From positions 1 to 64,000 of the IMG/VR virus record IMGVR_UViG_2974703250_000001: a stretch of 64,000 nt of DNA; one strand, given 5' to 3'. Positions 1 through 64,000 of this stretch are shown piece after piece; position 1 is the stretch's first letter, and each line of letters starts with the position of its first letter. A program made the translations under genes and the position numbers. The notes beneath the pieces are model-generated. The model did not search any database, was not told where the DNA came from, and saw only the letters and a list, made by a program, of their open reading frames with translations. The stretch is from a virus. Its lineage: Duplodnaviria > Caudoviricetes.

Positions 1-121
1 AGCGTCACCTCTCTCTCCGGAAAATTAGAGCCTTACTAAGGGGTATTACCGGACTTATTACCGCAGATCAGCGGGTCTGCGACGGAAATTTTACGGTCAC
101 GATGCGAAATCGTGGGAAGGG

Positions 122-517
122 GTGACTATGCCGCCACGTAAACGGGAGTTGGTGAAGAATCCGGTTCCACCTGGCCTTTCTCTGGCCGGTATCGACCTGT
201 GGATCAACGTTTCAGGCGAAAGGGAACTTGACGCTGCTTCACGGGTGCTTCTACTCAATGCTTGCCGGATCGCGGACAGGCTGGATCAGCTCGATAAAGA
301 GATTGATGGTCGGCTGCTTTCGTACAACCAGCGGGGCGACGAGGTTATCAACCCGCTCATCTCTGAGCATCGGCAGCAGTACACGGTTCTAGCCAACATT
401 CTTTCAAAGATGGGCCTTGGCGAGCTGCCGAAGCCGAAGCAGGGCGAGTCCAAGTGGGATGAGCTTGCAAAGAAGCGTGCGGAGCGGGCCGCTAAGGCTG
501 CCGGGAAGGCGAGCTAG
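122..517 (+). CDS. Terminase small subunit (probable)
   Basis: First gene upstream of TerL; 131 aa; INPLISEHRQQ helix typical of actinophage P27-like small subunits. Confidence 0.65.
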   Translation: MTMPPRKRELVKNPVPPGLSLAGIDLWINVSGERELDAASRVLLLNACRIADRLDQLDKEIDGRLLSYNQRGDEVINPLISEHRQQYTVLANILSKMGLGELPKPKQGESKWDELAKKRAERAAKAAGKAS

Positions 518-703
518 ATGTGCCCGATTGTTCTGCCGGATCGTGACGCTGAGTGGCGTACCGCCATTGACGAGTGCATAGCGATGTATGGCGAAGGAAA
601 TTTCTGCGCTCTCGATGTGCAGAAGTGGATTGACACAAAGGCCCGGATCGCTGAACAGATTGAGCGGTGGGCGGGTGTCTTGGAATACCTAAAGGACCGG
701 TGA
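518..703 (+). CDS. Hypothetical protein
   Basis: 61 aa ORF abutting the previous stop codon. Confidence 0.5.
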   Translation: MCPIVLPDRDAEWRTAIDECIAMYGEGNFCALDVQKWIDTKARIAEQIERWAGVLEYLKDR

Positions 704-802
704 GCTTATGCGCGCGCTAGTCGTGAGTTTATGGCTGTGGTTTACAGCTCCGTTTGAGCCTGTGTGGAAGCGCGGCGCTGATTGGAGCATTGATTGCCCG
801 GA

Positions 803-958
803 ATGATGTTCAAGCCGGGTGGCTGGTACTCGTGCGGGTGCTGCCATTCGGCGCAGAACCGCCATGAAGGCCGGGCTTTCGAGAAGCGCGAATGGCGTAA
901 AGAGCTTCCCGACGAGATTGCTTATTGGACCGAGCGAGAGGACTCCGGTGATGTTTAG
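803..958 (+). CDS. Small Cys-containing hypothetical protein (not in ORF track)
   Basis: ATG803..TAG958, 51 aa MMFKPGGWYSCGCCH...; overlaps the TerL GTG by 1 nt; a 32-aa ORF at 708..806 precedes it with ATGA overlap. Confidence 0.4.
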   Translation: MMFKPGGWYSCGCCHSAQNRHEGRAFEKREWRKELPDEIAYWTEREDSGDV

Positions 959-2520
959 TGGCAATGACCGCCGTCCTAACGGACGAAGAGGTTGACCAGG
1001 CTCGACTAGAGGCGCGTGTTTTCGCCGATGTAGCCGACCCTAAGGAAAAGTGGCCGGAGCTTATCGGCAGTCAAAAGCCTCGACTAAGTAACTACCCGAC
1101 GTTCTTTACGTCGATGGCCGATGACGGCGTTGATTTCGTCGAAACGTTCGGTTACAACCTTCTGCCCTGGCAAGAGGCTTTGTTCAGGCACTCGCTCGGT
1201 CAAACGGACATGGGCCTATGGTCTGCCCGCCGGGTGGGCCTGATCGTGGTGAGGCAGCAAGGCAAGACCGAGCTGCTTGAGGCGCGGGAATTGTTCGGCC
1301 TGTTCGAGCTGAACGAGAAGATTTTCCACACGGCGCAGCAGGCTAAGACGGCAACCCTGTCTTGGCAGACGCTCCGTAACAAGATTGAGAACTACCCGGA
1401 CCTGGCCGAGCTGTGTATGCGGCCTAAGAACGGTGGCGAGGAAACGTCAATCCGTCTCCGGGCCGGTCGGGGTTACCTCGACGGCGAGCGATTCGTTCGT
1501 TACATCGCACGGTCTCCTGACTCCGGTCGTGGCTTCCGTGACATTGACCTAGTTGTCTGCGACGAGGCTTACGCCCTGTCTAATGCGGAGTGGGGCTCGT
1601 TGGGTCCGACGCAGCGTGCTAACCGCAATCCGCAGACGTGGTTTACCAGTTCGGCGGGCACCGAAGACTCCGAGATGCTGACGAAGATTCGTGACGTTGG
1701 TATCGCTAAGGCTGACCCAAACCTGCTCTTTGCAGAGTGGTCGCTAGCTGAGGGTGCCGACCCTACTAACCGCGAGCTGTGGCCTATTGCTCAGGCGTCG
1801 TTGGGCGCTCCGTTCTGTACGGTGCGCAACCTTGAGGCCGAGTTCATGGGAATGGACTTTGTTGAGTTCGCCCGCGAGCACATGGGCATGTGGGATGACC
1901 CCCGCGTTAACTCCGTTATCCCGATGGATAAGTGGGAAGACTGCAAAATCGAGGACTTGCCGAATGGTGAACAGCCTTCAGTGGAGGTCGAGTGGACTGT
2001 TGCTTGTGTCGACGTGGCACCGGATCGCGCTTGGGCTTCTATTGCTCTAGCGGGTAAGCGTCCGGATGGCCGGTCTCATGTGGAAGTCCTGTGGGCCGAT
2101 GAGGGCACGAGCTGGATTATCCCGAAGATGCAGCAGTTGATCAGTTCGAGGATGCCTCCTAGGGCTGTCGCTTTGCAGGCTGGTGCGCAAGCTGGCGCGT
2201 TTTACGCCGAGCTTGAACAGATTGGCTACAAGGTCCACATGCTGACGCCTCAAGAGGTTGCAGCGGCCACGGCGAAGTTCCATGACGACATTGTTAGCGA
2301 GAAGCTGACCCACCTTGACGACGACACCCTTGTTAAGGGTTTGTCCGGGGCTACCAAGTACCCAATCGGAAAGGTCGAGCATGGCGGCTGGGGATGGCTT
2401 CGTAAAGGTACGAGCGTCGATATTACTGGCATTGTCGCGTGCTCTTACGCGAACCGAATTTTGACTTTGGAATCGGCTGAGGAAACTTTGACGAAGAAGA
2501 AGCGGTACAGGATGGTTTAA
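958..2520 (+). CDS. Terminase large subunit
   Basis: Walker A-like VVRQQGKT, Walker B VVCDEA, TSSAG coupling motif, C-terminal nuclease with VDVAPD and DIT. Confidence 0.92.
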   Translation: MAMTAVLTDEEVDQARLEARVFADVADPKEKWPELIGSQKPRLSNYPTFFTSMADDGVDFVETFGYNLLPWQEALFRHSLGQTDMGLWSARRVGLIVVRQQGKTELLEARELFGLFELNEKIFHTAQQAKTATLSWQTLRNKIENYPDLAELCMRPKNGGEETSIRLRAGRGYLDGERFVRYIARSPDSGRGFRDIDLVVCDEAYALSNAEWGSLGPTQRANRNPQTWFTSSAGTEDSEMLTKIRDVGIAKADPNLLFAEWSLAEGADPTNRELWPIAQASLGAPFCTVRNLEAEFMGMDFVEFAREHMGMWDDPRVNSVIPMDKWEDCKIEDLPNGEQPSVEVEWTVACVDVAPDRAWASIALAGKRPDGRSHVEVLWADEGTSWIIPKMQQLISSRMPPRAVALQAGAQAGAFYAELEQIGYKVHMLTPQEVAAATAKFHDDIVSEKLTHLDDDTLVKGLSGATKYPIGKVEHGGWGWLRKGTSVDITGIVACSYANRILTLESAEETLTKKKRYRMV

Positions 2521-4158
2521 ATGATCGAACTTCCCGACGCTATCTCTGATGGCGACGTTAAGAAGCTCGTTGAGAATGAGTTCTGGCCGGAGTTTGTGCG
2601 TAGGCGCGAGAAGCTGGACAGGATTGCGCAGTGGGCGCGGGGCGAGCAGCCTGATTACCTGATTCAGAACGCTAACCGCGAGAAGCGGGCACTTCTTAAG
2701 CTTGCTAAGACTCCCTGGCTGGGGCTGGTGGTTACTCACTTCACTCAGGCGCTCTTTGTGGATGGCTACCGGGCGGAAGGCTCTAAGGAAAACACCAAGG
2801 GGCCTTGGCAGACGTGGAATGCGAATAACATGCAGTCCCGGCAGATTGCCATTCACCGCGCGGCGCTGACCTACGGCTATTCGTATGCGCGGGTGTTGCC
2901 TGGTGAGGCGCTGGACGGCGCTAATCAGGCCGAGATTCGCGGTGTGTCTCCGCGTCGGCTGCTGGCTCTCTATGAAGACCAGATCAACGACGAGTATCCG
3001 AAGTATGCGCTAGAGCTTGCTAACAACGGTAAGACGGTGCGCCTGTACACGGATGAACACTATTACGAGCTTAAGATGCCGTCTCCGGGTAACTTCCCGA
3101 ACGAGCAGGTGATTAAGAAGGTTTACCACGGCGTGGGTGTGTGCCCATTCGTCCGGTACGTGAACATGATGGACCTAGACGGCTTCACTATGGGTGAGGT
3201 CGAGTATCTGGTTCCTGTCGCGTCGAAGATCGACAAGACGGATTACGACCGGCTGTTGGCGCAGCATTACAACTCGTGGAAGGTCAAGGTCGCTACTGGC
3301 ATTGATGACCTGTCTGAGGACGCTACGCCGGAGGAACAAGCCCGCGCGAAGCTGATCTTGGCGCAGGACGACATTCTGATGCACGGCAACCATGAGGCGA
3401 AGTTCTACACGCTGCCGGAGACGAGTCTTGATGGCTTTATCGCGGCGCACACGCAGGACGTTGAAATCCTCGCCAACAACGCTCAGGTGCCGGTGTGGAT
3501 TCTTAATGGGCAGCTTGCCAATCTTTCGGCAGACGCGCTTACAGCGGCTACTAAGGGCACGATTCAGAAGCTCTATGAGCGTCAGGTGACGTTTGGGGCG
3601 GCTCACAATCAGGTGCTCCGGCTGGCCGCGCATGTCGAGGGTGACAAAGAGGGCGCGCGTGACTTCACGGCGTCGGTGTCGTGGCAGGACACGTCGGTTC
3701 GCTCGTTGGCTCAGGCTGTCGATGCGTACGGCAAGGCCGCGACGATGTTGGGGATGCCCAAGGAGTTCCTGTGGGGTCTGATTCCGGGCATTACGAAGAC
3801 GGACGTTGAGGCGATGCGTCAGCACTTCAACGACGACGACGAGATGACTCAGATGCTCTTGTGGTGGACGCCTAACGGTCCTGGTGGCGAGTTCGCGGCT
3901 GAGATTGAGGTCGATTCGCAGAAGCAGGTCATTGAGGCCCAGGGCGACGTGCAGAAGGACTTGCAGGACGCCCAGGCGAAGGCCCAGGCCGACCTAGCGA
4001 AGCAGAACGCAGCGGCGCAGCAGAGGCAGGCGGTCGCGGTGGCTAAGGCCACCCCGGCTGCGGCCAAGGCTCCGTCGACGAGCAAGGCCGCGTCTAAGCG
4101 GACGCCTAAGAAGCAGGGCGGTGTCTCTGGCAACGACCCGGCGAGTAGGGCGGCATAA
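2521..4158 (+). CDS. Portal protein (SPP1 gp6-like)
   Basis: Position after TerL; 545 aa; actinophage portal-like sequence with low-complexity C-terminal tail. Confidence 0.88.
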   Translation: MIELPDAISDGDVKKLVENEFWPEFVRRREKLDRIAQWARGEQPDYLIQNANREKRALLKLAKTPWLGLVVTHFTQALFVDGYRAEGSKENTKGPWQTWNANNMQSRQIAIHRAALTYGYSYARVLPGEALDGANQAEIRGVSPRRLLALYEDQINDEYPKYALELANNGKTVRLYTDEHYYELKMPSPGNFPNEQVIKKVYHGVGVCPFVRYVNMMDLDGFTMGEVEYLVPVASKIDKTDYDRLLAQHYNSWKVKVATGIDDLSEDATPEEQARAKLILAQDDILMHGNHEAKFYTLPETSLDGFIAAHTQDVEILANNAQVPVWILNGQLANLSADALTAATKGTIQKLYERQVTFGAAHNQVLRLAAHVEGDKEGARDFTASVSWQDTSVRSLAQAVDAYGKAATMLGMPKEFLWGLIPGITKTDVEAMRQHFNDDDEMTQMLLWWTPNGPGGEFAAEIEVDSQKQVIEAQGDVQKDLQDAQAKAQADLAKQNAAAQQRQAVAVAKATPAAAKAPSTSKAASKRTPKKQGGVSGNDPASRAA

Positions 4159-4169
4159 CTGAATAAGGG

Positions 4170-5231
4170 GTGATAGTGGCTGAGGACGACCAGAAGGATA
4201 GGGACGACAAGGCCACTCTCCCGCTAATCGCGGTTCCGGCTCTGGCTGCTTGGTATGCGACTCAGCATGTCGAGCAGCTAGAGCGGATCGCGGATTCAAC
4301 CACGGTGGGCTTAAGTCTGCTGTGGCCGATCATTAACTTTGGCGATCTGGACGGGTCAACCCCGGCCTGGCTGCACGCCACCACGCTACAGATTGAACGA
4401 GGCTGGAATGAGTCAGCCGACGCGGCGTTTGAGTACGTGCAGCAGGCTTTGTTTGCGAATGAGCCAGACGCTACGCCTCCTAAGAAGGCGGAAGTAACGT
4501 TCCCGGCGCAGGAAATCCAAACTGCGATGCGGGTTCGCGGACCGGTTGAGGTTAAGCGGCAAGTTGCGCGCGCTGTGCCTGAATCGGAAGCGATGGAAGC
4601 CGGTAATGCGGCCTCACAGGGTGTGGGTGCCACAAAGGCGACTGACGGCGGTCGCGCAGAGGTCTTGGAGTTCGTACGCCGCGAGGCACCTAAGCGTTTG
4701 AAGCAGGGTAAGCCCATCGGGTACGCGCGTAAGACCGACAATAATCCGTGCTACTTCTGCGCCATTTTGGCGTCACAAGGTGCGGTGTTCTACAAAGAGG
4801 ACGCTTTTGCCGTCTCGAACAGCAAGATTCGAGAGGTTAAGTGGTCCAGCAATAGAGACAAGGGCACGAGGCGCGCGTTCATCGGTGACGGCCCGGCCAA
4901 GGTGCATGACCATTGTAAATGCACCATGCGACCGGTTTTCAGTGAAAAAGACAAATGGGATGAGCGCGCTAAGTATTTCCTTGAACAGTGGAAACAGCAC
5001 GGTCACGGCGTTTCTGTTGACGGCAAGTTTAGGACTGCCGAGCAGAACTTTCGTCGTAACTATGTGCCGCCCCCACCTTACAGCGCAGATGTGCTGGATT
5101 TAAGCGAGCGCCGGAAGATTGTTGCCGACGTTCAGAAAAACCGTGAGCGGTTGCTTGCTCGCGGGTTTGAGGCGGATTCGCCAAACGTCAAGTTTATTGA
5201 CGACTCAATTAGAAAACTAAGCATCGCTTAG
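4170..5231 (+). CDS. MuF-like minor capsid protein (often annotated capsid maturation protease)
   Basis: Between portal and scaffold; YARK..CYFCAILAS..HDHCKC motifs. Confidence 0.65.
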   Translation: MIVAEDDQKDRDDKATLPLIAVPALAAWYATQHVEQLERIADSTTVGLSLLWPIINFGDLDGSTPAWLHATTLQIERGWNESADAAFEYVQQALFANEPDATPPKKAEVTFPAQEIQTAMRVRGPVEVKRQVARAVPESEAMEAGNAASQGVGATKATDGGRAEVLEFVRREAPKRLKQGKPIGYARKTDNNPCYFCAILASQGAVFYKEDAFAVSNSKIREVKWSSNRDKGTRRAFIGDGPAKVHDHCKCTMRPVFSEKDKWDERAKYFLEQWKQHGHGVSVDGKFRTAEQNFRRNYVPPPPYSADVLDLSERRKIVADVQKNRERLLARGFEADSPNVKFIDDSIRKLSIA

Positions 5232-5281
5232 GACGCGGGACAGTCACGCGTTTTTATTGACTGGTTTTAGAAGGATTTTCT

Positions 5282-5893
5282 ATGTCTGAAATTGATACCA
5301 ACGATATCGACGACCCTACCGACAACGAAGGTACGGGTGGTGAGCCGAAGGTTACGGAGACGACCTTTAAGGCTATTACCTCGCAAGAGGACTTCGATAA
5401 GGCCGTTGCGCGCCGGGTTGCGCGTGAACGCAAGAAGTACGAGGGCTTTGACGACTTCAAGGCCAAGGCTGAGCAGTTCGACAAGCTGGACGCCGAGAGG
5501 GGTACCGAGCTTGAGAAGGCCATCCGGCGTGCCGAGAAGGCAGAGCAGGAACTTACGGGTCTAAAGGACAAGCTGACCAAGGCTGAACGTAATGAGCTAG
5601 TCCGGGATATCGCGGACGAAATGGGTCTGCCTAAGAAGCTCGCTAAGCGAGTTCAGGGCGATTCCGAGGAAGATATTCGCGCTGACATTGAAGACCTTCT
5701 AGAGGGTCTGCCTAAGACTGAGAAGACCATCGAGGCTAAGGAAGATAAGGACAAGGACGGCAAGAAGCCGCCTTCGCAGGCTCCTAAGCAGCGTATGACT
5801 TTCACGGCTACGGGCGATGAGTCGGATTCGGGGCTGGAAATGAGCGCCGACGACATTCTGAAAGACCTTCCGCGTGGCGGTGGTGTGGGCTAG
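5282..5893 (+). CDS. Scaffolding protein
   Basis: Acidic coiled-coil protein (SQEDFDKAVARRVARER..Y..FDDFKAKA) immediately upstream of the capsid gene. Confidence 0.8.
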   Translation: MSEIDTNDIDDPTDNEGTGGEPKVTETTFKAITSQEDFDKAVARRVARERKKYEGFDDFKAKAEQFDKLDAERGTELEKAIRRAEKAEQELTGLKDKLTKAERNELVRDIADEMGLPKKLAKRVQGDSEEDIRADIEDLLEGLPKTEKTIEAKEDKDKDGKKPPSQAPKQRMTFTATGDESDSGLEMSADDILKDLPRGGGVG

Positions 5894-5950
5894 GCCCGCA
5901 TTCCCCGCTTTCTAACAATCGAATAATAACTAAATAGGGAGAGACTATAT

Positions 5951-7108
5951 ATGGCTACTCCAGCTCATATTTTTGTCAAGCCGGAACTCGTCGCCGAGAT
6001 TGGCGTTAAGCAGCTACAGCGCGAAATCGTGCTTCCGGGTCTTGTGTGGACCAACCCGCTAACCAACTTCGGTGGTTCTAAGAACGACACGATTACGGTT
6101 CGTGTGCCAGCTATCACCACGGCTAACCGGCGTGATCTGCGTGACGACGACCGTACGGTGGTCGCGTCTGAGCTGATCGAGCACTCATTCGGCGTGACGC
6201 TTGATAAGCACATTTACCAGGCGCTCAAGTTCACGGATGAACAGCGCACGTTGGATATCCGGGACTACACGCAGCAGGTTCTTATGCCTCAGGTTTCCGC
6301 CGTGGCTTACGAGCTTGAGGATTACATTGCAGAGCTGATCGAGGGTGCTCCTTACGAGGAAACCATTCTGATTGACCCTGCCGATACGGTGCCTGCATTT
6401 ATCACGGCTGATCAGCGTATGGGCGAGGCCAACGTGCCTACCGACTCGCGGACTCTGGTTGTGGGTTCTGCTGTCGCCGCTTCGCTGGCTAAGGATAAGC
6501 AGTTCCGGCATGCCGATTGGTCCGGTGATCAGGCGAACTCGGCTCTGCGTGAGGCTCATGTTGGGCGTCTGGCTGGTATGAACGTGATCCGTTCTAACGC
6601 CATTGCGCCGGATAAGGCTTATCTGTGGCACCGTACGGCGTTCATCCTGGCTTACCGGACCCCGGTTGTGCCTGAGGGTGCTAAGGCTGGTGCTTCGTTC
6701 TCGGCTAACGGCATCGCTCTGCGTTGGCTGGCCGACTACGACTACAGCCAGCTTGGCGACCGGACCCTGCTTGACGTATTCACGGGCCGCAAGGTTGTGA
6801 CCGAGGTCGACGGTTCGTTCGTCCGCGCGGTTGAGCTACAGCTCACGGCTTCGTCTATCACGATTGTGGGTGGGGCTTTCGCTCTGGCTACGACGACCGG
6901 GACGCGGAAGATCAAGGTCCGCGACGACAACGGTACGGACGTGACGGCTCGCTGCACGTTCGCATCGAGCGCTACGACCAAGGCCACGGTTTCTGCCGCT
7001 GGCGTTGTGACGGGTGTCGCGGCTGGTACGGCTGACATCACGGCCTCTTACGTGCCGCCTCAGGGTGGGACCGCTAAGACGGCCACGGTGACGGTCACCG
7101 TTCCGTAA
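5951..7108 (+). CDS. Major capsid protein with C-terminal Ig-like (Big_2) domain
   Basis: Position, strong RBS; C-terminus SSATTKATVSAAGVVTGVAAGTADIT..TVTVTVP is an Ig-like signature. Confidence 0.9.
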   Translation: MATPAHIFVKPELVAEIGVKQLQREIVLPGLVWTNPLTNFGGSKNDTITVRVPAITTANRRDLRDDDRTVVASELIEHSFGVTLDKHIYQALKFTDEQRTLDIRDYTQQVLMPQVSAVAYELEDYIAELIEGAPYEETILIDPADTVPAFITADQRMGEANVPTDSRTLVVGSAVAASLAKDKQFRHADWSGDQANSALREAHVGRLAGMNVIRSNAIAPDKAYLWHRTAFILAYRTPVVPEGAKAGASFSANGIALRWLADYDYSQLGDRTLLDVFTGRKVVTEVDGSFVRAVELQLTASSITIVGGAFALATTTGTRKIKVRDDNGTDVTARCTFASSATTKATVSAAGVVTGVAAGTADITASYVPPQGGTAKTATVTVTVP

Positions 7109-7120
7109 GCGGGGCTCCAC

Positions 7121-7585
7121 ATGGCGGGTCTAGCGACTATCGACGAGCTACAGACCCTCATGTCGACGACGTTTGAGGACGATGCTCTAGAGCAGGCCCA
7201 GCTTGTTCTAGACATCGTTTCCAGTTGGGCGCGGGTGCTGTCGGGTCAGATGTGGCCCGACGCTCCGGCCAACGTTCCTGACGACGTGCGGGCTGTGGTG
7301 TTGCAGGCGTCCCGCCGGGAGCTTAAGAACCCTGACCGCGTTATCTCGCGGCAGATGGGTCCGTTCAACGTCCAGTATTCCCAGCCACCGGACGGGTTCT
7401 TTTACCCGGCTGAGCTGGCGATCCTCAAGCGTTTTAAGCGCAGTGGGGGACTGATGACGGTGAGCACTTCTCGCGGCGAAGAAGGACGGCCTTGGGCCGG
7501 TAAGACGGCCTATATCCGCTACGGAGACGGTTTGTTCCCGTTCTGTAGCGAGGATGAGGGATACGGAGACGTGGTGCCCTGGTGA
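7121..7585 (+). CDS. Head-to-tail adaptor
   Basis: LATIDEL..AQLVLDIVSSWAR..NPD..RQMGPF pattern; follows the capsid gene. Confidence 0.75.
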   Translation: MAGLATIDELQTLMSTTFEDDALEQAQLVLDIVSSWARVLSGQMWPDAPANVPDDVRAVVLQASRRELKNPDRVISRQMGPFNVQYSQPPDGFFYPAELAILKRFKRSGGLMTVSTSRGEEGRPWAGKTAYIRYGDGLFPFCSEDEGYGDVVPW

Positions 7586-7920
7586 ACGACGAGACTTTAA
7601 CCGTCTACCGGGGCGCTACCGATAACCGAGGTAACCCGAATAAAACGGTCCACGGCACCATTAAGGGCGTTTTCGCCTGGGGGCCGGGGACGAGCACTAA
7701 CAAGTTTGGACGCGACCGCAATTTCAAGGGCGAGAGTTCGAGCCTGACTGCGGAGCTGTACGTGAAGCGGGGCGCGGACCTTAAGGCTAGGGACCGTATC
7801 GAGCGGGCCAACGGTGAGCAGTATTCCGTTGTTGGTCACGCCTCGTGGGACCAGGGCCACCCTTTCGACGGGTTCGACTTCGGGTACATGGTGTTTCAGG
7901 TGGAGGCGGTGAACGCGTAA
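7582..7920 (+). CDS. Head-to-tail stopper
   Basis: Synteny; DL..RDRIERANGEQYSVVG beta-rich pattern. Confidence 0.65.
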   Translation: MNDETLTVYRGATDNRGNPNKTVHGTIKGVFAWGPGTSTNKFGRDRNFKGESSSLTAELYVKRGADLKARDRIERANGEQYSVVGHASWDQGHPFDGFDFGYMVFQVEAVNA

Positions 7921-8339
7921 TGCCCGCTGCGGGTCAAAAGATCGGGCACCGGCTCACTGACATTCAGGTTCCTAAGCCAAACAAAGGCTTAGCTGAGCTG
8001 CTTCTAAGTGACAACATGGAATTGCTCATGGGCATTATCGGCCAAGAGGTTGTGCTTAGGTATCGGGCTAAGGTCGCTAAGCGGTCCGGAAAGCTGATGC
8101 AAACGGCTGATTCTAAGCCGATTATTGGCGGCAAGAAGCATGACCGCTGGGTTGCTCATGTGACGGTCGGCGGCGAGGGCGCGGTGTCCTTTTGGGACAG
8201 TCCGCGTAACCCTAATCCGGGCGATCTGTTCTATTACGGTGTGCTCCATGAGTTCGGTGACGGTGGCAATCCGCCTTCGGGTTGGGATTTCCCTGCTGCT
8301 AAGGACTTGGCTGCCGTAATGGGCGAGCTATTCAATTAA
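7920..8339 (+). CDS. Neck/tail completion protein (HK97 gp10-like position)
   Basis: In-frame ATG at 7920 overlapping the previous TAA; YYGVLHEFG motif. Confidence 0.55.
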   Translation: MPAAGQKIGHRLTDIQVPKPNKGLAELLLSDNMELLMGIIGQEVVLRYRAKVAKRSGKLMQTADSKPIIGGKKHDRWVAHVTVGGEGAVSFWDSPRNPNPGDLFYYGVLHEFGDGGNPPSGWDFPAAKDLAAVMGELFN

Positions 8340-8350
8340 GGGGGCTTCAT

Positions 8351-8854
8351 ATGACGGTAGTTCTCCCTGATTGGTACGAAGAGGCGTTCGTAAATGTTGA
8401 GAACCTGTTCATTGACATTTTCACGGACCTTCTACCTGATTATGAGTCTGGCTGCTGGGCACCTGACGATTGGTTGGCTGACGAGATTGAGGTTAAGCCG
8501 ACGATCTGGTTTTTCCGGCTGCCGGGCGGGCGTGTGGACTGGGATGGCCGGAAGGACGAGTGCCAGCTACAGGTCATGGTGGTCACGGGTAGCCGTGACG
8601 ATTCATGGCGGCTTATGGATTTTGTACGCGCAATGCTGCTGCCAATGCAGGGTGACAAGTACAAAATGGCGGACGGTTACACCGCGCAAATTCGTTGCGC
8701 TGGGGAAGTGGCCGGGCCGCAATTGCTGACCCCTGGGCAGCGTATTGATACGCGAGTGGTTACGGCCACTTTCAAGGTTTCCGTATCAATGAAATCCGCT
8801 AAGAACTACAAGCAAAAGCTGTATGAGCTTTGGCAGGCGCTTCGCGGTTCTTAG
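8351..8854 (+). CDS. Tail terminator protein
   Basis: Directly upstream of the major tail gene; RLPGGRVDW..RDDSW pattern. Confidence 0.7.
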   Translation: MTVVLPDWYEEAFVNVENLFIDIFTDLLPDYESGCWAPDDWLADEIEVKPTIWFFRLPGGRVDWDGRKDECQLQVMVVTGSRDDSWRLMDFVRAMLLPMQGDKYKMADGYTAQIRCAGEVAGPQLLTPGQRIDTRVVTATFKVSVSMKSAKNYKQKLYELWQALRGS

Positions 8855-8882
8855 TGCATAACTGAATAAGGAACAACTGAAT

Positions 8883-9785
8883 ATGACGGATTTTTACACG
8901 ATTAAGGACGCGCAGGCTGATCTAGCTATTGCGCCTCTGAACCTTACCGTGCTTCTGGCTCCGTACAGCACGACTCCGGCTCTGACGCTTGAGTCACCTA
9001 CTGACGGGTCGCTGTCGATTCCACCTGGCTATAAGTCGGTTGGTCATTTCGAGAAGCAGGCGGGTCTTACGCTCGGTAACGAGTTCGACTCGAAGGATAT
9101 TGAGGCGTACGGGGAGCCTGAGCCGATCCGCACGATTATCAACAAGCGGACCACCACGTTCGACTTTGCGATGTACCAGAACCAGCGCAACGTGCTTGAG
9201 CTGATCTGGACGCAGGACTTCTCGAACGTTCAGCCTTCGGAGTTCGGTGGAATCGTTCTGGAAGCGCCTAAGGTGCCGAAGAACATCTACTACCGGGCAA
9301 TTCTGGTCGGTATGGACGACCGTAACGACCGTCCTATCTGGCTGTACTGGCTGATGCCAAAGGTGAAGCTGGACAAGCTGGATAACCAGACGCTCAACGA
9401 CGACAACGTTATTGAGTACAAGCCTACTCTTAAGGCTTTCCGTGACGACACGGTTGGTTACTCGGTGGCGCAGGGCTTCGCTGGTCCGGGATGGCGCGAC
9501 ATTGTGGCTACGGCTGGCTTCGGCGAGGCGCTAACCGCTCTGTCGATTACGCCGGGTGCGCCTTCGGTCACTGTTGCTTCGGGTGCTTCGCACACGGCGC
9601 AGCTCCTAGTTGAGGGCGATAACGGTATCAACTACACGCCTGACGTGGTGTTCACGTCGAGCGCGCCGGATAAGGCGTCGGTTTCGGCGTCGGGTCTGGT
9701 GACCGGTGTTGCGGCGGGTTCCGCGACGATCACCGCTACCAAGGGTGCTTTGACGGCTACGGCCACGGTCACTGTCACCGCTTAA
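8883..9785 (+). CDS. Major tail protein with C-terminal Ig-like domain
   Basis: GYKSVGHFEKQAGLT..EAYGEPEPIRT; C-terminal SSAPDKASVSASGLVTGVAAGSATIT. Confidence 0.9.
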   Translation: MTDFYTIKDAQADLAIAPLNLTVLLAPYSTTPALTLESPTDGSLSIPPGYKSVGHFEKQAGLTLGNEFDSKDIEAYGEPEPIRTIINKRTTTFDFAMYQNQRNVLELIWTQDFSNVQPSEFGGIVLEAPKVPKNIYYRAILVGMDDRNDRPIWLYWLMPKVKLDKLDNQTLNDDNVIEYKPTLKAFRDDTVGYSVAQGFAGPGWRDIVATAGFGEALTALSITPGAPSVTVASGASHTAQLLVEGDNGINYTPDVVFTSSAPDKASVSASGLVTGVAAGSATITATKGALTATATVTVTA

Positions 9786-9802
9786 GCGGCTTTAGGGGGA
9801 AT

Positions 9803-9840
9803 GAGGGGAGCGGGATTAGTCTCGCTCCCCTCTCCCTTTC
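9803..9840 (+). terminator. Intrinsic terminator-like hairpin after the major tail gene
   Basis: GAGGGGAGCGGGA-TTAG-TCTCGCTCCCCTC stem followed by a pyrimidine run. Confidence 0.6.
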
Positions 9841-9876
9841 GTGTCACAAATTAATTCCTAAGGGGGAAATGAACTT

Positions 9877-10158
9877 ATGGGTGAAGCTGAACTTAACGAG
9901 CTGGTTGGTTCGCTGTTTAAGGATCTGATTGATTCGGTGCGCGTGCCTGAGCCTCTTGTGGTTGCGCCGGGTCTGGTGGTCCAGAACCCGACTAAGAAGA
10001 CCGCTAACGCGCTTATGAATGCGCGGTCGGAGGAAGAGGCTCAGAAGCTTATCTTCGGCGACGACTACGAGAAGGCTATGGAGCTGTTCGATCCTCAGCC
10101 TGTCCAGGTGTGGAACGCATTCATGGACAAGTACAACGAGCACTTTTTTCGGAAGTAA
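9877..10158 (+). CDS. Tail assembly chaperone (gpG-like)
   Basis: Between the major tail and tape measure genes; ends CAC TTT TTT CGG AAG TAA. Confidence 0.78.
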   Translation: MGEAELNELVGSLFKDLIDSVRVPEPLVVAPGLVVQNPTKKTANALMNARSEEEAQKLIFGDDYEKAMELFDPQPVQVWNAFMDKYNEHFFRK

Positions 10159-10696
10159 GTCTCAGCAACAGATTGCGTATGTCGCGGATGTGATCAAGCG
10201 CTATTGGAAGGCTCTTACCTGGGACTTTCAGCACATTTTGGGTGTGAACGTGCTTGATTACTTCTCGGCTCCGTGTCGTTGCGGGCAGTGCCGGGAGCGG
10301 CATGGGGACTTCGCCGCGCGGTATGCGACCCATCGCACGTGGGACCAGTTCGTCATCTTCTATGAGGCGCTACTGAGCTGGCGGGGGTCGTATACGCAAG
10401 CCTTGTTCCTTAACGATCCTGAGGTTATAGACGCTCAGGCGAAAGCCTCTGACGCTGACTGGAAGCCACAAAAGCCCGGTCTGTGGCAGTGGACTAAGGA
10501 AATGGACGCGATGTATTTCATTGCGGACCAGGTTCAGGCTAGTCGTATCCGCAATCCGGATGACTTCAAGCCTTTTCCGAGGCCGGTTGTCCCCGCTGAG
10601 GCAGAGCGTAAGAAGCGTAAGGAACGAAAGGTCAACTCGGGGATTGAGGAAGCTTTGGCGCGTGGCGCTGAGGCTGCCAAGTGGAATTACCTATAA
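10142..10696 (+). CDS. Tail assembly chaperone frameshift extension (gpT-like)
   Basis: Open reading frame overlapping the end of gpG in the +1 frame; no clear RBS or start of its own. Confidence 0.72.
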   Translation, partial: TFFGSKSQQQIAYVADVIKRYWKALTWDFQHILGVNVLDYFSAPCRCGQCRERHGDFAARYATHRTWDQFVIFYEALLSWRGSYTQALFLNDPEVIDAQAKASDADWKPQKPGLWQWTKEMDAMYFIADQVQASRIRNPDDFKPFPRPVVPAEAERKKRKERKVNSGIEEALARGAEAAKWNYL

Positions 10697-10724
10697 CTGA
10701 ATAACAACTTAATAAGGGGGCACT

Positions 10725-13700
10725 GTGGCTGAATTTGTTGCCGCCCAGGCGTCGGTGCTTATCGTGCCGACGCTTGGGAAGGGTGCCAATAGCTTTCATC
10801 AGAAGCTAAAGGAACAACTACAGACTGTCCGTGAATCGGTCGACGTAAAGATCAAGGCCGATACGGCGGCGATGGTTGCCGAGGTTCAGGCCACCAAGGA
10901 AATGCTTGAGCGCGACCCAATCAATATCCGGGTCGAGACGGACAACAACGGAATCAAGGAACTCGTTAAGAACGTCACCGAGGTTCGGCATAAGTACGAG
11001 GACTTGAAGGGTGACTTTCGTCGGGGCCTGACGCTGAACCTTAAGGTCGTTGGGCTTAGCGCGCTAACGCAGCTCGGGCCTATGTTGGCTTCACTTAACA
11101 CGTCGATTGTGCAGTTGTCGCAGTCGTCGCTATTGCTGCCCGGCATCATGTCGGGCGTCGCGTCGTCTGTGGGCGCGGCGGTGGTGGGTTCTCGCGGCCT
11201 TACGGATGCGTTTAAGGCCCAGTCAGACGCGTCAAAGAACGTTGCAGAGGCTGGTAAGCAGCAGCGTGACGCAAACCGGGCTATCCGGGATTCAACGCGC
11301 GATCTGAATAACGCGATCCGTGACACCAAGCGGAACATTGAAGATTTGAACGCCCAGCTCCGGGACGCGCCGCTGGACGAAGCGGAAGCCATGCTCAATC
11401 TGCAAGAGGCTCAGTATGAGGCTTCGCAGAAGTGGGGCAAGACGGCTTTCCAGCAGCAGCGTGACGCGCTAGGGCTGGCTAAGGCTGAATCGCAGCTTGC
11501 AGAGACTCGACGACGGAACGTCCGGCTCGGCCAGGACGTAGCCGAGGCGAACGCCAAGGGTGTCAACGGCAGTGACGCGGTTGTTGCTGCGCAGGAGCGG
11601 CTAACTAAGGCGCTTGAGGACTTGGCGATGCAGACGGGTCCGATTCGGGCTCTGAACGACGCTATGGCGAAGCTGTCGCCGAATGCGCGCGACTTTGTTG
11701 ATCGGGTGAGTTCCCTCAAGGGTGTTTGGGACGGACTGCGGTCGACGGTGCAGGACCGTCTATTCGACGGTCTAGGCGCTTCTGTGCAGACTTTGGCAGG
11801 GCAGGACTTGCCGATCCTCGAACGTGGCTTGACGGGCATTGCAGGGGCCATTAACGGCAACCTCAAGACGGCGATGAGTCAGCTAGCGACTGACGAGAAC
11901 AAGGGATTCCTTGGGCGCATCTTCGGTAACACAGAAGAGGCTCAGAACCGGTTCTCTACTGCGCTCAAGCCGCTACTGGATTCGTTCATTCAGCTTAGCG
12001 CTGCCGGGTCGGACTATCTGCCGCGACTATCTAACGCTTTCGGCGATGTGCTTAACCGGTTCGACGGGTTCATTGAGCGCGCGGACGCGGACGGCTCACT
12101 GGACAAGTGGATCAACAATGGACTCGACTCGCTGACGCAGCTTGGTAACTCGCTGATCAACGTCGGGTCGATTATGAACACGATTTCCGAGGCTTTCACT
12201 GGTACGGGCGGTAAGGGTCTGCTGGAACTGTTGGAGACGGGTACTAAGCGTCTCGCAGATTTCCTCAAGGGTGCCGAGGGTCAGCAGAAGCTTAAGCAGT
12301 TCTTTTTGGATGCGCGTACGGAGCTTAATAACTGGAAGCCTCTGCTTTCACAGCTTCCGGGGCTGATTAAGAACGTGGCGACGGCGGGTCAGCAGTGGGC
12401 GAACATGGTTATGCCGTTCCTCACGACTGCGGCCAGCCTACTTAAGGAACACCCCGGTCTGGTTATGGCGATCTTCTCCGCGTACATGACGTGGCGAACG
12501 ATTAGCCCGATTATCGGGACGATCAACCTTCTGTTGAGCTCTGAGTCGGGCATGGTCGGTGCGGCTAAGAAGGCCGGGCGGGCTGTCGGTAAGGGCGAGG
12601 GCCTAACGGGCAAGCTAGGTGTCCTAGCAAGCATGGTCGGTTCCGGCGGTGTCGTGATGACTGGCCTATCGCTGGTGGCCGGGTTCCTGTTGAACGAGTG
12701 GGTCACGGCGCAGAATGAAGCGGCTGAGGCCGTGTCGTATCACGCGTCCATGATCAGCCGCCTTAAGGGCGAGATGGACGGGCTCACGGGCTCACTGACG
12801 ACGCAGGGCTTGCAGAACAAGCTTGACGCTGCTCGGCAGTGGCAGGACATTCACCAGACGGACGGCAAGCCTAAGGACTTGGTTGCTGCCGCCAACTCGT
12901 TTGGTGTGGACCTGCCTACGTTCATGGGGGCTTTGACTCCGACGAACCAGGCCGCGCGTAACGCGGTGACCGGCAAGGCTCGTCAGACGGTGTTGGACGA
13001 CCTGAATAAGCAGGGCTTGGAGACGGTTCTAGGCAAGGACGCCTTGAACGCGTTGAACCTGTACAACCAGAATGCCGCGCCGGATAAGAAGATCACCAAT
13101 GATGTTCTGGCGGATATCGCTACCGGTGTTAACCCTGAGTCTAAGAAGCTGTTTGAGGACGCTAAGAAGTCGAACCTAATTCACTTCAATGAGTCTGATC
13201 TGTTGTACGGCTATAACAAGCCGTGGGGCTTCATTCCGGGTACCGATCCTTCCGGTAAGGGTCTGTCTCCGGTGGCGCGTGATGCCGCGAATGTTAGTGG
13301 GTTCGTCCTAAACGACACGGGTAACGCGTTGCAGGTCGGTTCGGATATCCGGTCGACGAATGAGGCGCTTTACGGGAAGGCCACGCTTACTCCGGCTGGT
13401 CAGCAGATGTTCGGTCCGTTCGGGTCGCCTCAGGCGTCCTTTGAGAATGGGTCGCACGACGCGGCGGTTCGGGTGGACACGACGCTACAGAACTTGCCTC
13501 CGCAGTTCGTTAAGGACGTTGAGTCCAACGGTGGGCATTTCGAGGAATTGCCTGACGGCGTGATTATCCACATGCGCAAGGACCGCGCGTCTCAGTATGT
13601 GACGCCGGGTGCGTATGCGGGTGGCGGTCTGCTCAGCGGGCCGGGCACGGGTCGTAGCGATTCGATGTTGGCGCGGGTGTCGAACGGTGAGTTCATCATT

Positions 13701-15818
13701 CGGGCTGATTCGGTGGCTAAGTACGGTCGTGACTTCTTCTCGTTGCTGAACGAAGGTCAGCTACCGAGGTTCGATGGTGGCGGTTTGGTGGACTTGATTC
13801 TGCCGCCGGGTGGTTCGAGTGTGCCGCCTCCTGCGCCTTCGCAGAGCCTTAACCCTGTTGACCTTGCACGTGGTTTTCCGCGTTTCCCTGCCCAGAGTTC
13901 AGCTCCGGCCAATCGTTTCGATTCCCCGACGCCTCTGGACATGCTGCCTAAGCCGGTTATTCCGATGCCGGACCTTGCTAATCCGGGTCTCTACGATCCG
14001 GCGTCAGGCAAGTACGGTGCTGCGCCAGCGTCAGCGGTTCAGCAGCCGCTTAGGCCTGGTGTTGATGGAGACAAGGGTGAGGCGAGCGGGCCTAATGTGC
14101 CGCCGACCGATCCTCGTAGCCCTGGCTACAAGCAGCCAAATCACGGTTTGGGTGGGTCTCCTGGTCCAGGTAATGGCACTCCGCATCTGACGGGTCCGGG
14201 TGGGACTCCGGTCAGCCCTGGGGTTGCTTCGGCGCTGCCATCTAACGGTGGTATTCCGGGGTTGACGCCTAGCGCTACTGATCCTTTGGGCCTAAGCGGT
14301 TTGCCTAAGGAAATTCAGCCGGTGACCATCTTGGAGCAGATCGGGGAGATTCTGCTTAGTGCGGTGCTCGGGTTCTTCGGGCTTGATCCGACGTATTTCA
14401 ATATCGGTAAGCGCATCTTTACTGGCCTTAAGGGTGATAAGCCTAATGAGGCTAATCCGGGTGTGCAGTCGATTTTGGATGGATACAAGAATCCGCTGGC
14501 TGATGGGCAGAACCCCTATGTCGGTACGTCGATCTATGACACGCAGTTTGATCCGGCTTCGCAGCGGGCGTCGAACATGGCTGAGCTTATGCGCGGCAAG
14601 CCGTACACGTGGGGCGGTTCGACGCTAGACGGGACTGACTGTTCCGGCCTGGTGATGTACGTCGTCGATGCTTACGAGGGTAAGGAGTTCTCTGGCCGTA
14701 CCGGCGGAACTGGCGGCTTCGCGTCGTCGCTTCCAGCCAAGGGCGGTGTGATCATTTCTGATCCGTCACAAGCGCCTCCGGGCACGTTGCGGGTGGGTTG
14801 GAATGCTTCACATACGGCAGGAACGCTGCCAGATGGCCGTAACTTTGAGTCAAGCACGTTTGGTAAGCCGATTGCGGTCGGCGGCGGCGCGTCGGGTTAC
14901 AACGATCCACAGTTCACGAACTGGGCCTACTTCCCAGCTCCGGGGTACGCCAATGGCGGGTTCCTGAGCGGGGCCGGTACGGGCCGGTCGGATTCGATGC
15001 TGGCTCGGGTCAGTAACGGTGAGTTCATCACGCGGGCGTCGAGTGTCGCTAAGTACGGGCGCTCGCTGTTCGATGCGTTGAACGCCGGGACGATTGATCC
15101 GGGCATGTTGCCGGGGTTCGCGGACGGTACGCCTCCGATTCCGGGGCTGCCGGTGCCGGTTCCTCAGACGCCGCAGCAGGCCGGGCCGCTGCCTGATCCG
15201 AACGGACAGGACGCGCAGGCCGCGCAGCAGGTCACGGACACGGCAGCCAATGCGCTTGATGGCGTAGCTGGCGCGCTGAACGGCGTGAACATGGGCTCTA
15301 GTGGGGCCATTCCTGGCGCTGACGCTCCGGATGGTGCGCAGCAGGGTAAAGACCCACGGTCGATCCTTGGTGCGGCTCCGACGAATACCGACCACAACAA
15401 CCCTGCTTTGTCTAAGGGCATTCAGGGCGCGTTTAGCACGGTTGGCTCTCTGGCGTCTATGGCGGCTTCGGCGGCGATGACGGCGGGGACGATGGGTGCT
15501 GGCGCGGCGGCTGGCCCGGCTGGCGGTGCTGCGGGTGCAGGCATTCAGGCTGGCGCGCAGATCGCGGGGCAGGTGGCAACGGGTGCGTTGAACATTCTGT
15601 CCAGCTTGCTTGTGGGTTCAGCTCCGGGTTCAACGGGGACGACGCAGAGCGCTTACGGCGCTCCGGTGTTGCCTCAGGGGCCTCCGCAGTCAAGCGGTGG
15701 TGGACCGGCTGTGGTTAACAACTACGGCGATATCCACACGGCTAACTACGACGAGTTCTACAAGGGACAGCAGCGTAGGGAAGCGCAGCAGCAGGCACCA
15801 ATCCTGCCGCAGCGATAG
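10725..15818 (+). CDS. Tape measure protein with C-terminal NlpC/P60-like domain
   Basis: 1697 aa, Ala/Gly-rich and helical; GKPYTWGG..DCSGLV..HTAG near 14590-14940. Confidence 0.95.
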   Translation: MAEFVAAQASVLIVPTLGKGANSFHQKLKEQLQTVRESVDVKIKADTAAMVAEVQATKEMLERDPINIRVETDNNGIKELVKNVTEVRHKYEDLKGDFRRGLTLNLKVVGLSALTQLGPMLASLNTSIVQLSQSSLLLPGIMSGVASSVGAAVVGSRGLTDAFKAQSDASKNVAEAGKQQRDANRAIRDSTRDLNNAIRDTKRNIEDLNAQLRDAPLDEAEAMLNLQEAQYEASQKWGKTAFQQQRDALGLAKAESQLAETRRRNVRLGQDVAEANAKGVNGSDAVVAAQERLTKALEDLAMQTGPIRALNDAMAKLSPNARDFVDRVSSLKGVWDGLRSTVQDRLFDGLGASVQTLAGQDLPILERGLTGIAGAINGNLKTAMSQLATDENKGFLGRIFGNTEEAQNRFSTALKPLLDSFIQLSAAGSDYLPRLSNAFGDVLNRFDGFIERADADGSLDKWINNGLDSLTQLGNSLINVGSIMNTISEAFTGTGGKGLLELLETGTKRLADFLKGAEGQQKLKQFFLDARTELNNWKPLLSQLPGLIKNVATAGQQWANMVMPFLTTAASLLKEHPGLVMAIFSAYMTWRTISPIIGTINLLLSSESGMVGAAKKAGRAVGKGEGLTGKLGVLASMVGSGGVVMTGLSLVAGFLLNEWVTAQNEAAEAVSYHASMISRLKGEMDGLTGSLTTQGLQNKLDAARQWQDIHQTDGKPKDLVAAANSFGVDLPTFMGALTPTNQAARNAVTGKARQTVLDDLNKQGLETVLGKDALNALNLYNQNAAPDKKITNDVLADIATGVNPESKKLFEDAKKSNLIHFNESDLLYGYNKPWGFIPGTDPSGKGLSPVARDAANVSGFVLNDTGNALQVGSDIRSTNEALYGKATLTPAGQQMFGPFGSPQASFENGSHDAAVRVDTTLQNLPPQFVKDVESNGGHFEELPDGVIIHMRKDRASQYVTPGAYAGGGLLSGPGTGRSDSMLARVSNGEFIIRADSVAKYGRDFFSLLNEGQLPRFDGGGLVDLILPPGGSSVPPPAPSQSLNPVDLARGFPRFPAQSSAPANRFDSPTPLDMLPKPVIPMPDLANPGLYDPASGKYGAAPASAVQQPLRPGVDGDKGEASGPNVPPTDPRSPGYKQPNHGLGGSPGPGNGTPHLTGPGGTPVSPGVASALPSNGGIPGLTPSATDPLGLSGLPKEIQPVTILEQIGEILLSAVLGFFGLDPTYFNIGKRIFTGLKGDKPNEANPGVQSILDGYKNPLADGQNPYVGTSIYDTQFDPASQRASNMAELMRGKPYTWGGSTLDGTDCSGLVMYVVDAYEGKEFSGRTGGTGGFASSLPAKGGVIISDPSQAPPGTLRVGWNASHTAGTLPDGRNFESSTFGKPIAVGGGASGYNDPQFTNWAYFPAPGYANGGFLSGAGTGRSDSMLARVSNGEFITRASSVAKYGRSLFDALNAGTIDPGMLPGFADGTPPIPGLPVPVPQTPQQAGPLPDPNGQDAQAAQQVTDTAANALDGVAGALNGVNMGSSGAIPGADAPDGAQQGKDPRSILGAAPTNTDHNNPALSKGIQGAFSTVGSLASMAASAAMTAGTMGAGAAAGPAGGAAGAGIQAGAQIAGQVATGALNILSSLLVGSAPGSTGTTQSAYGAPVLPQGPPQSSGGGPAVVNNYGDIHTANYDEFYKGQQRREAQQQAPILPQR

Positions 15819-15908
15819 CTAAATACGGATAACGAGGTAAGGCCCGTGCGGGGGTGGTGTTAATCCACCTACCGGCGGGCCTTATCCCGTTGGAAAGACA
15901 ACTGAATA

Positions 15909-16796
15909 GTGACCGATTTTCTCAAGATCGAATTGATTGGTCGGGACGGTTCACACTGGGTGTTGTCCGGACCGGGCATGGGTCAGCAGGGCGTAACCCT
16001 GAATCCCAATTTGCAGCAGTTCTACGACGCACCGGTTAAGACGCTTTACGTTCCGGGGCCGTTTGGCGAGGAATACGCGGGTAAGCGCGTTCAGCGCCGC
16101 GAGATTGTGTTCTCAGTTCAGGCGTATGACGAAGACCCGGACACATGGAGCACCGTCGATTCCCTTTGGCGTTGGGCCTGGGATTACGACGAGGAGTCAG
16201 AGCTAAGGGTTACCACGAGTGACGGCACCCGCTTTCTAAAGGTGCGCCTCATGGAGGAACCCAAGCCGTATTACGAGAAAGACCCGCATATCACTGCGGA
16301 TAACCCAATCGTGATGACGGTTACGGCGACGTTCCCGTATTGGCAGGACGAGCCGGAAGAACTTATTTGGACGACGCTTAGCACCGAGGACATGACGCGC
16401 TTTCCAGTGCGGAATGACGGCGATGTTCCGGTGTGGCTTAAGTGGACGCTCACCGCGCCGGGTCTGTGGATTCTGCCGGACTTCTCGTGGGCGAACGACA
16501 TGTACTCGCGCGGGCGTGAGGACTTGGGCCGGACTGTTGCGCTCCCGGAGCTGGTCTCTGGTGAACACGTCTCGGTCGATTCAGACCCGCGCGTTCAGAC
16601 GCTTATCGCGGTCAACGGGATGCCGACGCAGAACCGGTGGAAGGGCAATGACCTGCTCTATCCGCTGATGCCGGGTAAGGGCGCGGAAATCCCTGTGCAG
16701 CTTAAGAAAGCGCCGGAGGGCGGGGCTTGCAAGTTGACGCGTCCGCGCTGGTATTCGCGTCCGTGGTCTCGGCCAGGGGTGCGTCTCAATGGCTAA
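15909..16796 (+). CDS. Minor tail protein (distal tail, Dit-like)
   Basis: First gene after tape measure; IELIGRDGSHWVLSG and NDGDVPVWLKW motifs. Confidence 0.8.
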   Translation: MTDFLKIELIGRDGSHWVLSGPGMGQQGVTLNPNLQQFYDAPVKTLYVPGPFGEEYAGKRVQRREIVFSVQAYDEDPDTWSTVDSLWRWAWDYDEESELRVTTSDGTRFLKVRLMEEPKPYYEKDPHITADNPIVMTVTATFPYWQDEPEELIWTTLSTEDMTRFPVRNDGDVPVWLKWTLTAPGLWILPDFSWANDMYSRGREDLGRTVALPELVSGEHVSVDSDPRVQTLIAVNGMPTQNRWKGNDLLYPLMPGKGAEIPVQLKKAPEGGACKLTRPRWYSRPWSRPGVRLNG

Positions 16797-18552
16797 CAAC
16801 TGGACCGACATTCTCGCGGCTTCGGATGGCGATGAGTGGGCGGCATTCAAGACGATTGAGGCGCAGGCTGACGAGGTTCGGGCGGGGCACCAGGCGCTAA
16901 GGCGCGCTAAGCCGCTAATCCGACTTTGGATGAACAACCCGGACGGCTCGGAAGGGCTGGTGTACGTCGGACGTGTTGATTACGACGATACGATTCGCGG
17001 CTCATTCCCGTTTAAGAACAACACTCCGTCTCAGGGCGTGTTGGAACTGCGGGATGACAACTATCTAGCGGTCTGGCTTAAGCAGCTACCTAACAACCCT
17101 GAGCTTAAAAAGAACGTCGTTATCACGGTCGACTTCTACGGCGGTAAGAAGCGGTGGAGTGGACTTCTCGATAAGTGGACGATTAAGTCAAAGGAGCACG
17201 TTAAGTACCTAGAGGTCACTTTTAACGATGACCTCACTATGTTGCAGTATCTTTTGTGCCCGCCGAATCCGGCATTGCCAATTCCGGTCCTACAATTTCC
17301 ACGCATTTTCGGAATTGCTGGACCTGCAAAATGGGCCATTTCTACCCTAATTTTTATCAACCTATTTCGAGTTCAGGGTAACTTGTGGACTCTGCCGGAT
17401 GACCCATTCAACTTGGAGTCTTGGGACGACATTCTGGATTGGTCGGATTGGCAGTGTTTCGTTAAGTCTGATTCGTTCCTGCTGGACGATTCTTCTGTTT
17501 GGACGTTCCTGTCCTCGCGGATGAATCCGGTGGACTCGATTATCGCTGACGCGTTGGATGATGCGCAGTTGACGATCACTTACCGGCGTGTGCTGACTGA
17601 TGACGGTGAGACCGCAGAGGGATTCCCTGGCGCTCATGGCATTAAGAATGGCGCGCTTGTCTTTGAGATTGTCGATAACAGCAACGCTACGGCTCTTGAG
17701 GGCACGTTCTTCTCGGGCACGATTGTTGACGGTTTCGCGCGGTCGGTGCTGCTTTACGGCGGCGGGTTCGTCGAGGACACGCTAAGCGTCGTTAGCGACG
17801 ACCAGACGTTGCAGCCTGACGAGTATTACCAGTCCGGGTGGCTGGCGACTATGGCGAAGATGCCGTGGCTCGTGGTCCGCGACAACGAATGGACGCCTAT
17901 TGAGTCGTCTGATCTGTCGTGGGGACCGGCTAAGAACGTCAGCGTCATTGTGGGTGGCGATAACCCGGCTGCCGATGCCATTGCGAAGCTCATCATTGAG
18001 ACGACCGGAAACCTGCTGGGGTATTTCCTGCTAGGTGGCTTTAGCTCTGCGGGCACGATTGCCGCAGACATCATTATGCCGTTCTTGGTCGGCACTATCG
18101 CGGCGTGGTTGCAGTGGAAGAACACGGGCCGGGCGACGGAGCTTGGTTGGGTTCATTACTGGGAGCTGTACCAGCAGGGCGCGGAAAGCAATAGCTGGTC
18201 GCTAGCTGCTTTGGCCGCTTTGCGTGGCGGGTTCCTGGTGGGACGCAGCGAGACGGTTCACCTAATGGCGCTGCATGACTCTTGGATTATTCCGGGTCTG
18301 CATATCGACATTGGTCAGCGTATGGGTTCGACGGTCAATTCTAAGGGCGTCGAGAACATCGTTTGGGTTAACCAGCTAGAGGAAATGACCGCTGCCTGGG
18401 ATAACACGGCGGGTCAGCCGATGCCTCTTTCTTGGGTGCTTAAGGCCGGTAAGTCGGAACGTGCCATGTCTATTGGTGAACGGGTCGCGCGCTTGGCAAA
18501 GAAGATGAGCGAGGCGCTGAACAACGTGGGTGTCCACATTGTTCAGAGTTAA
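16789..18552 (+). CDS. Minor tail protein (baseplate hub/Tal-like)
   Basis: 587 aa, second minor tail; RWSGLL..DDLTMLQYLLCPPNP pattern. Confidence 0.8.
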   Translation: MANNWTDILAASDGDEWAAFKTIEAQADEVRAGHQALRRAKPLIRLWMNNPDGSEGLVYVGRVDYDDTIRGSFPFKNNTPSQGVLELRDDNYLAVWLKQLPNNPELKKNVVITVDFYGGKKRWSGLLDKWTIKSKEHVKYLEVTFNDDLTMLQYLLCPPNPALPIPVLQFPRIFGIAGPAKWAISTLIFINLFRVQGNLWTLPDDPFNLESWDDILDWSDWQCFVKSDSFLLDDSSVWTFLSSRMNPVDSIIADALDDAQLTITYRRVLTDDGETAEGFPGAHGIKNGALVFEIVDNSNATALEGTFFSGTIVDGFARSVLLYGGGFVEDTLSVVSDDQTLQPDEYYQSGWLATMAKMPWLVVRDNEWTPIESSDLSWGPAKNVSVIVGGDNPAADAIAKLIIETTGNLLGYFLLGGFSSAGTIAADIIMPFLVGTIAAWLQWKNTGRATELGWVHYWELYQQGAESNSWSLAALAALRGGFLVGRSETVHLMALHDSWIIPGLHIDIGQRMGSTVNSKGVENIVWVNQLEEMTAAWDNTAGQPMPLSWVLKAGKSERAMSIGERVARLAKKMSEALNNVGVHIVQS

Positions 18553-18575
18553 GAAGTTTAGGGGGTTTAGCCGAA

Positions 18576-19028
18576 ATGGCTAAAACGCAAGCAGAGTCCA
18601 ATTTGGACGATCCAAAGGAAATGTTCGCGTGGATGTTCGCGGCGGGTGTTCCTGATCCTAGGAGCAATGAGAAGGTTCAGTATCCGAATCAGCCGCTAAT
18701 TCCGCCGCAGTGCTATCCGGCGCTTAGCGAGATGCTCTACAAGATGGGTGCTCGCTTTCACCCGGATAAGCAAGAGCTGTGGGTTCAGGGCGCTACGGGC
18801 ATTGAGCGCAACTTTGTTGTTGCGACGACGACGGACATTAAGCCGGAGGATATCGCGCCTGATGTGGCGGCGATGGTCGCTGATCAGTTCCCGGAGGTTG
18901 CCGCTCAGGTGGGGGCGGTTACTCCGGCCACTCACCAGGAGGCGCTACAGGCTCAGGCCGACAAGCTACTAGACAACCTTGCCCGCCTTAAGGCTGCGCG
19001 TGCGCAGATGGAGGGGGGTAAGAGCTAG
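18576..19028 (+). CDS. Minor tail-associated protein (DUF2744-like)
   Basis: LDDPKEMFAWMF..LYKMGARFHP motif and synteny. Confidence 0.6.
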   Translation: MAKTQAESNLDDPKEMFAWMFAAGVPDPRSNEKVQYPNQPLIPPQCYPALSEMLYKMGARFHPDKQELWVQGATGIERNFVVATTTDIKPEDIAPDVAAMVADQFPEVAAQVGAVTPATHQEALQAQADKLLDNLARLKAARAQMEGGKS

Positions 19029-21665
19029 ATGACGATGCCGAATGGCTCCGGGGGATTGGACCCCGGAGCCTGGCTCGCCCATTGGGTTAATCAGGCTGAC
19101 CTTTCGTCGCTCGCTGGCCGTACCGAGACTGAGGTACGGGCGTACTTCGAGAACCTGGTTCAGGCCGACTCGGGTTGGGGCGATGCCTCTAACACGTTCT
19201 TCAACATGATCCTTGGCGGATTTCAGAACCTAAGCGAGTTCGTCACCCTCATTGTCCATGCGATCACCGGTACGCCGGGCGGGCTTACCGACTTGCAGGC
19301 GTTCCTAACTGAACGCTGGGGCGATCTAGCAGACGCGTTTGAGTCCGTGGCTAACCTTATCGACGCTATCGCGGGTGAGGTTGGGTCAAGCCTGGCGGAT
19401 GCTATCGCCAAGCTGGCTACGTTCCTTACGGAGCTGTCTCCGCTGAATGCCGGGATGCTGTTTGGCCTGATTGGCACGAACCACCTGCCGCTGTTGTCAG
19501 TCTCGCACATTGCGAATATCAACCCTGAGCTGCTTGTTAACGCCGGGTTCGACACGGACGTTTCGGTGGTCGATAACCCGTATTGGGATTGGGACGGCAC
19601 GGTGGGCCGGACGGCTCCGCTGGGGTCGGTGAAGGTGGTCGCTGACGGCACGATTAAGGACTTGCTGTCTGGGCCTGACGCTATCCCGGTTGTTGAGGGC
19701 CAGAAGCTCAATGTGTCGGCGTGGTTTAAGTACGCGGGACTAGTCGCGGGCGCGGGTAGTGGTGCTATCCGGTTGTCTGGCACTGCATATTCGGCTGACG
19801 GCGAGGTTGTGGCTTACCCGGACTTCGGGGGCGTTCCGGACGGGACAACGGGCACAGGCGATTGGGCGCAGATCACGGGTCAGTACGTGGTGCCAGCGGG
19901 TGTGACGCAGTTCAGGCTGCGGCTATCTGTGCGGGACAACGCGACCGCCGGAACGGTTTGGTTTGACGACTGTTCGGTTAAGAAGGCTGGCCTGCTTCCG
20001 CAGGGGCTCGTGGATGGTCTGACGCAGGCGCTTAATGACCTGCTTACGTGGTTGGAATCGCTAGTAGACAACGTTCTGGCGGCGCTCGGTCTCGATCCCA
20101 TCGGGACGATTGTGGACAAGATTCTGGACCTGGCCGACGAGTTCGGAGATTGGCTTGGGTCCACTGAGGACACGGCAGCGCACCTGACGAACCTTCTGTC
20201 CAACCTGCTGACCAATCCGGCTTCGGTGATTGGCCCGCTGGCGCAGTCGATGATTACGGGCCTTACGGGCGCGCTAGGGAACCTAAACACTGCTATCAAC
20301 CAGATCGGTGACGTTCTGGTCGGCACGGTGGTGACTCCGATTAACTCGGCAATCTCTAACGTGATCGACTGGTTTAACAGTCTGTTGAACTTTCAGGACA
20401 CCACGGCGGCTAACCAGGTCAACCAGCAGAACTTTCAGATTGCCACCTTGGCAAGTGGCATTAAGAAGCAGCAGTGGGAGTGTCGTTATAGCACTGCTTT
20501 CGTCACGTTCCCTGAGATGTTTTGCGACTGGGGTTTCGCGCTAGGTGGTGTTACCGGCGCACAGTCGACGGGCACCGCACATACGCACATGCTGAACACT
20601 GACGGTCTTGCTGCGCTGCAACTTTCGATTTTGCCTGCGGGCTACGCGGTTGGTGGGTACATCGGCATTTCGGACACGACCATCGTGGACACGCTTGCCA
20701 TGAAGATGTACAAGGAGACCAGCTCGGCAATCAACAATGTTTACCTTGAGGTTTTCCGTGAAGATCCGACTGGGGCTCTAACGGTGGTTGGTTCCGTTGA
20801 TGTATCGGGGCAGTTGACCACTACCAGTGACTATGTAGAAGCGGCTTTGCCTGCTGGCGTAATTGTTAATGCGGGTGAGCGGTATGTGGTTCGCATGCGG
20901 AACGCGTCGACTGTCGGTAACCGTGTCGGCATCTCGGTGATGAAGGAACTGGTTGGCGGGCGCGAACTTAGCATTCGCACGGAAACCGCTGCCGACTCAA
21001 ACAAGACCACTTATACGCCTTCGGAGGTTCTGGCCGCGCAGGGATTGTCGGTCATTATGCCGTGGGCGATGATGGCCGCTAAGAATCTCGCTACTACTGA
21101 CCAGTCGTTTTCGGATGACTTTAACCGCTCTGCGATGGGTGGTTTGTGGTTCCTTAAGTCGGATACCGGGACTAACCAAGTTGGTGTCTCTGGTGGTCGC
21201 GCGGCGTTTTCGGGCCTTACGGATGGAAACCAGAATGCGCTTTATATCCGGCCTACGGCGGGGGATAAGCAATGGGTTGAAGCCAATCTCTATGAGACTG
21301 GTATTGCGGCTAGTGGCGCACGCGAAGGTCTGCTCATGCACGCTAATCGTGACCTTAGTCAGGTTGTGTACCTAGGCGTCAATCTGAATAGCGCGAAAAT
21401 TTACACCGGTCCGTGGAACTCGTTGACTGAGCGTGCGTCTGTTAGCACTGCCGGTAATGACGTGCTGTGGCAGATGTATTTCGATCCTGCGACTGCGGCG
21501 TACACGGTGCTTAAGAACGGTCAGGCCAGCGGTCTTACGTGGACGGATAGCGGGTCAGTTGTTGCGCATGGACCGAACTACCGGTTCGGGGGTCTCCGTA
21601 TTTCGCGTAGCACGTTCTTTAACGCGGGTCGGGTTGACAACTGGACGTTGAAGGACTGGACATAA
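19029..21665 (+). CDS. Minor tail protein with carbohydrate-binding and lectin-like domains
   Basis: 878 aa; LLVNAGFD..GTVWFDDCSVKK CBM-like region; C-terminal FSDDFNRS..DNW. Confidence 0.78.
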   Translation: MTMPNGSGGLDPGAWLAHWVNQADLSSLAGRTETEVRAYFENLVQADSGWGDASNTFFNMILGGFQNLSEFVTLIVHAITGTPGGLTDLQAFLTERWGDLADAFESVANLIDAIAGEVGSSLADAIAKLATFLTELSPLNAGMLFGLIGTNHLPLLSVSHIANINPELLVNAGFDTDVSVVDNPYWDWDGTVGRTAPLGSVKVVADGTIKDLLSGPDAIPVVEGQKLNVSAWFKYAGLVAGAGSGAIRLSGTAYSADGEVVAYPDFGGVPDGTTGTGDWAQITGQYVVPAGVTQFRLRLSVRDNATAGTVWFDDCSVKKAGLLPQGLVDGLTQALNDLLTWLESLVDNVLAALGLDPIGTIVDKILDLADEFGDWLGSTEDTAAHLTNLLSNLLTNPASVIGPLAQSMITGLTGALGNLNTAINQIGDVLVGTVVTPINSAISNVIDWFNSLLNFQDTTAANQVNQQNFQIATLASGIKKQQWECRYSTAFVTFPEMFCDWGFALGGVTGAQSTGTAHTHMLNTDGLAALQLSILPAGYAVGGYIGISDTTIVDTLAMKMYKETSSAINNVYLEVFREDPTGALTVVGSVDVSGQLTTTSDYVEAALPAGVIVNAGERYVVRMRNASTVGNRVGISVMKELVGGRELSIRTETAADSNKTTYTPSEVLAAQGLSVIMPWAMMAAKNLATTDQSFSDDFNRSAMGGLWFLKSDTGTNQVGVSGGRAAFSGLTDGNQNALYIRPTAGDKQWVEANLYETGIAASGAREGLLMHANRDLSQVVYLGVNLNSAKIYTGPWNSLTERASVSTAGNDVLWQMYFDPATAAYTVLKNGQASGLTWTDSGSVVAHGPNYRFGGLRISRSTFFNAGRVDNWTLKDWT

Positions 21666-21678
21666 AAGAGGGGGTTGT

Positions 21679-22761
21679 ATGTCATGGGGAGTATCCCCGC
21701 CAACCCTTATCGTCGCTCCCGTTAAAGGGTGGCTTACTGATCCTGTTAACACTCCGGCGGCTCCGGTTGCCGGTTGGTGGATTCAGTACAGCGCGTTAGC
21801 TGCCGCGATCATTACGATTATCGGCACGGCGGAAGCTACTGCCGTTGCGCAGGCTATCGCCACGCTTGGAATCACGAGCAGTGGCGACACCGAGCAGTTC
21901 CATTTTGTTGAGGCTAGCGCGCTTATCAACTTGGTTGCTTCGGCTTCCACGGTCGCTGTCGTTGATGGCGTGCCGGGCTTGGTGGGCCTTACGGCTAGTG
22001 CCGGTGCGGTGCCGTCGTTGGCGGCGGATATTTCGTTCGCGTTGTCGACGGCAGCGGCCCAAGCGGTCGCTGTTGTCGACGCCTACGCGGCGCTGGTGGT
22101 GAATCCAAGCGGTACGGCGCTGGCGATTGCTGATGCAGTTGCCACGCTGAATGTGCTCGCGTCTGGAACGGCAGAGTTCCCGGCTAACGGGCCTACGTCT
22201 ACGACGTACTCGGCTGTCGGCGCGTTCGCTTACCCGATTCCGTGGTGGAGCCGGTATGTCGACGAGGTTCTGTTGAGCGCTGGCGGCGGCGGGTCCGGTG
22301 GCGGCGTGGTGATTGGTGGCGCTGGCGGGCAGGGCGGCGAATGGCGCTGGCGGACTCTAGAGCGGGGTGTGGATATCCCGTGGGCGCAGACAGTCATTAA
22401 CGGCTCCGTGGGCACTGGTGGTGTGCGTGGGGCTGGTGGCCCGTCTCCTGGCAATGGTTCGGCTGGCGGCGACACGGTAGGTACTCAGACCGCGCCGGGC
22501 GGGGCCGGAGGCGGTAGCTGGGGTGCTGGCGGCATGAATGGTGGGCCAGCTCGTAACGGCAACGCTACTTCTGGCCGTGACGTGACGTTAAACGGCATCA
22601 CCTACGTCGGTGGTGCGCAGGCATCGGTCAACGCTTCTGGCGTCGGACCGAACGGTAACCCTCCGGGTGGTGGCGCGTCGGGCGGTGGCGTCTTTTTTGG
22701 TATCGGGCAGAACGGTGGTACTGGCGCTAACGGTCAAGCGTGGTATCGGGCTTATCAATAA
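21679..22761 (+). CDS. Glycine-rich minor tail protein
   Basis: Ala-rich N-terminal half, GGGGSGGG-rich C-terminal domain. Confidence 0.72.
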   Translation: MSWGVSPPTLIVAPVKGWLTDPVNTPAAPVAGWWIQYSALAAAIITIIGTAEATAVAQAIATLGITSSGDTEQFHFVEASALINLVASASTVAVVDGVPGLVGLTASAGAVPSLAADISFALSTAAAQAVAVVDAYAALVVNPSGTALAIADAVATLNVLASGTAEFPANGPTSTTYSAVGAFAYPIPWWSRYVDEVLLSAGGGGSGGGVVIGGAGGQGGEWRWRTLERGVDIPWAQTVINGSVGTGGVRGAGGPSPGNGSAGGDTVGTQTAPGGAGGGSWGAGGMNGGPARNGNATSGRDVTLNGITYVGGAQASVNASGVGPNGNPPGGGASGGGVFFGIGQNGGTGANGQAWYRAYQ

Positions 22762-22781
22762 TCGAATAGGGAAAACTGAAT

Positions 22782-23123
22782 ATGGCTTTTACTACAGGCG
22801 CGAAGAACGACGCCGTTAATGCCACGGTCACTGGTTATACCTGGATCAGCCTGCATACGGGTGATCCAGGTACAACCGGCGCTAACGAGGCCAGTGGTGG
22901 CTCTTATGCGCGAAAGCAAACGACGTGGCCTACGTCTACGGTTGGCGTTTCGCTGGGCTCTAAGGTGTCATTTACCAACCTGATCGCCGCTGGTTACACA
23001 CATTACGGCGTGTGGTCTGCGGCTAGCGGTGGAACGTTCCGGTTTGGGAACCCGCTGTCTCCCGGCGTGACGCTTAACGGTCCGGGTGGTATCGACGTGA
23101 CTCCGAAGTGTGAGTTTCCGTAA
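22782..23123 (+). CDS. Minor tail protein
   Basis: WISLHTGDPGTTGANEASGGSYAR motif common in actinophage tail proteins. Confidence 0.7.
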   Translation: MAFTTGAKNDAVNATVTGYTWISLHTGDPGTTGANEASGGSYARKQTTWPTSTVGVSLGSKVSFTNLIAAGYTHYGVWSAASGGTFRFGNPLSPGVTLNGPGGIDVTPKCEFP

Positions 23124-24058
23124 TGCTTAGCGTCGGACCGATTATGGAGACGCTGACCCTAACGGTGGGCAGCGCATTTGAGATTCCGGGGTGGAAGCTC
23201 CGGGGTGAGTATCCGGCGGGAACTACGTCGCATCTGGTATTTACTGATGCGGCGGGCGGGACGCTGGGCGAGTTTGAGGGCACGGTCAGCGCTAAGGAAA
23301 TTCACTACCTGCAAGCGCCGGACGATGTTAAGGACATTCCGCATGGGGCGAACTTTCAACTGTTCGTGACCTATCCGTCTATGCAGCCTCAGTGCTTGTA
23401 TTACGGGACGGCGATCCGTAAGGAACCTAGGTATCCGCTTAGCACGGTGGTTAGTCCTGAGGACTCGGCTGTGCAGTACAAGGCGAACTTTATTGGTGAG
23501 TACATCGGGCCTATGTGGAAGCCGATGGGTAACGGCTGGGGCTCGCTTGGTATTCACACGCACGCGTTGATTTCGGAAGTCCCGTCTATGGGTCCGAATT
23601 ACTCGCTGTTCTCGTCTGCGGCTGCGCGTTGGCTTTGGTCAATGAACATGGATTCGGTAACCATCGTGGTCCGGGTTCTTAACGTCGGCGCGGGCAAGTT
23701 CAACGTGATCGTTTGCGCCGATTATCAGATGCAAACCTATCTCGGCATTCAGTTCGAGACGGGCATTAGTAACAACAAGGTTCATGTCATCACTGGTGAT
23801 GGCCCGCTGGACTGGGATTACCAGGGCGCAGCGGTAGATAACACCACGGCTAACGGCGACGTTTACACGATCAAGTACAACGATCTGCTGGACACGATTT
23901 CGTGTTACAAGGGCACTTCGTTGACGCCACTCATTGAGGCTTCGGGGCTAGATGTTCCGCACGGTGAGGGCTTCCGCTATACGGGCTTGGCATGGAATAC
24001 CGCGCTGCTTTCTCCGGGTGTTGAACCTACGGCTTGGGAAGCTAAGGACGGTGTTTAG
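23123..24058 (+). CDS. Minor tail protein
   Basis: Synteny; beta-rich 311 aa protein at the end of the tail module. Confidence 0.6.
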   Translation: MLSVGPIMETLTLTVGSAFEIPGWKLRGEYPAGTTSHLVFTDAAGGTLGEFEGTVSAKEIHYLQAPDDVKDIPHGANFQLFVTYPSMQPQCLYYGTAIRKEPRYPLSTVVSPEDSAVQYKANFIGEYIGPMWKPMGNGWGSLGIHTHALISEVPSMGPNYSLFSSAAARWLWSMNMDSVTIVVRVLNVGAGKFNVIVCADYQMQTYLGIQFETGISNNKVHVITGDGPLDWDYQGAAVDNTTANGDVYTIKYNDLLDTISCYKGTSLTPLIEASGLDVPHGEGFRYTGLAWNTALLSPGVEPTAWEAKDGV

Positions 24059-24294
24059 TGGGATTCATTGAGTCTCTAATTGAGAAGATCGCGGTTGAGG
24101 TTGCTAAGCAAGTGGCCGCTAAGTTGGCGGATGAACTTGGCGACCTAGCGGGGGATATCTCTAAGCAAGTTGTCGATGAGGTCGGCGAAGTAGCAGGCGA
24201 GATTTCTAAGTCGGTTATCTCGGAGATTTCCGATTCGGTGCAGGGCATTGCGGGTCAACTGATTAAGGCCGTCACTGGCGGCTTCTTTAAGTAG
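24058..24294 (+). CDS. Small amphipathic helical protein preceding lysin A
   Basis: 78 aa with ~11-residue imperfect repeats. Confidence 0.55.
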   Translation: MGFIESLIEKIAVEVAKQVAAKLADELGDLAGDISKQVVDEVGEVAGEISKSVISEISDSVQGIAGQLIKAVTGGFFK

Positions 24295-24299
24295 GCCGC

Positions 24300-25472
24300 A
24301 TGGCTCCATTGGGACAGTTAACGGTTAATTCCAGTCCTGATGACGTAGCGGAAGCGATTATCAAGGAAACGATTGCGCGCGGGTACACGCGCGATGAGTC
24401 GATTGCTTGCGATTCGACGCTTAGGCAGGAATCCGGGCTGCGAATGGTCTGGGACTCAAGTAAGCGCTGGTTCGGCTACGCACAGCAGGACGCTAGTTAT
24501 TCAGACCGGATGGACCCGAATGGGAACCTCCGGGGGTTCTTGAATCGGTTGGACGTTAAGCGCAAGAGCGCGGGGGCGTCACCGGATATCTGGAAGAACA
24601 TCTTTTGGCTACAGCAGCGTCCGGGAGAACCGACTGCTGACATCGCTTACGCGAATGGACGCAAGGCGTATTTGACGGAGATTAAGCAGCACGTTGCGCA
24701 AGCGACTGCTGACTATGAGAAGTATTCGGGGGGTGGTGTTGTCGTGCCAGATAATCGGCCCGACTTCAACGAGTATTCGATTTGGAGTCCGAACTATTCA
24801 TCGCGCGGTGGTGTTAAGCCGACGATGTTCCTTTTGCATACGCAGGAGGGTGATGGTAACGCGGACTCGCTGGCGAAGTATTTCACTTCCGCTAGTCAGG
24901 TTAGTTATCACTACACGATCAGTAAGGGCGCTAACGACGACGGCGTGACGGTCGTGGATTGCGTGGACACGGATTACGGGTCGTGGTCGGTTGGTAACGC
25001 CAACTCGGTTTCGATCAATCTGTGCTTCGCGGGCTCTAAGGCGAGCTGGTCGCGTGAGCAGTGGCTTGTTAAGGCTGGCCGCGCTATCGACGTGGCCGCG
25101 TATCTGGCGGTCCAGGACGCTAAGAAGTACGGCTTCTCGACGCTGGTTGTGCCGCCGCCGTACACGAACGGCAAGCCGGGAATCAGCGACCACCAGTGGG
25201 TCACGAAGGTGTTCGGCTGGGGGACGCACACGGACGTGGGTCCGAACTTCCCTTGGGACGCCCTGACGGCCTCTGTGGCGAAGTATTTGGGCGCTGCGGT
25301 ACCGGAGACCCCGGCGGGCTTCACGTACCCGTCTACGGACGTGATGATCCGCGAGATTTGGGAGCAGCTACGCGGGCCGCAGGGCAAGGGCTGGCCTCAG
25401 CTCGGGCAGAACGCCAACGGGCAGAACCTATCGCTGGTCGACGCTATCGCGGAGCTTAAGGCGGCGGCCTAA
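24300..25472 (+). CDS. lysA: Lysin A (transglycosylase-like N-domain, Ami_2 amidase, WPQLG cell-binding domain)
   Basis: RQESG..GYAQQ; LLHTQEG..SYHY..HTDVGPNFPW amidase residues; C-terminal GWPQLGQN. Confidence 0.9.
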   Translation: MAPLGQLTVNSSPDDVAEAIIKETIARGYTRDESIACDSTLRQESGLRMVWDSSKRWFGYAQQDASYSDRMDPNGNLRGFLNRLDVKRKSAGASPDIWKNIFWLQQRPGEPTADIAYANGRKAYLTEIKQHVAQATADYEKYSGGGVVVPDNRPDFNEYSIWSPNYSSRGGVKPTMFLLHTQEGDGNADSLAKYFTSASQVSYHYTISKGANDDGVTVVDCVDTDYGSWSVGNANSVSINLCFAGSKASWSREQWLVKAGRAIDVAAYLAVQDAKKYGFSTLVVPPPYTNGKPGISDHQWVTKVFGWGTHTDVGPNFPWDALTASVAKYLGAAVPETPAGFTYPSTDVMIREIWEQLRGPQGKGWPQLGQNANGQNLSLVDAIAELKAAA

Positions 25473-26494
25473 TGGCTGCCGGGCCGGACGGCAAGTGGAT
25501 TGGCTACGGGCTGGGGGACTCTGGTCTCCCAGTCCTTAACGCCATCCAGAAGCTAAAGGCGAAGTTCTCTTACGCGAAGCAGTTGGTGGAGACCACGCTC
25601 TACACCGACGAGCTAGTGCCGGTGCTCGTGGAGTATCAGCTCCGGAAGAACGTTGAGTTCTGGGCTGCCGGTAAGAAGCTGTTGCGGACGGACGGGATTC
25701 TCGACTACGCCACGCAGGTAGCGCTAGGGGTGGTCGCTCCGGCTCCGTTGGTCAAGCCGCTGTTGTTCACGGTTCACGGCACGGGGCAGCCGGTGTCAGA
25801 TGGGCCGGGCCTGCCTGCTGACACTGCACGCGCGGTGCTCGACAAGTGGGACTGGCAGCCTATCGGTAACTATCCGGCGAATCCGTTCCCCATGTGGCCG
25901 TCGATTCAGGATGGGGTTGAGGAACTTAGGGTCCAGATTCGTAAGGCGCTGGCCGCTAACCCGAACCGCAAGCTCGGTCTGGCGGGGTACTCGCAGGGTG
26001 CCATCGTGGTCTGCCTGGTGTTTAAGTACGACTTCCAGGCTGAGGACGGCGAGTTCCACCAGGCGTATAAGAACGGGCAGCTTATCGCGGGCGTTACGTG
26101 GGGTAACCCGATGCGTGAGCGCGGCGTTCAGCACGCGGATAACTGGAAGGAAATTGCGCCCGCTGACACGTGCGGAATCCTTGACGACCTTATGGTCGAT
26201 ACCCCGTCGTTCTGGCGTGAGTATGCCCATAAGAAGGACATGTACGCGGCGTGCGAGTTGAACCAGAACGGCGATAACAAGCGCGCTATCTGCAAGATCG
26301 TTATGTGGCATGACGTGCTTAAGGGGCAGAACAGCATTATTGCGCAGATCGCGGAGCTTCTACAGAAGCCGGTCCTGTATGTCATTCCGTTGTTCCAGTC
26401 GCTTATCGACGCGGGCATGTTCTTCGCGGCTGGGCTTAACTCGCCTCACGCTTACGCGATTGGCCCGGCCATTGATTATCTAAGGAGTATTTAG
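25472..26494 (+). CDS. lysB: Lysin B (cutinase-like mycolylarabinogalactan esterase)
   Basis: FTVHGTG, GYSQG nucleophile elbow, WGNPMR, DMYA. Confidence 0.9.
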   Translation: MAAGPDGKWIGYGLGDSGLPVLNAIQKLKAKFSYAKQLVETTLYTDELVPVLVEYQLRKNVEFWAAGKKLLRTDGILDYATQVALGVVAPAPLVKPLLFTVHGTGQPVSDGPGLPADTARAVLDKWDWQPIGNYPANPFPMWPSIQDGVEELRVQIRKALAANPNRKLGLAGYSQGAIVVCLVFKYDFQAEDGEFHQAYKNGQLIAGVTWGNPMRERGVQHADNWKEIAPADTCGILDDLMVDTPSFWREYAHKKDMYAACELNQNGDNKRAICKIVMWHDVLKGQNSIIAQIAELLQKPVLYVIPLFQSLIDAGMFFAAGLNSPHAYAIGPAIDYLRSI

Positions 26495-26944
26495 TTGTTG
26501 GTATATGACGAACAGTTGCCAGTTCTGGACGACTCATTCGAGGGGTCCGAGGTAGCTATTTTGGCGGTGCGCGGCGGCAAGGTCGATAAGAACTTCCGCC
26601 GCAATTACGCATGGGCGAAGCACGCGGTTGACCGGGGCGCGGTCCGCAAGGTTGTTGTCGTCGTGGGGCTGGGCCGGGAATCTTGGGTGCATACCGTTGG
26701 CGCGGTCACTTCGGCACTTTCCGGCGGCAAGCTGCACCAGGGCGCGCGGTTCAAGGTTGATTCGGAGATTAGCGATATCGGCGGGGAGAAGCTGACTCAG
26801 GTTCTCGCTGCACTGAAAGAGCTTGAGGGGCCTAAGAACGTATTTGTGCTTAGTGATCCGAAGGCGCTTGCAACGGTGCAGCAGAAAGCAGCCGCTCCGG
26901 CCAAGGCCAGTGCTCCCGCTAAGGATGTTAAGGACGGTGAGTAA
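26495..26944 (+). CDS. Truncated GH25 muramidase-like protein
   Basis: DKNFRRNYAWAKHAVDRG and GGKLHQGARFKVDSE resemble mycobacterial GH25 domains (recalled, not searched). Confidence 0.45.
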   Translation: MLVYDEQLPVLDDSFEGSEVAILAVRGGKVDKNFRRNYAWAKHAVDRGAVRKVVVVVGLGRESWVHTVGAVTSALSGGKLHQGARFKVDSEISDIGGEKLTQVLAALKELEGPKNVFVLSDPKALATVQQKAAAPAKASAPAKDVKDGE

Positions 26945-27258
26945 TGAAGATTTTCGGGCACAAGCCCAGCGAGATTCGCAAGGCCCTGATGGGGTTTGCG
27001 TCGGCGCTACTGGTGCTGCTCATCGCGCTGCCGGTGGCCGGGCTGCCGGTGGCCGTATCTGCTGCGGTGGCAGGCGTGGTGTCGTTTCTTGTGGGCGTGA
27101 GTGTGTACCTGTCAAAGCCGAACGTAGCTGCCGTTATTGATGCTGCGGACAATCTGCCGGGGGACTACCCCGACGATCTGGAAGCGCAGTTCGCGCCGCT
27201 TGTGGGCTGGCTAAAGAGCCTTCTGGGTCGCGTCGTCGGCCTAGTTAAGAAGCAGTAA
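26944..27258 (+). CDS. Holin
   Basis: Two transmembrane helices, in the lysis cassette. Confidence 0.72.
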   Translation: MKIFGHKPSEIRKALMGFASALLVLLIALPVAGLPVAVSAAVAGVVSFLVGVSVYLSKPNVAAVIDAADNLPGDYPDDLEAQFAPLVGWLKSLLGRVVGLVKKQ

Positions 27259-27264
27259 GCGCGT

Positions 27265-27684
27265 ATGGAAGCGGAGATTGTGAAGCTGATGACCGAGCAG
27301 TGGCCCGGTTGGGTAATGCTAGTCATCGCTGGTCTGTGCGCGCTTTATCTGGCGGTCCGCTTCCTGTCGTTAACTTTTGAGTCGGTGAGTAGGGCGCTGG
27401 GGCCGATTGGTAATTACTTTCGGCGTCGGCGCGCTATTACACATGCTGAGGCAGACGACATGCGGGAACGTATCGAATACCTGAATGGTCGGGTGGAACA
27501 GATGCTTTACCGCGATCAGTGTTATTTCGCGTACGTGTTAGCGGATACGGAGTGGCATCGTAGGCATGAGCTAAAGGCAGCGGCGTTGGGTTGGGCGTTT
27601 GAACCGCACGTCTCATTCCTTGAGTTCCGCGACCGGTGGATGCGCGAGCGTGGACTAGATAAGGATTTGGACATTTGGAAGTAA
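27265..27684 (+). CDS. Membrane protein of the lysis cassette
   Basis: N-terminal TM helix followed by a coiled segment. Confidence 0.55.
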
Positions 27685-27938
27685 CGGTTTACTCACCTTC
27701 GGCACCTTGTACCGGTTGCATGGCTACTAAGCTAGCGCTAAAGAAAGCGGGCATTCCGTTTCAGCCGGTAATCGCCAGCGAAGAACAGATCGAAAGGTTT
27801 AAGGCGGATGGTCATTCCGCGTTCCCGGTTGTTGTGGTCGATTGCGGCGACGGCGCTACATGGACGTGGAGTGGTTATCGACACGACGACATTAATCGAC
27901 TAAAGGAACTGCGGCAGGATAAGCCACTTGCGGCTTAA
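27675..27938 (+). CDS. nrdH: NrdH-like glutaredoxin
   Basis: VTVYS..CTGC..TKLAL..FPVVVV..WSGYR. Confidence 0.8.
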
Positions 27939-27945
27939 ATAGACT

Positions 27946-28001
27946 ACGGGCACTCGCGCTCCCCTCTTTCCCCTGGGGTTGAGCGCGGGTGCCCGTTTTT
28001 T
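27946..28001 (+). terminator. Intrinsic terminator at the end of the late operon (convergent junction)
   Basis: 16-bp stem ACGGGCACTCGCGCTC / GAGCGCGGGTGCCCGT followed by TTTTTT. Confidence 0.8.
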
Positions 28002-28125
28002 GACGTTTAGGTTAGTTTGCCGATGCTAGGGGAGAGGACCGCTTAGTGTCGGCCAACCGATCCCCTCCTAAGGATACGGTACCGACGATTCGCTAAGTGT
28101 CAAACCGCCATCGCATGTACCCTGG

Positions 28126-28446
28126 CTACGCGGGGACGGGTTTACGGCCTCTAACGACTGCTGCGCCGATGATGGTCAGCACCCCGACGCCCACAAGCCC
28201 GTAGAACACGAACCGGTACGGCGCTAGCTTCTCGATGCACTGCCCGGCCAGGCTCTCGCTGTAGGCCCCGTACCGCATCCGGTTCTGAATGTCGCGGTTA
28301 GCGACTTCATCGCTCACCGGGTGGACATAGTTGCCGCACTGGACGCTGCCGTAGTTGGTCGACACGGACGGGCTGTACTGGCTCACGTACAGGCCCGCCG
28401 CGACGAGGATCACACCGACGATGCCGACGAACCATCTAGGACTCAT
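28126..28446 (-). CDS. Membrane protein with a two-Cys extracytoplasmic loop
   Basis: ATG28446 with ATGA overlap to the upstream gene; two TM helices flanking VQCG...GQC. Confidence 0.6.
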   Translation of the reverse strand: MSPRWFVGIVGVILVAAGLYVSQYSPSVSTNYGSVQCGNYVHPVSDEVANRDIQNRMRYGAYSESLAGQCIEKLAPYRFVFYGLVGVGVLTIIGAAVVRGRKPVPA

Positions 28447-29180
28447 GCGGCGCATCCTAACTTCCGCCAAGCCTCCTGGTGGGTCTGAATTAGCCAGCGG
28501 TTGATCTTGGCGTAGTCCGGGTGGTCCGGCAGGCACGTGGTGGCCTCTGCCGCTTGGATCAACCCGCGCCAGTCCGCGATGTCCTCTAGAGCCTGTTCCT
28601 TGGGCACCTGGCCGTTGCGGACGCTCAGCAGGTAGTCGCGGCGCAGCTCGTGCATGGGCATCTCCATGTACCCGGTGGTCAGCATTTCGTGGCCCTGCAT
28701 GAGCAGCCGGATAGCGTGGAACGCTGCCTTGGTGTCGTAGCCATGCTTGGCGATTAGCTCGGGCCGGTTGGTCCGGGGAGCCTTCTGGCCGGTGAGCCGG
28801 GCTGACATGTTGTCGGCGTAACCGATATGCCGGGCGACCAGCCGCTTAGATAGGAACATGTACCGGTTAGCTTGCAAACCGATGTGATCCGGCACGGTGA
28901 GGTTTGGCGTGTACAGCAACGTCAAAACGGTGGGGTTGCCCTGCGCGGCCAGCTTTGCGTATTTACGCAACCCGTAATAAGTGGTCTCGCTGTCGCCCGC
29001 CTCAGACTTGACACCTTCGGGCTTGTCCCGGTCGCGCACCGCGCCTGTCTCAGCCGCGAGGCCGATTAGCGATTCTGGCGGGTCGAGGTAGATGCCGATG
29101 TAGTCGTGGTCTGAGTCTTCGTTGTGCAAGCCGTGGGCAACCGATCCGATTTCACCCACTATCACTGGATTAATCTCCAT
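28443..29180 (-). CDS. Pol-beta superfamily nucleotidyltransferase (RlaP/PF10127-like)
   Basis: GSVAHGL..DSDHDYIG (GS..DxD), YGLRKY..GNPT, YDTKAAFHAIRL. Confidence 0.8.
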   Translation of the reverse strand: MEINPVIVGEIGSVAHGLHNEDSDHDYIGIYLDPPESLIGLAAETGAVRDRDKPEGVKSEAGDSETTYYGLRKYAKLAAQGNPTVLTLLYTPNLTVPDHIGLQANRYMFLSKRLVARHIGYADNMSARLTGQKAPRTNRPELIAKHGYDTKAAFHAIRLLMQGHEMLTTGYMEMPMHELRRDYLLSVRNGQVPKEQALEDIADWRGLIQAAEATTCLPDHPDYAKINRWLIQTHQEAWRKLGCAA

Positions 29181-29258
29181 GTGCTTCCCCCTTAACGTAA
29201 GCTAGCCCTGGCGCGCCCCCTCCCAAGAGCGCCACCAGGGCCAGCATTCGGTTGGTCC

Positions 29259-29729
29259 TTAGGACGGACCGGCGGATGAAAACGCCGGTTCGTCTTTTTT
29301 GACGGTCGGTGCCTTCTTGGCCGGGGCCTTTTTCGGTTCCGGCTTTGAGGGTGTCTCGTCGATTTCGTCTCCCACGGGCGAGCCTGCCGCCTTCCAGGCC
29401 CGGACAATCTCTGCGGAGACGCGGCCCTTCGTGCTCACGTCGGGGAATCCGTTGCCCTTAGCCCACTTACGGATATCCGCGAGAGGCAGGCCCGGTTCGC
29501 CACCGGAGGCCGTTGTGCCGCGTGCAGTGCGGCGACGTGCGCTACCCGCTTTGCCGACGCGCTCTGCAATCTCGATCCACTTGGACATGTCCTTGTCGAA
29601 CTCGGCAGCGTTTTTGCTTGACAGGTCCATGCGGTAAGCCACGCCATCGACGGAAAATTCCTTCTCGGTGTCGGCTTCCAGGTCGGGGTCCAGGTCGTCA
29701 AAAACGGTGACGGTTACTCGCTTACCCAT
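29259..29729 (-). CDS. lsr2: Lsr2-like nucleoid-associated protein
   Basis: VTVFDDLD..FSVDGVAYRMDLS dimerisation domain; IRKWAKGNG..KGRV AT-hook. Confidence 0.92.
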   Translation of the reverse strand: MGKRVTVTVFDDLDPDLEADTEKEFSVDGVAYRMDLSSKNAAEFDKDMSKWIEIAERVGKAGSARRRTARGTTASGGEPGLPLADIRKWAKGNGFPDVSTKGRVSAEIVRAWKAAGSPVGDEIDETPSKPEPKKAPAKKAPTVKKDEPAFSSAGPS

Positions 29730-29733
29730 GTCG

Positions 29734-29964
29734 CTAATCCTTTCGTATCGGGTACGTGCTGTGTACGGACATTAATTCACGTAATTGCTTAATGTCAACA
29801 GGGATACCGTCTGCGGTCATTTTGCCGCGATACCTCATGCACTCGCATCGTTCCCCTTTGCGCTTACGCCCGTGGTAGTGGCATCGCCAGCCGCCGCCGC
29901 GCTCGGGTGCGTGTGATGCGCGCCCGTGACCACAGCTTTCGCACAGCGGCCAGCGGATTCTCAC
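29734..29964 (-). CDS. Small Cys/His-rich protein
   Basis: CESCGH..H..C..C..C putative zinc ligands. Confidence 0.5.
   Translation of the reverse strand: MRIRWPLCESCGHGRASHAPERGGGWRCHYHGRKRKGERCECMRYRGKMTADGIPVDIKQLRELMSVHSTYPIRKD
29768..29798 (-). promoter_or_regulatory. SigA-like promoter for lsr2 overlapping an inverted repeat
   Basis: Minus strand TTGACA-N18-TAATGT; plus strand GACATTAA-N13-TTAATGTC palindrome. Confidence 0.6.
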
Positions 29965-30089
29965 GTGCGTGCGTCCCGGTTAGGCGCGCAGTAAAGGTGC
30001 CATATTTTCGCCCAGCCGCGCCCGTATTCCTTGTAGAAGTGGCGCGCTGGCACTTCGTGTCCGCACTTGACGCAGGTCGTGTCGCTCAT
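29961..30089 (-). CDS. Small Cys-containing protein (not in ORF track)
   Basis: 42 aa MSDTTCVKCGH..HLYC; AGGAGA RBS; GTGA overlap with the next gene. Confidence 0.5.
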   Translation of the reverse strand: MSDTTCVKCGHEVPARHFYKEYGRGWAKIWHLYCAPNRDART

Positions 30090-30204
30090 GCGCGCGTGTC
30101 TCCTACCGCACTTAGGTAACCACTAGTTCTCTGATCTGTTCGCTTACTCAACGTGAGTTGCGTTAGGGAGAGGATTAGGTTTTCGTTTCACAACCACATC
30201 TCAA

Positions 30205-30609
30205 GGTGACACTAGGTGGGTTGTTGTCGTCGCCTTAGTCGGGAACGGTACTAGCGACTCTCCTTGAAGAATCTTCTGCGGTTTTGCGATCTTCTGGAAA
30301 TCTTAAGAAATTTCCTCATGGGAACCTCAGGCCCGGAAGTGGCCCCCGACATGTCCGCAGGTACACGCCCTGTACAGCCCTGACCTGCGCCGACAGCGTT
30401 CTTAGTTGACACTTTTGGTGACACCTGACGAGAAAAAGCCTCTGACCTGCATGTTCTTAGCGGCATCAGGGGATTAAAAGTCCGTAGAGGCAGGTGCTAT
30501 CGTGCCAGGTGCGACATGTCAAACACGCAGCTAAGCGGGGTTTAGCACGCCTGTGCAGGCTTATGCAGGCACCGCGTAGTTGACACCTGTTGTTGACACT
30601 AGTTGACAC
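30205..30609. mobile_element. attP region: core 30471-30487 plus arm-type repeats
   Basis: Minus strand CTACGGACTTTTAATCC resembles a tRNA-Lys(TTT) anticodon arm; GTTGACAC/GGTGACAC repeats near 30205, 30405, 30417, 30579, 30592 and 30602 flank it, next to int. Confidence 0.72.
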
Positions 30610-30623
30610 CTGGGAGGGTTCAG

Positions 30624-31931
30624 ATGGCCGAGACCGAGGAAAAAAATAAGAGGCGCAAGAGGGGTGACGGAGGTCTCACTTACGACCCAAAGCGCGGCCT
30701 GTACATCGGCACCGTATGGGATAAGTGGCCGGACGGGAGGCCGCGCCAGCGCCGCGTCTCGTCAAAGAAAGAATCGGTGGCCGTAACGAAGCTGAACACG
30801 CTTCGCGCGGACGTTCTCAGCGGCAAGGCCGCGACGACGAACAAGACCATGACGGTTAGTGAGTGGCTGGACAAGTGGCTGGTGATCAAAAAGGCTGAGG
30901 TCCGGCCCAAGTCCTACGACAGCTACGAACTCGCGGTCCGGCTCTATATCAAGCCGCACATCGGGGACAAGCGGTTGTCCAAGTTGACGGCGGCTGACGT
31001 GCGCGCCATGCAGACGGCGGTACAGAAAGGCACCAAGGGCATTAAGGGGTCTACCCGGAGCGCTCAGAAGGCCCACCAGACCCTCAACATGGCCCTCACG
31101 CAGGCCGTCCACGACGAGCACCTACACCGCAACCCATGCGTAGCCGTGAAGTTCCCCAAGCATGCAAAGAAGCAGCGTGGCGTGTTCGAGACGAGCGCGG
31201 CGGTTCACATTCTGCGGACGGCGGCGAAACGTGACGACGAGGACGACGCTAAGCGGCCTAAGCTCGCGTCCCGGTGGGTGGCCGCGTTTATGACCGGCGC
31301 GCGGCAAGCCGAGTGCATCGGTTTGGAGCTGGACCGTATCGACTTCAAGAACGACGTTATGGATATCTCGTGGCAGTTGCAGCGGCTTTCGTATGACCAC
31401 GGCTGCGGAGAGCCCGACGCTGACGGTAAGTACCCGTGCGGGCGGGTGCGAGTGGGGTACTGCCCGACCCGCAAGTTCAACCCGCCACCCGGATTCGAGT
31501 ACCGGCCCTGTCATCACTCGCTGTTCTGGACCCGGCCTAAGAGCTACGCCGGAGAACGGGTGGTTCCAATGGCACCGCTACTGAAAGAGTCGCTTAAGGT
31601 CCATATCCAGATGGATAAAGACCCGAACCCTTACGGGCTGGTGTGGCATCACCGAGACGGTAGGCCGATAAGCCAAGAGGACGATAACGAACAGTGGAAC
31701 ATGCTGATGGCTGCTGCTGGCGTCGATAAGAAGGCCGGAGAGGCTGTATTGCACGAGGCCCGGAATACGTCAGCGACGATGCTTCTAGAGTCGGGCGTTG
31801 ACGTTAAGGTCATTCAGCAGATATTGGGGCACGCGTCGATCTTGCAGACGCGGGAATACCAGCGGGTGAGTTTGGAGCTGAGCAAGAGCGCCGTTAGTAA
31901 TGCTTTCGACGCTCTGCTCCCGAACCTCTAG
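30624..31931 (+). CDS. int: Tyrosine integrase
   Basis: TGARQAE (R), LHEARNT (HxxR), LGHAS, EY catalytic Tyr; GGGAGG RBS before ATG30624. Confidence 0.93.
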   Translation: MAETEEKNKRRKRGDGGLTYDPKRGLYIGTVWDKWPDGRPRQRRVSSKKESVAVTKLNTLRADVLSGKAATTNKTMTVSEWLDKWLVIKKAEVRPKSYDSYELAVRLYIKPHIGDKRLSKLTAADVRAMQTAVQKGTKGIKGSTRSAQKAHQTLNMALTQAVHDEHLHRNPCVAVKFPKHAKKQRGVFETSAAVHILRTAAKRDDEDDAKRPKLASRWVAAFMTGARQAECIGLELDRIDFKNDVMDISWQLQRLSYDHGCGEPDADGKYPCGRVRVGYCPTRKFNPPPGFEYRPCHHSLFWTRPKSYAGERVVPMAPLLKESLKVHIQMDKDPNPYGLVWHHRDGRPISQEDDNEQWNMLMAAAGVDKKAGEAVLHEARNTSATMLLESGVDVKVIQQILGHASILQTREYQRVSLELSKSAVSNAFDALLPNL

Positions 31932-32716
31932 ACTGCGCCGTCGAGCTGCTTAGGCGCAGTGGCCTTAGCGTTGCGCTTAAGCGGCTTCTGGCGGCGTACC
32001 GCCCGCCACATGTGAGCTTTCATGTAGCGCAGCTTCCGACGCCACGAAAGCGTTGAACCGACCATTAGCAGGATTGCGCCGACTGTGGCGAGCCGCCAAC
32101 CCCAGTTCGTCGTGATGCTTAGCGAAACGATGTACCGGGATGACCAAGCGAGCCCACAGAGCGCGAAGGCAACCATGTACACATCAATGACCAGGTGTGA
32201 GCGTCGGTCGCTGGTGCGGATGCACCACAGGAGCCAGCAGATATGGCTTAGGAGCCACACGTAGCCGATCAGGACCATTGGGAAGACCAACCAGTGGCTA
32301 CCGGTGATCCACGCGCCCACGGCGGTTGGCAGGGCGATAGTGGTAGGTAGGGAGATTCGTCGGGTGATGTATCGGTGCTTCTGTGACTCGTCCCAGTCCA
32401 TACGCCCGGCTAGATCGTAAAGAAACGTGCCGTAGGCGAGCATGAGCACGAGATATCCGGCCATGACTTGCGGATAGACGCGGCCACTCTCAAGCGCGTC
32501 CGGAAGGAACGGGTTGAACGCAACGAGGTTCGGCGATAACAAGATCAGTGCGGCACACATGAGCGCGCCGGTAAGGGTGGTTCCCGTTTCCCATCGCACG
32601 TGCCACGTTCGTCGTCGGATCGCTTGGGTAATGACCGTCGTGACGACGAGTAGAAACATGAGTGCCCGATCTTCTACGGGTACGACGGCAGCGACATGCG
32701 CGAGCTGATGGATCAT
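31928..32716 (-). CDS. Polytopic (about 7 TM) membrane protein
   Basis: Multiple hydrophobic helices; downstream of the repressor gene, convergent with int. Confidence 0.7.
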   Translation of the reverse strand: MIHQLAHVAAVVPVEDRALMFLLVVTTVITQAIRRRTWHVRWETGTTLTGALMCAALILLSPNLVAFNPFLPDALESGRVYPQVMAGYLVLMLAYGTFLYDLAGRMDWDESQKHRYITRRISLPTTIALPTAVGAWITGSHWLVFPMVLIGYVWLLSHICWLLWCIRTSDRRSHLVIDVYMVAFALCGLAWSSRYIVSLSITTNWGWRLATVGAILLMVGSTLSWRRKLRYMKAHMWRAVRRQKPLKRNAKATAPKQLDGAV

Positions 32717-32810
32717 GCGGCGGGGAGCCTTTACAAGAGTGGGCTTTTGTTCAGCCCGAAGGGAGGGAGGTAACGAGTTGATCGCGGTTGCGACTCAGCG
32801 CGTTACACGC

Positions 32811-32840
32811 AATGTACGCACACGCGAGCGCGTGCGTCAA
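32811..32840 (-). promoter_or_regulatory. SigA-like promoter for the membrane protein gene
   Basis: Minus strand TTGACG-N18-TACATT; the spacer is an imperfect palindrome. Confidence 0.55.
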
Positions 32841-32889
32841 TATGCATTCGCAAGGATCTAGCAAACTGGCCCGAAAGCCCGAAGGCGCG

Positions 32890-33270
32890 TCACAGAGGGG
32901 GTATGTCTGTGCGCGCCTTCGGCTTACTCATCCGGGGTTTCGGTCTTCGGACCACCCTCAAGATCGTTGCTTGTGGAGGGTTTGCCAGTTCTTCGTCAGC
33001 AATTACCTCTCCCTCGCGTTCTAGGTACGTGAGCAGGTCCGTTTTATCTAAGTGACCGAATCGGACTAATAGGTCAACTTTGTCTAGGCCGAAGTGGTCG
33101 GCCAGCGCCATGAGGTTGGGGATGCTATTGAGCACCCCTTTGTCCCGCTGTTCGTAGTAGGTGGAGCGGGACATGCCCAGTGCGCCCAGCGCCTCCTGCA
33201 TGCGTACCTGCCTCTTGAGTAGGTACGAGATGACCACTATCAGGTCGTTGTCTTCATCTTTGGCCGACAT
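32890..33270 (-). CDS. Putative immunity repressor (HTH)
   Basis: ALGALGMSRSTYYEQR HTH; divergent from the Cro-like gene; ATG33270. Confidence 0.65.
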   Translation of the reverse strand: MSAKDEDNDLIVVISYLLKRQVRMQEALGALGMSRSTYYEQRDKGVLNSIPNLMALADHFGLDKVDLLVRFGHLDKTDLLTYLEREGEVIADEELANPPQATILRVVRRPKPRMSKPKARTDIPPL

Positions 33271-33306
33271 GCGGACAAGTATGTCCCGTTTTCCGGACCG
33301 GCACAA
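33271..33306 (-). promoter_or_regulatory. Leaderless repressor promoter with an operator-like motif in the spacer
   Basis: Minus strand TTGTGC-N17-CATACT-N7-ATG; spacer contains GTCCGGAAAA. Confidence 0.55.
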
Positions 33307-33395
33307 CTACCCGCTACCTGCGAAAACAGAATGACATTCGTGTAATTTTGTCCGGAAAATCGGACAACTTGAGACGACACCGGATTGTGATGTGT

Positions 33396-33707
33396 ATGTT
33401 TCATCTCGTGCCGATCACAACCGCCTCACAGCCCAGCTACAAGATCGAGTGGATTCCCGAAGCCGTCGAGAACCTGCTCCACAACCACGACATTCTGAAC
33501 CGCAACGAGCTAGCTAAAGAACTCAAAGTATCCAGGTCACGCGTCTACGAGACGTTTTCTGAGAACTGGTCGGGCCGCGCCAGCATGAGGGTTCTGGAAG
33601 CCATGTGCGGACACTTCCGCGTACCGATCAGCCGCATCGTTACCGAGCCGGGTCGAGCGTCTGCCCAAGCTCGTGCCCGCCGACAGACTGTCCGGAAAAC
33701 CGTATGA
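33396..33707 (+). CDS. Cro-like HTH protein
   Basis: RNELAKELKVSRSRVYETF..SMRVLEAMC Cro/C1-type HTH; exact start uncertain (33348, 33390 or 33396). Confidence 0.7.
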   Translation: MFHLVPITTASQPSYKIEWIPEAVENLLHNHDILNRNELAKELKVSRSRVYETFSENWSGRASMRVLEAMCGHFRVPISRIVTEPGRASAQARARRQTVRKTV

Positions 33708-33919
33708 GCACGAACACAGTCGGACTGTCCGATGAACCGGACCGAGTTCTGGTGACCAGGCCCGAGGCCGCGCGCATCCTCTCCCTAAGCCTTCGGGAGG
33801 TGGACAACCTGCGCCGGAGCGGACGGCTGATGGCCAAGAAGCACGGAGCCAAGGTGCTGTTCCCGGTCGAAGAACTCGAACGCTTCGCCAACGACCTCCC
33901 GTGGGAGGTCGACCAGTGA
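33704..33919 (+). CDS. Excisionase (Xis, HTH_17-like)
   Basis: VTRPEAARILSLSLREVDNLRRSGRL..GAKVLFP. Confidence 0.78.
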   Translation: MSTNTVGLSDEPDRVLVTRPEAARILSLSLREVDNLRRSGRLMAKKHGAKVLFPVEELERFANDLPWEVDQ

Positions 33920-34275
33920 CCGAACTGCTTAAACCGGACGCTGAGGCAGTTAACGAACTTAAGGCCGCGCTAGAGCGGCTACGAAAGGACGGATGGAACC
34001 GTGGAAAGTTTCACGATGTCATCACAGGCGAGTGCTGTGCTCTTGGGGCATTCGGCTACGCATTCCCCACAGACTCGCCCGGAGTCGCTTACCTCGCGTA
34101 TGCAATCCGAAACCGCAAGGGTGGGCACCCATACCCACCGGACATGCCGGATATGTCCGTCGTCATTCGTTTCAACGATGCACACGGACGTAAGTGGGCC
34201 GAAGTGGAAGCCGTCTTTCTCGCTGCAATCCGTTACGCAGAGGGTAAAGGCGTGCATGTCCGATCAAGCGCTTAG
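33916..34275 (+). CDS. Hypothetical protein (DUF6197-like)
   Basis: GWNRG..CCALGA..FNDAHGRKWAEVEAVF pattern; GTGA overlap. Confidence 0.5.
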   Translation: MTELLKPDAEAVNELKAALERLRKDGWNRGKFHDVITGECCALGAFGYAFPTDSPGVAYLAYAIRNRKGGHPYPPDMPDMSVVIRFNDAHGRKWAEVEAVFLAAIRYAEGKGVHVRSSA

Positions 34276-34360
34276 GGACAACGTTCTGGCGGTGCTGTCC
34301 CTGCTGGTCCTCATCGCGTTCATGGCCGTCATCTTGAATGCGTGGTTCACGGGATGGTGA
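34256..34360 (+). CDS. Small membrane protein
   Basis: 34 aa, single TM helix. Confidence 0.45.
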   Translation: MSDQALRDNVLAVLSLLVLIAFMAVILNAWFTGW

Positions 34361-34446
34361 CCTTAGATGCAGCCGATGTACTCGTTTCTTGTTTAACTTC
34401 CGAAACGCCAGCCTCAGCCCTAAGCTGGTTTACAGAGGGGGAGGGG

Positions 34447-34776
34447 ATGAGAAAGTTTCGAGGCGTGATCAACGAAACGCGAAGGGTAGCGATGACTAAC
34501 CCGCTTGGCCGGAATGAAGCTCCGGAATACAGGCGGAACGGAAAGCCTTGCTGCATCTTTGGTCACGTCTTGGAACGGCTCGGAATCCCAGTCGCCAAAT
34601 GGGAGCTTGAGCTTCTTCTCAACAACCACACACTTGCAGACTTGCCCTGGGAAGACTGGGGCTTTGAGAAGCCTAACGAATACCAACTGCTCTGGATCAC
34701 TAAGGTTCAGGCTAACGCAGATAACCGGGATGCGTGGATCATAGCTATTGCTATGGCTGACGCAACCCTGATCTAA
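34447..34776 (+). CDS. Hypothetical protein
   Basis: GAGGGG RBS before ATG34447; PCCIFGHVL..QANAD..W. Confidence 0.55.
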   Translation: MRKFRGVINETRRVAMTNPLGRNEAPEYRRNGKPCCIFGHVLERLGIPVAKWELELLLNNHTLADLPWEDWGFEKPNEYQLLWITKVQANADNRDAWIIAIAMADATLI

Positions 34777-34961
34777 CGCTTAAAAATCTTATAGCTGTCA
34801 CTTACGAAGTAACTCCGTAGTCGGAGGGTCCGTGTTTAGCGTCCGGGCCGCAGAGTGGTTCGCCTGCAAGTAAGCCAGCATTGAATACGTGTGTATTTCC
34901 GCACTACGAACTGGTCCCTGATGGGTTTATGTCCTATCGGCAGCCGGAGACGTGCGGGGTA

Positions 34962-35071
34962 GCGATACGCGGTTGGTACCTGAGGGTGACCGCATGAAAA
35001 CGCTCTGGCGGGGTCCGTGGCCGAATCTACGGGTCAGAGCATCCCCGGTTCGATTCCGGGGTATCGCACCA
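34962..35071 (+). ncRNA. tRNA-like RNA with acceptor stem, T arm and encoded CCA but no anticodon arm
   Basis: GCGATAC/GTATCGC 7-bp acceptor stem, A73, CCA; CCCGG-TTCGATT-CCGGG T arm; two non-canonical internal hairpins. Confidence 0.8.
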
Positions 35072-35218
35072 AGCCGGAGCGGTTGAGACGCACAGCGCTA
35101 ACGGGCATTAGCGCTTATAGGTGCGCGACGTAAGGGTGTGGCGTCCGCTGCCACCTGTTGCGCTCCCGCTCCGGCCTTTCACTTTCCACCTTCACCACAA
35201 CCACGAAAGGGCAGTCAG

Positions 35219-35635
35219 ATGACGGTTATTTACTTGGGTGAACCAACCGGCCCACGACTCCGCGACCTCAGCCGGTCGCAGGAGAAAGCCCTTAACGACT
35301 GGCTCACGATGGCACTGGTTGTGCCACCGACGAGGCGCGAAGAAATCCCCGTCGACTTTACGCGAGCGCTTAGTGCCCTGGCTAAGCGTAGGGGTATCCG
35401 GTTCCACTTCAACAGTGACCGGATGCGGGTACGCGGCGAAGCTGTGCTCGGTAAGAACATGCCCGGCTGCGTTGGCGGCACCAAACGAAAGGTCACGGTT
35501 ACCGATGAAAGGCAAGTGGCTACGAAAGCTCAATCCTCTATCCGGGTCAAAGCCCGGTCCGGAGGTTTCGTCTCCGGCGGTGGAGAAGGTATCGCCCCTT
35601 ACCACGACCGGGACTGGCGCGACGACTACCTATAG
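35219..35635 (+). CDS. Hypothetical protein
   Basis: AAAGGG RBS before ATG35219. Confidence 0.55.
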   Translation: MTVIYLGEPTGPRLRDLSRSQEKALNDWLTMALVVPPTRREEIPVDFTRALSALAKRRGIRFHFNSDRMRVRGEAVLGKNMPGCVGGTKRKVTVTDERQVATKAQSSIRVKARSGGFVSGGGEGIAPYHDRDWRDDYL

Positions 35636-35876
35636 CTATAGGCGGTGTGCGCGCTGCAACGCCCTATTGACGTTCAAGTACAGGAGATGTACGGTATGCA
35701 ACATGGAACCGGAACTGGCCGCGTGGAAGAAGGAACTGCTGTGGCGTGCGACCTGGGATGCGGAGCGGTTTACCCCGCCGGGCGTGCATGGCAGCGCGAC
35801 CTTCACCACTACGCCTCCGAAAAGGGCATCCTTCCCACCTGCGGGCGGGGTGCAGAGCGAAAGGCGCGAGCCGCTA

Positions 35877-36674
35877 ATGCTGAGGCAGCCTGAAAAGTTG
35901 ATGCTGGCCGGTGACTGGCACGGTAACTTGCCGTGGGCATTCAAGGCCATTAACTACGCCAAGTTCAACCGTGCAGACACGATTCTGCACGTTGGCGACT
36001 TCGGCTGGTGGAAGGCTGGTCCAGCCACCTACCAGTTCCTCGAAGAGGTCAACAAAGAGTGCGAGCACCACGGCATCGACTTGCTGTGGGTTGACGGTAA
36101 CCACGAGGACCACGCGTTCTTAGGTTCGTTCAACGTCCCCGGCGCTCAGCCGCTCACTACTAAGTCCTATCCGCGCATTACGCACCTACCGCGCGGGTAC
36201 CGGTGGGTGTGGTGGGGCGATACGTGGATGGCGCTTGGCGGCGCTCATTCGGTCGACCGCTCATTCGCTGTTGAGGGTGAGTCCTGGTGGCCGGGCGAGT
36301 GGCTGGATGACAAGCAGATGGATTACGCGATGCGACCTGGCAAGGTCGACATCATCGTGGCCCATGACGCGCCTACCAACGTCGAGATTCCCGGCATTGA
36401 GCCTGGTAAGGACATTTGGCTTCGTATCGACGGTAAGCCGCGCAAGGTTCCTCAGGTCGACAAGCTTAAGGCCGAGGAACACCGCGCCCGTATCCAGCAA
36501 GTGTGCGATGCGGTTAAGCCGGTCGAGTTCTATCACGGCCACTATCACCGCGACTACAACGCGTTGTGCCGGATTGAGGGCGGCGGCTACATGAACGTCC
36601 GGGGCCTCGATAAGGACGAAACCACGATTGCCAAAAACACGTATTTCATCACGGAAGGGCTAGACGAGGAATGA
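35877..36674 (+). CDS. Calcineurin-like metallophosphoesterase
   Basis: GDWHG, GDFG, DGNHE, AHDAP, GHYH motifs; true start ATG35877 inside the long ORF. Confidence 0.88.
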   Translation: MLRQPEKLMLAGDWHGNLPWAFKAINYAKFNRADTILHVGDFGWWKAGPATYQFLEEVNKECEHHGIDLLWVDGNHEDHAFLGSFNVPGAQPLTTKSYPRITHLPRGYRWVWWGDTWMALGGAHSVDRSFAVEGESWWPGEWLDDKQMDYAMRPGKVDIIVAHDAPTNVEIPGIEPGKDIWLRIDGKPRKVPQVDKLKAEEHRARIQQVCDAVKPVEFYHGHYHRDYNALCRIEGGGYMNVRGLDKDETTIAKNTYFITEGLDEE

Positions 36675-36744
36675 ACGTCGAGCTGATGGCGGCGGCGCGC
36701 TCTGATCGGCGCGTGCATGGGTCTATGTGGTGGAGGTCGCGGCG

Positions 36745-37062
36745 ATGAAGGCTAGTGAGCGTTTAGCGGAGCGTAACGAGCTGCTGGAAGTGATCGCAGA
36801 AATCGACTCCGACCTAAGCGGCCTTATTGAGGATAAGAGTTTCCGGGCTGCCCAACAGTGCCGGGAAATGTTGGACGCGCGGCGTGAGACGGCGCGCGAG
36901 CTGAACGCGCTTGGGTTTAGCGCACCTGAGCTTGACGAAAGGTTGAGGCGGCGTGAAAGTGTTCCTGCTGCTGGTAGTGGTGATCGCGCTGGTGTTCGTG
37001 ATAGCGGCGGTGATTGTGTCGTTGCAAAGCGCCGTATCGGCCCGTCGCAAGAGGCGGGCTAA
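36745..37062 (+). CDS. Hypothetical coiled-coil protein
   Basis: GGAGG RBS before ATG; its 3' end overlaps the next gene by about 110 nt, so the C-terminus is doubtful. Confidence 0.4.
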   Translation: MKASERLAERNELLEVIAEIDSDLSGLIEDKSFRAAQQCREMLDARRETARELNALGFSAPELDERLRRRESVPAAGSGDRAGVRDSGGDCVVAKRRIGPSQEAG

Positions 37063-37186
37063 CGATCCACTGTTCTACCTCACGCGTCGTGAACGGCGCG
37101 AGTATTCACGAGCTATCGCTAAGCGAAAGCTATCCGAAGCTGATGAGGCTTACTATCAGCGGCTTAACGACATGCTCACCCGGTAG
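36953..37186 (+). CDS. Membrane protein
   Basis: N-terminal TM helix followed by a basic segment. Confidence 0.55.
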   Translation: MKVFLLLVVVIALVFVIAAVIVSLQSAVSARRKRRANDPLFYLTRRERREYSRAIAKRKLSEADEAYYQRLNDMLTR

Positions 37187-37211
37187 TACCCACAACTAAA
37201 TACCCACACAC

Positions 37212-37245
37212 AAAACCCCTGTTAGCTGCGGCTAGCGGGGGTTTT
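37212..37245 (+). terminator. Intrinsic terminator (possibly bidirectional)
   Basis: AAAACCCCTGTTAGC-TGCG-GCTAGCGGGGGTTTT. Confidence 0.7.
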
Positions 37246-37264
37246 CCTATGGAAGGAAACTTCT

Positions 37265-38224
37265 TTGAACCGTAAGAAGATCGCGGCGTTGGTGTTGGCG
37301 GCTGCGGCCACCCTGCCGATTGTCGCGTGTTCGACTTCGGTCCCGGCTGGCATTACCGCCGTCAAGGTGGACGACTACGCGTTCGTCCCCACTGACCCGA
37401 CCGTGGAGGGCTGCATTAAGCCTGAGACGAATGAGTTCAACCCAATTGGCGGGTTCAAGGCGTACATGTACCCGGCCCGGCAGATCAGCTACGACGCGCT
37501 GGACCAGCAGGGCGCGGAGGCTCCGGCCACCGTCGTCGTGTCGAACCGCGAGGCTCCGGCTGAGCTTAAGGTGCCGGTGACGGTCACGTTCGACCTCACG
37601 CAGGATTGCGAGCTGCTTAAGCAGTTCCATCGGGACTTCGGCACGAAGTACCAGGGCTGGCTTAACGATGACGGCACGGTGTCTCAGGGCTGGAAAGACC
37701 TGCTGAACTACGTGGTCGGCCAGCCGTTGCAGAACACGTTGGTGTCGATCGCGCAGAAGTACGAGTGGCGCAAGATTTGGAACGACGAGGCCGTGCGCGT
37801 CGAGTTCCAGAACGCGCTGCGTGAGACGCTGCCTAAGGTGTCGCGGGACCGTACTAACGGTGTCGACTACTTCACCAACTTTCAGGTGACGGTGATGAAG
37901 CCGGACCCGGTAGACGCGACTCTCAAGCAGGCGATCATTGCGGAGCAGCAGGCCATCGCTCAGGCTAACGCCACTAAGGCGAAGGGTGTTGCCGATGCAG
38001 AGGCGGCGCAGGCGAAGGCTGACGCGGACGTTAAGGCTGCGGAGGCTCAGACCAAGGTGGCTGAGCAGGAGGCGCTTAAGCGTCAGGCTGAGGTGCGCGG
38101 TTATCCGAGCATTGAGGCTTACCTTGACGCGCAGGAAATCGCCGCCAAGCGTGAGGCTATCTCGCGGGGTATCAATCCGTACCCGTCGCCCATCGTCGCT
38201 GGCGTTGGTGCCACCGGGCGCTAA
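37265..38224 (+). CDS. SPFH/band-7-like lipoprotein
   Basis: Signal peptide with lipobox IVAC; VPVTVTFDL SPFH core; C-terminal AQAKADA coiled coil. Confidence 0.72.
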   Translation: MNRKKIAALVLAAAATLPIVACSTSVPAGITAVKVDDYAFVPTDPTVEGCIKPETNEFNPIGGFKAYMYPARQISYDALDQQGAEAPATVVVSNREAPAELKVPVTVTFDLTQDCELLKQFHRDFGTKYQGWLNDDGTVSQGWKDLLNYVVGQPLQNTLVSIAQKYEWRKIWNDEAVRVEFQNALRETLPKVSRDRTNGVDYFTNFQVTVMKPDPVDATLKQAIIAEQQAIAQANATKAKGVADAEAAQAKADADVKAAEAQTKVAEQEALKRQAEVRGYPSIEAYLDAQEIAAKREAISRGINPYPSPIVAGVGATGR

Positions 38225-38403
38225 TGCTTAGCCGCATCACGCCGGGTGACATTCGCTTTCTGGCCGTGTGCGTCACCGTGATAGCGGTGTGCGTTATCGG
38301 CCTGGCGATCTTCGCCTAACTAACTCTCCCTAGATGGGGCGCGCATATCTAGGGGTGATTAGCGCACGCGCACCCTAAACCCTCTTTAGTAAAGGAAATA
38401 CCC

Positions 38404-38832
38404 ATGTCGAAAAAGAGCCTGTTCAAGCAACCAGGTGTCGAGCAACTGATTCCCGGCCACGAGCTGCCGGTAGGCGTCAAGGTGACCGGGCGAAACATGC
38501 ACGCGGTTACCCTGCTGGTCTCAGTGTCCGGGGAGGCGAACGGTAGTCGCTCTACCGCTACCGCCTTCTTTGAGAGCGACGGTTCGCTGTCGCACGTCAA
38601 GCTGGCCGACAACACCGGCAACGTTGACGTTAAGGCCGGTGAGTACCTGATCCTTAGCGACGACCTCAAGACCGTGGTAGTTGCGTCGGCTGAGGACTAC
38701 GAGTTCTTCAAGACCCTGTTCCCGCTGCTGAGCGCGGTGGGTGACGCGTTCGACTCGCTGGCCGCGAGCTTGGCGAGTAGCGATGTGGACTTGGCCGGTC
38801 TGCTCGGGGGCCTGCTGGTTGGGGACTTGTGA
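38404..38832 (+). CDS. Hypothetical protein
   Basis: AAGGA RBS; phage-like codon usage. Confidence 0.55.
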   Translation: MSKKSLFKQPGVEQLIPGHELPVGVKVTGRNMHAVTLLVSVSGEANGSRSTATAFFESDGSLSHVKLADNTGNVDVKAGEYLILSDDLKTVVVASAEDYEFFKTLFPLLSAVGDAFDSLAASLASSDVDLAGLLGGLLVGDL

Positions 38833-39068
38833 TGAGTCTCTTCAAAAAGAGCGCGCCCGTCTTCGCTCCTAAGTCCGTCGCGTCTATTACGGCGGGGCTG
38901 AGCGACACTCTCGCGGAGCTTGAGGCTCACGCCGAGGACCAGACCTCGCAGGCCGCTTTCCAGAAAGCGATGGCCGACCAGGCGTTGACCGCTGCCGCTG
39001 AGCACGCGGCAGAGTCCGAGTTGGCGCTAAAGGTCGCGGGGAATGTTAGGGCGCTGCTCGGCGCGTGA
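38829..39068 (+). CDS. Hypothetical helical protein
   Basis: GTGA overlap; Ala-rich coiled coil. Confidence 0.5.
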   Translation: MMSLFKKSAPVFAPKSVASITAGLSDTLAELEAHAEDQTSQAAFQKAMADQALTAAAEHAAESELALKVAGNVRALLGA

Positions 39069-39181
39069 TCAATTACGTATGGCGGCACCTGTCCGCGCTC
39101 TACTACTTCGGTAGGGAGCGCGGCAGGTTGCCCACCCTTAAAGAGCTACGCGATGACACTAAGACTTAAGAGGCTGAACGC

Positions 39182-39406
39182 ATGAGCGTTAAGAAGCGCA
39201 CACCCGAACAAGGGCGCATCGTGATCACACTCGAATACACGATGCCCCGTACGTACTGGTCTGAGTACGCCGACGACGGAAAGCGAATCATTACGGATGC
39301 TGTCGATTGCCTTCGGCAGAACGTCCAAGACTGGAAAGACGGTGCTCTTTCCCTAGGAGACCTAATTCAAGGTGCCGACGAAATCCACGTCGAAGCCACT
39401 AAGTAA
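39182..39406 (+). CDS. Hypothetical protein directly upstream of Ro
   Basis: GAGG RBS; 74 aa. Confidence 0.55.
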   Translation: MSVKKRTPEQGRIVITLEYTMPRTYWSEYADDGKRIITDAVDCLRQNVQDWKDGALSLGDLIQGADEIHVEATK

Positions 39407-39420
39407 AGAGAGGGTAAGCA

Positions 39421-40839
39421 ATGGCTACCTTTTTGCAGAGCTTGCAGTCCCAGTTCAACACCACTCGCACGGAGAACGGCGATAAGGCGCACAAGTCGTC
39501 GCTTGATCCGGTGGTGGATTACTTCGGCCTAGCGGGCGCTATGCGTGACCGCGCCGAGGCGTCGGCTGACCTGTTCGAGAAGGCGTTCCGATTCGACCCA
39601 CAGGCGGCGGTCCGGACCCTGTTCTATCTGCGTGACGTGCGCGGGGGCCAGGGCGAGCGTGACGTGTTCCGTGCGGGCCTCAAGCGGCTTCTGGCGAAGT
39701 GGCCGGGCGCTGACTACTCGGTGCTCAAGCATGTGCCGTTCTACGGGCGCTGGGACGACCTGTTCTACGACGGCGCGAACGTCACGCCCGCCGTGGCCCG
39801 GATTCTCCACTATCAGTGGGCCTCCGACGTTGCGGCGTACGAGCGTGGCGATCAGGTGTCGCTCATGGCTAAGTGGCTGCCGTCCGACAAGGCCGCTAAC
39901 AAGGAGCTGGCTATCGCGGTGCGTCAGGCGCTCGGTCTGACTCAGCGTGAGTACCGGCAGACCCTTACGGCTCTTAGGGGCCGGATTGGTCTCGTCGAGC
40001 ACGATATGTCGGAGCGCACTTACGAGCACATCGACTACTCGCGGCTCCCGGCTCAGGCGCACCGTAAGCACGTTAAGGCGTTCCGGCGCAACGACGGTGA
40101 GCGGTACCAGGCGTTCCTTGACGCGGTGCAGCGTGGCGAGGCGAAGGTGAACACGTCGACCCTGTATCCGTACGAACTGTTCGACCTGTGCCGGTCGGAC
40201 CCTTCGGCGGCTGACGCGTTGTGGAAGAACCTGCCGGACTACACGCAGCCGGGCCAGGATGCGCTAGTCCTGCCGGACGTTTCCGGTTCGATGGCGGGGC
40301 GTCCTATCTCGGTGTCGGTGTCGCTGGCGCTGTACTTCGCTGAGCGCAACACGGGTCCGTACAAGGGCTATTTCCTGTCGTTCGACACCACGCCCAAGCT
40401 GGTTCAGGTGCCGGAGTCGGGAGACTTGCAGAGCAAGTTACGGGCGATCAGTAGCCATACCAACAACTGGGGTTCGACCAACTTGCGGGCCGCGTTTACC
40501 GCGATCCTCAGGGCGGGGTTGCAGTCGGGCACCGTCCCGGCCACGCTCTACGTCGTGTCGGACATGCAGTTCGATCAGGCGCTTAACAACGCCGATCTGA
40601 GCGTGTTCGAGTCGGCCAAGCTCTCGTTCCAGCAGGCGGGCCTTGAGCTGCCGCACGTCGTGTTCTGGAACGTGAACGCGCGGCATGATCAGTTGCCCGC
40701 GACGGCTATGGACGGAAACGTGACTCTCGTTTCCGGGCTGGCTGCTACGACGTTTGCGCTGGCTGTGCAGGGTAAGTCCCCGCGTGAGCTGGTGGACGAC
40801 GTAATCAATTCGGAGCGATACGAGAAAATCGTTCTGTAA
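39421..40839 (+). CDS. Ro60/Rsr-like RNA-binding protein (TROVE plus vWA)
   Basis: RTENG, LFYLRDVRGGQGER, YGRWDDL, AKWLPS, DVSGSM MIDAS, VSDMQFD, FWNV. Confidence 0.9.
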   Translation: MATFLQSLQSQFNTTRTENGDKAHKSSLDPVVDYFGLAGAMRDRAEASADLFEKAFRFDPQAAVRTLFYLRDVRGGQGERDVFRAGLKRLLAKWPGADYSVLKHVPFYGRWDDLFYDGANVTPAVARILHYQWASDVAAYERGDQVSLMAKWLPSDKAANKELAIAVRQALGLTQREYRQTLTALRGRIGLVEHDMSERTYEHIDYSRLPAQAHRKHVKAFRRNDGERYQAFLDAVQRGEAKVNTSTLYPYELFDLCRSDPSAADALWKNLPDYTQPGQDALVLPDVSGSMAGRPISVSVSLALYFAERNTGPYKGYFLSFDTTPKLVQVPESGDLQSKLRAISSHTNNWGSTNLRAAFTAILRAGLQSGTVPATLYVVSDMQFDQALNNADLSVFESAKLSFQQAGLELPHVVFWNVNARHDQLPATAMDGNVTLVSGLAATTFALAVQGKSPRELVDDVINSERYEKIVL

Positions 40840-40882
40840 AACTTCCATCTTGCCGGGATGGCTCGGTAAGGTTGGAAACAGG

Positions 40883-40936
40883 TGGACGCGAACAGCAATC
40901 AAAACTTCTTCTGCTAAAAGAAACCAAGTGCGTCCA
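40883..40936 (+). ncRNA. Minimal Y-RNA-like unit 1 carrying a tRNA-Ser(GCT) anticodon stem-loop
   Basis: TGGACGC/GCGTCCA terminal stem, ACAGCAA motif, TTCTT-CTGCTAA-AAGAA hairpin. Confidence 0.7.
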
Positions 40937-40948
40937 GTTTAAAACCTG

Positions 40949-41078
40949 TGGACCCCCACAGCAATAAAACTACTTCCATGATAAGGACGAGGCGCGGGTT
41001 CAAATCCCGCAGCTCTTACGGTTTTCACCGTAAGGGTTTAGCTCAGGGGCAGAGCGCGTAAGTAAAAACAGGGGTCCA
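40949..41078 (+). ncRNA. YrlA-like Y RNA (circularly permuted tRNA mimic)
   Basis: TGGACCCC/GGGGTCCA stem, ACAGCAA, T arm GCGGG-TTCAAAT-CCCGC, loop-closed acceptor 41011-41038, D arm GCTC-AGGGGCA-GAGC; adjacent to the Ro gene. Confidence 0.88.
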
Positions 41079-41092
41079 GTACATAGCGGCTG

Positions 41093-41146
41093 TGGACACT
41101 AACAGCGATTCTAACTCTTTCAAATGGTGAAAATAGAATGTGTCCA
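41093..41146 (+). ncRNA. Minimal Y-RNA-like unit 3
   Basis: TGGACAC/GTGTCCA stem, ACAGCGA motif, inner TTCTA/TAGAA stem. Confidence 0.65.
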
Positions 41147-41161
41147 GTTCCACCGCGTTTG

Positions 41162-41201
41162 ATCCGCCCCGCGCCTAAATGACTGCGGGGCGGATTTTTT
41201 T
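41162..41201 (+). terminator. Intrinsic terminator closing the Ro-Y RNA transcript
   Basis: ATCCGCCCCGCG / TGCGGGGCGGAT stem followed by a T run. Confidence 0.85.
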
Positions 41202-41341
41202 ATGCCTAACGGAGGAAACATGCCAGGACCGATGTCCGCACCTAACGGAAACAAGCTGATCACGGTGAGCGCAGAGGCCCGTAAGAAAGCCGGTCGGACC
41301 GGCAAGACGGAGCTGGTGCGCGAGCGGAAAGGTAACAAGCA

Positions 41342-41689
41342 ATGAAGGCTCTGGTTATCGCGGCTGCGGTCGCGGTTGGCCTGTCTATGTCTGCGTGCGC
41401 TACGCAGGACCAGCACTGGGAGACCGGCTGCAAGGTCACGGATAAGCAAATCCTGACCGACGTGAGCGGGTCCAACGGCAGCACGAGCACTACCCGCACT
41501 AAGCGTCTGAGCACGTCGTGCGGCGCTTTCAACGTCGAGGACGCATGGGAAGCGGGTTCGTTCAACTCGTATGACCTGTGGTCAAAGCTAGAGGTTGGTA
41601 AGACCTACGACCTCAAGGTGGGCGGCATTCGGAACGGGTTCTTTTCGATGTTCCAGACCGTCTTGGAGGTAAAGGAATCGAATGGCTAG
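41342..41689 (+). CDS. Lipoprotein
   Basis: Signal peptide with lipobox MSAC; beta-rich mature part. Confidence 0.65.
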   Translation: MKALVIAAAVAVGLSMSACATQDQHWETGCKVTDKQILTDVSGSNGSTSTTRTKRLSTSCGAFNVEDAWEAGSFNSYDLWSKLEVGKTYDLKVGGIRNGFFSMFQTVLEVKESNG

Positions 41690-42002
41690 CAAGCTGGTCG
41701 CAGAGGCCATCGCCAAGTACCTAGAAGGCAGGGGCGACGCGTCGAACGCGGACCGGTTCTATCCGGTGCCTAACCGGGTGATGCGCCGCGCTATGCGCTT
41801 CGGCGGTTCCCGCCAGTTGATTCCCGGCGCGAACGGTAAGCCTGCCACTTTCTATCAGCCTCAGCGGTCGCGGATTCAGAGGGGTATTTCGCGGCCCGGC
41901 GTGCGCGGCAAGGTGCTTACCGAGGGCCTTACGCCGATCTTCGTTAGTGAGGATGGCGACCGCATGGATATGCGCGAGTTCTACGACAAGGCGGCTGCCT
42001 GA
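41682..42002 (+). CDS. Hypothetical protein
   Basis: Tight operon packing. Confidence 0.55.
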   Translation: MASKLVAEAIAKYLEGRGDASNADRFYPVPNRVMRRAMRFGGSRQLIPGANGKPATFYQPQRSRIQRGISRPGVRGKVLTEGLTPIFVSEDGDRMDMREFYDKAAA

Positions 42003-42187
42003 TGTACATGGTGGATATCCGCCTAGCTACAGGCGAGGTTAAGCACGCGCGCACCAATGAGCTACCGGTGCATGACGATCACAACAACCTGGCTATTGCC
42101 TTGGCGGTTGGCGGCGCTCTTGTCTACGCGGCTGGGCATTACGCCGGATACGCGGTTAGGGAAATTAAGGAGAGCAACGATGGCTAA
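42002..42187 (+). CDS. Hypothetical protein
   Basis: 1-nt overlap with the upstream stop. Confidence 0.45.
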   Translation: MYMVDIRLATGEVKHARTNELPVHDDHNNLAIALAVGGALVYAAGHYAGYAVREIKESNDG

Positions 42188-42377
42188 GCCTGTTGGCACC
42201 GTGCTGCACAAGACATACCCGAACGGAAAGTTTGACGTTGCCGTTCACACCCTAAAGGGCTGGGTGATTGTCGATCAGCACGGCTCTTACAGCATTCCAG
42301 GCGAGCCCGCGACCGCTAACGGCAGTTCATGGATCGAGCTTGAGCCTGCCCCTTTGAAGGTTAGCGGGGCGGCATAA
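42180..42377 (+). CDS. Hypothetical protein
   Basis: GGAGAG RBS before ATG42180. Confidence 0.5.
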   Translation: MAKPVGTVLHKTYPNGKFDVAVHTLKGWVIVDQHGSYSIPGEPATANGSSWIELEPAPLKVSGAA

Positions 42378-43351
42378 CTGACTATCAGGTAAAGCGCGAC
42401 TACTGGGACCGCCCAATCGTGTATCCGGATGGCTACACGGCAGGCGACCCTAACGGCGTATGGCGCGAAGGTAGGGGGCGCGATGGAAAGCAAAAGCGCT
42501 GGTGGTACACCAAAGACGGCAAAGGCTACAGCCGCGCGTCCGGTGCTGGCAAAGGGCTCGACACTAAAGACGGGCTCATTGACTGGGCGGCGTGTCAGGC
42601 AGCCGTTGGAATCCTCTTGGACGCCTCCGCGCGCTCAGAGGTCGCAACGCTTATCAATGAGTACGACGCCGATCCTTGGTACAAAGGCGACGACGGCGGA
42701 ACCCGCTCAGGCAAAGAGCGGCTTAAAGCTGCTGTTGAGAAAGCGCGTAACGTTGCCGGTCAGCACACTGCTGCTTCTGCTGGCACTGAGTTCCATAAGC
42801 TCGGCGAACTTCGCAATAAAGGCGAGAGCCCGCGCATCGTCCAGGACCACCTAAAGGAACCGCTGGCGCAGTATGACCGCGCCGTGGAACCTATCGAGTT
42901 CCTAGAGCAGGAAATGTTAGTGGTCAATGACCATCTGGAACTCTGCGGGTCGGTCGATTACCTAATGGGCTTGCCGCCGGGCATTACCACGCCGGACGGC
43001 GAATACCACGAAGATTCTCTAGTCGTGGTGGGCGACCTTAAGACGGGTCGCTGGGACGCTAAGCGTCCAATGAGCGTGACCTGCCAGTTGACCGCTTACG
43101 GGACTGGCGTCCGCTACGACCAGGAGACGAATACACGTACTCCGCTGCATCCCCGCATTAACAACAAATGGGGCGTCATGGTCCATTTCCCGATTATGAC
43201 TAAGAACCCTAAGGTCCGCTTCTATTGGGTGGATTTGACGCTGGGGTTGAAGGCTTCGCTTCTCGCTAAAGAGGTTGAGGCTATGCGGCGAGTTTTCAGT
43301 TCTAAGGATTCTGAGCTAAAGGAGTTGAACCTTGACCATTACCAGTGGTGA
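42374..43351 (+). CDS. PD-(D/E)XK (RecE/Cas4-like) exonuclease
   Basis: GTEFH, CGSVDYL, GDLKTG, QLTAYG; start probably ATA42374 (otherwise GTG42419). Confidence 0.78.
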   Translation: MTDYQVKRDYWDRPIVYPDGYTAGDPNGVWREGRGRDGKQKRWWYTKDGKGYSRASGAGKGLDTKDGLIDWAACQAAVGILLDASARSEVATLINEYDADPWYKGDDGGTRSGKERLKAAVEKARNVAGQHTAASAGTEFHKLGELRNKGESPRIVQDHLKEPLAQYDRAVEPIEFLEQEMLVVNDHLELCGSVDYLMGLPPGITTPDGEYHEDSLVVVGDLKTGRWDAKRPMSVTCQLTAYGTGVRYDQETNTRTPLHPRINNKWGVMVHFPIMTKNPKVRFYWVDLTLGLKASLLAKEVEAMRRVFSSKDSELKELNLDHYQW

Positions 43352-43640
43352 TACGAGCTTGGCTGCATGGCAGTCGTTGGATAAGGACTATCTGCGCGAG
43401 TCGCAGCGGGCGGTCCTTAAGGCGCTCGGGCGTCTCCGCAAGGGTGGCACCGATACGGATATCGCTCGGGTCTACAACCGGTCGAAGTGGGGCGCGGTGC
43501 TGCCGCAGTCACCTTCGGGTCTGCGTACGCGTCGGGCTGAGCTGGTGAAGCAAGGCTTTGTGGTCGATTCCGGCGCGCGTAAGCGTCTGCCGTCTGGCCG
43601 CTTGTCGGTCGTGTGGACCAAGGCAAAGAGCGGGGCCTAG
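43332..43640 (+). CDS. Winged-helix DNA-binding protein (probable)
   Basis: GTDTDIAR..SPSGLRTRRAELVKQGFVVDSG pattern. Confidence 0.55.
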   Translation: MTITSGDTSLAAWQSLDKDYLRESQRAVLKALGRLRKGGTDTDIARVYNRSKWGAVLPQSPSGLRTRRAELVKQGFVVDSGARKRLPSGRLSVVWTKAKSGA

Positions 43641-44399
43641 TTGACGGCAACTAAGGCTGATCTAGAGGCGGCGTTGGCTGAGGCTGACGCCAAGATTGAG
43701 CATCTTGAGGAAGAACTCAAGAATGCTCCGCAGTGGGACAAGTCGGAGACGCCCACGGTTTACGAGGCGTGGAACCGCGTTATGCGCGATGTGCAGTTCA
43801 TTAGTAAGAACTCGCGCAACGAACAGCAGAAGTTCAACTTCCGTGGCATTGACGCGGTGATGAACGCGGTTGGTCCGGTGCTGCGCCAGCACGGCGTAAT
43901 CGTCGTGCCGACCGGGGCGGCTCACGAGGCAGAGCGGTACCTGTCAAAGAACGGCGGGCAGATGTGCAACCGCACCGCCGAGATGAGCTACCGCGTCTAT
44001 GGCCCGGCTGGCGACTTCTTTGACGGGGTAGCGGTCGGTGAGGCCGCAGACTCCGGCGACAAGTCGATGACTAAGGCCGAGTCCGTGGCGCTGCGTACGT
44101 TCCTGCTGCAATCCCTGATGCTGCCGACCGACGATCCAGACCCGGATGCCAGCTCACATGAGCGCGCGGTTCCGGTCCGTACTCAGGCTCAGCAGATGCC
44201 AGCCGCTCCGGACGATAACCCGGAGTCCCGCGAGGCGCGGGGAAAGCTCCGCTCTATGGCGGATGAAAAGGGCTGGAACCTGGGCGCTATTGCCGACAAG
44301 TTCTCTAAGGACAACAAGGGTAAGGCGCTTAAGGATGCCACGGCTGCCGAAGTCGAGGCTTATACGAACCTTCTAGCGACAGGGGCGGTTACCGTCTGA
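43641..44399 (+). CDS. ERF-family single-strand annealing protein
   Basis: FNFRGIDAVMNAV, GEAADSGDKS..KA.S.A.RTFL..LPTDDPDPD. Confidence 0.82.
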   Translation: MTATKADLEAALAEADAKIEHLEEELKNAPQWDKSETPTVYEAWNRVMRDVQFISKNSRNEQQKFNFRGIDAVMNAVGPVLRQHGVIVVPTGAAHEAERYLSKNGGQMCNRTAEMSYRVYGPAGDFFDGVAVGEAADSGDKSMTKAESVALRTFLLQSLMLPTDDPDPDASSHERAVPVRTQAQQMPAAPDDNPESREARGKLRSMADEKGWNLGAIADKFSKDNKGKALKDATAAEVEAYTNLLATGAVTV

Positions 44400-44599
44400 T
44401 GTTCAACAACACGATTGCGGGTATCCCCGTGGAGCTGGTCGACGCTCCACGGGGCATTATGGTTCCGTGCGAATTGTGCTTCGTTAAAGAAGCTGAGTTC
44501 GCGGTCGGCTCGCACGATCACAAGCTGGTCTGCGAAGGCTGCCTTGATTACGGGGATAGCCGCCGGTTCTGGAACCTGGAACCGAGGCAGGCGCTTTGA
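44399..44599 (+). CDS. Small zinc-finger protein
   Basis: CELC..VCEGC. Confidence 0.5.
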   Translation: MFNNTIAGIPVELVDAPRGIMVPCELCFVKEAEFAVGSHDHKLVCEGCLDYGDSRRFWNLEPRQAL

Positions 44600-44826
44600 T
44601 CGAGTTCTTTACCGTCGTTGACACGACGCCTGGTGATCAGTCCGCGCGGGGCCGGTTAGCCCGGCAGTGGAAGCCTTCACGCGTCCATTCCTTGGCAGAT
44701 GTCGGCCAAGCGCGCGCCCGTCGCACTCGCCTAACGAATGAGAACAAGGGGCGGCGCTACGACATTCTGCACACTGTGGTGCATGAGGGCGGCATTCCGC
44801 AGACGACATGGCTGGGTGACGAGTGA
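44596..44826 (+). CDS. Hypothetical protein
   Basis: 4-nt overlaps on both sides. Confidence 0.45.
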   Translation: MIEFFTVVDTTPGDQSARGRLARQWKPSRVHSLADVGQARARRTRLTNENKGRRYDILHTVVHEGGIPQTTWLGDE

Positions 44827-45095
44827 GCGATGTCAAATCTCAAGTGTTCGATGCGGACACATTCATTAGCATTTTCCAGCCCGGAGACAGCGATAACGGC
44901 TGGCCTAACGAGCTGCAATACCTCTGGACTTCGGACCAGGCTCGTACCTTGGCGTTGCTCGACGAGGTTGTCTCGGCGGGCGGTATCAATAAGCCGGTTT
45001 GGGTCGGCCCGGATAAGCGGGTTTGGGATGGGCATCACCGCGTAGCCATCGCACTGGCGTTGCGGATTCCTTTGCCTGTCGAGTTTCGCAAGTAA
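44823..45095 (+). CDS. ParB/Srx-like domain protein
   Basis: GINKPVWV..VWDGHHRVAIA. Confidence 0.7.
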   Translation: MSDVKSQVFDADTFISIFQPGDSDNGWPNELQYLWTSDQARTLALLDEVVSAGGINKPVWVGPDKRVWDGHHRVAIALALRIPLPVEFRK

Positions 45096-45105
45096 AGGGG
45101 GAACT

Positions 45106-45465
45106 TTGAGTGAATACAATCCGGTCTCCATAGAGCAGGATATCTTAGCGACTGTTAACGAAATCTCGCAGGGTGTTATCACTGCGCGAGATGCCCACGA
45201 GAAGCAGTTAGAGTCCGAACGCGAGTACAAGCGCGCTTATGCGCGTGCGTTCATGGCCCATAAGGGTCCGCAGACTGAGAAGAAAGTCGCCGCGAACATT
45301 GTCCCAGAGGTCATGGAAGCCGAGGACATGCGGGACGCGTGGGACGTGGCTTACACGTACGCGAAGGAAAACAACAAGGCGCTTAGCTCAAAGCTAGACG
45401 CTATTCGTTCGGTGGGCGCTTCGGTGCGCCAGGCATACGCGAACGCGGGTAGGGGTGAGTGGTGA
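45106..45465 (+). CDS. Hypothetical coiled-coil protein
   Basis: Helical; LDAIRSVGASVRQAY C-terminus. Confidence 0.6.
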   Translation: MSEYNPVSIEQDILATVNEISQGVITARDAHEKQLESEREYKRAYARAFMAHKGPQTEKKVAANIVPEVMEAEDMRDAWDVAYTYAKENNKALSSKLDAIRSVGASVRQAYANAGRGEW

Positions 45466-45528
45466 TGGACGACGCTCAAGTGTGGGCCGTGGTGTGGGTC
45501 GTCGTGTTCATCCTGTTCGCCCTGGCCC

Positions 45529-45909
45529 TTGTCTGAGGCGAAATGCCGCCGTCTGATCAAGCCGCGCTCTGAGGGCTTCTGTGAAAGGTGTACCCGCTGG
45601 GGCGGGCTAACACTCCATCACCGACAGAAACGCTCTCAGGGCGGCTTGTGGACGGCTGAAAACTGCGTCCTGGTGTGCGGCCACGGTACGACCGGCTGCC
45701 ACGGGTGGATTGAGCATCACCCCGACGCGGCAGAGGTCCAGGGCTGGCATATCCGGCCTTGGCTAAACCCGGCTGACGTTCCGCTGCTTTGGCGCGGCTC
45801 GGACTGGGTTCTGTTAACGAGTGACGGAGGAATGAAGCATGTCGAGAAACCTCAAGGCGCTCCTAGTAGCTGGCGGGATAGTGTTGGCGCTGACCGCCTG
45901 CCAACCTAG
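45529..45909 (+). CDS. HNH endonuclease
   Basis: CERC..HHRQKRSQGG..NCVLVC..CHGWIE. Confidence 0.78.
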   Translation: MSEAKCRRLIKPRSEGFCERCTRWGGLTLHHRQKRSQGGLWTAENCVLVCGHGTTGCHGWIEHHPDAAEVQGWHIRPWLNPADVPLLWRGSDWVLLTSDGGMKHVEKPQGAPSSWRDSVGADRLPT

Positions 45910-46069
45910 CGCGGCTAACGGGGTTAGCACTGACCCTGGCACGGACGATTCGGGCGGCTCCGGCTTCGTGATCACCCCGAAGGGTGGGGTGGGTATTGAC
46001 CTTGGCGGCGGTATCCACATTGACCCGTCGACCGGTGGCATCGGCTTCGGGGGCCTCCCGCTGGGATGA
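45839..46069 (+). CDS. Small lipoprotein
   Basis: Lipobox LTAC; Gly-rich C-terminus. Confidence 0.55.
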   Translation: MSRNLKALLVAGGIVLALTACQPSAANGVSTDPGTDDSGGSGFVITPKGGVGIDLGGGIHIDPSTGGIGFGGLPLG

Positions 46070-46746
46070 ACGACTTTGGGAAAATCCATCGCAAGTTCCA
46101 CGAGCACCGGAAAGTCAAGCAGTGCAGTAACGGCGCTATCGGACTATGGGCCAAAGCTAACGCTTGGTGCCGCGATACTCGCTCAGCCGGATATATCCCG
46201 CGAGATATCGCGGAGACTTTCGGAACTCAGGGCGAAATCGGAGAGCTTATCGCGGCCCGGCTCTGGCTCAAAGATATGTCGGGTAGTGCGTGTGTGGGAT
46301 TCCGGTTTAACGACTATCAGCACTGGAACGATGACGTTGAACCTGACACCGAGGCGGGGAACCTTGTTCGGAAGGTGGTTCCGGAAGCGCATCCTGCGGC
46401 GATCCGTAAGCAACTCGCTGCACAGTCTGCAAAGCTCCTGGCAGAGGGAATCGACTCCGAGATTGTTGAGCGAGCGCTTAATTTGTGGCTATCCAAAAGC
46501 TTGCCCGTCTCATTCCTTCCGAACCTTACTTCGGAGGCAATGAAAGAGGCGCAGCGCGCGGCCACGCTTAGGAACACTATTGGTGAGTGCCTTAAGTCGG
46601 GTCAGGTGTCACCGCTTAAGGCATATGGGTTCATCTTCACGCCTCCTAATCCGCCTGATGGGCTGAACGTCGAGCAGCGGCGGCAGTTCATGGACTTAGA
46701 GAAGCGGAAGTGGCTCAGGGAACTTTGGGGAAGGGTTGCCGCGTGA
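46066..46746 (+). CDS. Replication initiator-like protein (probable)
   Basis: N-terminal FHEHRKV..AIGLW..W..GYIP..FNDY pattern; upstream of DnaB. Confidence 0.55.
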   Translation: MNDFGKIHRKFHEHRKVKQCSNGAIGLWAKANAWCRDTRSAGYIPRDIAETFGTQGEIGELIAARLWLKDMSGSACVGFRFNDYQHWNDDVEPDTEAGNLVRKVVPEAHPAAIRKQLAAQSAKLLAEGIDSEIVERALNLWLSKSLPVSFLPNLTSEAMKEAQRAATLRNTIGECLKSGQVSPLKAYGFIFTPPNPPDGLNVEQRRQFMDLEKRKWLRELWGRVAA

Positions 46747-47033
46747 CCAGTGGCATTGCTTATCCACGCCGTGATGACGCGGTGCGGTACGAGAAGTTCG
46801 ATGGGACTCTTGAGTCGGCGCAAAGGATTGCGAATCTCACTGGATTAGTCCTGCATATCAAGGTTGCTCCTAATCGGAGCTTTCTACCCGGCGATGTGTT
46901 GAGCCTGGCCGAAATCAACGTAAATGCCGACCGGCTGAGGTTGGGTGATTACGTCGTTAAGAGTCGGACCGGGCAAGGCGTGATTGTTCCTGCGGATGAC
47001 TTTCACGACAAGTACAGCAAGGACGGTAATTGA
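46743..47033 (+). CDS. Hypothetical protein
   Basis: GTGA overlap; LGDYVVK..IVPADDFHDKY motif. Confidence 0.5.
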   Translation: MTSGIAYPRRDDAVRYEKFDGTLESAQRIANLTGLVLHIKVAPNRSFLPGDVLSLAEINVNADRLRLGDYVVKSRTGQGVIVPADDFHDKYSKDGN

Positions 47034-48331
47034 CAGGGGTTGACGAGCACTGGCCTGACGAGGAATCGTACGGCGCACAGCCGCCAAGCGACCTGGGCGC
47101 GGAGCAGTGCGTTATTGGATCGGCCCTTCTGTCAAAGAAGGCCCTTAACACGCTAACGACGCTAATCACGCCAGCCGACTTTTACCGGCCAATCCACGGC
47201 GACATTTTCTCAGCCGCTACAGCCCTAGCGTCAGCCGGTGAGCCGGTCGACGCGATGACGGTTGCCCGCGAGCTTGAGACGCGCGGCCAGCTCAAAAAGA
47301 TCGGCGGGGCACCGTACCTGCTGACCTGTATGGAGAACACGCCGACCGCTACTAACGCTGAGGCGTACGCGCGGATGGTCCTCGACAAGGCGAAGCTCCG
47401 GCGGCTCGACGAGCTGGGCACCCGCCTTAAAGCCCTGGCGTATTCCGAGGCCACGACGAGTGACGACGTTAACGCCCTGATGGGCCAGGGTGAGAAGTTC
47501 TTCCGGTCTCAGCATGAGCCTGACGACACAGCGGTGTCGTTCGACGGCATGGTTGCCTCGTGGGAGGAATGGCAGGCCACCGACGTTGGTTCGATTCAGA
47601 CGCCTTGGGAGGCTCTGAACGCACGTCTGAACGGCGGGCTACAGCGCGGGCGGCTCTACACCATAGCGGCCAGGCCGGGTGTCGGTAAGAGTGTCGCAGC
47701 ATTGCAAATGGCGGCGTTTGCGGCCCACTGGGGTTTCCCGGCGGCGTATTTCACCTTGGAGATGTCCAAGGATGAGGTTACGTCGCGGCTTATCTCTGCC
47801 GGGTCGAACACTGACTTTAGCAAGATCATGCAAAAGCGGCTGGACCTACAAGACCGCGAGAAGATCGACCGGTACCTAAAGGACAGTCGCAATCAGCCTT
47901 TGCAGACTGTCGACCGGTCAAGGGTCACGGTTGAGCAGATCGTGGCGCACTGCCGGTCACTCGGAAAGCTCGACGTGCTCGTGGTCGATTACTTGCAGCT
48001 CATGTCAGCGAGCGACACTAAGGCGTCTCGTGAGCAGCAGGTAGCTCACATGTCGCGTTCGTTGAAGATTGCCGCTAAGGAACTGGACGTAGCGGTTATC
48101 GCGTGTTCGCAGTTGAACCGTGGCCCCGTTAAGGACGGTAAGCCGCGCGCTCCGACGATTGGCGATCTGCGCGAGTCGGGAGCGATTGAACAGGATAGCG
48201 ATGTGGTCCTGTTGCTGCATACCGACGAGGACGATCCAGGGATTATCCAGATGATTATCGGTAAGAACCGAAATGGCCGGATGGGGGACTTGATGTTCAA
48301 CTTTGAGGGCCACTATCAGCGGATCACATGA
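47030..48331 (+). CDS. dnaB: DnaB-like replicative helicase
   Basis: AEQCVIGS N-domain, AARPGVGKS, VVDYLQL, SQLNR, DLRESGAIEQDSD, KNRNG. Confidence 0.95.
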   Translation: MTGVDEHWPDEESYGAQPPSDLGAEQCVIGSALLSKKALNTLTTLITPADFYRPIHGDIFSAATALASAGEPVDAMTVARELETRGQLKKIGGAPYLLTCMENTPTATNAEAYARMVLDKAKLRRLDELGTRLKALAYSEATTSDDVNALMGQGEKFFRSQHEPDDTAVSFDGMVASWEEWQATDVGSIQTPWEALNARLNGGLQRGRLYTIAARPGVGKSVAALQMAAFAAHWGFPAAYFTLEMSKDEVTSRLISAGSNTDFSKIMQKRLDLQDREKIDRYLKDSRNQPLQTVDRSRVTVEQIVAHCRSLGKLDVLVVDYLQLMSASDTKASREQQVAHMSRSLKIAAKELDVAVIACSQLNRGPVKDGKPRAPTIGDLRESGAIEQDSDVVLLLHTDEDDPGIIQMIIGKNRNGRMGDLMFNFEGHYQRIT

Positions 48332-48582
48332 GCGCTGAGATTAAGGCGCTTATGTCGCCTAAGCCCTTGCATTGGACCGAAGAGGCGGTGTGTCACGACG
48401 ACCGGCGCTTTACCGGTCGCTACTCCGATCTAAGCACGGCTGACATTTCCCAGATGATTAGCAAGTGCTCTCGCTGCCCGGTTTACGAGCAGTGCGGAGA
48501 CTGGGCCGTCCGTGAGCAAGTAATTGAAGTATTCGCAGCAGGCTATTGGAGGTCTGATGGACGCGTTACTGAACCGGATTAA
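48328..48582 (+). CDS. WhiB-like protein (divergent)
   Basis: W..EAVC..CSRCPVYEQC..VFAAG. Confidence 0.6.
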   Translation: MSAEIKALMSPKPLHWTEEAVCHDDRRFTGRYSDLSTADISQMISKCSRCPVYEQCGDWAVREQVIEVFAAGYWRSDGRVTEPD

Positions 48583-48805
48583 TCGGCACGGTTGTGCTGG
48601 CTGCGGCCAGTCCGTGTATTTCACCCGTCACGGCGCTTGCGAGCGATGCGAGGGCGGCTACGACGACGAGGAATACCCCCGTGACTGAACCAGACGAGGA
48701 CTACGAGAACCCGGTAGGGGAAGTGCTGGACGACGAGACCGTGGACGAACTTGCTAAGTCGCACCTGGTCTACAGCATTTCCAAGTTCTTAGGGGTGGGG
48801 AACAA

Positions 48806-49666
48806 ATGGCCGTTCATCTGAGGGCTTACAACGAGGAACTGGGCACCGTCCGTGATGTGGCGGTGCCCTTTCAGTTTCCGGGTGGCGAATGGGACTTGAA
48901 GCAGGTCCATGAGTTCGACCAACGGGTGACATGGGTTGCGGACGTTCGCGGTGCTGACCTTAACGACCTAATGGCGGCAGCTCTGCTGTCTAACGTCGCT
49001 GTGCAGCGTGGCGAGGACTTCGTTCTGATGATTCCGTACTTGCCAGCGGCCCGTGCGGACCGGGGCCACCCGACCGGGTGTGTCCCGTACGGCAACTTCA
49101 TCTCGTCAATGGGCGCGTCGGGGATCATTACCGTTGATCCACACTCGCGCCGCATGCCGGACTACCTGGGATTCCAGGCTTCTACCGTCACGGCGCTGGA
49201 CCCACTGCCGCTGCTGGACAGGGCTTTGGAGAGCCAGGGCCACTGGCGGTACGACGCAATCATTGCGCCAGATAAGGGCGCTGTGGATCGCGCTGGGGTC
49301 ATCGCTAAGCATTACGGGCTAGACCTGGTTGTTTGCGACAAGGAACGCGATTTCGACACGGGCAGGATCACCAAGTACAAGGTGCCGATCCTGCCTCGTA
49401 GCGGTAAGTACCTGGTGGTCGATGACATCTGCGACGGAGGCGGGACTTTCGCGCTGCTGGCTAGTGAGGCGCTTATCTCTAAGCCCAACCTAGACCTTTG
49501 GGTTACGCACGGCATTTTCTCCGGTAAAGCAACCATGCTGCCGAGTTACTACGGGCGCATTATGACGAGTGATTCACACCCCGGCCATAACCGGGTCGGT
49601 GTCGCTACGTCGATTGTTCCCACTTTCACCTATATGCACGAAACGATGGTTAAGGGGCTTAAGTGA
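48806..49666 (+). CDS. Ribose-phosphate pyrophosphokinase-like enzyme (Adps-like, NARP1)
   Basis: [42 protein letters not shown]. Confidence 0.85.
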
Positions 49667-50079
49667 GCACGAACTATTCGCCTATCCAGTGGCCGGTGGC
49701 CGAGACGCTGCTAGAGCGGCAGGCGATCTTCATTTATGAGGGTGCCCGGTTGCAGGCGGCAGCCGTTAACGCGCCGATCATTCCTGAGCCGTGGGACAAG
49801 CGCGATGAAGCTTTCAAGACGCAGTTCCTTGGTATCACGCAGAAGATGATGGGTCCGGACCGCTTCACTGATCCGGAAGCCGCCCACGATTCGTGGTGGC
49901 GCGCATACGAAGCCTTGGGGTGGAGCTATGGCCCCGTTCGGGATACGGAAGCTAAGACGCACCCGGACATGGTTCCTTTCGCTGACCTGGGCTGGGAGGA
50001 ACGCATGAAAGACGCGGTGTGGATAGCGCTGTGTGAAATCGCCCGGCAGTGGATCGTGGAGGAAAATCCTTATGAGTAA
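49663..50079 (+). CDS. RyR-domain protein
   Basis: [36 protein letters not shown] matches the RyR repeat consensus. Confidence 0.72.
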
Positions 50080-51556
50080 GTTTGCACCCGTTGCGGCGCT
50101 CTTTCAGACAGACGCGTACAAGCTGGGCCATATCGACCAGTACGCGCTTAGCGGGGAAGTGACCCGCGTCTATTCCAACTGGACTAACCGGAAGTCGCGC
50201 CTGCCCGGCGTGGATAAGGTGGTCCACTTCGGATTGCAGGCGTATATCCAGGCCCACTTGGTGGACGCGTTCGAGCCGTTCTTTAAGACGCTCGACGAGG
50301 ACCAGGTAGCGGAGCTTTACGAGGAACGGGTAGCGCAGATTCTCGGGCCGGACGCGGCTAAGAGTATCGGCAGCGACCACATTCGGAAGCTGCACCGTCT
50401 GGGGTATCTGCCGCTGCGGTTTAACGCGGTGCCGGAGGGTACGGCGGTGCCTATCGGGGTGCCGTCGTTCACGGTGGAGAACACGCACCCGGACTTCTAC
50501 TGGCTGACGAACTACGTGGAGACCGGCCTGAGTGCCGGGGTGTGGCAGGCCAGCACGTCCGCGACCATTGCCCGCGAGTACCGCAAGGTGCTTGACGCGG
50601 CTGCCAAGCGGACTGGCGCTGATCCGGCGGGCGTCGACTGGCAGTGCCACGACTTCTCTTACCGGGGCATGTCGTCGCACGAGTCGGCGGCGTCGTCGGG
50701 GGCCGCGCACCTGTTGAGCTTCACGGGTACGGATTCGCTGGTGGCGCTCGACTGGATTGACCGCTACTACGGCGGCGAGTTCGTCGCGGGCTCGGTCCCG
50801 GCTACGGAGCACTCGGTGATGTGTACCGGCATTGAGACGGTCGGGGAGCTTGAGACGTTCAAGCGGCTGCTGGACCTGTACCCGACCGGCATCGTTAGCG
50901 TCGTCAGCGACACGTTCGACCTTTGGGCCGTGCTGACTCGGTATTTGCCGACGCTCTACGGCCAGATCGTGGGCCGGGACGGCAAGCTGGTTATCCGGCC
51001 CGACTCGGGCGATCCGGAGAAGATCATTTGCGGTGATCCCAACGCGCCCAAGGGTTCTAACGAGTGGTGGGGCGCTCTTAACCTGCTTTACGACACGTTC
51101 GGCGGGGTTAAGAACGACGCGGGCTACATCGAACTGGACTCGCATGTCGGCCTGATCTATGGCGACTCGATCACGTTGGATCGCGCTAAGAGCATCACTG
51201 ATCGCATGGAGAAGCTGGGCTTCGCGTCGTCAAACGTGGTGTTCGGCGTCGGGTCGTTCACGTATCAGCACAACACGCGTGACACGTTCGGGTCCGCGAT
51301 GAAGGCGACGTGGGCCGAGGTCGACGGCAGGGGCTACAACCTGCTCAAGAACCCGGTGACCGACGACGGCACCAAGAAGTCCGCGACCGGGCGTCTGGCA
51401 GTGCTGCGCGACCTGCAAGGGGAGCTGGTGCTTGTCCAGAACGCAGACCAGTACGACGAGTTCGCATCGGAACTGCGTCCGGTTTGGGAGAACGGAAAGT
51501 TCGTCCTGAGGCAGTCATTCGCCGGGGTCAGGGGCACTTTAGCCCAGCAGAGCTAG
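50072..51556 (+). CDS. Nicotinamide phosphoribosyltransferase-like enzyme (Namat-like, NARP1)
   Basis: [57 protein letters not shown]. Confidence 0.9.
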
Positions 51557-51656
51557 ACGGTTAAGTCCGGGTTTCCGGACGTTTTCGTGGGCATTGGGTA
51601 CATGCGACGTACTGTTGTGTGTACCCAACAGCCCGACGAAAGAAAGGGGGTTGAAA

Positions 51657-52595
51657 ATGACTCTGACTCTTACCGCAATGCGCGGTTATCCCGGCTCGGG
51701 GAAGTCGACTACGGCGCGCACTGTTGCTAATAACACGGGCGCGGTGGTGGTTTGTCGTGACGAGCTGCGGAACATGCTGCACGGCGTGTACTTCAACGAT
51801 GGTTCTAACCATCCTAAGTCGCCTAAGGACTTTGAGGATGAGGTAACCATTGCGGAGCGTGCGCAGGTCGCAGCCTTTCTCAAGGCTGGCGTTTCGGTAG
51901 TTGTCGACGCTACGCATTTGGAGCCGTCTTACTTGCGTAAGTGGGCGAAGATGGCCTCAATGTACGGCGCTGACTTCGTGCGGGTCGATCACATCACGCC
52001 GGTTGACGAGTGTCGTAAGCGGGACCACGCCCGGATGCTCGCTGGTGGCCGGTACGTGGGTGACAAGGTTATCGAGAAGATGGCTAAGCGTCACCCGGTG
52101 AAGAACTGGCCGGATATTCAAGCGCCACCGACGTTCACGCCGGAGCCGGTTGAGTGGGAGCCGGGCCTGCCTACGGCAATCATTGTCGATATCGACGGCA
52201 CGGTGGCGCACATGACGGGGCGTTCACCTTACGACTACAGCCAGGTCCATACCGACGTGGTTGATGAGCAGATTCGATGGCTGGTCAACACGGTTGAGTC
52301 CGAAGGCGTGTTCGTCCTGTTCGTGTCGGGCCGGGATGACGAGTGCCGGGAGGCTACTGAGAAGTGGCTTGCGGAAAACGGCATCGTCTACGACGAGCTG
52401 TACATGCGGCCTACCGGCGCTAAGGACAACCACGGGAACAAGCTGCCCGACTACCTGGTGAAGTCCGACCTGTTCGATAAGCATATTCGCGGCAAGTACA
52501 ACGTGCGGTTTGTGCTCGACGACCGGGACCAGGTTGTGAACCTGTGGCGTGCGCTGGGCCTTAAGTGCCTGCAAGTTCAGCCGGGCGACTTCTGA
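51657..52595 (+). CDS. Polynucleotide 5'-kinase/3'-phosphatase (T4 PseT-like)
   Basis: GYPGSGKST P-loop; HAD DIDGT, SGR, DDR. Confidence 0.9.
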   Translation: MTLTLTAMRGYPGSGKSTTARTVANNTGAVVVCRDELRNMLHGVYFNDGSNHPKSPKDFEDEVTIAERAQVAAFLKAGVSVVVDATHLEPSYLRKWAKMASMYGADFVRVDHITPVDECRKRDHARMLAGGRYVGDKVIEKMAKRHPVKNWPDIQAPPTFTPEPVEWEPGLPTAIIVDIDGTVAHMTGRSPYDYSQVHTDVVDEQIRWLVNTVESEGVFVLFVSGRDDECREATEKWLAENGIVYDELYMRPTGAKDNHGNKLPDYLVKSDLFDKHIRGKYNVRFVLDDRDQVVNLWRALGLKCLQVQPGDF

Positions 52596-52834
52596 TGGGC
52601 GTCACGATCACGACCAGCAAGGGTGGCGTGGCTATCTCGGATAGGCGGGTGCAGATTAGCTTGCCGGATACCGACGTGGTGTTTAAGTACGACGCGGACA
52701 CGCACACAATCGTGCTTGAGGGCGCAGACGTTGCCCTGTCGCGCGAGGACAACACGGTTTATCTCCGGCAACGTGATGGGTTGAGGACAGAGCTTGTCCT
52801 CTTGCATCCGGATTGGCCCGGCTTTAAGGGTTAG
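52595..52834 (+). CDS. Hypothetical protein
   Basis: 1-nt overlap with the upstream stop; beta-rich. Confidence 0.45.
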   Translation: MGVTITTSKGGVAISDRRVQISLPDTDVVFKYDADTHTIVLEGADVALSREDNTVYLRQRDGLRTELVLLHPDWPGFKG

Positions 52835-53220
52835 TGCAGCACGTTCTAACCGTGCCTATGCCACGACCGCCAATGAGCGCTAATGATCAGCGGAGAATGC
52901 ACTGGGCGGCGCAGGCTAAGGCAAAGAAGCAAGTCGGAGAAGCAGCAAGAAAGCTGGCACAGCAGGCGGGTCTACAAGACCTAGGCCCGTCTGTTGTGTC
53001 GGTTACCTGGTACGCGCCAGATAAACGGCGGCGCGATACCGACTCACTAGGGCCGTTTCTTAAAGCAGCGCTGGACGGATTAGTTCAGGCTGGCGTGTGG
53101 CCCGACGACCATTCCGATTACGTCGTAGAGACACGCATGGCGATTAACAAATCGCAGGTACGAAACCCGCGAATCGAGATAAAGGTTATAGAGGCGAATG
53201 CAGGATCAGGCTTGGCGTGA
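52834..53220 (+). CDS. RusA-like Holliday junction resolvase
   Basis: PPMSAN, RRRDTDSL..KAALDGLV..DD. Confidence 0.8.
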   Translation: MQHVLTVPMPRPPMSANDQRRMHWAAQAKAKKQVGEAARKLAQQAGLQDLGPSVVSVTWYAPDKRRRDTDSLGPFLKAALDGLVQAGVWPDDHSDYVVETRMAINKSQVRNPRIEIKVIEANAGSGLA

Positions 53221-53488
53221 GCTGGCGGTGTGCCAGTTCATTGACCCGGAAATGTTCTTCCCGCTTAAGGGCGGTGCAACAGAGGCACCTAAGCGTGTTT
53301 GCAACACGATGTGCTCGGTGCGTGAGGACTGCTTAGAGGCCGCGATGCAAGAGGAATACGGCTTAAGCAAAGGCATGCGCTTCGGAATCCGGGGCGGGTT
53401 AGTGCCGGATAGCCGTCATCGGCTAGCCCGTGAACGCGGCGAACGCGTCATTTGGGACGACGAACTAGACCTAGGAGAGGTTGCGTGA
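53198..53488 (+). CDS. WhiB family transcription factor
   Basis: AVC..DPEMFFP..KRVC..C.VREDCL..GIRGG. Confidence 0.85.
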   Translation: MQDQAWRELAVCQFIDPEMFFPLKGGATEAPKRVCNTMCSVREDCLEAAMQEEYGLSKGMRFGIRGGLVPDSRHRLARERGERVIWDDELDLGEVA

Positions 53489-53871
53489 GGGCACGAAGCA
53501 GCGGAGCAAGCCGGGGGCCGGGGTCGTATGGATCGCGCACCCGGACGCCGCAAATCGCCGGGGTCAACGTCGGCGGGGTGCGTCACCGCGAGATTCCCGA
53601 ACTCGCCATTCCAGACCTGCCAGGGGCTCTCTGCAAGGGCATTGATGACCCGGAGATGTTCTTTCCCTCGCAACGCAAGGGAGGCCGTAAGGCTGCCGCT
53701 GAGGCCCGCAAGATGTGCCAGCGCTGCCCGATCCAAAAGCGCTGCTTGGAATGGGCGCTCGACTGGGACCGCGAGCACCCCGACTTCTACGACCGGTTGG
53801 AAGGCATCTGGGGCGGGACTAACGAAGCTGAGCGCCGGGAAATCCTTAAGGAGGAAAGCAATGCGGCTTAA
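53485..53871 (+). CDS. WhiB family transcription factor
   Basis: ALC..DPEMFFP..ARKMCQRCPIQKRCL..GIWGG; start GTG53485. Confidence 0.85.
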   Translation: MRARSSGASRGPGSYGSRTRTPQIAGVNVGGVRHREIPELAIPDLPGALCKGIDDPEMFFPSQRKGGRKAAAEARKMCQRCPIQKRCLEWALDWDREHPDFYDRLEGIWGGTNEAERREILKEESNAA

Positions 53872-54097
53872 GGCCAGTATCAAGCTCAAGTGCGGCGTGT
53901 TGGACTACGCGTTCACCTTCGCTAATGGCAGCGAGTACCACTCGGTAAGGATCGCTCAGGGCTGTTCAAACTCGGTCCGGCATTCGGTGCATGGGACGCC
54001 GGGCGAAGCAATTAACGAGCTGGTTCCTTACCGGGACGATAACCCGGAGGTCGCAGACCTGATCCGGTGGTTGTCCCGCTTTCCGCACGATGCGTAG
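53861..54097 (+). CDS. Hypothetical protein
   Basis: GGAGG RBS before ATG53861. Confidence 0.5.
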   Translation: MRLKASIKLKCGVLDYAFTFANGSEYHSVRIAQGCSNSVRHSVHGTPGEAINELVPYRDDNPEVADLIRWLSRFPHDA

Positions 54098-54172
54098 GCG
54101 GCGTAAGCGCCGGAACTGGCGGCGCTTTCTAAGCGACATGTTCGACGCGCTGCTAGAAGGGTTAATCGACGC

Positions 54173-54739
54173 ATGGGACTAGAGCCACGCTGCCGGTCGG
54201 GGAAGAAGTGCGTTTCCCGTACACCTGACGGTCCGGCGATAGTAGCGCTACGCCCGCTCTGCGACGGCTGCGTTAAGGACATTCAAAAGTGCCTTGACGA
54301 CCTGCCGACATACGCGGCCCTGCTTGAGCAGTACAAGGGCTACGTGCCCGGCTCGGTGGGGCAGTCAAAGGTCAGCTCATCGGCTGAACCTAAGTCACCG
54401 CTAAACCTGACGGTCATTGACCTTATCGGCCAGATCGGCGCGGTAATCCATCGCACGCAGGGCTACCAGGTACGTGACCTGATCACGCTAAGCGGCGGCT
54501 TGGAAGTAGCGCTAGATATCCGGTCGGTCTATTCAAAGTCAGACGGGATTATCGGCCTGCAAAGGGTGTGGGAGCGGCGGCGCGTCCCATGCCCGGAATG
54601 CAACTTGCCCACTCTCGGGGGATGGGTAGGCGAAGGCACCATTTACTGCACTAACAGTGAGTGCCGGAATGCGCTTAGCAAGGCGCAGTACGAAGAATAT
54701 TGCGAAATGAAATCAAGGGAGAAGGTTAAGCGTGCCTAA
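54173..54739 (+). CDS. Zinc-finger hypothetical protein
   Basis: C..C, LCDGC, CPEC..C..C motifs. Confidence 0.6.
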   Translation: MGLEPRCRSGKKCVSRTPDGPAIVALRPLCDGCVKDIQKCLDDLPTYAALLEQYKGYVPGSVGQSKVSSSAEPKSPLNLTVIDLIGQIGAVIHRTQGYQVRDLITLSGGLEVALDIRSVYSKSDGIIGLQRVWERRRVPCPECNLPTLGGWVGEGTIYCTNSECRNALSKAQYEEYCEMKSREKVKRA

Positions 54740-55139
54740 CGCTGAAATTCAGATTCAGGGCAACCTCACTGCTGATCCGGAGCTGCGGTTCCTTGACTCG
54801 GGCGTGGCTACAGCTCAGTTCTCCGTGGCGTCGACTCCCCGTATCAAGCGGGGCGACGAGTGGGTAGACGGCGAGACAGTGTTTCTCCGTACCACGGTAT
54901 GGCGCGAGCTGGCCGAGGGCGCGGCTGATGCGCTTAAGAAGGGCGATTCGGTCGTGGTGATTGGGAAGCTCAAGCAGCGGAGCTTTGAGGATAAGAAGAC
55001 CGGCGAGAAGCGGACGGTCTTTGAGATTGACGGCGAGTTCGTCGGTAAGAGCGTTCGTAAGCGTCGTGAGCGCAACGGCGGCGGCTATTCGGGCGGTGGC
55101 AATTCCAACAACTGGGTCGGGGATGAACCTCCGTTCTAA
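54732..55139 (+). CDS. ssb: Single-stranded DNA-binding protein
   Basis: GNLTADPELRF..FSVASTPR..WRELAE..GKLKQRSF; acidic PF tail. Confidence 0.93.
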   Translation: MPNAEIQIQGNLTADPELRFLDSGVATAQFSVASTPRIKRGDEWVDGETVFLRTTVWRELAEGAADALKKGDSVVVIGKLKQRSFEDKKTGEKRTVFEIDGEFVGKSVRKRRERNGGGYSGGGNSNNWVGDEPPF

Positions 55140-55167
55140 GGCTTACTAACCGCTACGAAAGGTTCGC

Positions 55168-55389
55168 ATGTCTCACGAAAAAACTTCCGTGGTGCTGCGG
55201 AAGATTGATAAAGCGGCTCGGGTCCGGGGGATGACTTTTGTCCTCCGGCGTCCGGGCGGCAATCACAGCATTTACGACCTCGACGGCCACATGGTGACGA
55301 TTCCTAACGGGTCCAAGGTGACGCGGGTTGAGGCGACTTATCGGCAGTTGCAGGACAAGCTTGGGAGAGGTTGGTGGCGTGACGTTTGA
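55168..55389 (+). CDS. HicA-like RNase-fold protein (no HicB seen)
   Basis: RRPGGNHSIYDLDGHMVTIP pattern. Confidence 0.55.
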   Translation: MSHEKTSVVLRKIDKAARVRGMTFVLRRPGGNHSIYDLDGHMVTIPNGSKVTRVEATYRQLQDKLGRGWWRDV

Positions 55390-55802
55390 CGCGTCGAATC
55401 TTAGTTACCGGTTCCCGCGATTGGGCTGACCGGAATCATGTTTTCTTAACGCTGTCTATCCATATGGTCGGGGTGGATTCGGCAGTGATCGTTCACGGGG
55501 ATTGCCCTACGGGTGCTGATCTGTTCGCGGACGACTTTGGTACGCGCCACCCGCGTTGCACGGTGGAACCGTACCCGGCTGATTGGTTCAAGGCTTGCAC
55601 TGACAAGTGCTATCACAAGCCGCGCCTTAAGGATGGAAAGCCGTATTGCCCGGTTCAGGGCTTTATCCGTAATCAGAAGATGGTTGACCTGGGCGCGGAC
55701 GTTTGTCTGGCATTCCCGCTTGGTAAGTCGCCGGGCACTCGTGACTGTATGCGCCGCGCTAAGAAGGCGGGCATTCACGTAATCAACTGTGGAGACGAAT
55801 AG
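55386..55802 (+). CDS. SLOG-family protein (DUF2493/cpYpsA-like)
   Basis: ILVTGSRDW, VHGDCPTGAD, RNQKMVD, PGTRDC. Confidence 0.75.
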   Translation: MTRRILVTGSRDWADRNHVFLTLSIHMVGVDSAVIVHGDCPTGADLFADDFGTRHPRCTVEPYPADWFKACTDKCYHKPRLKDGKPYCPVQGFIRNQKMVDLGADVCLAFPLGKSPGTRDCMRRAKKAGIHVINCGDE

Positions 55803-55891
55803 ATGAAGAAGTTTCTTAAGAGCATTGACCGCCGGAAAGTGCTCAAGGTCATTGACCGGATTCTGTGGGGTGTGGAAGGGCGGTGGGTTAA

Positions 55892-57169
55892 GTGAGCTTT
55901 GATACGCCGGAGAACGTTAACTACGCGGCGACAATCGTCAAGCTGCCGCAGGGCCTTCTCCTAGAAGGTCTCGACAACCTGGTGGGCGTGCCCATGTTCG
56001 GCTACCAGGCGCTCACCCAAAAAGAAGGCTACGAGCTGGGCGCTCTGCGGGTGCTGTTCATGGCCGAAACGCAGCTCGACGCGGACTACGCGCGGGAGAA
56101 CAACCTGTTCCGCGAGGCCACGTTGAACCGGGACGCCAGCGAGACCGGCTACCTAGAGCCGAACGCCCGTGTGAAGGCGATCCGGCTGCGCAAGCACCAG
56201 TCAGACGCACTGCTGATGCCGTTGTCGTCGCTGGCCTACACCGGCTACGACGTGTCCACGCTCAAGCCGGGCGACACGTTCGACAAGCTGAACGGCCACA
56301 CGATCTGCCGCAAGTACATCCCGAAGGGTAAGAAGCAGGCCACGCAGGGCCAGCCCAAGGTGCGTAAGCAGGTCGACGAGCGTCTGTTCCCGAAGCATCT
56401 GGACACGGAGCACTTCTTCCGGAACCTGCACTACTTCCGTACGGAGCGGCGCGTTGTGGTGACGCAGAAGCTCCACGGCACGAGCTGGCGGGGCGGCAAT
56501 ATCCCAGTTAACCGGACTAAGGGCTGGTTTGAGCGGTTCATTAACTGGCTGGGCTGGTTCACCCATGACACCGAGTACAAGCACGTCTACGGCTCTCGGA
56601 ACGTCGTTAAGGGCCGCTCGGAGAATAACCACTACTACGCGTCTGATCTGTGGGCCGAGTACGGAAAGAAGCTTGAGGGGAAGATTCCCGAGAACTTCAT
56701 CATTTACGGCGAGCTGATCGGATGGGTTGATAACGACACCCCGATTCAGAAGGGCTACACGTACAACCTGCCTCCGGGCCAGTGTGAGCTTTACGTGTAC
56801 CGGGTGGCGACGGTTAACAACCAGGGTGTGATTGCGGACCTGTCGTGGGAGGGCGTTAAGGACTTCTGCGCGAGCTTGGACCTTAAGACGGTGCCGGAGT
56901 TTTACCTGGGCGTCGATCATTACCCGTTCGCGGACAATGACGATGCCGTTGTCAAGATTGCCTCTGAGGCGTACCTGGACAAGCGGTATGCCGACGAGGG
57001 GTTCCCGAACGCGGTTCCGCTGAGTGACCGCAAGACGGTTGACGAGGGTGTCTGCGTCCGTGTTGAGGGCCAGATTCCGCACGTCTTTAAGGCGAAGTCT
57101 CCGAAGTTCCTTGAGCACGAGACTAAGCAGTTTGATAAGGGAGAGGTTGACCTTGAAGCGGTGGCATAA
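55892..57169 (+). CDS. ATP-dependent RNA ligase (Rnl2/DRB0094-like)
   Basis: Motif I TQKLHG, YGELIG, DEGVCVR, KAKS; N-terminal OB-like module. Confidence 0.85.
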   Translation: MSFDTPENVNYAATIVKLPQGLLLEGLDNLVGVPMFGYQALTQKEGYELGALRVLFMAETQLDADYARENNLFREATLNRDASETGYLEPNARVKAIRLRKHQSDALLMPLSSLAYTGYDVSTLKPGDTFDKLNGHTICRKYIPKGKKQATQGQPKVRKQVDERLFPKHLDTEHFFRNLHYFRTERRVVVTQKLHGTSWRGGNIPVNRTKGWFERFINWLGWFTHDTEYKHVYGSRNVVKGRSENNHYYASDLWAEYGKKLEGKIPENFIIYGELIGWVDNDTPIQKGYTYNLPPGQCELYVYRVATVNNQGVIADLSWEGVKDFCASLDLKTVPEFYLGVDHYPFADNDDAVVKIASEAYLDKRYADEGFPNAVPLSDRKTVDEGVCVRVEGQIPHVFKAKSPKFLEHETKQFDKGEVDLEAVA

Positions 57170-57365
57170 AGCCGCAGCGGTGGTGGCAGCCGGGGCAGTG
57201 ATCCTGTCCGGCTGCGCCTCCAATATCCAAGATAAGCAGACGTACGGCGGTGACACCGAGTCTGGTGCCCAGTATTGGGACGGCTACCTAAAGACGCGCA
57301 AGGGTGAGGTTTTCTGCGTGTTCTATGACCGTGGCCTGAGTTGCGATTGGAGCAGCACTAAGTGA
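57153..57365 (+). CDS. Small lipoprotein
   Basis: TTG start after GGAGAGG; lipobox LSGC. Confidence 0.55.
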   Translation: MKRWHKAAAVVAAGAVILSGCASNIQDKQTYGGDTESGAQYWDGYLKTRKGEVFCVFYDRGLSCDWSSTK

Positions 57366-58051
57366 GCGTTAGCACAGACGAGAATCTGTCGGTCAGCAAG
57401 ATTGACCCGTGGAAAGCTCAGTTCAAGGCAGAGAAGCTGCGTCAGGTTAAGGCTGAGCGCGAGCTTGCAGAGCTGCGTACCGCGCAGGCATTGCGCGAGG
57501 AACGTCATTTCAACGCGACCGACGACATGATGCGTCAGCACTATTTCATCGGCGGCGTGGATAGCGTCAACGTGAACTCTGCTGCGCAGCACTTGGCGTT
57601 CTGGCACCGGGTGGACCCGACGTGCGACATGAACATTGAGATTCACTCCGGCGGCGGTTCCGCTCTGGCGGGAATCAACCTGTTCGACACGCTTACGCGT
57701 TACTCGCTGCGTGGCGGCGGGCAGCACAAGCTCACTATCACCGTGCGTGGCTTGGCCGCGTCTATGGCGACGGTGCTTGTGCAGGCGGCAGACGAGCGGG
57801 TTATTGGCCCTGAGTCGTTCTTCATGGTTCACGAATTGTCCGGCCAGACGGCGGGCAAGATCGGCGAAATGGAAGACACGATGAAGTTCTACGCGAAGCT
57901 GAACACTCGCATTGGCGAGATTTACGCGGAGCGGTCGGGCGGTAAGTGCTCCGTTGAGCAGTTTAGGGCGCTGTGGTCGCGTCAGGACGTTTGGCTGAAT
58001 GCCCGCGAGGCATTCGAGCTTGGATTTGTGGATCGGATTGAGGGGGACTAA
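57362..58051 (+). CDS. ClpP-like protease
   Basis: HSGGGS, GLAASMA (Ser), FMVHE (His), QDVWLNAREA (Asp); N-terminal coiled-coil extension. Confidence 0.85.
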   Translation: MSVSTDENLSVSKIDPWKAQFKAEKLRQVKAERELAELRTAQALREERHFNATDDMMRQHYFIGGVDSVNVNSAAQHLAFWHRVDPTCDMNIEIHSGGGSALAGINLFDTLTRYSLRGGGQHKLTITVRGLAASMATVLVQAADERVIGPESFFMVHELSGQTAGKIGEMEDTMKFYAKLNTRIGEIYAERSGGKCSVEQFRALWSRQDVWLNAREAFELGFVDRIEGD

Positions 58052-58575
58052 TGACTGTTAACAACTTTTTCGTGGATACCGCTAAGGCTCCCACCTTGAG
58101 CGAGCCACGCGCCTATACGCGGCCCGTCAACCTCGACTCAGACCGGGTTATCCCGGCTGAGCCGGCTGGGGTCAATCGGGTTAAGGCGGTTAAGGCGCTG
58201 CGGGAGGAATTTCCCGGCATGGGCCTGAAAGAGGCTGTGGACATCGTTGATGGCAAGGCAGCGCGTCCGGCGAAGCCGGAGAACCTGGTCGAGCTGACCG
58301 ACGAAGAGGCCGAGGCGGCGGCTCGGGCGATCCGTGAGAACACGGGCCGGGTGTTCGGCTTGCAGGTCAATGCTGTCGTCGCGGCGATCAACAAGGTTCG
58401 TGCGAGCGATCCGGTCGGGACGTTGCGTAAGTCGGTGGCCGGGCAGTACGCGTTCGCGGTGGCGGCGGGTCAGTACCTCGTGATCGAGACGGGTGACCGT
58501 CCCCGGTTCCGGGCTGCGACCGAGCAGGAGGCCCGCGACATTAAGCGCGCGTGGTCGCTGGTCACTAACGCCTAG
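58051..58575 (+). CDS. Protein with a ribosomal L7/L12 C-terminal (ClpS-like fold) motif
   Basis: NRVKAVKALREEFPGMGLKEAVDIVD. Confidence 0.6.
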   Translation: MTVNNFFVDTAKAPTLSEPRAYTRPVNLDSDRVIPAEPAGVNRVKAVKALREEFPGMGLKEAVDIVDGKAARPAKPENLVELTDEEAEAAARAIRENTGRVFGLQVNAVVAAINKVRASDPVGTLRKSVAGQYAFAVAAGQYLVIETGDRPRFRAATEQEARDIKRAWSLVTNA

Positions 58576-58678
58576 TGGCTGATCGTTTTGCGTGGTGGTT
58601 CGTGGGCGCGGTCAGTGGGGCCGCGCTCACGTTCTACCTGTTTGGACGCGGATGGATTGCTGTAGCTGAGGGGGATGA

Positions 58679-58984
58679 GTGACGTACACGCTTCTAGCTG
58701 GGGCTAAGGACTTGGCCCTGATCATGCACGACAACGGCTCAGTGTTCCGTTACAACCTTGGTCGGCGGGACGGGATTGTCTTCTACCAGGACGCGGACCA
58801 TGCGGCGGCGCTGAATCCGGGCGAGAACCTGTCATGGACGTACTACGGCAAGACGTTCGAGGGTATGCCCGCGCTGCGGGCCTGGTGGGACTATGTTCGC
58901 CTGCCGGGCGATCTTGGCGAGACTGACTTCGCTAAGCGTCGGGTGGACAAGGCCCTGGCCGACCTGCTGACTAATGCCGCCTAA
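58679..58984 (+). CDS. Hypothetical protein
   Basis: Tight packing, RBS GAGGGG. Confidence 0.5.
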   Translation: MTYTLLAGAKDLALIMHDNGSVFRYNLGRRDGIVFYQDADHAAALNPGENLSWTYYGKTFEGMPALRAWWDYVRLPGDLGETDFAKRRVDKALADLLTNAA

Positions 58985-59327
58985 GTGGCCCTGGCCTGGC
59001 GACACTAAGGACGACCGATACCGCCGGATTATTGACCATTACCGGACAGCGCTGGCGGATATCGACCTTGAGGCGTGCTTAGTGGTCGATAAGAAGATGG
59101 CCGAGTATGGGCAGCCGTGGGTGTCGGATAACTCGATTATCGACGTAAACGAAATGCTGAGCGCTAAGCAATTGGCTGAGAGGTTCGGCCTTTCGGAGTG
59201 GAATGTGCGCGATTGGGCGCGGCGTCACCCGGAGCGGATTCGCAAGCATAAGGCTGCTAACGGTCGGACACTATTCCGCGTTGGGGACGTGCTCACGTAC
59301 CACGCGACTAAGGGGAGTAATGGCTAA
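58974..59327 (+). CDS. HTH DNA-binding protein
   Basis: SAKQLAERFGLSEWNVRDWARR..GRTLFRVGDV. Confidence 0.65.
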   Translation: MPPKWPWPGDTKDDRYRRIIDHYRTALADIDLEACLVVDKKMAEYGQPWVSDNSIIDVNEMLSAKQLAERFGLSEWNVRDWARRHPERIRKHKAANGRTLFRVGDVLTYHATKGSNG

Positions 59328-59481
59328 CCTAGAGCTTAAGGGGCAGAGCAAAGAGTTCCTGGCGAACACGAAGGCGATCAGTGGGCTCCGGGATGATGTA
59401 GAGAGCCAGAAGGTTTTTGCGCTGATCGAAATTAGCCGGTCGTTGGATCGCATCGCCACCTTTCTAGAGAAGCCGCTCTAA
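59320..59481 (+). CDS. Hypothetical protein
   Basis: GGGGAG RBS before ATG59320. Confidence 0.45.
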   Translation: MANLELKGQSKEFLANTKAISGLRDDVESQKVFALIEISRSLDRIATFLEKPL

Positions 59482-59530
59482 AGGGAACTCGTGAGCGTGC
59501 TTTAATAAATGAGGGGAGAATTTTACCCAA

Positions 59531-59938
59531 ATGTGGATTGATAGCCCGATTGTGCCTGGTATTCAGGTGTCCGATCAGGGCAAAGTTAGGGGTCCACGAA
59601 AGGAACTCTCCCAGTGGACTGACGACCGGGGCTGTAGGCGCGTCAAAGCGAACGGGAGGCCCTGGGCGGTACATATCCTCGTCTTGACTGCGTTCGTCGG
59701 CCCTAGGCCCGATGGGGCGGTGCCAAAGTGGCTTAATGGCGATCCAACGGATAACCGGCTGGTCAATCTCAAGTGGCAGTTGCCGGATGACCCTGAGGTT
59801 CAGACTCGGGTCAATCGTTGCCGTAACGGTCACGTGTATTCACGAGAGAACACAAAGGTATGGGGGTCGGGTCACCGGATTTGTTTGGACTGCGAGAAAG
59901 GTAGTCCTCCGGTGTATCGGCTGCCAGAAGTGATTTAG
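59531..59938 (+). mobile_element. NUMOD4-HNH homing endonuclease-like gene
   Basis: QVSDQGKVR NUMOD4; VHILVLTAFVGPRP..NGDPTDNRLVNLKW; CRNGH..CLDC. Confidence 0.8.
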
Positions 59939-60038
59939 CGCGCCCGCTTGTAAGCGGTTCTGGCTGCGCTAGGCGGATGCCGCGTAAGTCCCGTGGGGGA
60001 AACCTTAGGGGCGGCGGCGTCCGTTTTCTCGTAGGGGG

Positions 60039-60284
60039 GTGACTGTGAAGCCGTCAGACTTTGCATGGTTAGCGCTCGCTATCGGCATTATCTCGTATGA
60101 GGTTGCGGCTCCACCTGGTGAGCTTATGAGTGAGGGCTGGGACCGCTATTTGCAGAGATTTCCGGTTACGGCGCGGGTGTTCCCGCTGCTGCTGACTCTG
60201 CATGTAATTAACGCGTTGCCTGACCGCTATGACCCGGTTCATCGCCTGGCTGTGTGGTTGGGAACGCTTGGGGGAAAGAATTGA
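60039..60284 (+). CDS. Membrane protein
   Basis: Two hydrophobic segments; DRYDP motif. Confidence 0.55.
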   Translation: MTVKPSDFAWLALAIGIISYEVAAPPGELMSEGWDRYLQRFPVTARVFPLLLTLHVINALPDRYDPVHRLAVWLGTLGGKN

Positions 60285-60649
60285 CCGATCCAAAGGAAGT
60301 GCTTGAGCATCTAGCAGCCGAGAAGGCCGCTAAGGCGGTTAAGCGTGACGCTATCAACCCGCAGCATTACAAAGACGGCTGGTCAGACGGCGCAGAGCTG
60401 ATCAGCATTACAGAGAACTTGACTAGCTCAGGCGGGCAGGCTGTGCAGTACATTGCACGGTCGACGCGGCTGGATTCCAGTAAGAACAAGGGCAAGAACA
60501 CACTTGAGTGGATTCAAGACCTAGAGAAGGCTAAGTGGTTCCTTGACCGGGAGATTAAGCGTCTCCGGGGCAAGACCGCGATGCCGGTTAAGCCGTACTT
60601 GGTCAATGAGTTCGTGTACCCGATGAACGTTTACGGCGGCTTTCGTTGA
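60281..60649 (+). CDS. DUF3310/SaV-like protein
   Basis: DAINPQHY..YIAR..QDLEKAKWFLDREI. Confidence 0.75.
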   Translation: MTDPKEVLEHLAAEKAAKAVKRDAINPQHYKDGWSDGAELISITENLTSSGGQAVQYIARSTRLDSSKNKGKNTLEWIQDLEKAKWFLDREIKRLRGKTAMPVKPYLVNEFVYPMNVYGGFR

Positions 60650-61428
60650 GCGCCCGCGTCCTGATCCTCGACATTGAGACGCAGCGCGCCATTGTCGAGA
60701 CATTCGGACTGTTTAAGCAGTTCGTCGGCATTGATCAGGTGCAGGTACCTACACGGGTGCTGTGTTTCGCGGCCAAGTGGCGCAATGAAGACAAGGTGAT
60801 CTTCAAAGCTGCCTGGGCCGACAACGACGAGGACGCTTACCTGCGCATGATGCAGGCTGCGTGGGAGTTGCTTAACGAAGCCGATATCGTGGTCACTTGG
60901 AACGGTGACCGCTTCGACCTGCAATGGTTCGAGTCCGAGTTTCTACGCGTGGGCCTGAGTCGCCCCTTGCCATACAAGTCTGTTGACCTGATTAAGACGG
61001 TCCGGCGGTGGTTCAGGGGCGGGCTGATGAGCATGAAGCTCGATTGGTCGTCTCGCATGATCCTTAAGGACCGCAAGGTTCACCACGGCGGCACTGACCT
61101 TTGGTGGGATATCCGGCACGGTACGCGTGCTGAGCAGCGCGCGGCGCAGAAGCTCATGCGTGAGTACAACGAGCACGACGTTGTTTTGACGGGTCGGCTA
61201 TTTGAGAAGCATCTGCCGCATATCAACGTGAACTTGGCTTTGTACGAGGAAACGGTGGATGACGGCGAAATGCACTGCACTAAGTGCAACTCTACGGAAC
61301 TTAAGAAAGACGGCGTGAAGGCTTACGTCACTGCTGCGGGTGTCTATCAGATGTACCGCTGCAAGGACTGTGGGGCGACTTCGCGCGGTAAGCGTATTAG
61401 CGGAACTACTGAATTGAGGCCAGTGTGA
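60646..61428 (+). CDS. DnaQ/RNase H-like 3'-5' exonuclease with C-terminal zinc ribbon
   Basis: LDIET, WNGDRFD, YNEHDV, CTKC..CKDC. Confidence 0.85.
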   Translation: MSARVLILDIETQRAIVETFGLFKQFVGIDQVQVPTRVLCFAAKWRNEDKVIFKAAWADNDEDAYLRMMQAAWELLNEADIVVTWNGDRFDLQWFESEFLRVGLSRPLPYKSVDLIKTVRRWFRGGLMSMKLDWSSRMILKDRKVHHGGTDLWWDIRHGTRAEQRAAQKLMREYNEHDVVLTGRLFEKHLPHINVNLALYEETVDDGEMHCTKCNSTELKKDGVKAYVTAAGVYQMYRCKDCGATSRGKRISGTTELRPV

Positions 61429-61680
61429 GTTACCTTGCCGGGTTTTTGGCCCTGGGCTTGGTGTTGTGGTTGTCCTGGTTTGTTGTTGACCTTACCCAGA
61501 GGGGGTTGTGGTGAAGCCGGTTGCGCAGCCTAACTTGCTGCATCAGATGATCTTGGGTTCCTTGGTGGATAACAAGCAGGTGTTTGTTCCTGTCAAGGAT
61601 GGTCAGGGTTATTGGCGTGGCACGTTGGCTAACAACGTTTCGGCACAGAATGTGGACCTCGCGGCTCGTCGCTGGATCAA

Positions 61681-61965
61681 GTGATGTCCGGCCCGAAGTT
61701 TGGTGTCCTGGCTGGGACGCGGGAGCGCGCTAAGGCGATCTTCCGTCAGCTCGGCTGGGAGCAAGGCCACGACCGGACGTTCGCGCTGAGCAAGTGGGGC
61801 GAGGACGCGCGTGGCGTCCAGCTCGACGTGCTCCTGGTCGACGAGACGGCGTTGCCGATTGATCGGACCACCTGGGAGAGCTACAAGCCATGCCTGGCGA
61901 CACGTAATGGTGTCGCGTACGCGTTGCAGTCGCTCGGGCCTGAGCACATTAGGCCGTCCTGGTGA
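61681..61965 (+). CDS. Hypothetical protein
   Basis: ARGVQLDVLLVDE resembles a degenerate Walker B. Confidence 0.5.
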   Translation: MMSGPKFGVLAGTRERAKAIFRQLGWEQGHDRTFALSKWGEDARGVQLDVLLVDETALPIDRTTWESYKPCLATRNGVAYALQSLGPEHIRPSW

Positions 61966-62159
61966 GTAAGAGGGCAGCCACGGCGCGGCAGGAATTGCGC
62001 CGGTCGAACGCGGCGGTGCCACATCGCAACCGATACCGAGAGCGTAAGTCCGGTCAGGACGACGTTCGCATTCACATGATGGCCGGTTGGGGTGCTCCAA
62101 GGGAAGGGGGTTCTTATCCCTGGGAACCTTCGGAAGAAGGGCGGGACTGGGAAGACTGA
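61962..62159 (+). CDS. Small basic hypothetical protein
   Basis: ELRRSNAAVPHRNRYR motif recurrent in actinophages. Confidence 0.5.
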   Translation: MSKRAATARQELRRSNAAVPHRNRYRERKSGQDDVRIHMMAGWGAPREGGSYPWEPSEEGRDWED

Positions 62160-62535
62160 GCGGGACTACCTAAGGGCACGTAAGCGTGTTCTCAGGCAGT
62201 CGCAGATTTGCGCTCACCCGCATTGCCGAAAGGCAATCGACCTGAACCTTAAGCCGATCTGTCAGTTTGTCGACACGGCGAAGTACACGGTAGAGACGGC
62301 GCACCTGATCCCGCTTGTCTGTGGCCCTGACTGCCGCGAGTTGAAACATGCGCGCAAGGCTAACCCTTGGTCAGCTTCGGCTAACCATAAAATCCCGGTC
62401 TCGCAGTTGATGCCGGATTCAAACATGCTCGCCAGCGTTAAAAACTTGGAGCCTATGCACCTTAAGTGCAACCAGTCTCTTGGGGATGGCGACCTTAAGC
62501 CTCGAAATAAGACTTCGAGAGATTGGTTCGCATAG
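62092..62535 (+). CDS. HNH endonuclease
   Basis: CAHPHC..NHKIPVS..NLEPMHLKCNQS. Confidence 0.75.
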   Translation: MLQGKGVLIPGNLRKKGGTGKTERDYLRARKRVLRQSQICAHPHCRKAIDLNLKPICQFVDTAKYTVETAHLIPLVCGPDCRELKHARKANPWSASANHKIPVSQLMPDSNMLASVKNLEPMHLKCNQSLGDGDLKPRNKTSRDWFA

Positions 62536-62756
62536 TGTCGGAATACGATCCTGATGACGACCAGGGTAAGAACATTCTGGTTCGTGAGCTTCGCGTCATT
62601 CAGTACATCGACGAGGATGGTTCGCTTAATACGGTGGACTTCTCGCAGGGTGCTAATGGCGCTGAGCTTGACGATGATGGTTACGCGGTGCTGACGGATT
62701 GGGCACAGGCGTTTTCGTTGTCGTCTAAGGTCGCGGCGATTCTTTCTGATGAGTGA
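62535..62756 (+). CDS. Acidic hypothetical protein
   Basis: GTG overlapping the previous TAG. Confidence 0.5.
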   Translation: MSEYDPDDDQGKNILVRELRVIQYIDEDGSLNTVDFSQGANGAELDDDGYAVLTDWAQAFSLSSKVAAILSDE

Positions 62757-62851
62757 GGTTTATCGCTCGGACGTTGAGTGTCGTTGCATGGATTGTGACG
62801 ACATGATTCGGCTTGGTGACGAGGTTGTCGAGTATGCGGGGGAGATGTTTC

Positions 62852-63103
62852 ATGCCGAGTGCGTCTAAGCACTTCTTTTACCATGCCTGCTTGTCTGACA
62901 TTACGCACACCGCGATTAAGCGTTCGCTTGATGCGGTGCAAGCGGTGGCTGACGATAACGGGGTCGATATCTCGAATGAGAATCTTGAGCTGTGGGTTAA
63001 GCCTGACTGGTACCTGGTGGGTGTAGCTATCGGCTATGACGACGCTGACGAGCGTTCCCATCGTGCTCAGATGGAAGCTGATGGGTGGACGCGCCGTGTC
63101 TAA
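62852..63103 (+). CDS. Hypothetical protein
   Basis: GGGGAG RBS; start uncertain. Confidence 0.45.
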   Translation: MPSASKHFFYHACLSDITHTAIKRSLDAVQAVADDNGVDISNENLELWVKPDWYLVGVAIGYDDADERSHRAQMEADGWTRRV

Positions 63104-63350
63104 CCCGTGGGGTCCATTGCCGACCGTCCAAGAGGCTGAGCGCGCGGTGCAGTTCACCGGCTGGGCCTACGAGGGCGGCTATGACACTGCGTTGGAGATT
63201 TACCGCGAGAAGTATGGGGATGAACCGAACTTCGCGGTGGACTCGCCGGACGGCGGCTTGCTGAATGCGTTGGCGTTCCTTAAGCGCGCTCTGGCGCTGC
63301 TGCCGAACACACGTGAGGGGCAGGCAACCGTTGACGTGCTTGGCTACTGA
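63096..63350 (+). CDS. Hypothetical protein
   Basis: GTG63096; tight packing. Confidence 0.5.
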   Translation: MSNPWGPLPTVQEAERAVQFTGWAYEGGYDTALEIYREKYGDEPNFAVDSPDGGLLNALAFLKRALALLPNTREGQATVDVLGY

Positions 63351-63619
63351 CTGTGACTGTCACGAGCGGCTGAGGCCGGGTCGGCACTGTTCCTGGTGCG
63401 ATCCGGAGGACGTGTTCGATGACGGCTGCCGCGAGGCGGATTGCAGTGTGTGTGAGTGCTGTGAGGGGGAGTGATGGCGTGGGATGAAGCTAAGGCCGCG
63501 CAGTACGAGCAGGCGTTGCATGACTTCGCTGATCAGAACGGGTACCTGCCGGTGCTGACGGCAATCAATGCGATTAACGCGTTCGGTGCGCAGTGGATCG
63601 CTGACCATGTAAACGACTA

Positions 63620-63802
63620 ATGAAGTACCTAGCCGAGTGTTGTGTTCCGGAGCACGGGCTATGTGATCCGTGTTGTGTGTGTGGTGAGCCTGAGGGTTTG
63701 AATGACCGTGAGGATTGGGTTGTGACTAACCCGTTGCCGTCTCGGATTAAGAAGCCTAAGAGGGTGATCAATAACCCTTGGCCGCAGGAGAAACGCGGCT
63801 GA
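63620..63802 (+). CDS. Small Cys-rich protein
   Basis: ECC..H..CDPCCVC. Confidence 0.45.
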   Translation: MKYLAECCVPEHGLCDPCCVCGEPEGLNDREDWVVTNPLPSRIKKPKRVINNPWPQEKRG

Positions 63803-63803
63803 T

Positions 63804-63876
63804 GCCACCTTAGCTCAGTTGGTAGAGCAGCCCCTTCGTAACGGGCAGGTCAGCGGTTCGACTCCGCTAGGTGGCT
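63804..63876 (+). tRNA. tRNA-Thr(CGT)
   Basis: Full cloverleaf GCCACCT/AGGTGGC, D arm GCTC/GAGC, loop TT-CGT-AA, T arm AGCGG-TTCGACT-CCGCT; CCA not encoded. Confidence 0.93.
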
Positions 63877-64000
63877 CGTGAGTGATAGATACCAGGCGAC
63901 GGTTGGTCGCATAGTGCATTACCAGTCGTACGGCACGCCTAACGGCGAGTATTTACCCGAACCGCGCGCAGCCATTGTGACGACGGTGGGGCACGATGGA

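Follow-up and report, generated by a model that had tools for sequence, protein, structure and literature searches.

A probable split anticodon-like arm in a YrlA beside a Ro-like gene of a cluster L mycobacteriophage

YrlA RNAs are circularly permuted tRNA mimics bound by Ro proteins (PMC4201824; bioRxiv 10.1101/312249), and Ro binding, pseudouridine 55 and dihydrouridine are traits of the class (Rfam RF02553, PMC4201824). In the published view the elbow is the likely site for partners, and YrlA is stated to be without an anticodon loop (bioRxiv 10.1101/312249, for the Salmonella structure). The window analyzed here, a stretch of 64,000 nucleotides from a cluster L mycobacteriophage, holds at 40949-41078 a YrlA with a hairpin resembling an anticodon arm, which raises the question of whether a permuted mimic can retain such an arm, from which parts of the chain the arm is built and where the tRNA shape is opened. 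The best reading overall is that of a YrlA beside a Ro-like gene, carrying a tRNA mimic whose anticodon arm is split between two segments of the chain, and we consider this reading probable.

A Ro-like gene and its Y RNA array

The YrlA is the middle unit of three Y-type RNAs that lie between a Ro-like (DUF2828/vWA) gene, which adjoins the array directly upstream, and a single intrinsic terminator (Table 1). Unit 1 is kept in all cluster L relatives and the terminator is conserved in relatives; our terminator scan missed the latter, whose 12-nt loop exceeds the 8-nt maximum of the scan. The array is presumably co-transcribed with the Ro-like gene and would then be processed into separate units. 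The same phage encodes a polynucleotide kinase and an RNA ligase and carries 14 tRNAs, tRNA-Ile(GAU) among them.

The product of the upstream gene belongs to PHROG 850 ('RNA-binding protein'), its orthologues are annotated 'Ro-like RNA binding protein', and among its Atlas feature neighbours the TROVE/vWA_Ro60 family set appears in 24 of 30 hits, with TROVE in other rows too. The protein has no TROVE match in Pfam and no sequence match in the PDB, and a DUF2828-family profile compared with TROVE proteins by HMMER has only the vWA D-x-S-G-S motif in common with them. The signals that make this DUF2828 protein look Ro-like are thus all remote ones, and we use the term in that qualified sense. 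Downstream of such genes the heptamer ACAGCAA is enriched ~12-fold, with 2.79 occurrences per kb in the 600 nt after the gene versus 0.24 per kb elsewhere (73 loci). The terminal stem expected of a YrlA is present, with a compensatory change in the handle among relatives (CCCC/GGGG versus CUCC/GGAG), whereas the GNCGAAN0-1G motif is absent and the conserved motif is ACAGCAA; together, the handle and this heptamer may form the binding site of the Ro-like protein.

Table 1. Features of the Ro-like gene and Y RNA array, in window positions; numbers such as 27-29 or 32-38 within feature names are tRNA positions.
Feature	Positions	Strand	Basis
Ro-like RNA-binding protein gene, DUF2828 + DUF7788/vWA-like	39421..40839	+	Pfam; PHROG 850; orthologue annotation
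Y RNA unit 1, short, no tRNA-like module	40881..40937	+	handle + ACAGCAA at 40892
Handle, 5' strand, pairs with 41071-41078	40949..40956	+	MFE fold
ACAGCAA motif, candidate recognition site of the Ro-like protein	40958..40964	+	present in all three units; enrichment
Link helix, 5' strand, pairs with 41060-41064	40971..40975	+	5 bp in window; two compensatory changes
Local anticodon-like hairpin, pairs 40976-40986 (30-40) and 40977-40985 (31-39)	40976..40986	+	MFE; pair probabilities; relatives
Hairpin loop AUGAUAA, positions 32-38	40978..40984	+	direct reading
Anticodon-stem positions 41-43, long-range pairs with 41059-41057	40987..40989	+	comparison; RNAalifold
Variable loop AGGC (44, 45, 46, 48)	40990..40993	+	direct reading
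T arm, 5 bp, loop UUCAAAU	40994..41010	+	local Rfam YrlA and tmRNA matches
Closed acceptor helix, 12 bp, UUUC loop 41023-41026, no CCA	41011..41038	+	direct reading; fold
U8 A9 (41039-41040), D arm (41041-41055), G26 (41056)	41039..41056	+	direct reading; local Rfam match
Positions 27-29, contiguous with G26, pair with 40989-40987	41057..41059	+	comparison; RNAalifold
Link helix, 3' strand, pairs with 40971-40975	41060..41064	+	as for the 5' strand
Handle, 3' strand	41071..41078	+	MFE fold
Y RNA unit 3, short	41092..41147	+	sequence reading; relatives; ACAGCAA motif
Intrinsic terminator, 11-bp GC-rich stem, 12-nt loop, T run	41162..41202	+	direct reading

Anatomy of the YrlA and its anticodon-like hairpin

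That the central part of this RNA mimics a tRNA is established at the level of sequence and comparison. A sequence-only reading of the DNA had listed a handle, the AUGAUAA hairpin, AGGC, the T arm, the acceptor, the D arm and G26, and all are present where it placed them. The fold of the whole YrlA is better than 200 of 200 shuffles (z = -4.4), its MFE structure includes the T arm, the acceptor, the D arm and the inner three hairpin pairs, and, as in other YrlAs, the T arm comes first, followed in the 3' direction by the closed acceptor-like hairpin and then the D arm. Both the T stem and the D stem are 100% paired across the alignment, with covariation, and the tRNA tertiary nucleotides U8, A14, G15:C48, G18 G19, U54-A58, C56 and G26/A44 can all be read within 40990-41056, where C48 of the variable loop is able to make the Levitt pair with G15. 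Nothing within 40949-41078 reaches an Rfam gathering threshold: the YrlA family (RF02553) scores 20.1 bits against a cut-off of 69, in a local match to model positions 30-81 that spans the T arm, acceptor and D arm only, and when ARAGORN and Rfam were applied to the native sequence and 12 related loci they returned no tRNA and only the sub-threshold YrlA match. An identical acceptor module was found in a Mycolicibacterium sphagni prophage. The link helix carries compensatory changes within cluster L (UAC/GUA to UGC/GCA, and U-A to A-U in Bromden); outside the cluster it is weakly supported, being 38.5% paired by column and not conserved, and we rejected it as a family-wide feature.

Relatives were compared by two routes. 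Because variable loops of 4 and 5 nt fell out of register in a MAFFT alignment of all 30 sequences (A1), columns were counted on the group with 4-nt variable loops (A3) and the full set was counted by anchored positions. Host bacterial loci were reached through the prophage locus, and tandem tRNA-Asn genes in Actinomycetes, which are false positives of RF02553, were excluded from the counts. An exact-pattern search of genome contigs for the Mycobacterium smegmatis YrlA, using a primer sequence from PMC4201824, gave no match.

The hairpin within the 17-mer 40973-40989 is real and conserved. Of 30 related YrlAs, 18 have a hairpin of at least 3 bp whose loop measures 7 or 8 nt; the null mean is 4.9 and the null maximum 13 (none of 2000 shuffles reached 18). 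In the window the inner pairs have probabilities of 0.86-0.93, with 40975-40987 as an alternative third pair, and among relatives the pairs change in a compensatory manner at 31'-39 (C-G or A-U), 30'-40 (C-G or G-C) and 29'-41 (U-A, C-G or G-C). Family-wide there are 14 distinct 7-nt loops, with U33 in 14/14, a purine at 37 in 13/14 and A38 in 12/14; loops of 8 nt occur in 4 of 23 hairpin-bearing YrlAs, with more in the L024 group and L111. The consensus loop of the family is identical to the loop of tRNA-Asn(GUU). These data support what had been proposed for the window YrlA, a hairpin like an anticodon arm and, after it, a variable loop of the normal 4 nt. Of the local 5-bp stem proposed with it, the inner pairs hold and the outer ones do not: 40974/40988 is a U.C mismatch, and the outer pairs are not the ones selected. 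The corresponding local pair 28'-42 is U.C in every cluster L phage, forms in 11 of the 23 hairpin bearers and, on alignment A3, in 5 of 13 sequences. Local pairing at 27'-28' arises only through a purine at 42-43, since the 5' partner is U in most relatives.

The upper part of the stem is found elsewhere. An opening of the tRNA between 26 and 27 had been claimed, and it does not survive comparison, as the bases at 41057-41059, which follow G26 directly, are matched with 40989-40987 to make 27-43, 28-42 and 29-41. Across 40 unique YrlAs from phages and Actinomycetes, a set that includes genuine TROVE-linked bacterial YrlAs, these pairs can form in 37/40, 39/40 and 34/40, respectively, and the 28-42 pair is G-C in 9, C-G in 12, U-A in 15 and U.G in 3. 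Not one of 5000 permutations of partners reached the observed counts, and slid registers give 7-21. On alignment A3 the 27-29/41-43 helix reaches 94.9% pairing, each of its three pairs showing double changes, and RNAalifold predicts it unaided. Taken together, the long-range and local pairs account for every one of positions 39-43 in 27 of 30 relatives; L039 is the one relative without long-range pairs. The anticodon stem is therefore assembled from 5' and 3' segments, as is expected of a YrlA, with the lower helix replaced by the local hairpin, and since positions 27-29 pair with 43-41 the tRNA shape is broken at 29|30 (28|29 in relatives), within the anticodon stem. The window alone offers no thermodynamic support for the long-range pairs: the energy model gives -47.6 kcal/mol for the local 3-bp hairpin alone versus -44.0 for the composite, with a long-range pair probability of 0.002. 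Positions 27-28 and 42-43 are invariant within cluster L, so that the covariation derives from more distant relatives, and the 29-41 pair is equally possible as a local one (12/13 versus 11/13 on A3).

In the structure that we propose, the closed 12-bp acceptor helix rests on the T arm, and the D and T loops supply all elbow and core tertiary nucleotides. The anticodon arm is formed from two chain segments, the top three pairs being long-range and the lower two or three pairs plus the 7-nt loop being the local hairpin (40975/6-40987/6), and the chain leaves the tRNA shape at the 29|30 nick, passing by way of the link helix toward the handle and creating a three-way junction. The uninterrupted 39-43 strand in 27 of the 30 relatives suggests that the hairpin stacks under the top pairs to give a 5-bp stem with a 7-nt loop, and coaxial stacking of this kind, as in a real anticodon arm, is most likely.

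Competing readings of the hairpin

The hairpin had been taken as a local 5-bp arm (40973-40989) retained from tRNA-Ile(GAU) in a tRNA opened at 26|27. Both the MFE and the centroid fold do include the pair 40973-40989 and the inner three pairs, some relatives (L109, L091, L053, L124, L126) could form all 5 bp of the local stem, and the window loop has 7 nt with U33, GAU and A37, as in tRNA-Ile(GAU). Against this arrangement stand the U.C mismatch and the predominant U on the 5' side described above, set beside a long-range 28-42 pair that is almost universal and changes on both sides. Nor is the identity conserved, and the similarity outside the loop is not specific: within cluster L the triplet is GAU in the window, Chaser, Bromden and CELFI but GGU in Lewan and Zakai and GUU in Faith1, Gardann and Tourach, and bacterial YrlAs carry many others. 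The un-permuted sequence is indeed called tRNA-Ile(gat) by ARAGORN, but 383 of 500 constructs with a shuffled 17-mer were also called tRNA, and we rejected this test as non-discriminating. Compared with 101 tRNAs, the YrlA matches host tRNA-Ile(GAU) best, at 54/70 with 13/17 in the arm, but tRNA-Trp follows at 52 and tRNA-Thr at 51; the phage's own tRNA-Ile scores 51, with Trp at 52. The stem agrees with that of tRNA-Ile at 7/10 positions, a level that 7 of the 89 tRNA anticodon arms in the comparison set attain, including two of tRNA-Ile, and the CUUC thought to recall tRNA-Ile is part of a YUAC-UUC motif that YrlAs with different loops also carry. We regard a local arm inherited from tRNA-Ile as quite improbable. 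An RNA that matures into a working tRNA, by opening of the acceptor and CCA addition, removal of the handle and joining of 29 to 30 by the phage RNA ligase, in the manner of the permuted tRNA genes of algae, is harder still to credit. The phage does encode that ligase and a kinase, in M. smegmatis the YrlA is a substrate of RNase P and acquires CCA (PMC4201824), processing of YrlAs to tRNA-like forms has been raised as a possibility (bioRxiv 10.1101/312249), and subcluster relatives such as Lewan and Faith1 have acceptors of exactly 7 bp. In the window, however, the acceptor is an unbroken 12-bp helix, which leaves position +1 paired; close relatives exchange acceptor modules and the triplet freely, which a single tRNA identity would not allow; the phage already possesses tRNA-Ile(GAU); and no splicing endonuclease of bacteria is known to carry out a step of this kind. 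We give this path almost no credence.

A more serious alternative keeps the same pairs but makes the hairpin a side branch, in the place of the UA kink of Salmonella YrlA, with the top pairs stacked on the link helix as one long anticodon stem running to the handle and the loop having no tRNA-mimicking role. In the window and cluster L the 3' strand 41057-41064 is indeed unbroken, with three top and five link pairs; in the Salmonella structure the anticodon stem is kinked and continuous, and an anticodon loop is absent (bioRxiv 10.1101/312249); Chen 2014 (PMC4201824) gave the name 'V' to a stem-loop upstream of the T arm; and 8-nt loops occur in at least four lineages. These points are opposed by the position of the hairpin, which is separated from the T stem by four variable-loop bases and two or three top-helix bases and so does not lie where a variable arm would, and by its 7-nt loop with invariant U33 and purine 37, unlike the loops of class II variable arms. 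The continuous stem itself is at odds with the link helix falling out of register beyond cluster L, where the bacterial relatives have unpaired bases, and with a 39-43 strand that is uninterrupted family-wide. Other phage lineages (L049, L056, L060) do have true V-type hairpins, which carry a GCAU tetraloop and lie 1-3 nt before the T stem, and these look different. A side branch is thus unlikely, though it is the alternative to which we give most thought, and the split anticodon arm is the reading carried forward here.

For a split-arm mimic, function is a matter of conjecture at several levels. A chargeable free acceptor end is absent, the 12-bp helix being closed by a tetraloop, and with no free CCA end and no conserved triplet the YrlA is presumably neither decoded nor charged. 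Most likely it would offer a tRNA-binding partner the surface of a whole tRNA, with elbow and anticodon arm, and thereby tether the Ro-like protein to that partner, in line with what is known for bacterial Ro-Y RNA particles. One could go further and suppose that the anticodon-like loop is itself functional. The Ro-type particle of actinobacterial and actinophage YrlAs would then show a complete tRNA decoy or sensor to enzymes acting on anticodon loops, such as host anticodon nucleases or position-37 modification enzymes, and in this phage it would act together with the polynucleotide kinase, the RNA ligase and the 14-tRNA array; we consider this a long shot. Among close cluster L relatives the loop differs at position 35 only (A, G or U), and if the decoy or sensor reading were true this change would reflect an arms race over the host enzyme engaged.

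Relation to known RNAs and meaning

Salmonella Typhimurium YrlA (RF02553; PDB 6CU1, bioRxiv 10.1101/312249) resembles the window RNA in its adjoining gene, of Ro type in Salmonella and Ro-like by remote signals in the window, in a closed acceptor hairpin lying between a 5' T arm and a 3' D arm, in the presence of the core tertiary nucleotides, in an anticodon-stem top made from 5' and 3' segments and in a terminal stem leading to a protein-binding module, a putative one in the window. The window RNA differs by an 11-13-nt anticodon-type hairpin inserted in the 39-43 strand, approximately at the UA kink, by an acceptor of 12 bp rather than 6, by its low Rfam score (20.1 bits versus 69), by a putative protein partner that is DUF2828-type and not TROVE by Pfam, and by ACAGCAA in place of GNCGAAN0-1G. 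Its closest counterparts are the YrlAs of M. smegmatis and other Actinomycetes (PMC4201824; loci L103-L126), which share the YUAC-UUC motif, a 3-bp hairpin with a 7-nt C-U-N-N-N-R-A loop, two bases pairing with 27-28 and a variable loop of 4-5 nt; the M. smegmatis oligonucleotide sequences printed in PMC4201824 follow the same pattern. Unlike the window RNA, these bacterial YrlAs adjoin TROVE Ro60 genes and carry GNCGAA-type motifs, and the M. smegmatis acceptor, which is cut by RNase P, has 7 bp.

The fourth stem-loop upstream of the T arm, 'V', was described in Chen 2014 (PMC4201824), and the published M. smegmatis drawings label the hairpin a variable arm. The window hairpin appears to be this 'V', so the hairpin itself is not new, only its reading. 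It shares with a class II variable arm (the 'V' of PMC4201824) a place upstream of the T arm, and it departs from one, which would have a short loop and lie 1-2 nt before the T stem, in the six bases that follow it (two or three in the 27-29 helix, four in the variable loop) and in a loop of 7-8 nt. For the actinobacterial and actinophage YrlA subfamily, we suggest that a split anticodon arm is the better reading of 'V'.

Circularly permuted tRNA genes, those of Cyanidioschyzon merolae and others, likewise have a loop-closed acceptor and transcript ends that meet elsewhere in the cloverleaf, but they are processed to functional tRNAs by splicing endonuclease and ligase (cited in bioRxiv 10.1101/312249). 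The window YrlA, compared with such genes, has no conserved identity, and its ends run into a putative Ro-binding handle. The sequence-only reading held that a retained anticodon arm points to the origin of YrlA, and this fits the dimeric-tRNA model of Sim and Wolin (2018). In that model, as described in bioRxiv 10.1101/312249, a first tRNA contributes its anticodon arm, variable loop and T arm on the 5' side of the acceptor spacer, and a second contributes its D arm and positions 26-31 on the 3' side. The window elements follow the order so predicted. The model is a proposal on origin and not on structure; the window adds that both stem remnants would be used as one composite stem.

The anticodon-like arm also explains the spurious tRNA-Thr or tRNA-Asn annotation at this locus in some GenBank phage records. 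If the split-arm reading is right, a large actinobacterial and actinophage YrlA subfamily retains a 5-bp stem and a 7-nt U33/R37 loop, with the stem drawn from two segments, and the search for partners of the tRNA-like module in bacterial Y RNAs would widen to proteins that read the anticodon arm. The dimeric-tRNA origin model would gain concrete support, and the RNA itself now has a precise base-pairing model. DUF2828-type Ro-like genes bring Y RNA arrays of their own, with ACAGCAA as their mark.

The anticodon-like arm of the YrlA

In over 250 bacteria and phages, among them some mycobacteriophages, Chen et al. 2014 found YrlA RNAs adjoining Ro60 genes (PMC4201824). Wang et al. solved the Salmonella YrlA module, in their description a circularly permuted tRNA mimic: a 5' and a 3' segment make up its anticodon stem, it has a UA kink, and an anticodon loop is lacking; they also relate a dimeric-tRNA origin model (bioRxiv 10.1101/312249). 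Given these papers the pre-T hairpin of the YrlA is not new in itself, and the question is how to read it; the anticodon-like arm is underrated in the literature.

Direct reading of the window located every element listed in the sequence-only reading at the coordinates given there (handle, hairpin, AGGC, T arm, acceptor, D arm and G26), and the tRNA core nucleotides are all present (U8, A9, A14, G15 with C48, G18 G19, G26 with A44, G45, G46, U54-A58 and C56). The fold energy of the YrlA beats 200/200 shuffles (z = -4.4), and the MFE structure contains the handle, the T arm, a 12-bp closed acceptor, the D arm and, of the hairpin, its three inner pairs. The Rfam YrlA model gave a local match over the T arm, acceptor and D arm (20.1 bits vs a cut-off of 69), and no tRNA was called on the native sequence by ARAGORN or by the Rfam tRNA model.

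To compare relatives, YrlA-like units were drawn from 12 annotated phage records, 75 IMG/VR loci and 9 bacterial genome loci, and from RF02553 searches of 151 genomes from the family that includes the prophage host Mycolicibacterium sphagni and of 151 from its class, Actinomycetes. TROVE genes adjoin 3/3 bacterial loci checked. Tandem tRNA-Asn(GUU) genes of Actinomycetes (loci L121, L122, L123, L125 and L133) were RF02553 false positives, with E values between 1e-6 and 1e-7, and YrlA surveys must filter them out. The T stem, the D-stem end and a variable-loop length rule that ignores pairing served to anchor positions. The hairpin, on whose conservation the sequence-only reading had made itself depend, is conserved: in 18/30 unique sequences a local hairpin whose 3' end is position 41 has three or more pairs and a loop of 7 or 8 nt, compared with a null mean of 4.9 and maximum of 13, and 0/2000 upstream-base shuffles reach 18. 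Both sides of its inner pairs (primes mark local pairing) change between lineages, 31'-39 being C-G or A-U, 30'-40 C-G or G-C, and 29'-41 U-A, C-G or G-C. The 7-nt loops, of which 14 are distinct, have U33 in 14/14, a purine at 37 in 13/14, A38 in 12/14 and C32 in 11/14, while positions 34-36 vary freely; this pattern is an anticodon-loop signature. Loops of 8 nt occur in 4/23 hairpin bearers. Other phage lineages (L049, L056 and L060, ~2750-2850) have a different pre-T hairpin, whose 5-6 bp are capped by a GCAU tetraloop and which lies only 1-3 nt from the T stem; it fits a class II variable arm, so that the family holds two kinds of pre-T hairpin.

The sequence-only reading opened the tRNA between positions 26 and 27 and closed the top of the stem locally, 40973-40975 with 40989-40987. 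The comparative data favour instead the three bases after G26 as partners of 41-43, which places the break inside the anticodon stem. None of 5000 partner permutations among sequences reached the observed 27-29/41-43 counts (table), and sliding the partner by 1-3 positions left 7-21 of the 40 YrlAs paired. On a MAFFT alignment of 13 sequences with 4-nt variable loops, this helix was 94.9% paired with double changes at all three pairs (T and D stems, 100%), and RNAalifold without a hint returned exactly this helix plus the T and D arms. Throughout the cluster L phages the local pair 28'-42 is U.C, and it is paired in 11/23 hairpin bearers and 5/13 aligned sequences; its 5' partner is mostly U in relatives, so pairing depends only on a purine at 42. 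Pair 27'-43 is mostly U.G, and 29-41 can form either locally or over long range. Nearest-neighbour energies gave the long-range pairs no support in the window sequence, the composite scoring -44.0 vs -47.6 kcal/mol for the local 3-bp hairpin, in constructs that all share one non-canonical terminal pair and whose scores are meaningful only as differences. Nine hairpin-less YrlAs (Lolly9, LeBron, L102, L104, L108, L112, L117, L118 and L129) have all five long-range pairs, which shows that the hairpin-bearing and hairpin-less forms are homologous.

For the window we thus favour long-range top pairs over a local bottom and loop. In 27/30 sequences long-range and local pairs together leave none of positions 39-43 unpaired, which argues that the hairpin would stack beneath the top pairs. 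The chain would leave the tRNA shape at the 29|30 nick and run via a link helix toward the handle; this helix shows two compensatory changes within cluster L, and outside the cluster its register is not conserved (38.5% paired).

Features of the Y RNA array and of the YrlA arm, with kinase, ligase and tRNA genes of the same phage
Feature	Position	Remark
Y RNA unit 1 (short)	40881-40937	handle; motif at 40892
Y RNA unit 2 (YrlA)	40949-41078	handle; motif at 40958
Y RNA unit 3 (short)	41092-41147	handle; motif at 41102
Terminator	41162-41202	direct reading
Top pair 27-43, long-range	41057-40989	paired in 37/40 unique YrlAs; mostly C-G, also A-U, U-A, U.G, G-C
Top pair 28-42, long-range	41058-40988	39/40; G-C 9, C-G 12, U-A 15, U.G 3
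Top pair 29-41, long-range	41059-40987	34/40; several types
Bottom pair 30-40, local	40976-40986	
Bottom pair 31-39, local	40977-40985	
Loop, positions 32-38	40978-40984	
Link helix	40971-40975 with 41060-41064	no tRNA positions
Polynucleotide kinase	51594-52595	
RNA ligase	55892-57169	
14-tRNA array	63804-67962 (genome)	includes tRNA-Ile(GAU), tRNA-Asn(GUU)

The acceptor hairpin (41011-41038) behaves as an exchangeable module in comparison with L002, L003, L005, L007 and L088. An identical 12-bp acceptor is found in the window and an M. sphagni prophage, with one loop base different in Chaser; Bromden and Crossroads have a bulged 27-nt type, and Lewan, Faith1 and CELFI a 7-bp type closed by a 5-nt loop. 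The hairpin loops group the phages differently, which suggests recombination inside the YrlA gene. In Lewan and Faith1 (L003, L006; 19 nt after the T arm) the acceptor is exactly 7 bp long, as in the M. smegmatis YrlA, which RNase P cuts and which receives CCA. RNase P would be expected to act poorly on the window's 12-bp helix; processing may therefore differ among close relatives.

Identity of the anticodon-like loop

Un-permuted as the sequence-only reading proposed, the YrlA is called tRNA-Ile(gat) by ARAGORN, but a tRNA is still called in 383/500 constructs with the 17-mer shuffled, so the call depends on other arms. The best of 101 tRNAs was tRNA-Ile(GAU) of Mycobacteriaceae (taken from three host-family genomes) at 54/70, followed by Trp at 52 and Thr at 51; the phage's own tRNA-Ile scored 51 vs 52 for Trp. 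Of the arm bases, 13/17 match the Mycobacteriaceae tRNA-Ile(GAU), six of them in the loop, and the 7/10 stem identity is reached by 7/89 comparison arms, tRNA-Ile accounting for two of the seven. The CUUC belongs to a YUAC-UUC motif also seen in bacterial YrlAs with other loops, and the loop triplet is GGU in Lewan and Zakai and GUU in Faith1, Gardann and Tourach. With sister triplets differing and the similarity unspecific, the Ile identity is the state of one lineage, and on these comparisons the YrlA is not specifically Ile-like.

GenBank carries tRNA annotations over this stretch in Zakai (tRNA-Thr, L004 470-540) and Gardann (tRNA-Asn, L012 470-540), spanning handle, hairpin, T arm and part of the acceptor, and the Wilder record has a tRNA-Asn under the same match. 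Current ARAGORN did not reproduce the tRNA-Thr and tRNA-Asn calls on these loci, and the entries are very likely mis-annotations. The family consensus loop is that of tRNA-Asn(GUU), unchanged in three distant lineages (the Faith1 group, L078b and L126). At L109, in a Mycobacteriaceae genome, the hairpin stem UUCGA/UCGAA equals the anticodon stem of that genome's own tRNA-Asn(GUU) (G015:C122:11887-11917). As a lead on ancestry, the Asn-like loop and stem may be the trace of an ancestral tRNA.

The Ro-like gene and a possible RNA repair context

Sequence search with 40840-41210 returned 72 records in all, confined to cluster L mycobacteriophages (Chaser at 91% and Bromden at 85% identity). The product of the gene ending at 40839 is 472 aa long and has DUF2828 and DUF7788 domains (Pfam); it is a member of PHROG 850 ('RNA-binding protein') whose orthologues are labelled 'Ro-like RNA binding protein' in related records. 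Pfam found no TROVE match in it and PDB no sequence match; its language-model neighbours, mostly TROVE/vWA_Ro60 clusters, point to such kinship as a lead.

Three RNA units follow the gene, each with a handle of the GUGGAC...GUCCAG type and an ACAGC(A/G)A motif, and 12/12 cluster L relatives fetched keep this three-unit layout. In 73 loci that encode a relative of this protein, the density of ACAGCAA over the 600 nt downstream of the Ro-like gene is 2.79 per kb vs 0.24 per kb elsewhere, a ~12-fold enrichment with 1-5 copies per locus. TROVE-linked Y RNAs carry GNCGAA; DUF2828-linked units have ACAGCAA instead. In the prophage-like relatives L021, L025, L031 and L034 (Ro-like protein 56-58% identical) the middle unit (~2745-2810) keeps handle and motif without any tRNA-like module, and some metagenomic phage loci have two tRNA-like units per array (L078, 2896-2995 and 3152-3245; L056 and L060, ~2750 and ~3065).

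YrlA folds as a tRNA, its terminal stem binds Ro60, and Y RNA tethers Ro60 to PNPase in Deinococcus and Salmonella (PMC4201824; bioRxiv 10.1101/312249). Here, the ACAGCAA handle would bind the DUF2828 Ro-like protein, and the module would present a whole-tRNA surface, with no chargeable end and no fixed triplet, to a tRNA-binding partner. The anatomy, conservation and base-pairing pattern of the module are shown; the anticodon-like arm first noticed from the sequence alone is real and conserved, its opening at 26|27 and its Ile identity did not hold. The RNA belongs to a YrlA subfamily in which the anticodon arm is split, and in this phage it goes with a DUF2828-type Ro-like gene and the ACAGCAA handle motif. 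Kinase, ligase and tRNAs alongside the Ro-like/Y RNA operon in one phage echo the Salmonella rsr-yrlA-rtcBA RNA repair operon, and overproducing the LeBron orthologue of the Ro-like protein has a toxic effect on M. smegmatis (PMC13148394). Together, kinase, ligase, 14 tRNAs and this toxicity make it plausible that the operon is linked to tRNA damage and repair.

Follow-up and report, generated by a model that had tools for sequence, protein, structure and literature searches.

What is the tRNA-like RNA that lies in the middle of three small RNA-like units downstream of a Ro60-fold gene in a mycobacteriophage, and why would such an RNA carry an anticodon loop? The window analysed here, 64,000 nucleotides in length, comes from a cluster L phage (L4, Bromdenvirus-like) whose Ro-gene/RNA region is 91% identical to that of phage Chaser. 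A preliminary description had named the RNA the YrlA and had read it as a nearly complete tRNA-Ile(GAT)-like molecule opened between positions 26 and 27. All three units are closed by a stem and carry an ACAGC(A/G)A motif; stem and motif together we call the handle, and the middle unit, unit 2, is the subject of this study (Table 1).

The presumed protein partner is assigned by Pfam to DUF2828/DUF7788, not to TROVE, and only a fold search placed it: a PDB sequence search returned nothing, whereas Foldseek with the AlphaFold model (pLDDT 93) gave 13 matches with E < 0.001, at ranks 1-13, all of them Ro60/Rsr/TROVE structures (best 1yvr, E 4.5e-7, TM 0.59). Our literature search on DUF2828 found only unrelated plant and animal papers. 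The terminator-like hairpin that closes the array was missed by the terminator scan, probably because its loop exceeds 8 nt, and no sigma-70-like promoter was found. A GCGG/CCGC pairing (41085-41088 with 41153-41156) flanks unit 3, recurs in relatives and is possibly a processing signal. Upstream of the Ro60-fold gene lies a lipoprotein-like gene of 319 aa (37265-38224), and the equivalent position in loci L524 and L525 is taken by shorter genes matching Band_7 (SPFH).

Table 1. Positions in the window of the Ro60-fold gene, the RNA array, the parts of unit 2 and the RNA repair genes.
Feature	Position	Strand	Basis or remark
Ro60-fold RNA-binding protein gene (DUF2828 + DUF7788, 472 aa), presumed RNA partner	39421-40839	+	Pfam, AlphaFold, Foldseek
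Handle unit 1, with bare 5-bp anticodon stem-loop (GCU) at 40906-40922	40883-40936	+	Read from sequence; array survey
Handle unit 2 (tRNA-like RNA of interest, middle of three; 130 nt)	40949-41078	+	Sequence, folding, relatives
Unit 2: handle 5' strand and ACAGCAA motif (40958-40964)	40949-40964	+	8-bp stem, 40949-40956 with 41071-41078
Unit 2: YUAY linker (40970-40973) and U; may pair with 41061-41064	40970-40974	+	YUAY motif per Chen 2014
Unit 2: lower anticodon arm, pairs 29-41, 30-40, 31-39 and 7-nt loop (40978-40984)	40975-40987	+	Pair probabilities, register test
Unit 2: tRNA positions 42-43 (upper anticodon stem), paired to 41058 and 41057	40988-40989	+	Covariation
Unit 2: 4-nt variable loop (40990-40993; C48 = 40993), then T arm (40994-41010)	40990-41010	+	
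Unit 2: sealed acceptor-like stem, 12 bp, TTTC loop (41023-41026), no CCA	41011-41038	+	Folding
Unit 2: U8-A9, D arm, G26 (41056), positions 27-28 (41057-41058)	41039-41058	+	D arm and U8-A9 = 41039-41056
Handle unit 3 (short; canonical anticodon loop absent in window phage)	41093-41146	+	Sequence, folding, array survey
Intrinsic-terminator-like hairpin and T run closing the array	41162-41201	+	Read directly from sequence
Polynucleotide kinase-phosphatase (Pnk) and RNA ligase genes (tRNA repair pair)	51594-52595 and 55892-57169		

All the elements that had been listed for unit 2 (handle, anticodon hairpin, variable AGGC, T arm, TTTC-closed acceptor without CCA, D arm) are present in the sequence, as are the tRNA tertiary bases U8, A14, G15:C48, G18, G19, U54, U55, C56 and A58 together with YUAY, and the whole unit folds better than its own shuffles (z = -3.3). 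The handle stem differs in sequence among units and phages with its pairing preserved, the acceptor-like stem is identical to one in a Mycolicibacterium sphagni prophage, and the linker helix averages 3.3 bp family-wide against 2.9 in the null, a weak excess. The pairs of the lower anticodon arm have probabilities of 0.86-0.94 in ViennaRNA, and its loop holds A32, U33, the anticodon GAU (40980-40982), A37 and A38. The hairpin, earlier put at 40974-40990, is present at 40973-40989, one base off; its reading as a 5-bp arm, CTTCC-ATGATAA-GGACG, did not hold, with a mismatch at U28-C42 and with C40973 being the last base of the conserved YUAY motif. On the strength of sequence comparison, unit 2 is very probably a complete tRNA-shaped mimic with a split anticodon stem, a sealed acceptor and an elbow, and it probably has no part in decoding.

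We parsed every unit made of handle, T arm, closed acceptor and D arm in about 290 fetched loci, which yielded 109 units of less than 85% identity; none of our conclusions depends on the unpublished genome G149. A 7-nt loop closed by three Watson-Crick pairs at the exact tRNA register was found in 34 of the 109, compared with 1-6 at shifted registers. Among these 34, which were selected by structure only, U33 occurred in 33, A38 in 32, and U33 together with R37 in 31 (Fisher p 1e-8 versus stemless units; the surveyed sequences share ancestry, so that this and the other p values overstate independence). Across 59 mimic loops, G37 accompanied G36 in 9/10 units versus 1/49 otherwise, and 38 were the exact loops of real tRNAs. 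The mimics differ from real tRNAs in an excess of A32 (13/59 versus 17/1687), which possibly affects cleavage, in an enrichment of U36 (20/34 versus 334/1030, p 0.0025), and in having no CAU loops (0 versus 63/1030). Anticodon loops with U36-A37-A38 are substrates for t6A, and tRNA-fMet is a classic VapC target. Of shuffled sequences, 0.23% had a stem of 3 bp together with U33 and R37 in tRNA register, and 0.008% when both cross pairs described below were required as well.

The loop is absent from 56 of the 109 units. At the level of whole arrays, 20 of 28 related arrays carried at least one canonical anticodon hairpin in whichever unit (3.0 expected); when the long unit is without a hairpin the short unit often has one, and the hairpin shifts from unit to unit. 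In the window phage and in relatives L006, L013, L014, L345 and L521, short handle units carry it as a bare anticodon stem-loop of 5 bp (GCU, GGU, GUU, UCU), and loops of 8 nt, with one extra A, were seen in unit 2 of L009 and L082 (Crossroads-type phages, M. sphagni prophage). The hairpin of unit 2 is also present in Chaser, Bromden, CELFI and the L2 phages, and it recurs in dozens of unrelated phages. The anticodon loop of unit 2 is a true tRNA-type loop, authentic, conserved and covarying, and the earlier claim that an anticodon arm had been retained was upheld; published YrlA models do not describe such a loop.

The point at which the tRNA is opened could be read from covariation. In 39/41 loop-bearing units (shuffle mean 18.1) the base after G26 was paired with position 43, and in 36/41 (shuffle mean 11.9) the second base after G26 was paired with position 42, four pair types being seen at each of the two sites; pairs 30-40 and 31-39 defined this 41-unit class and were not counted as tests in it. 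By comparison, the cis pair 27-43 of the earlier fold was found in 10/41 (shuffle mean 7.2, p 0.12). The cis pair 28-42 occurred in 16/41 (p 0.006) and a third cross pair in 18/41, so that strand exchange by one base is possible. With both handle classes pooled, both cross pairs were present in 41 of 50 strict units and both cis pairs in 4 of 50. In the window C40988 pairs with G41058 and G40989 with C41057, bases that follow the D arm, which places the opening at 28/29 and not, as had been proposed, between 26 and 27. The native path therefore runs intact through the D arm, 26, 27 and 28, and the handle exits between 28 and 29.

ARAGORN called no tRNA in the native-order sequence and, once the sequence was un-permuted at 28/29, called tRNA-Ile(GAT) with all five anticodon-stem pairs Watson-Crick; joined at 26/27, the stem contains a U-C mismatch at 28-42, and the 28/29-joined cloverleaf is 5.8 kcal/mol the more stable of the two. 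In single-sequence ViennaRNA folding, which ignores tRNA tertiary core contacts in its nearest-neighbour model, a lone hairpin or the earlier fold beat the split fold by about 2.5 kcal/mol (about 5 kcal/mol with an extra linker helix), and the cross pairs had a pair probability of 0.002.

Whether the mimic is a tRNA-Ile is a separate matter, for which we compared it with 55 tRNAs of M. sphagni and its prophage and with the 14 tRNAs of the phage itself. At positions 29-41 unit 2 agreed with host tRNA-Thr(GGU) in 12/13 bases, the unusual A32 among them, and with tRNA-Ile in 10/13; the hairpin is one base away from host tRNA-Thr(GGU), and the best whole-body match of unit 2 was tRNA-Val(GAC). The CTT resemblance to tRNA-Ile is due to the family-wide YUAY-U linker. 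The anticodon also varies within cluster L, being GAU in Chaser, Bromden and CELFI, GGU in Zakai, Lewan, Vetrix and Wigglewiggle, and GUU in Gardann, Faith1 and Archie, and in Douge, L1 and L3 the counterpart of unit 2 has no loop and instead pairs 4-5 bases across. A 3-bp chassis that is the same or nearly so holds the anticodon GCU in Gordonia phage Neville, GGU in L391, GUU in L186 and GUC in L522. An origin from tRNA-Ile(GAT), proposed in the preliminary description, was accordingly rejected. Un-permuted at 28/29, the RNA does share with tRNA-Ile(GAU) the anticodon with U33, A37 and A38 in a 5-bp arm; it lacks the free CCA acceptor end, the native cloverleaf order, an Ile-like body and a conserved anticodon.

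These comparisons bear on the suggestion that unit 2 is a working permuted tRNA-Ile gene, whose transcript would lose its handle by excision, be joined from 28 to 29 and have its acceptor opened, in the manner of algal permuted tRNAs. The ARAGORN call with its perfect 5-bp stem and the presence of a ligase in the phage are what such a gene would lead one to expect, but no bulge-helix-bulge was seen at the junction by inspection, the body has no Ile identity, the anticodon is not conserved, and an ordinary tRNA-Ile(GAT) is already encoded by the phage (genome position 65336). We know of no splicing endonuclease of the permuted-tRNA type in bacteria, and we consider this explanation highly improbable.

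Family-wide, no match to the amino acid of the anticodon was detected in the D, T, V or anticodon stem parts (p 0.28, 0.12, 0.81 and 0.35). The acceptor stems carried a weak anticodon-matched signal (profile test p 0.0045, positions 3:70 and 73) that falls far below that of real tRNAs (about -2.6 versus +3.5), and the discriminator base matched the anticodon by a simple rule in 17/41 units versus 13.9 expected (p 0.14). CCA stood at 74-76 in 3/41 units. One acceptor stem was found with different anticodons in Bromden and Crossroads, and likewise in CELFI and Zakai; acceptor stems recombine independently of anticodons. The acceptor of unit 2 has A73, the same as tRNA-Ile, and G4-U69, where E. 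coli tRNA-Ile has C4-G69.

One might propose a processed, chargeable RNA, which after cleavage of its acceptor loop by RNase P and addition of CCA would be charged by a synthetase; it would then tie up that synthetase or EF-Tu, or now and then take part in decoding. The matched acceptor signal and A73 agree with that proposal, and the YrlA of M. smegmatis is Rsr-bound, cut by RNase P and given CCA in vivo (PMC4201824). Against it stand the distance of the signal from that of real tRNAs, the rarity of CCA, the sharing of one acceptor stem between anticodons, the G4-U69 pair, and the 12-bp stem, which, judged by the 7-bp rule of Chen, RNase P should cut poorly. Taken together, these points make charging quite unlikely.

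A second class of RNAs with TROVE-type handles was found in phages and Mycobacteriales genomes, of which 19/38 had the hairpin at tRNA register; in the TROVE-linked RNAs the cross pairs of 43 and 42 occurred in 20/23 and 19/23 and the cis pairs in 7/23 and 6/23, in a set contaminated by a few real tRNAs. One case is Gordonia phage Neville (L346:1150-1330; also Trax and Rabbitrun), in which near-identical tRNA-like cargo is joined to another handle, next to a classical Ro60 gene that Pfam assigns to TROVE, and from which it follows that the cargo moves between two Ro families. Neville-type RNAs have been annotated as small hypothetical proteins. Farther afield, permuted tRNA mimics that carry no annotation lie in Xylella phage Usme (L400:1000-1600; a 43-kb phage) and related Xanthomonas phages; there are three of them, of which two have an anticodon hairpin (CUC and GUU), and a hypothetical gene of 439 aa lies downstream.

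That the loop is a vestige, left from recently captured tRNA genes and with no function of its own, might be thought from the half of units that lack it and from the 8-nt loops in Crossroads and the M. sphagni prophage. A relic would hardly have lost the isotype identity of its body and kept the loop rules, however, and the excess of A32 and the recurrence of one hairpin on handles of two unrelated types and beside Ro proteins of two families also speak against a vestige, which we judge very unlikely.

A loop under tRNA rules, a diversifying anticodon, a generic body and a hairpin in whichever unit fit the display of anticodon loops as such, and the displayed loops would most simply be bait for tRNA-targeting defences. 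The comparison supports an L-shaped mimic in which the T arm, sealed acceptor and D arm make the elbow. Its 5-bp anticodon stem has two segments, of which the D-arm side supplies pairs 27-43 and 28-42 and the 5' side supplies 29-31 with 39-41; the handle branches from this stem between 28 and 29. By analogy with Y RNAs, the Ro60-fold ring may bind the ACAGCAA handle, protect the ends and display the elbow and the anticodon loop, and a ring at this position should hinder ribosome entry. The RNA would then serve as a decoy or sponge that cannot be charged, its loop being exchanged when the threat changes, and its likeliest targets would be host proteins that read anticodon loops in infection, such as anticodon nucleases, toxins and tRNA-sensing defences. 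Mycobacteria carry many tRNases that target tRNAs (PMC10264068), and the Pnk, RNA ligase and 14 tRNAs of the phage (a cluster starting at genome position 63804) also count in favour of such a role; the many units without the loop, its absence from Douge, L1 and L3, the absence of CAU loops and the ViennaRNA preference count against it. We place the probability of a Ro-scaffolded decoy for anticodon-recognising defences at roughly 0.45.

The same genes can be read differently, with the tRNA-like domain as a tether or adaptor. As in RYPER, it would bring to the Ro ring an effector of RNA repair or decay, which might be the Pnk or the RNA ligase of the phage, the PNPase of the host or an enzyme that modifies tRNAs, and the loop would be a docking site and not a bait. 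Known Y RNAs link Ro to PNPase, Pnk and ligase are encoded by the window phage, and the enriched U36-A37-A38 loops are compatible with docking of a modification enzyme. In phage LeBron, the Ro-like gp53, Pnk and ligase are each toxic when overexpressed alone (PMC13148394). A fixed partner would nevertheless favour a constant loop, whereas the anticodon varies in near-identical phages and moves between units, and we regard a tether as rather unlikely.

The anticodon loop matters for a longer-standing problem, as the role of the YrlA tRNA-like domain has awaited an explanation since 2014 and YrlA as published has no anticodon. Chen 2014 assigned a fourth stem-loop upstream of the T arm as the variable arm, with YUAY at the start of the V-loop (PMC4201824), and Wang 2018 described a YrlA without an anticodon loop, treating the hairpin as a class II variable loop (bioRxiv 10.1101/312249); the Rfam YrlA consensus has no such hairpin. 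We found no paper that reassigns this arm as an anticodon loop, some reviews that may mention it lying beyond the coverage of our search. The methods primer of Chen 2014 for M. smegmatis YrlA contains, at the same register, a stem, the tRNA-Arg(UCU) loop CTTCTAA, a stem, two bases, a variable loop and the start of the T arm, so that the validated YrlA appears to carry the hairpin; a search of 401 sampled genomes did not turn up the yrlA locus of M. smegmatis. More tentatively, a sizeable group of Y RNAs from phages and bacteria, M. smegmatis YrlA included, could be full tRNA mimics with the handle at 28/29 and swappable loops that serve as counter-defence baits on Ro60 rings. Once the 'variable arm' is read as an anticodon loop carried by a split stem, the partners to seek become anticodon nucleases, synthetases and t6A/m1G37 modification enzymes, and natural variation at position 35 among lab-ready cluster L phages (GAU, GGU, GUU) makes a one-base comparison possible. 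The reassignment also explains the GenBank tRNA-Thr and tRNA-Asn entries that overlap the counterpart RNA in Zakai (L004:1870-1940), Gardann (L005:470-540) and Wilder, which are probably a handle, anticodon hairpin and T arm misannotated as tRNAs.

Among known systems, the putative Y RNAs of Listeria phage CKA15 (PMC12282133) and the Ro60-Yrl of Thermus phage phiLo (PMC12135203) likewise join a Ro60-like protein to neighbouring non-coding RNAs; the non-coding region beside the Rsr-like gene of CKA15 is highly transcribed and the phiLo RNA is bound in vitro, according to the parts of these papers available to us, which describe no tRNA-like or anticodon structure of the kind seen in unit 2. Algal and archaeal permuted tRNA genes also place the 3' half before the 5' half with the acceptor initially a closed loop (per Wang 2018), but a splicing endonuclease turns them into working tRNAs, whereas unit 2 has no isotype identity. 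The label YrlA was only partly borne out. Unit 2 has the T arm, closed acceptor stem and D arm in that order and starts 110 nt downstream of the Ro60-fold gene on the same strand, well within 4 kb, but ACAGCAA replaces the Rsr-binding motif GNCGAAN0-1G, the partner is DUF2828 and not TROVE, and unit 2 scores 20.1 bits against RF02553, over model positions 30-81 only, versus a gathering threshold of 69 bits. A scan of 10 kb against Rfam gave no match and a local one sub-threshold matches only, and examples of the TROVE-type RNAs also fall below the RF02553 cut-off (41-44 bits). Because the motif and score tests fail, we do not file unit 2 in RF02553, although it may well work like a YrlA. YrlA (RF02553; PMC4201824; bioRxiv 10.1101/312249, PDB 6CU1) resembles unit 2 in having T before D, a sealed acceptor, the elbow bases, the Levitt pair G15:C48, the YUAY linker, a Ro60-fold neighbour on the same strand and tandem Y-like RNAs, the M. 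smegmatis RNA differing in its processed 7-bp acceptor; what sets unit 2 apart is the ACAGCAA handle, the DUF2828 partner and the anticodon loop on its split stem.
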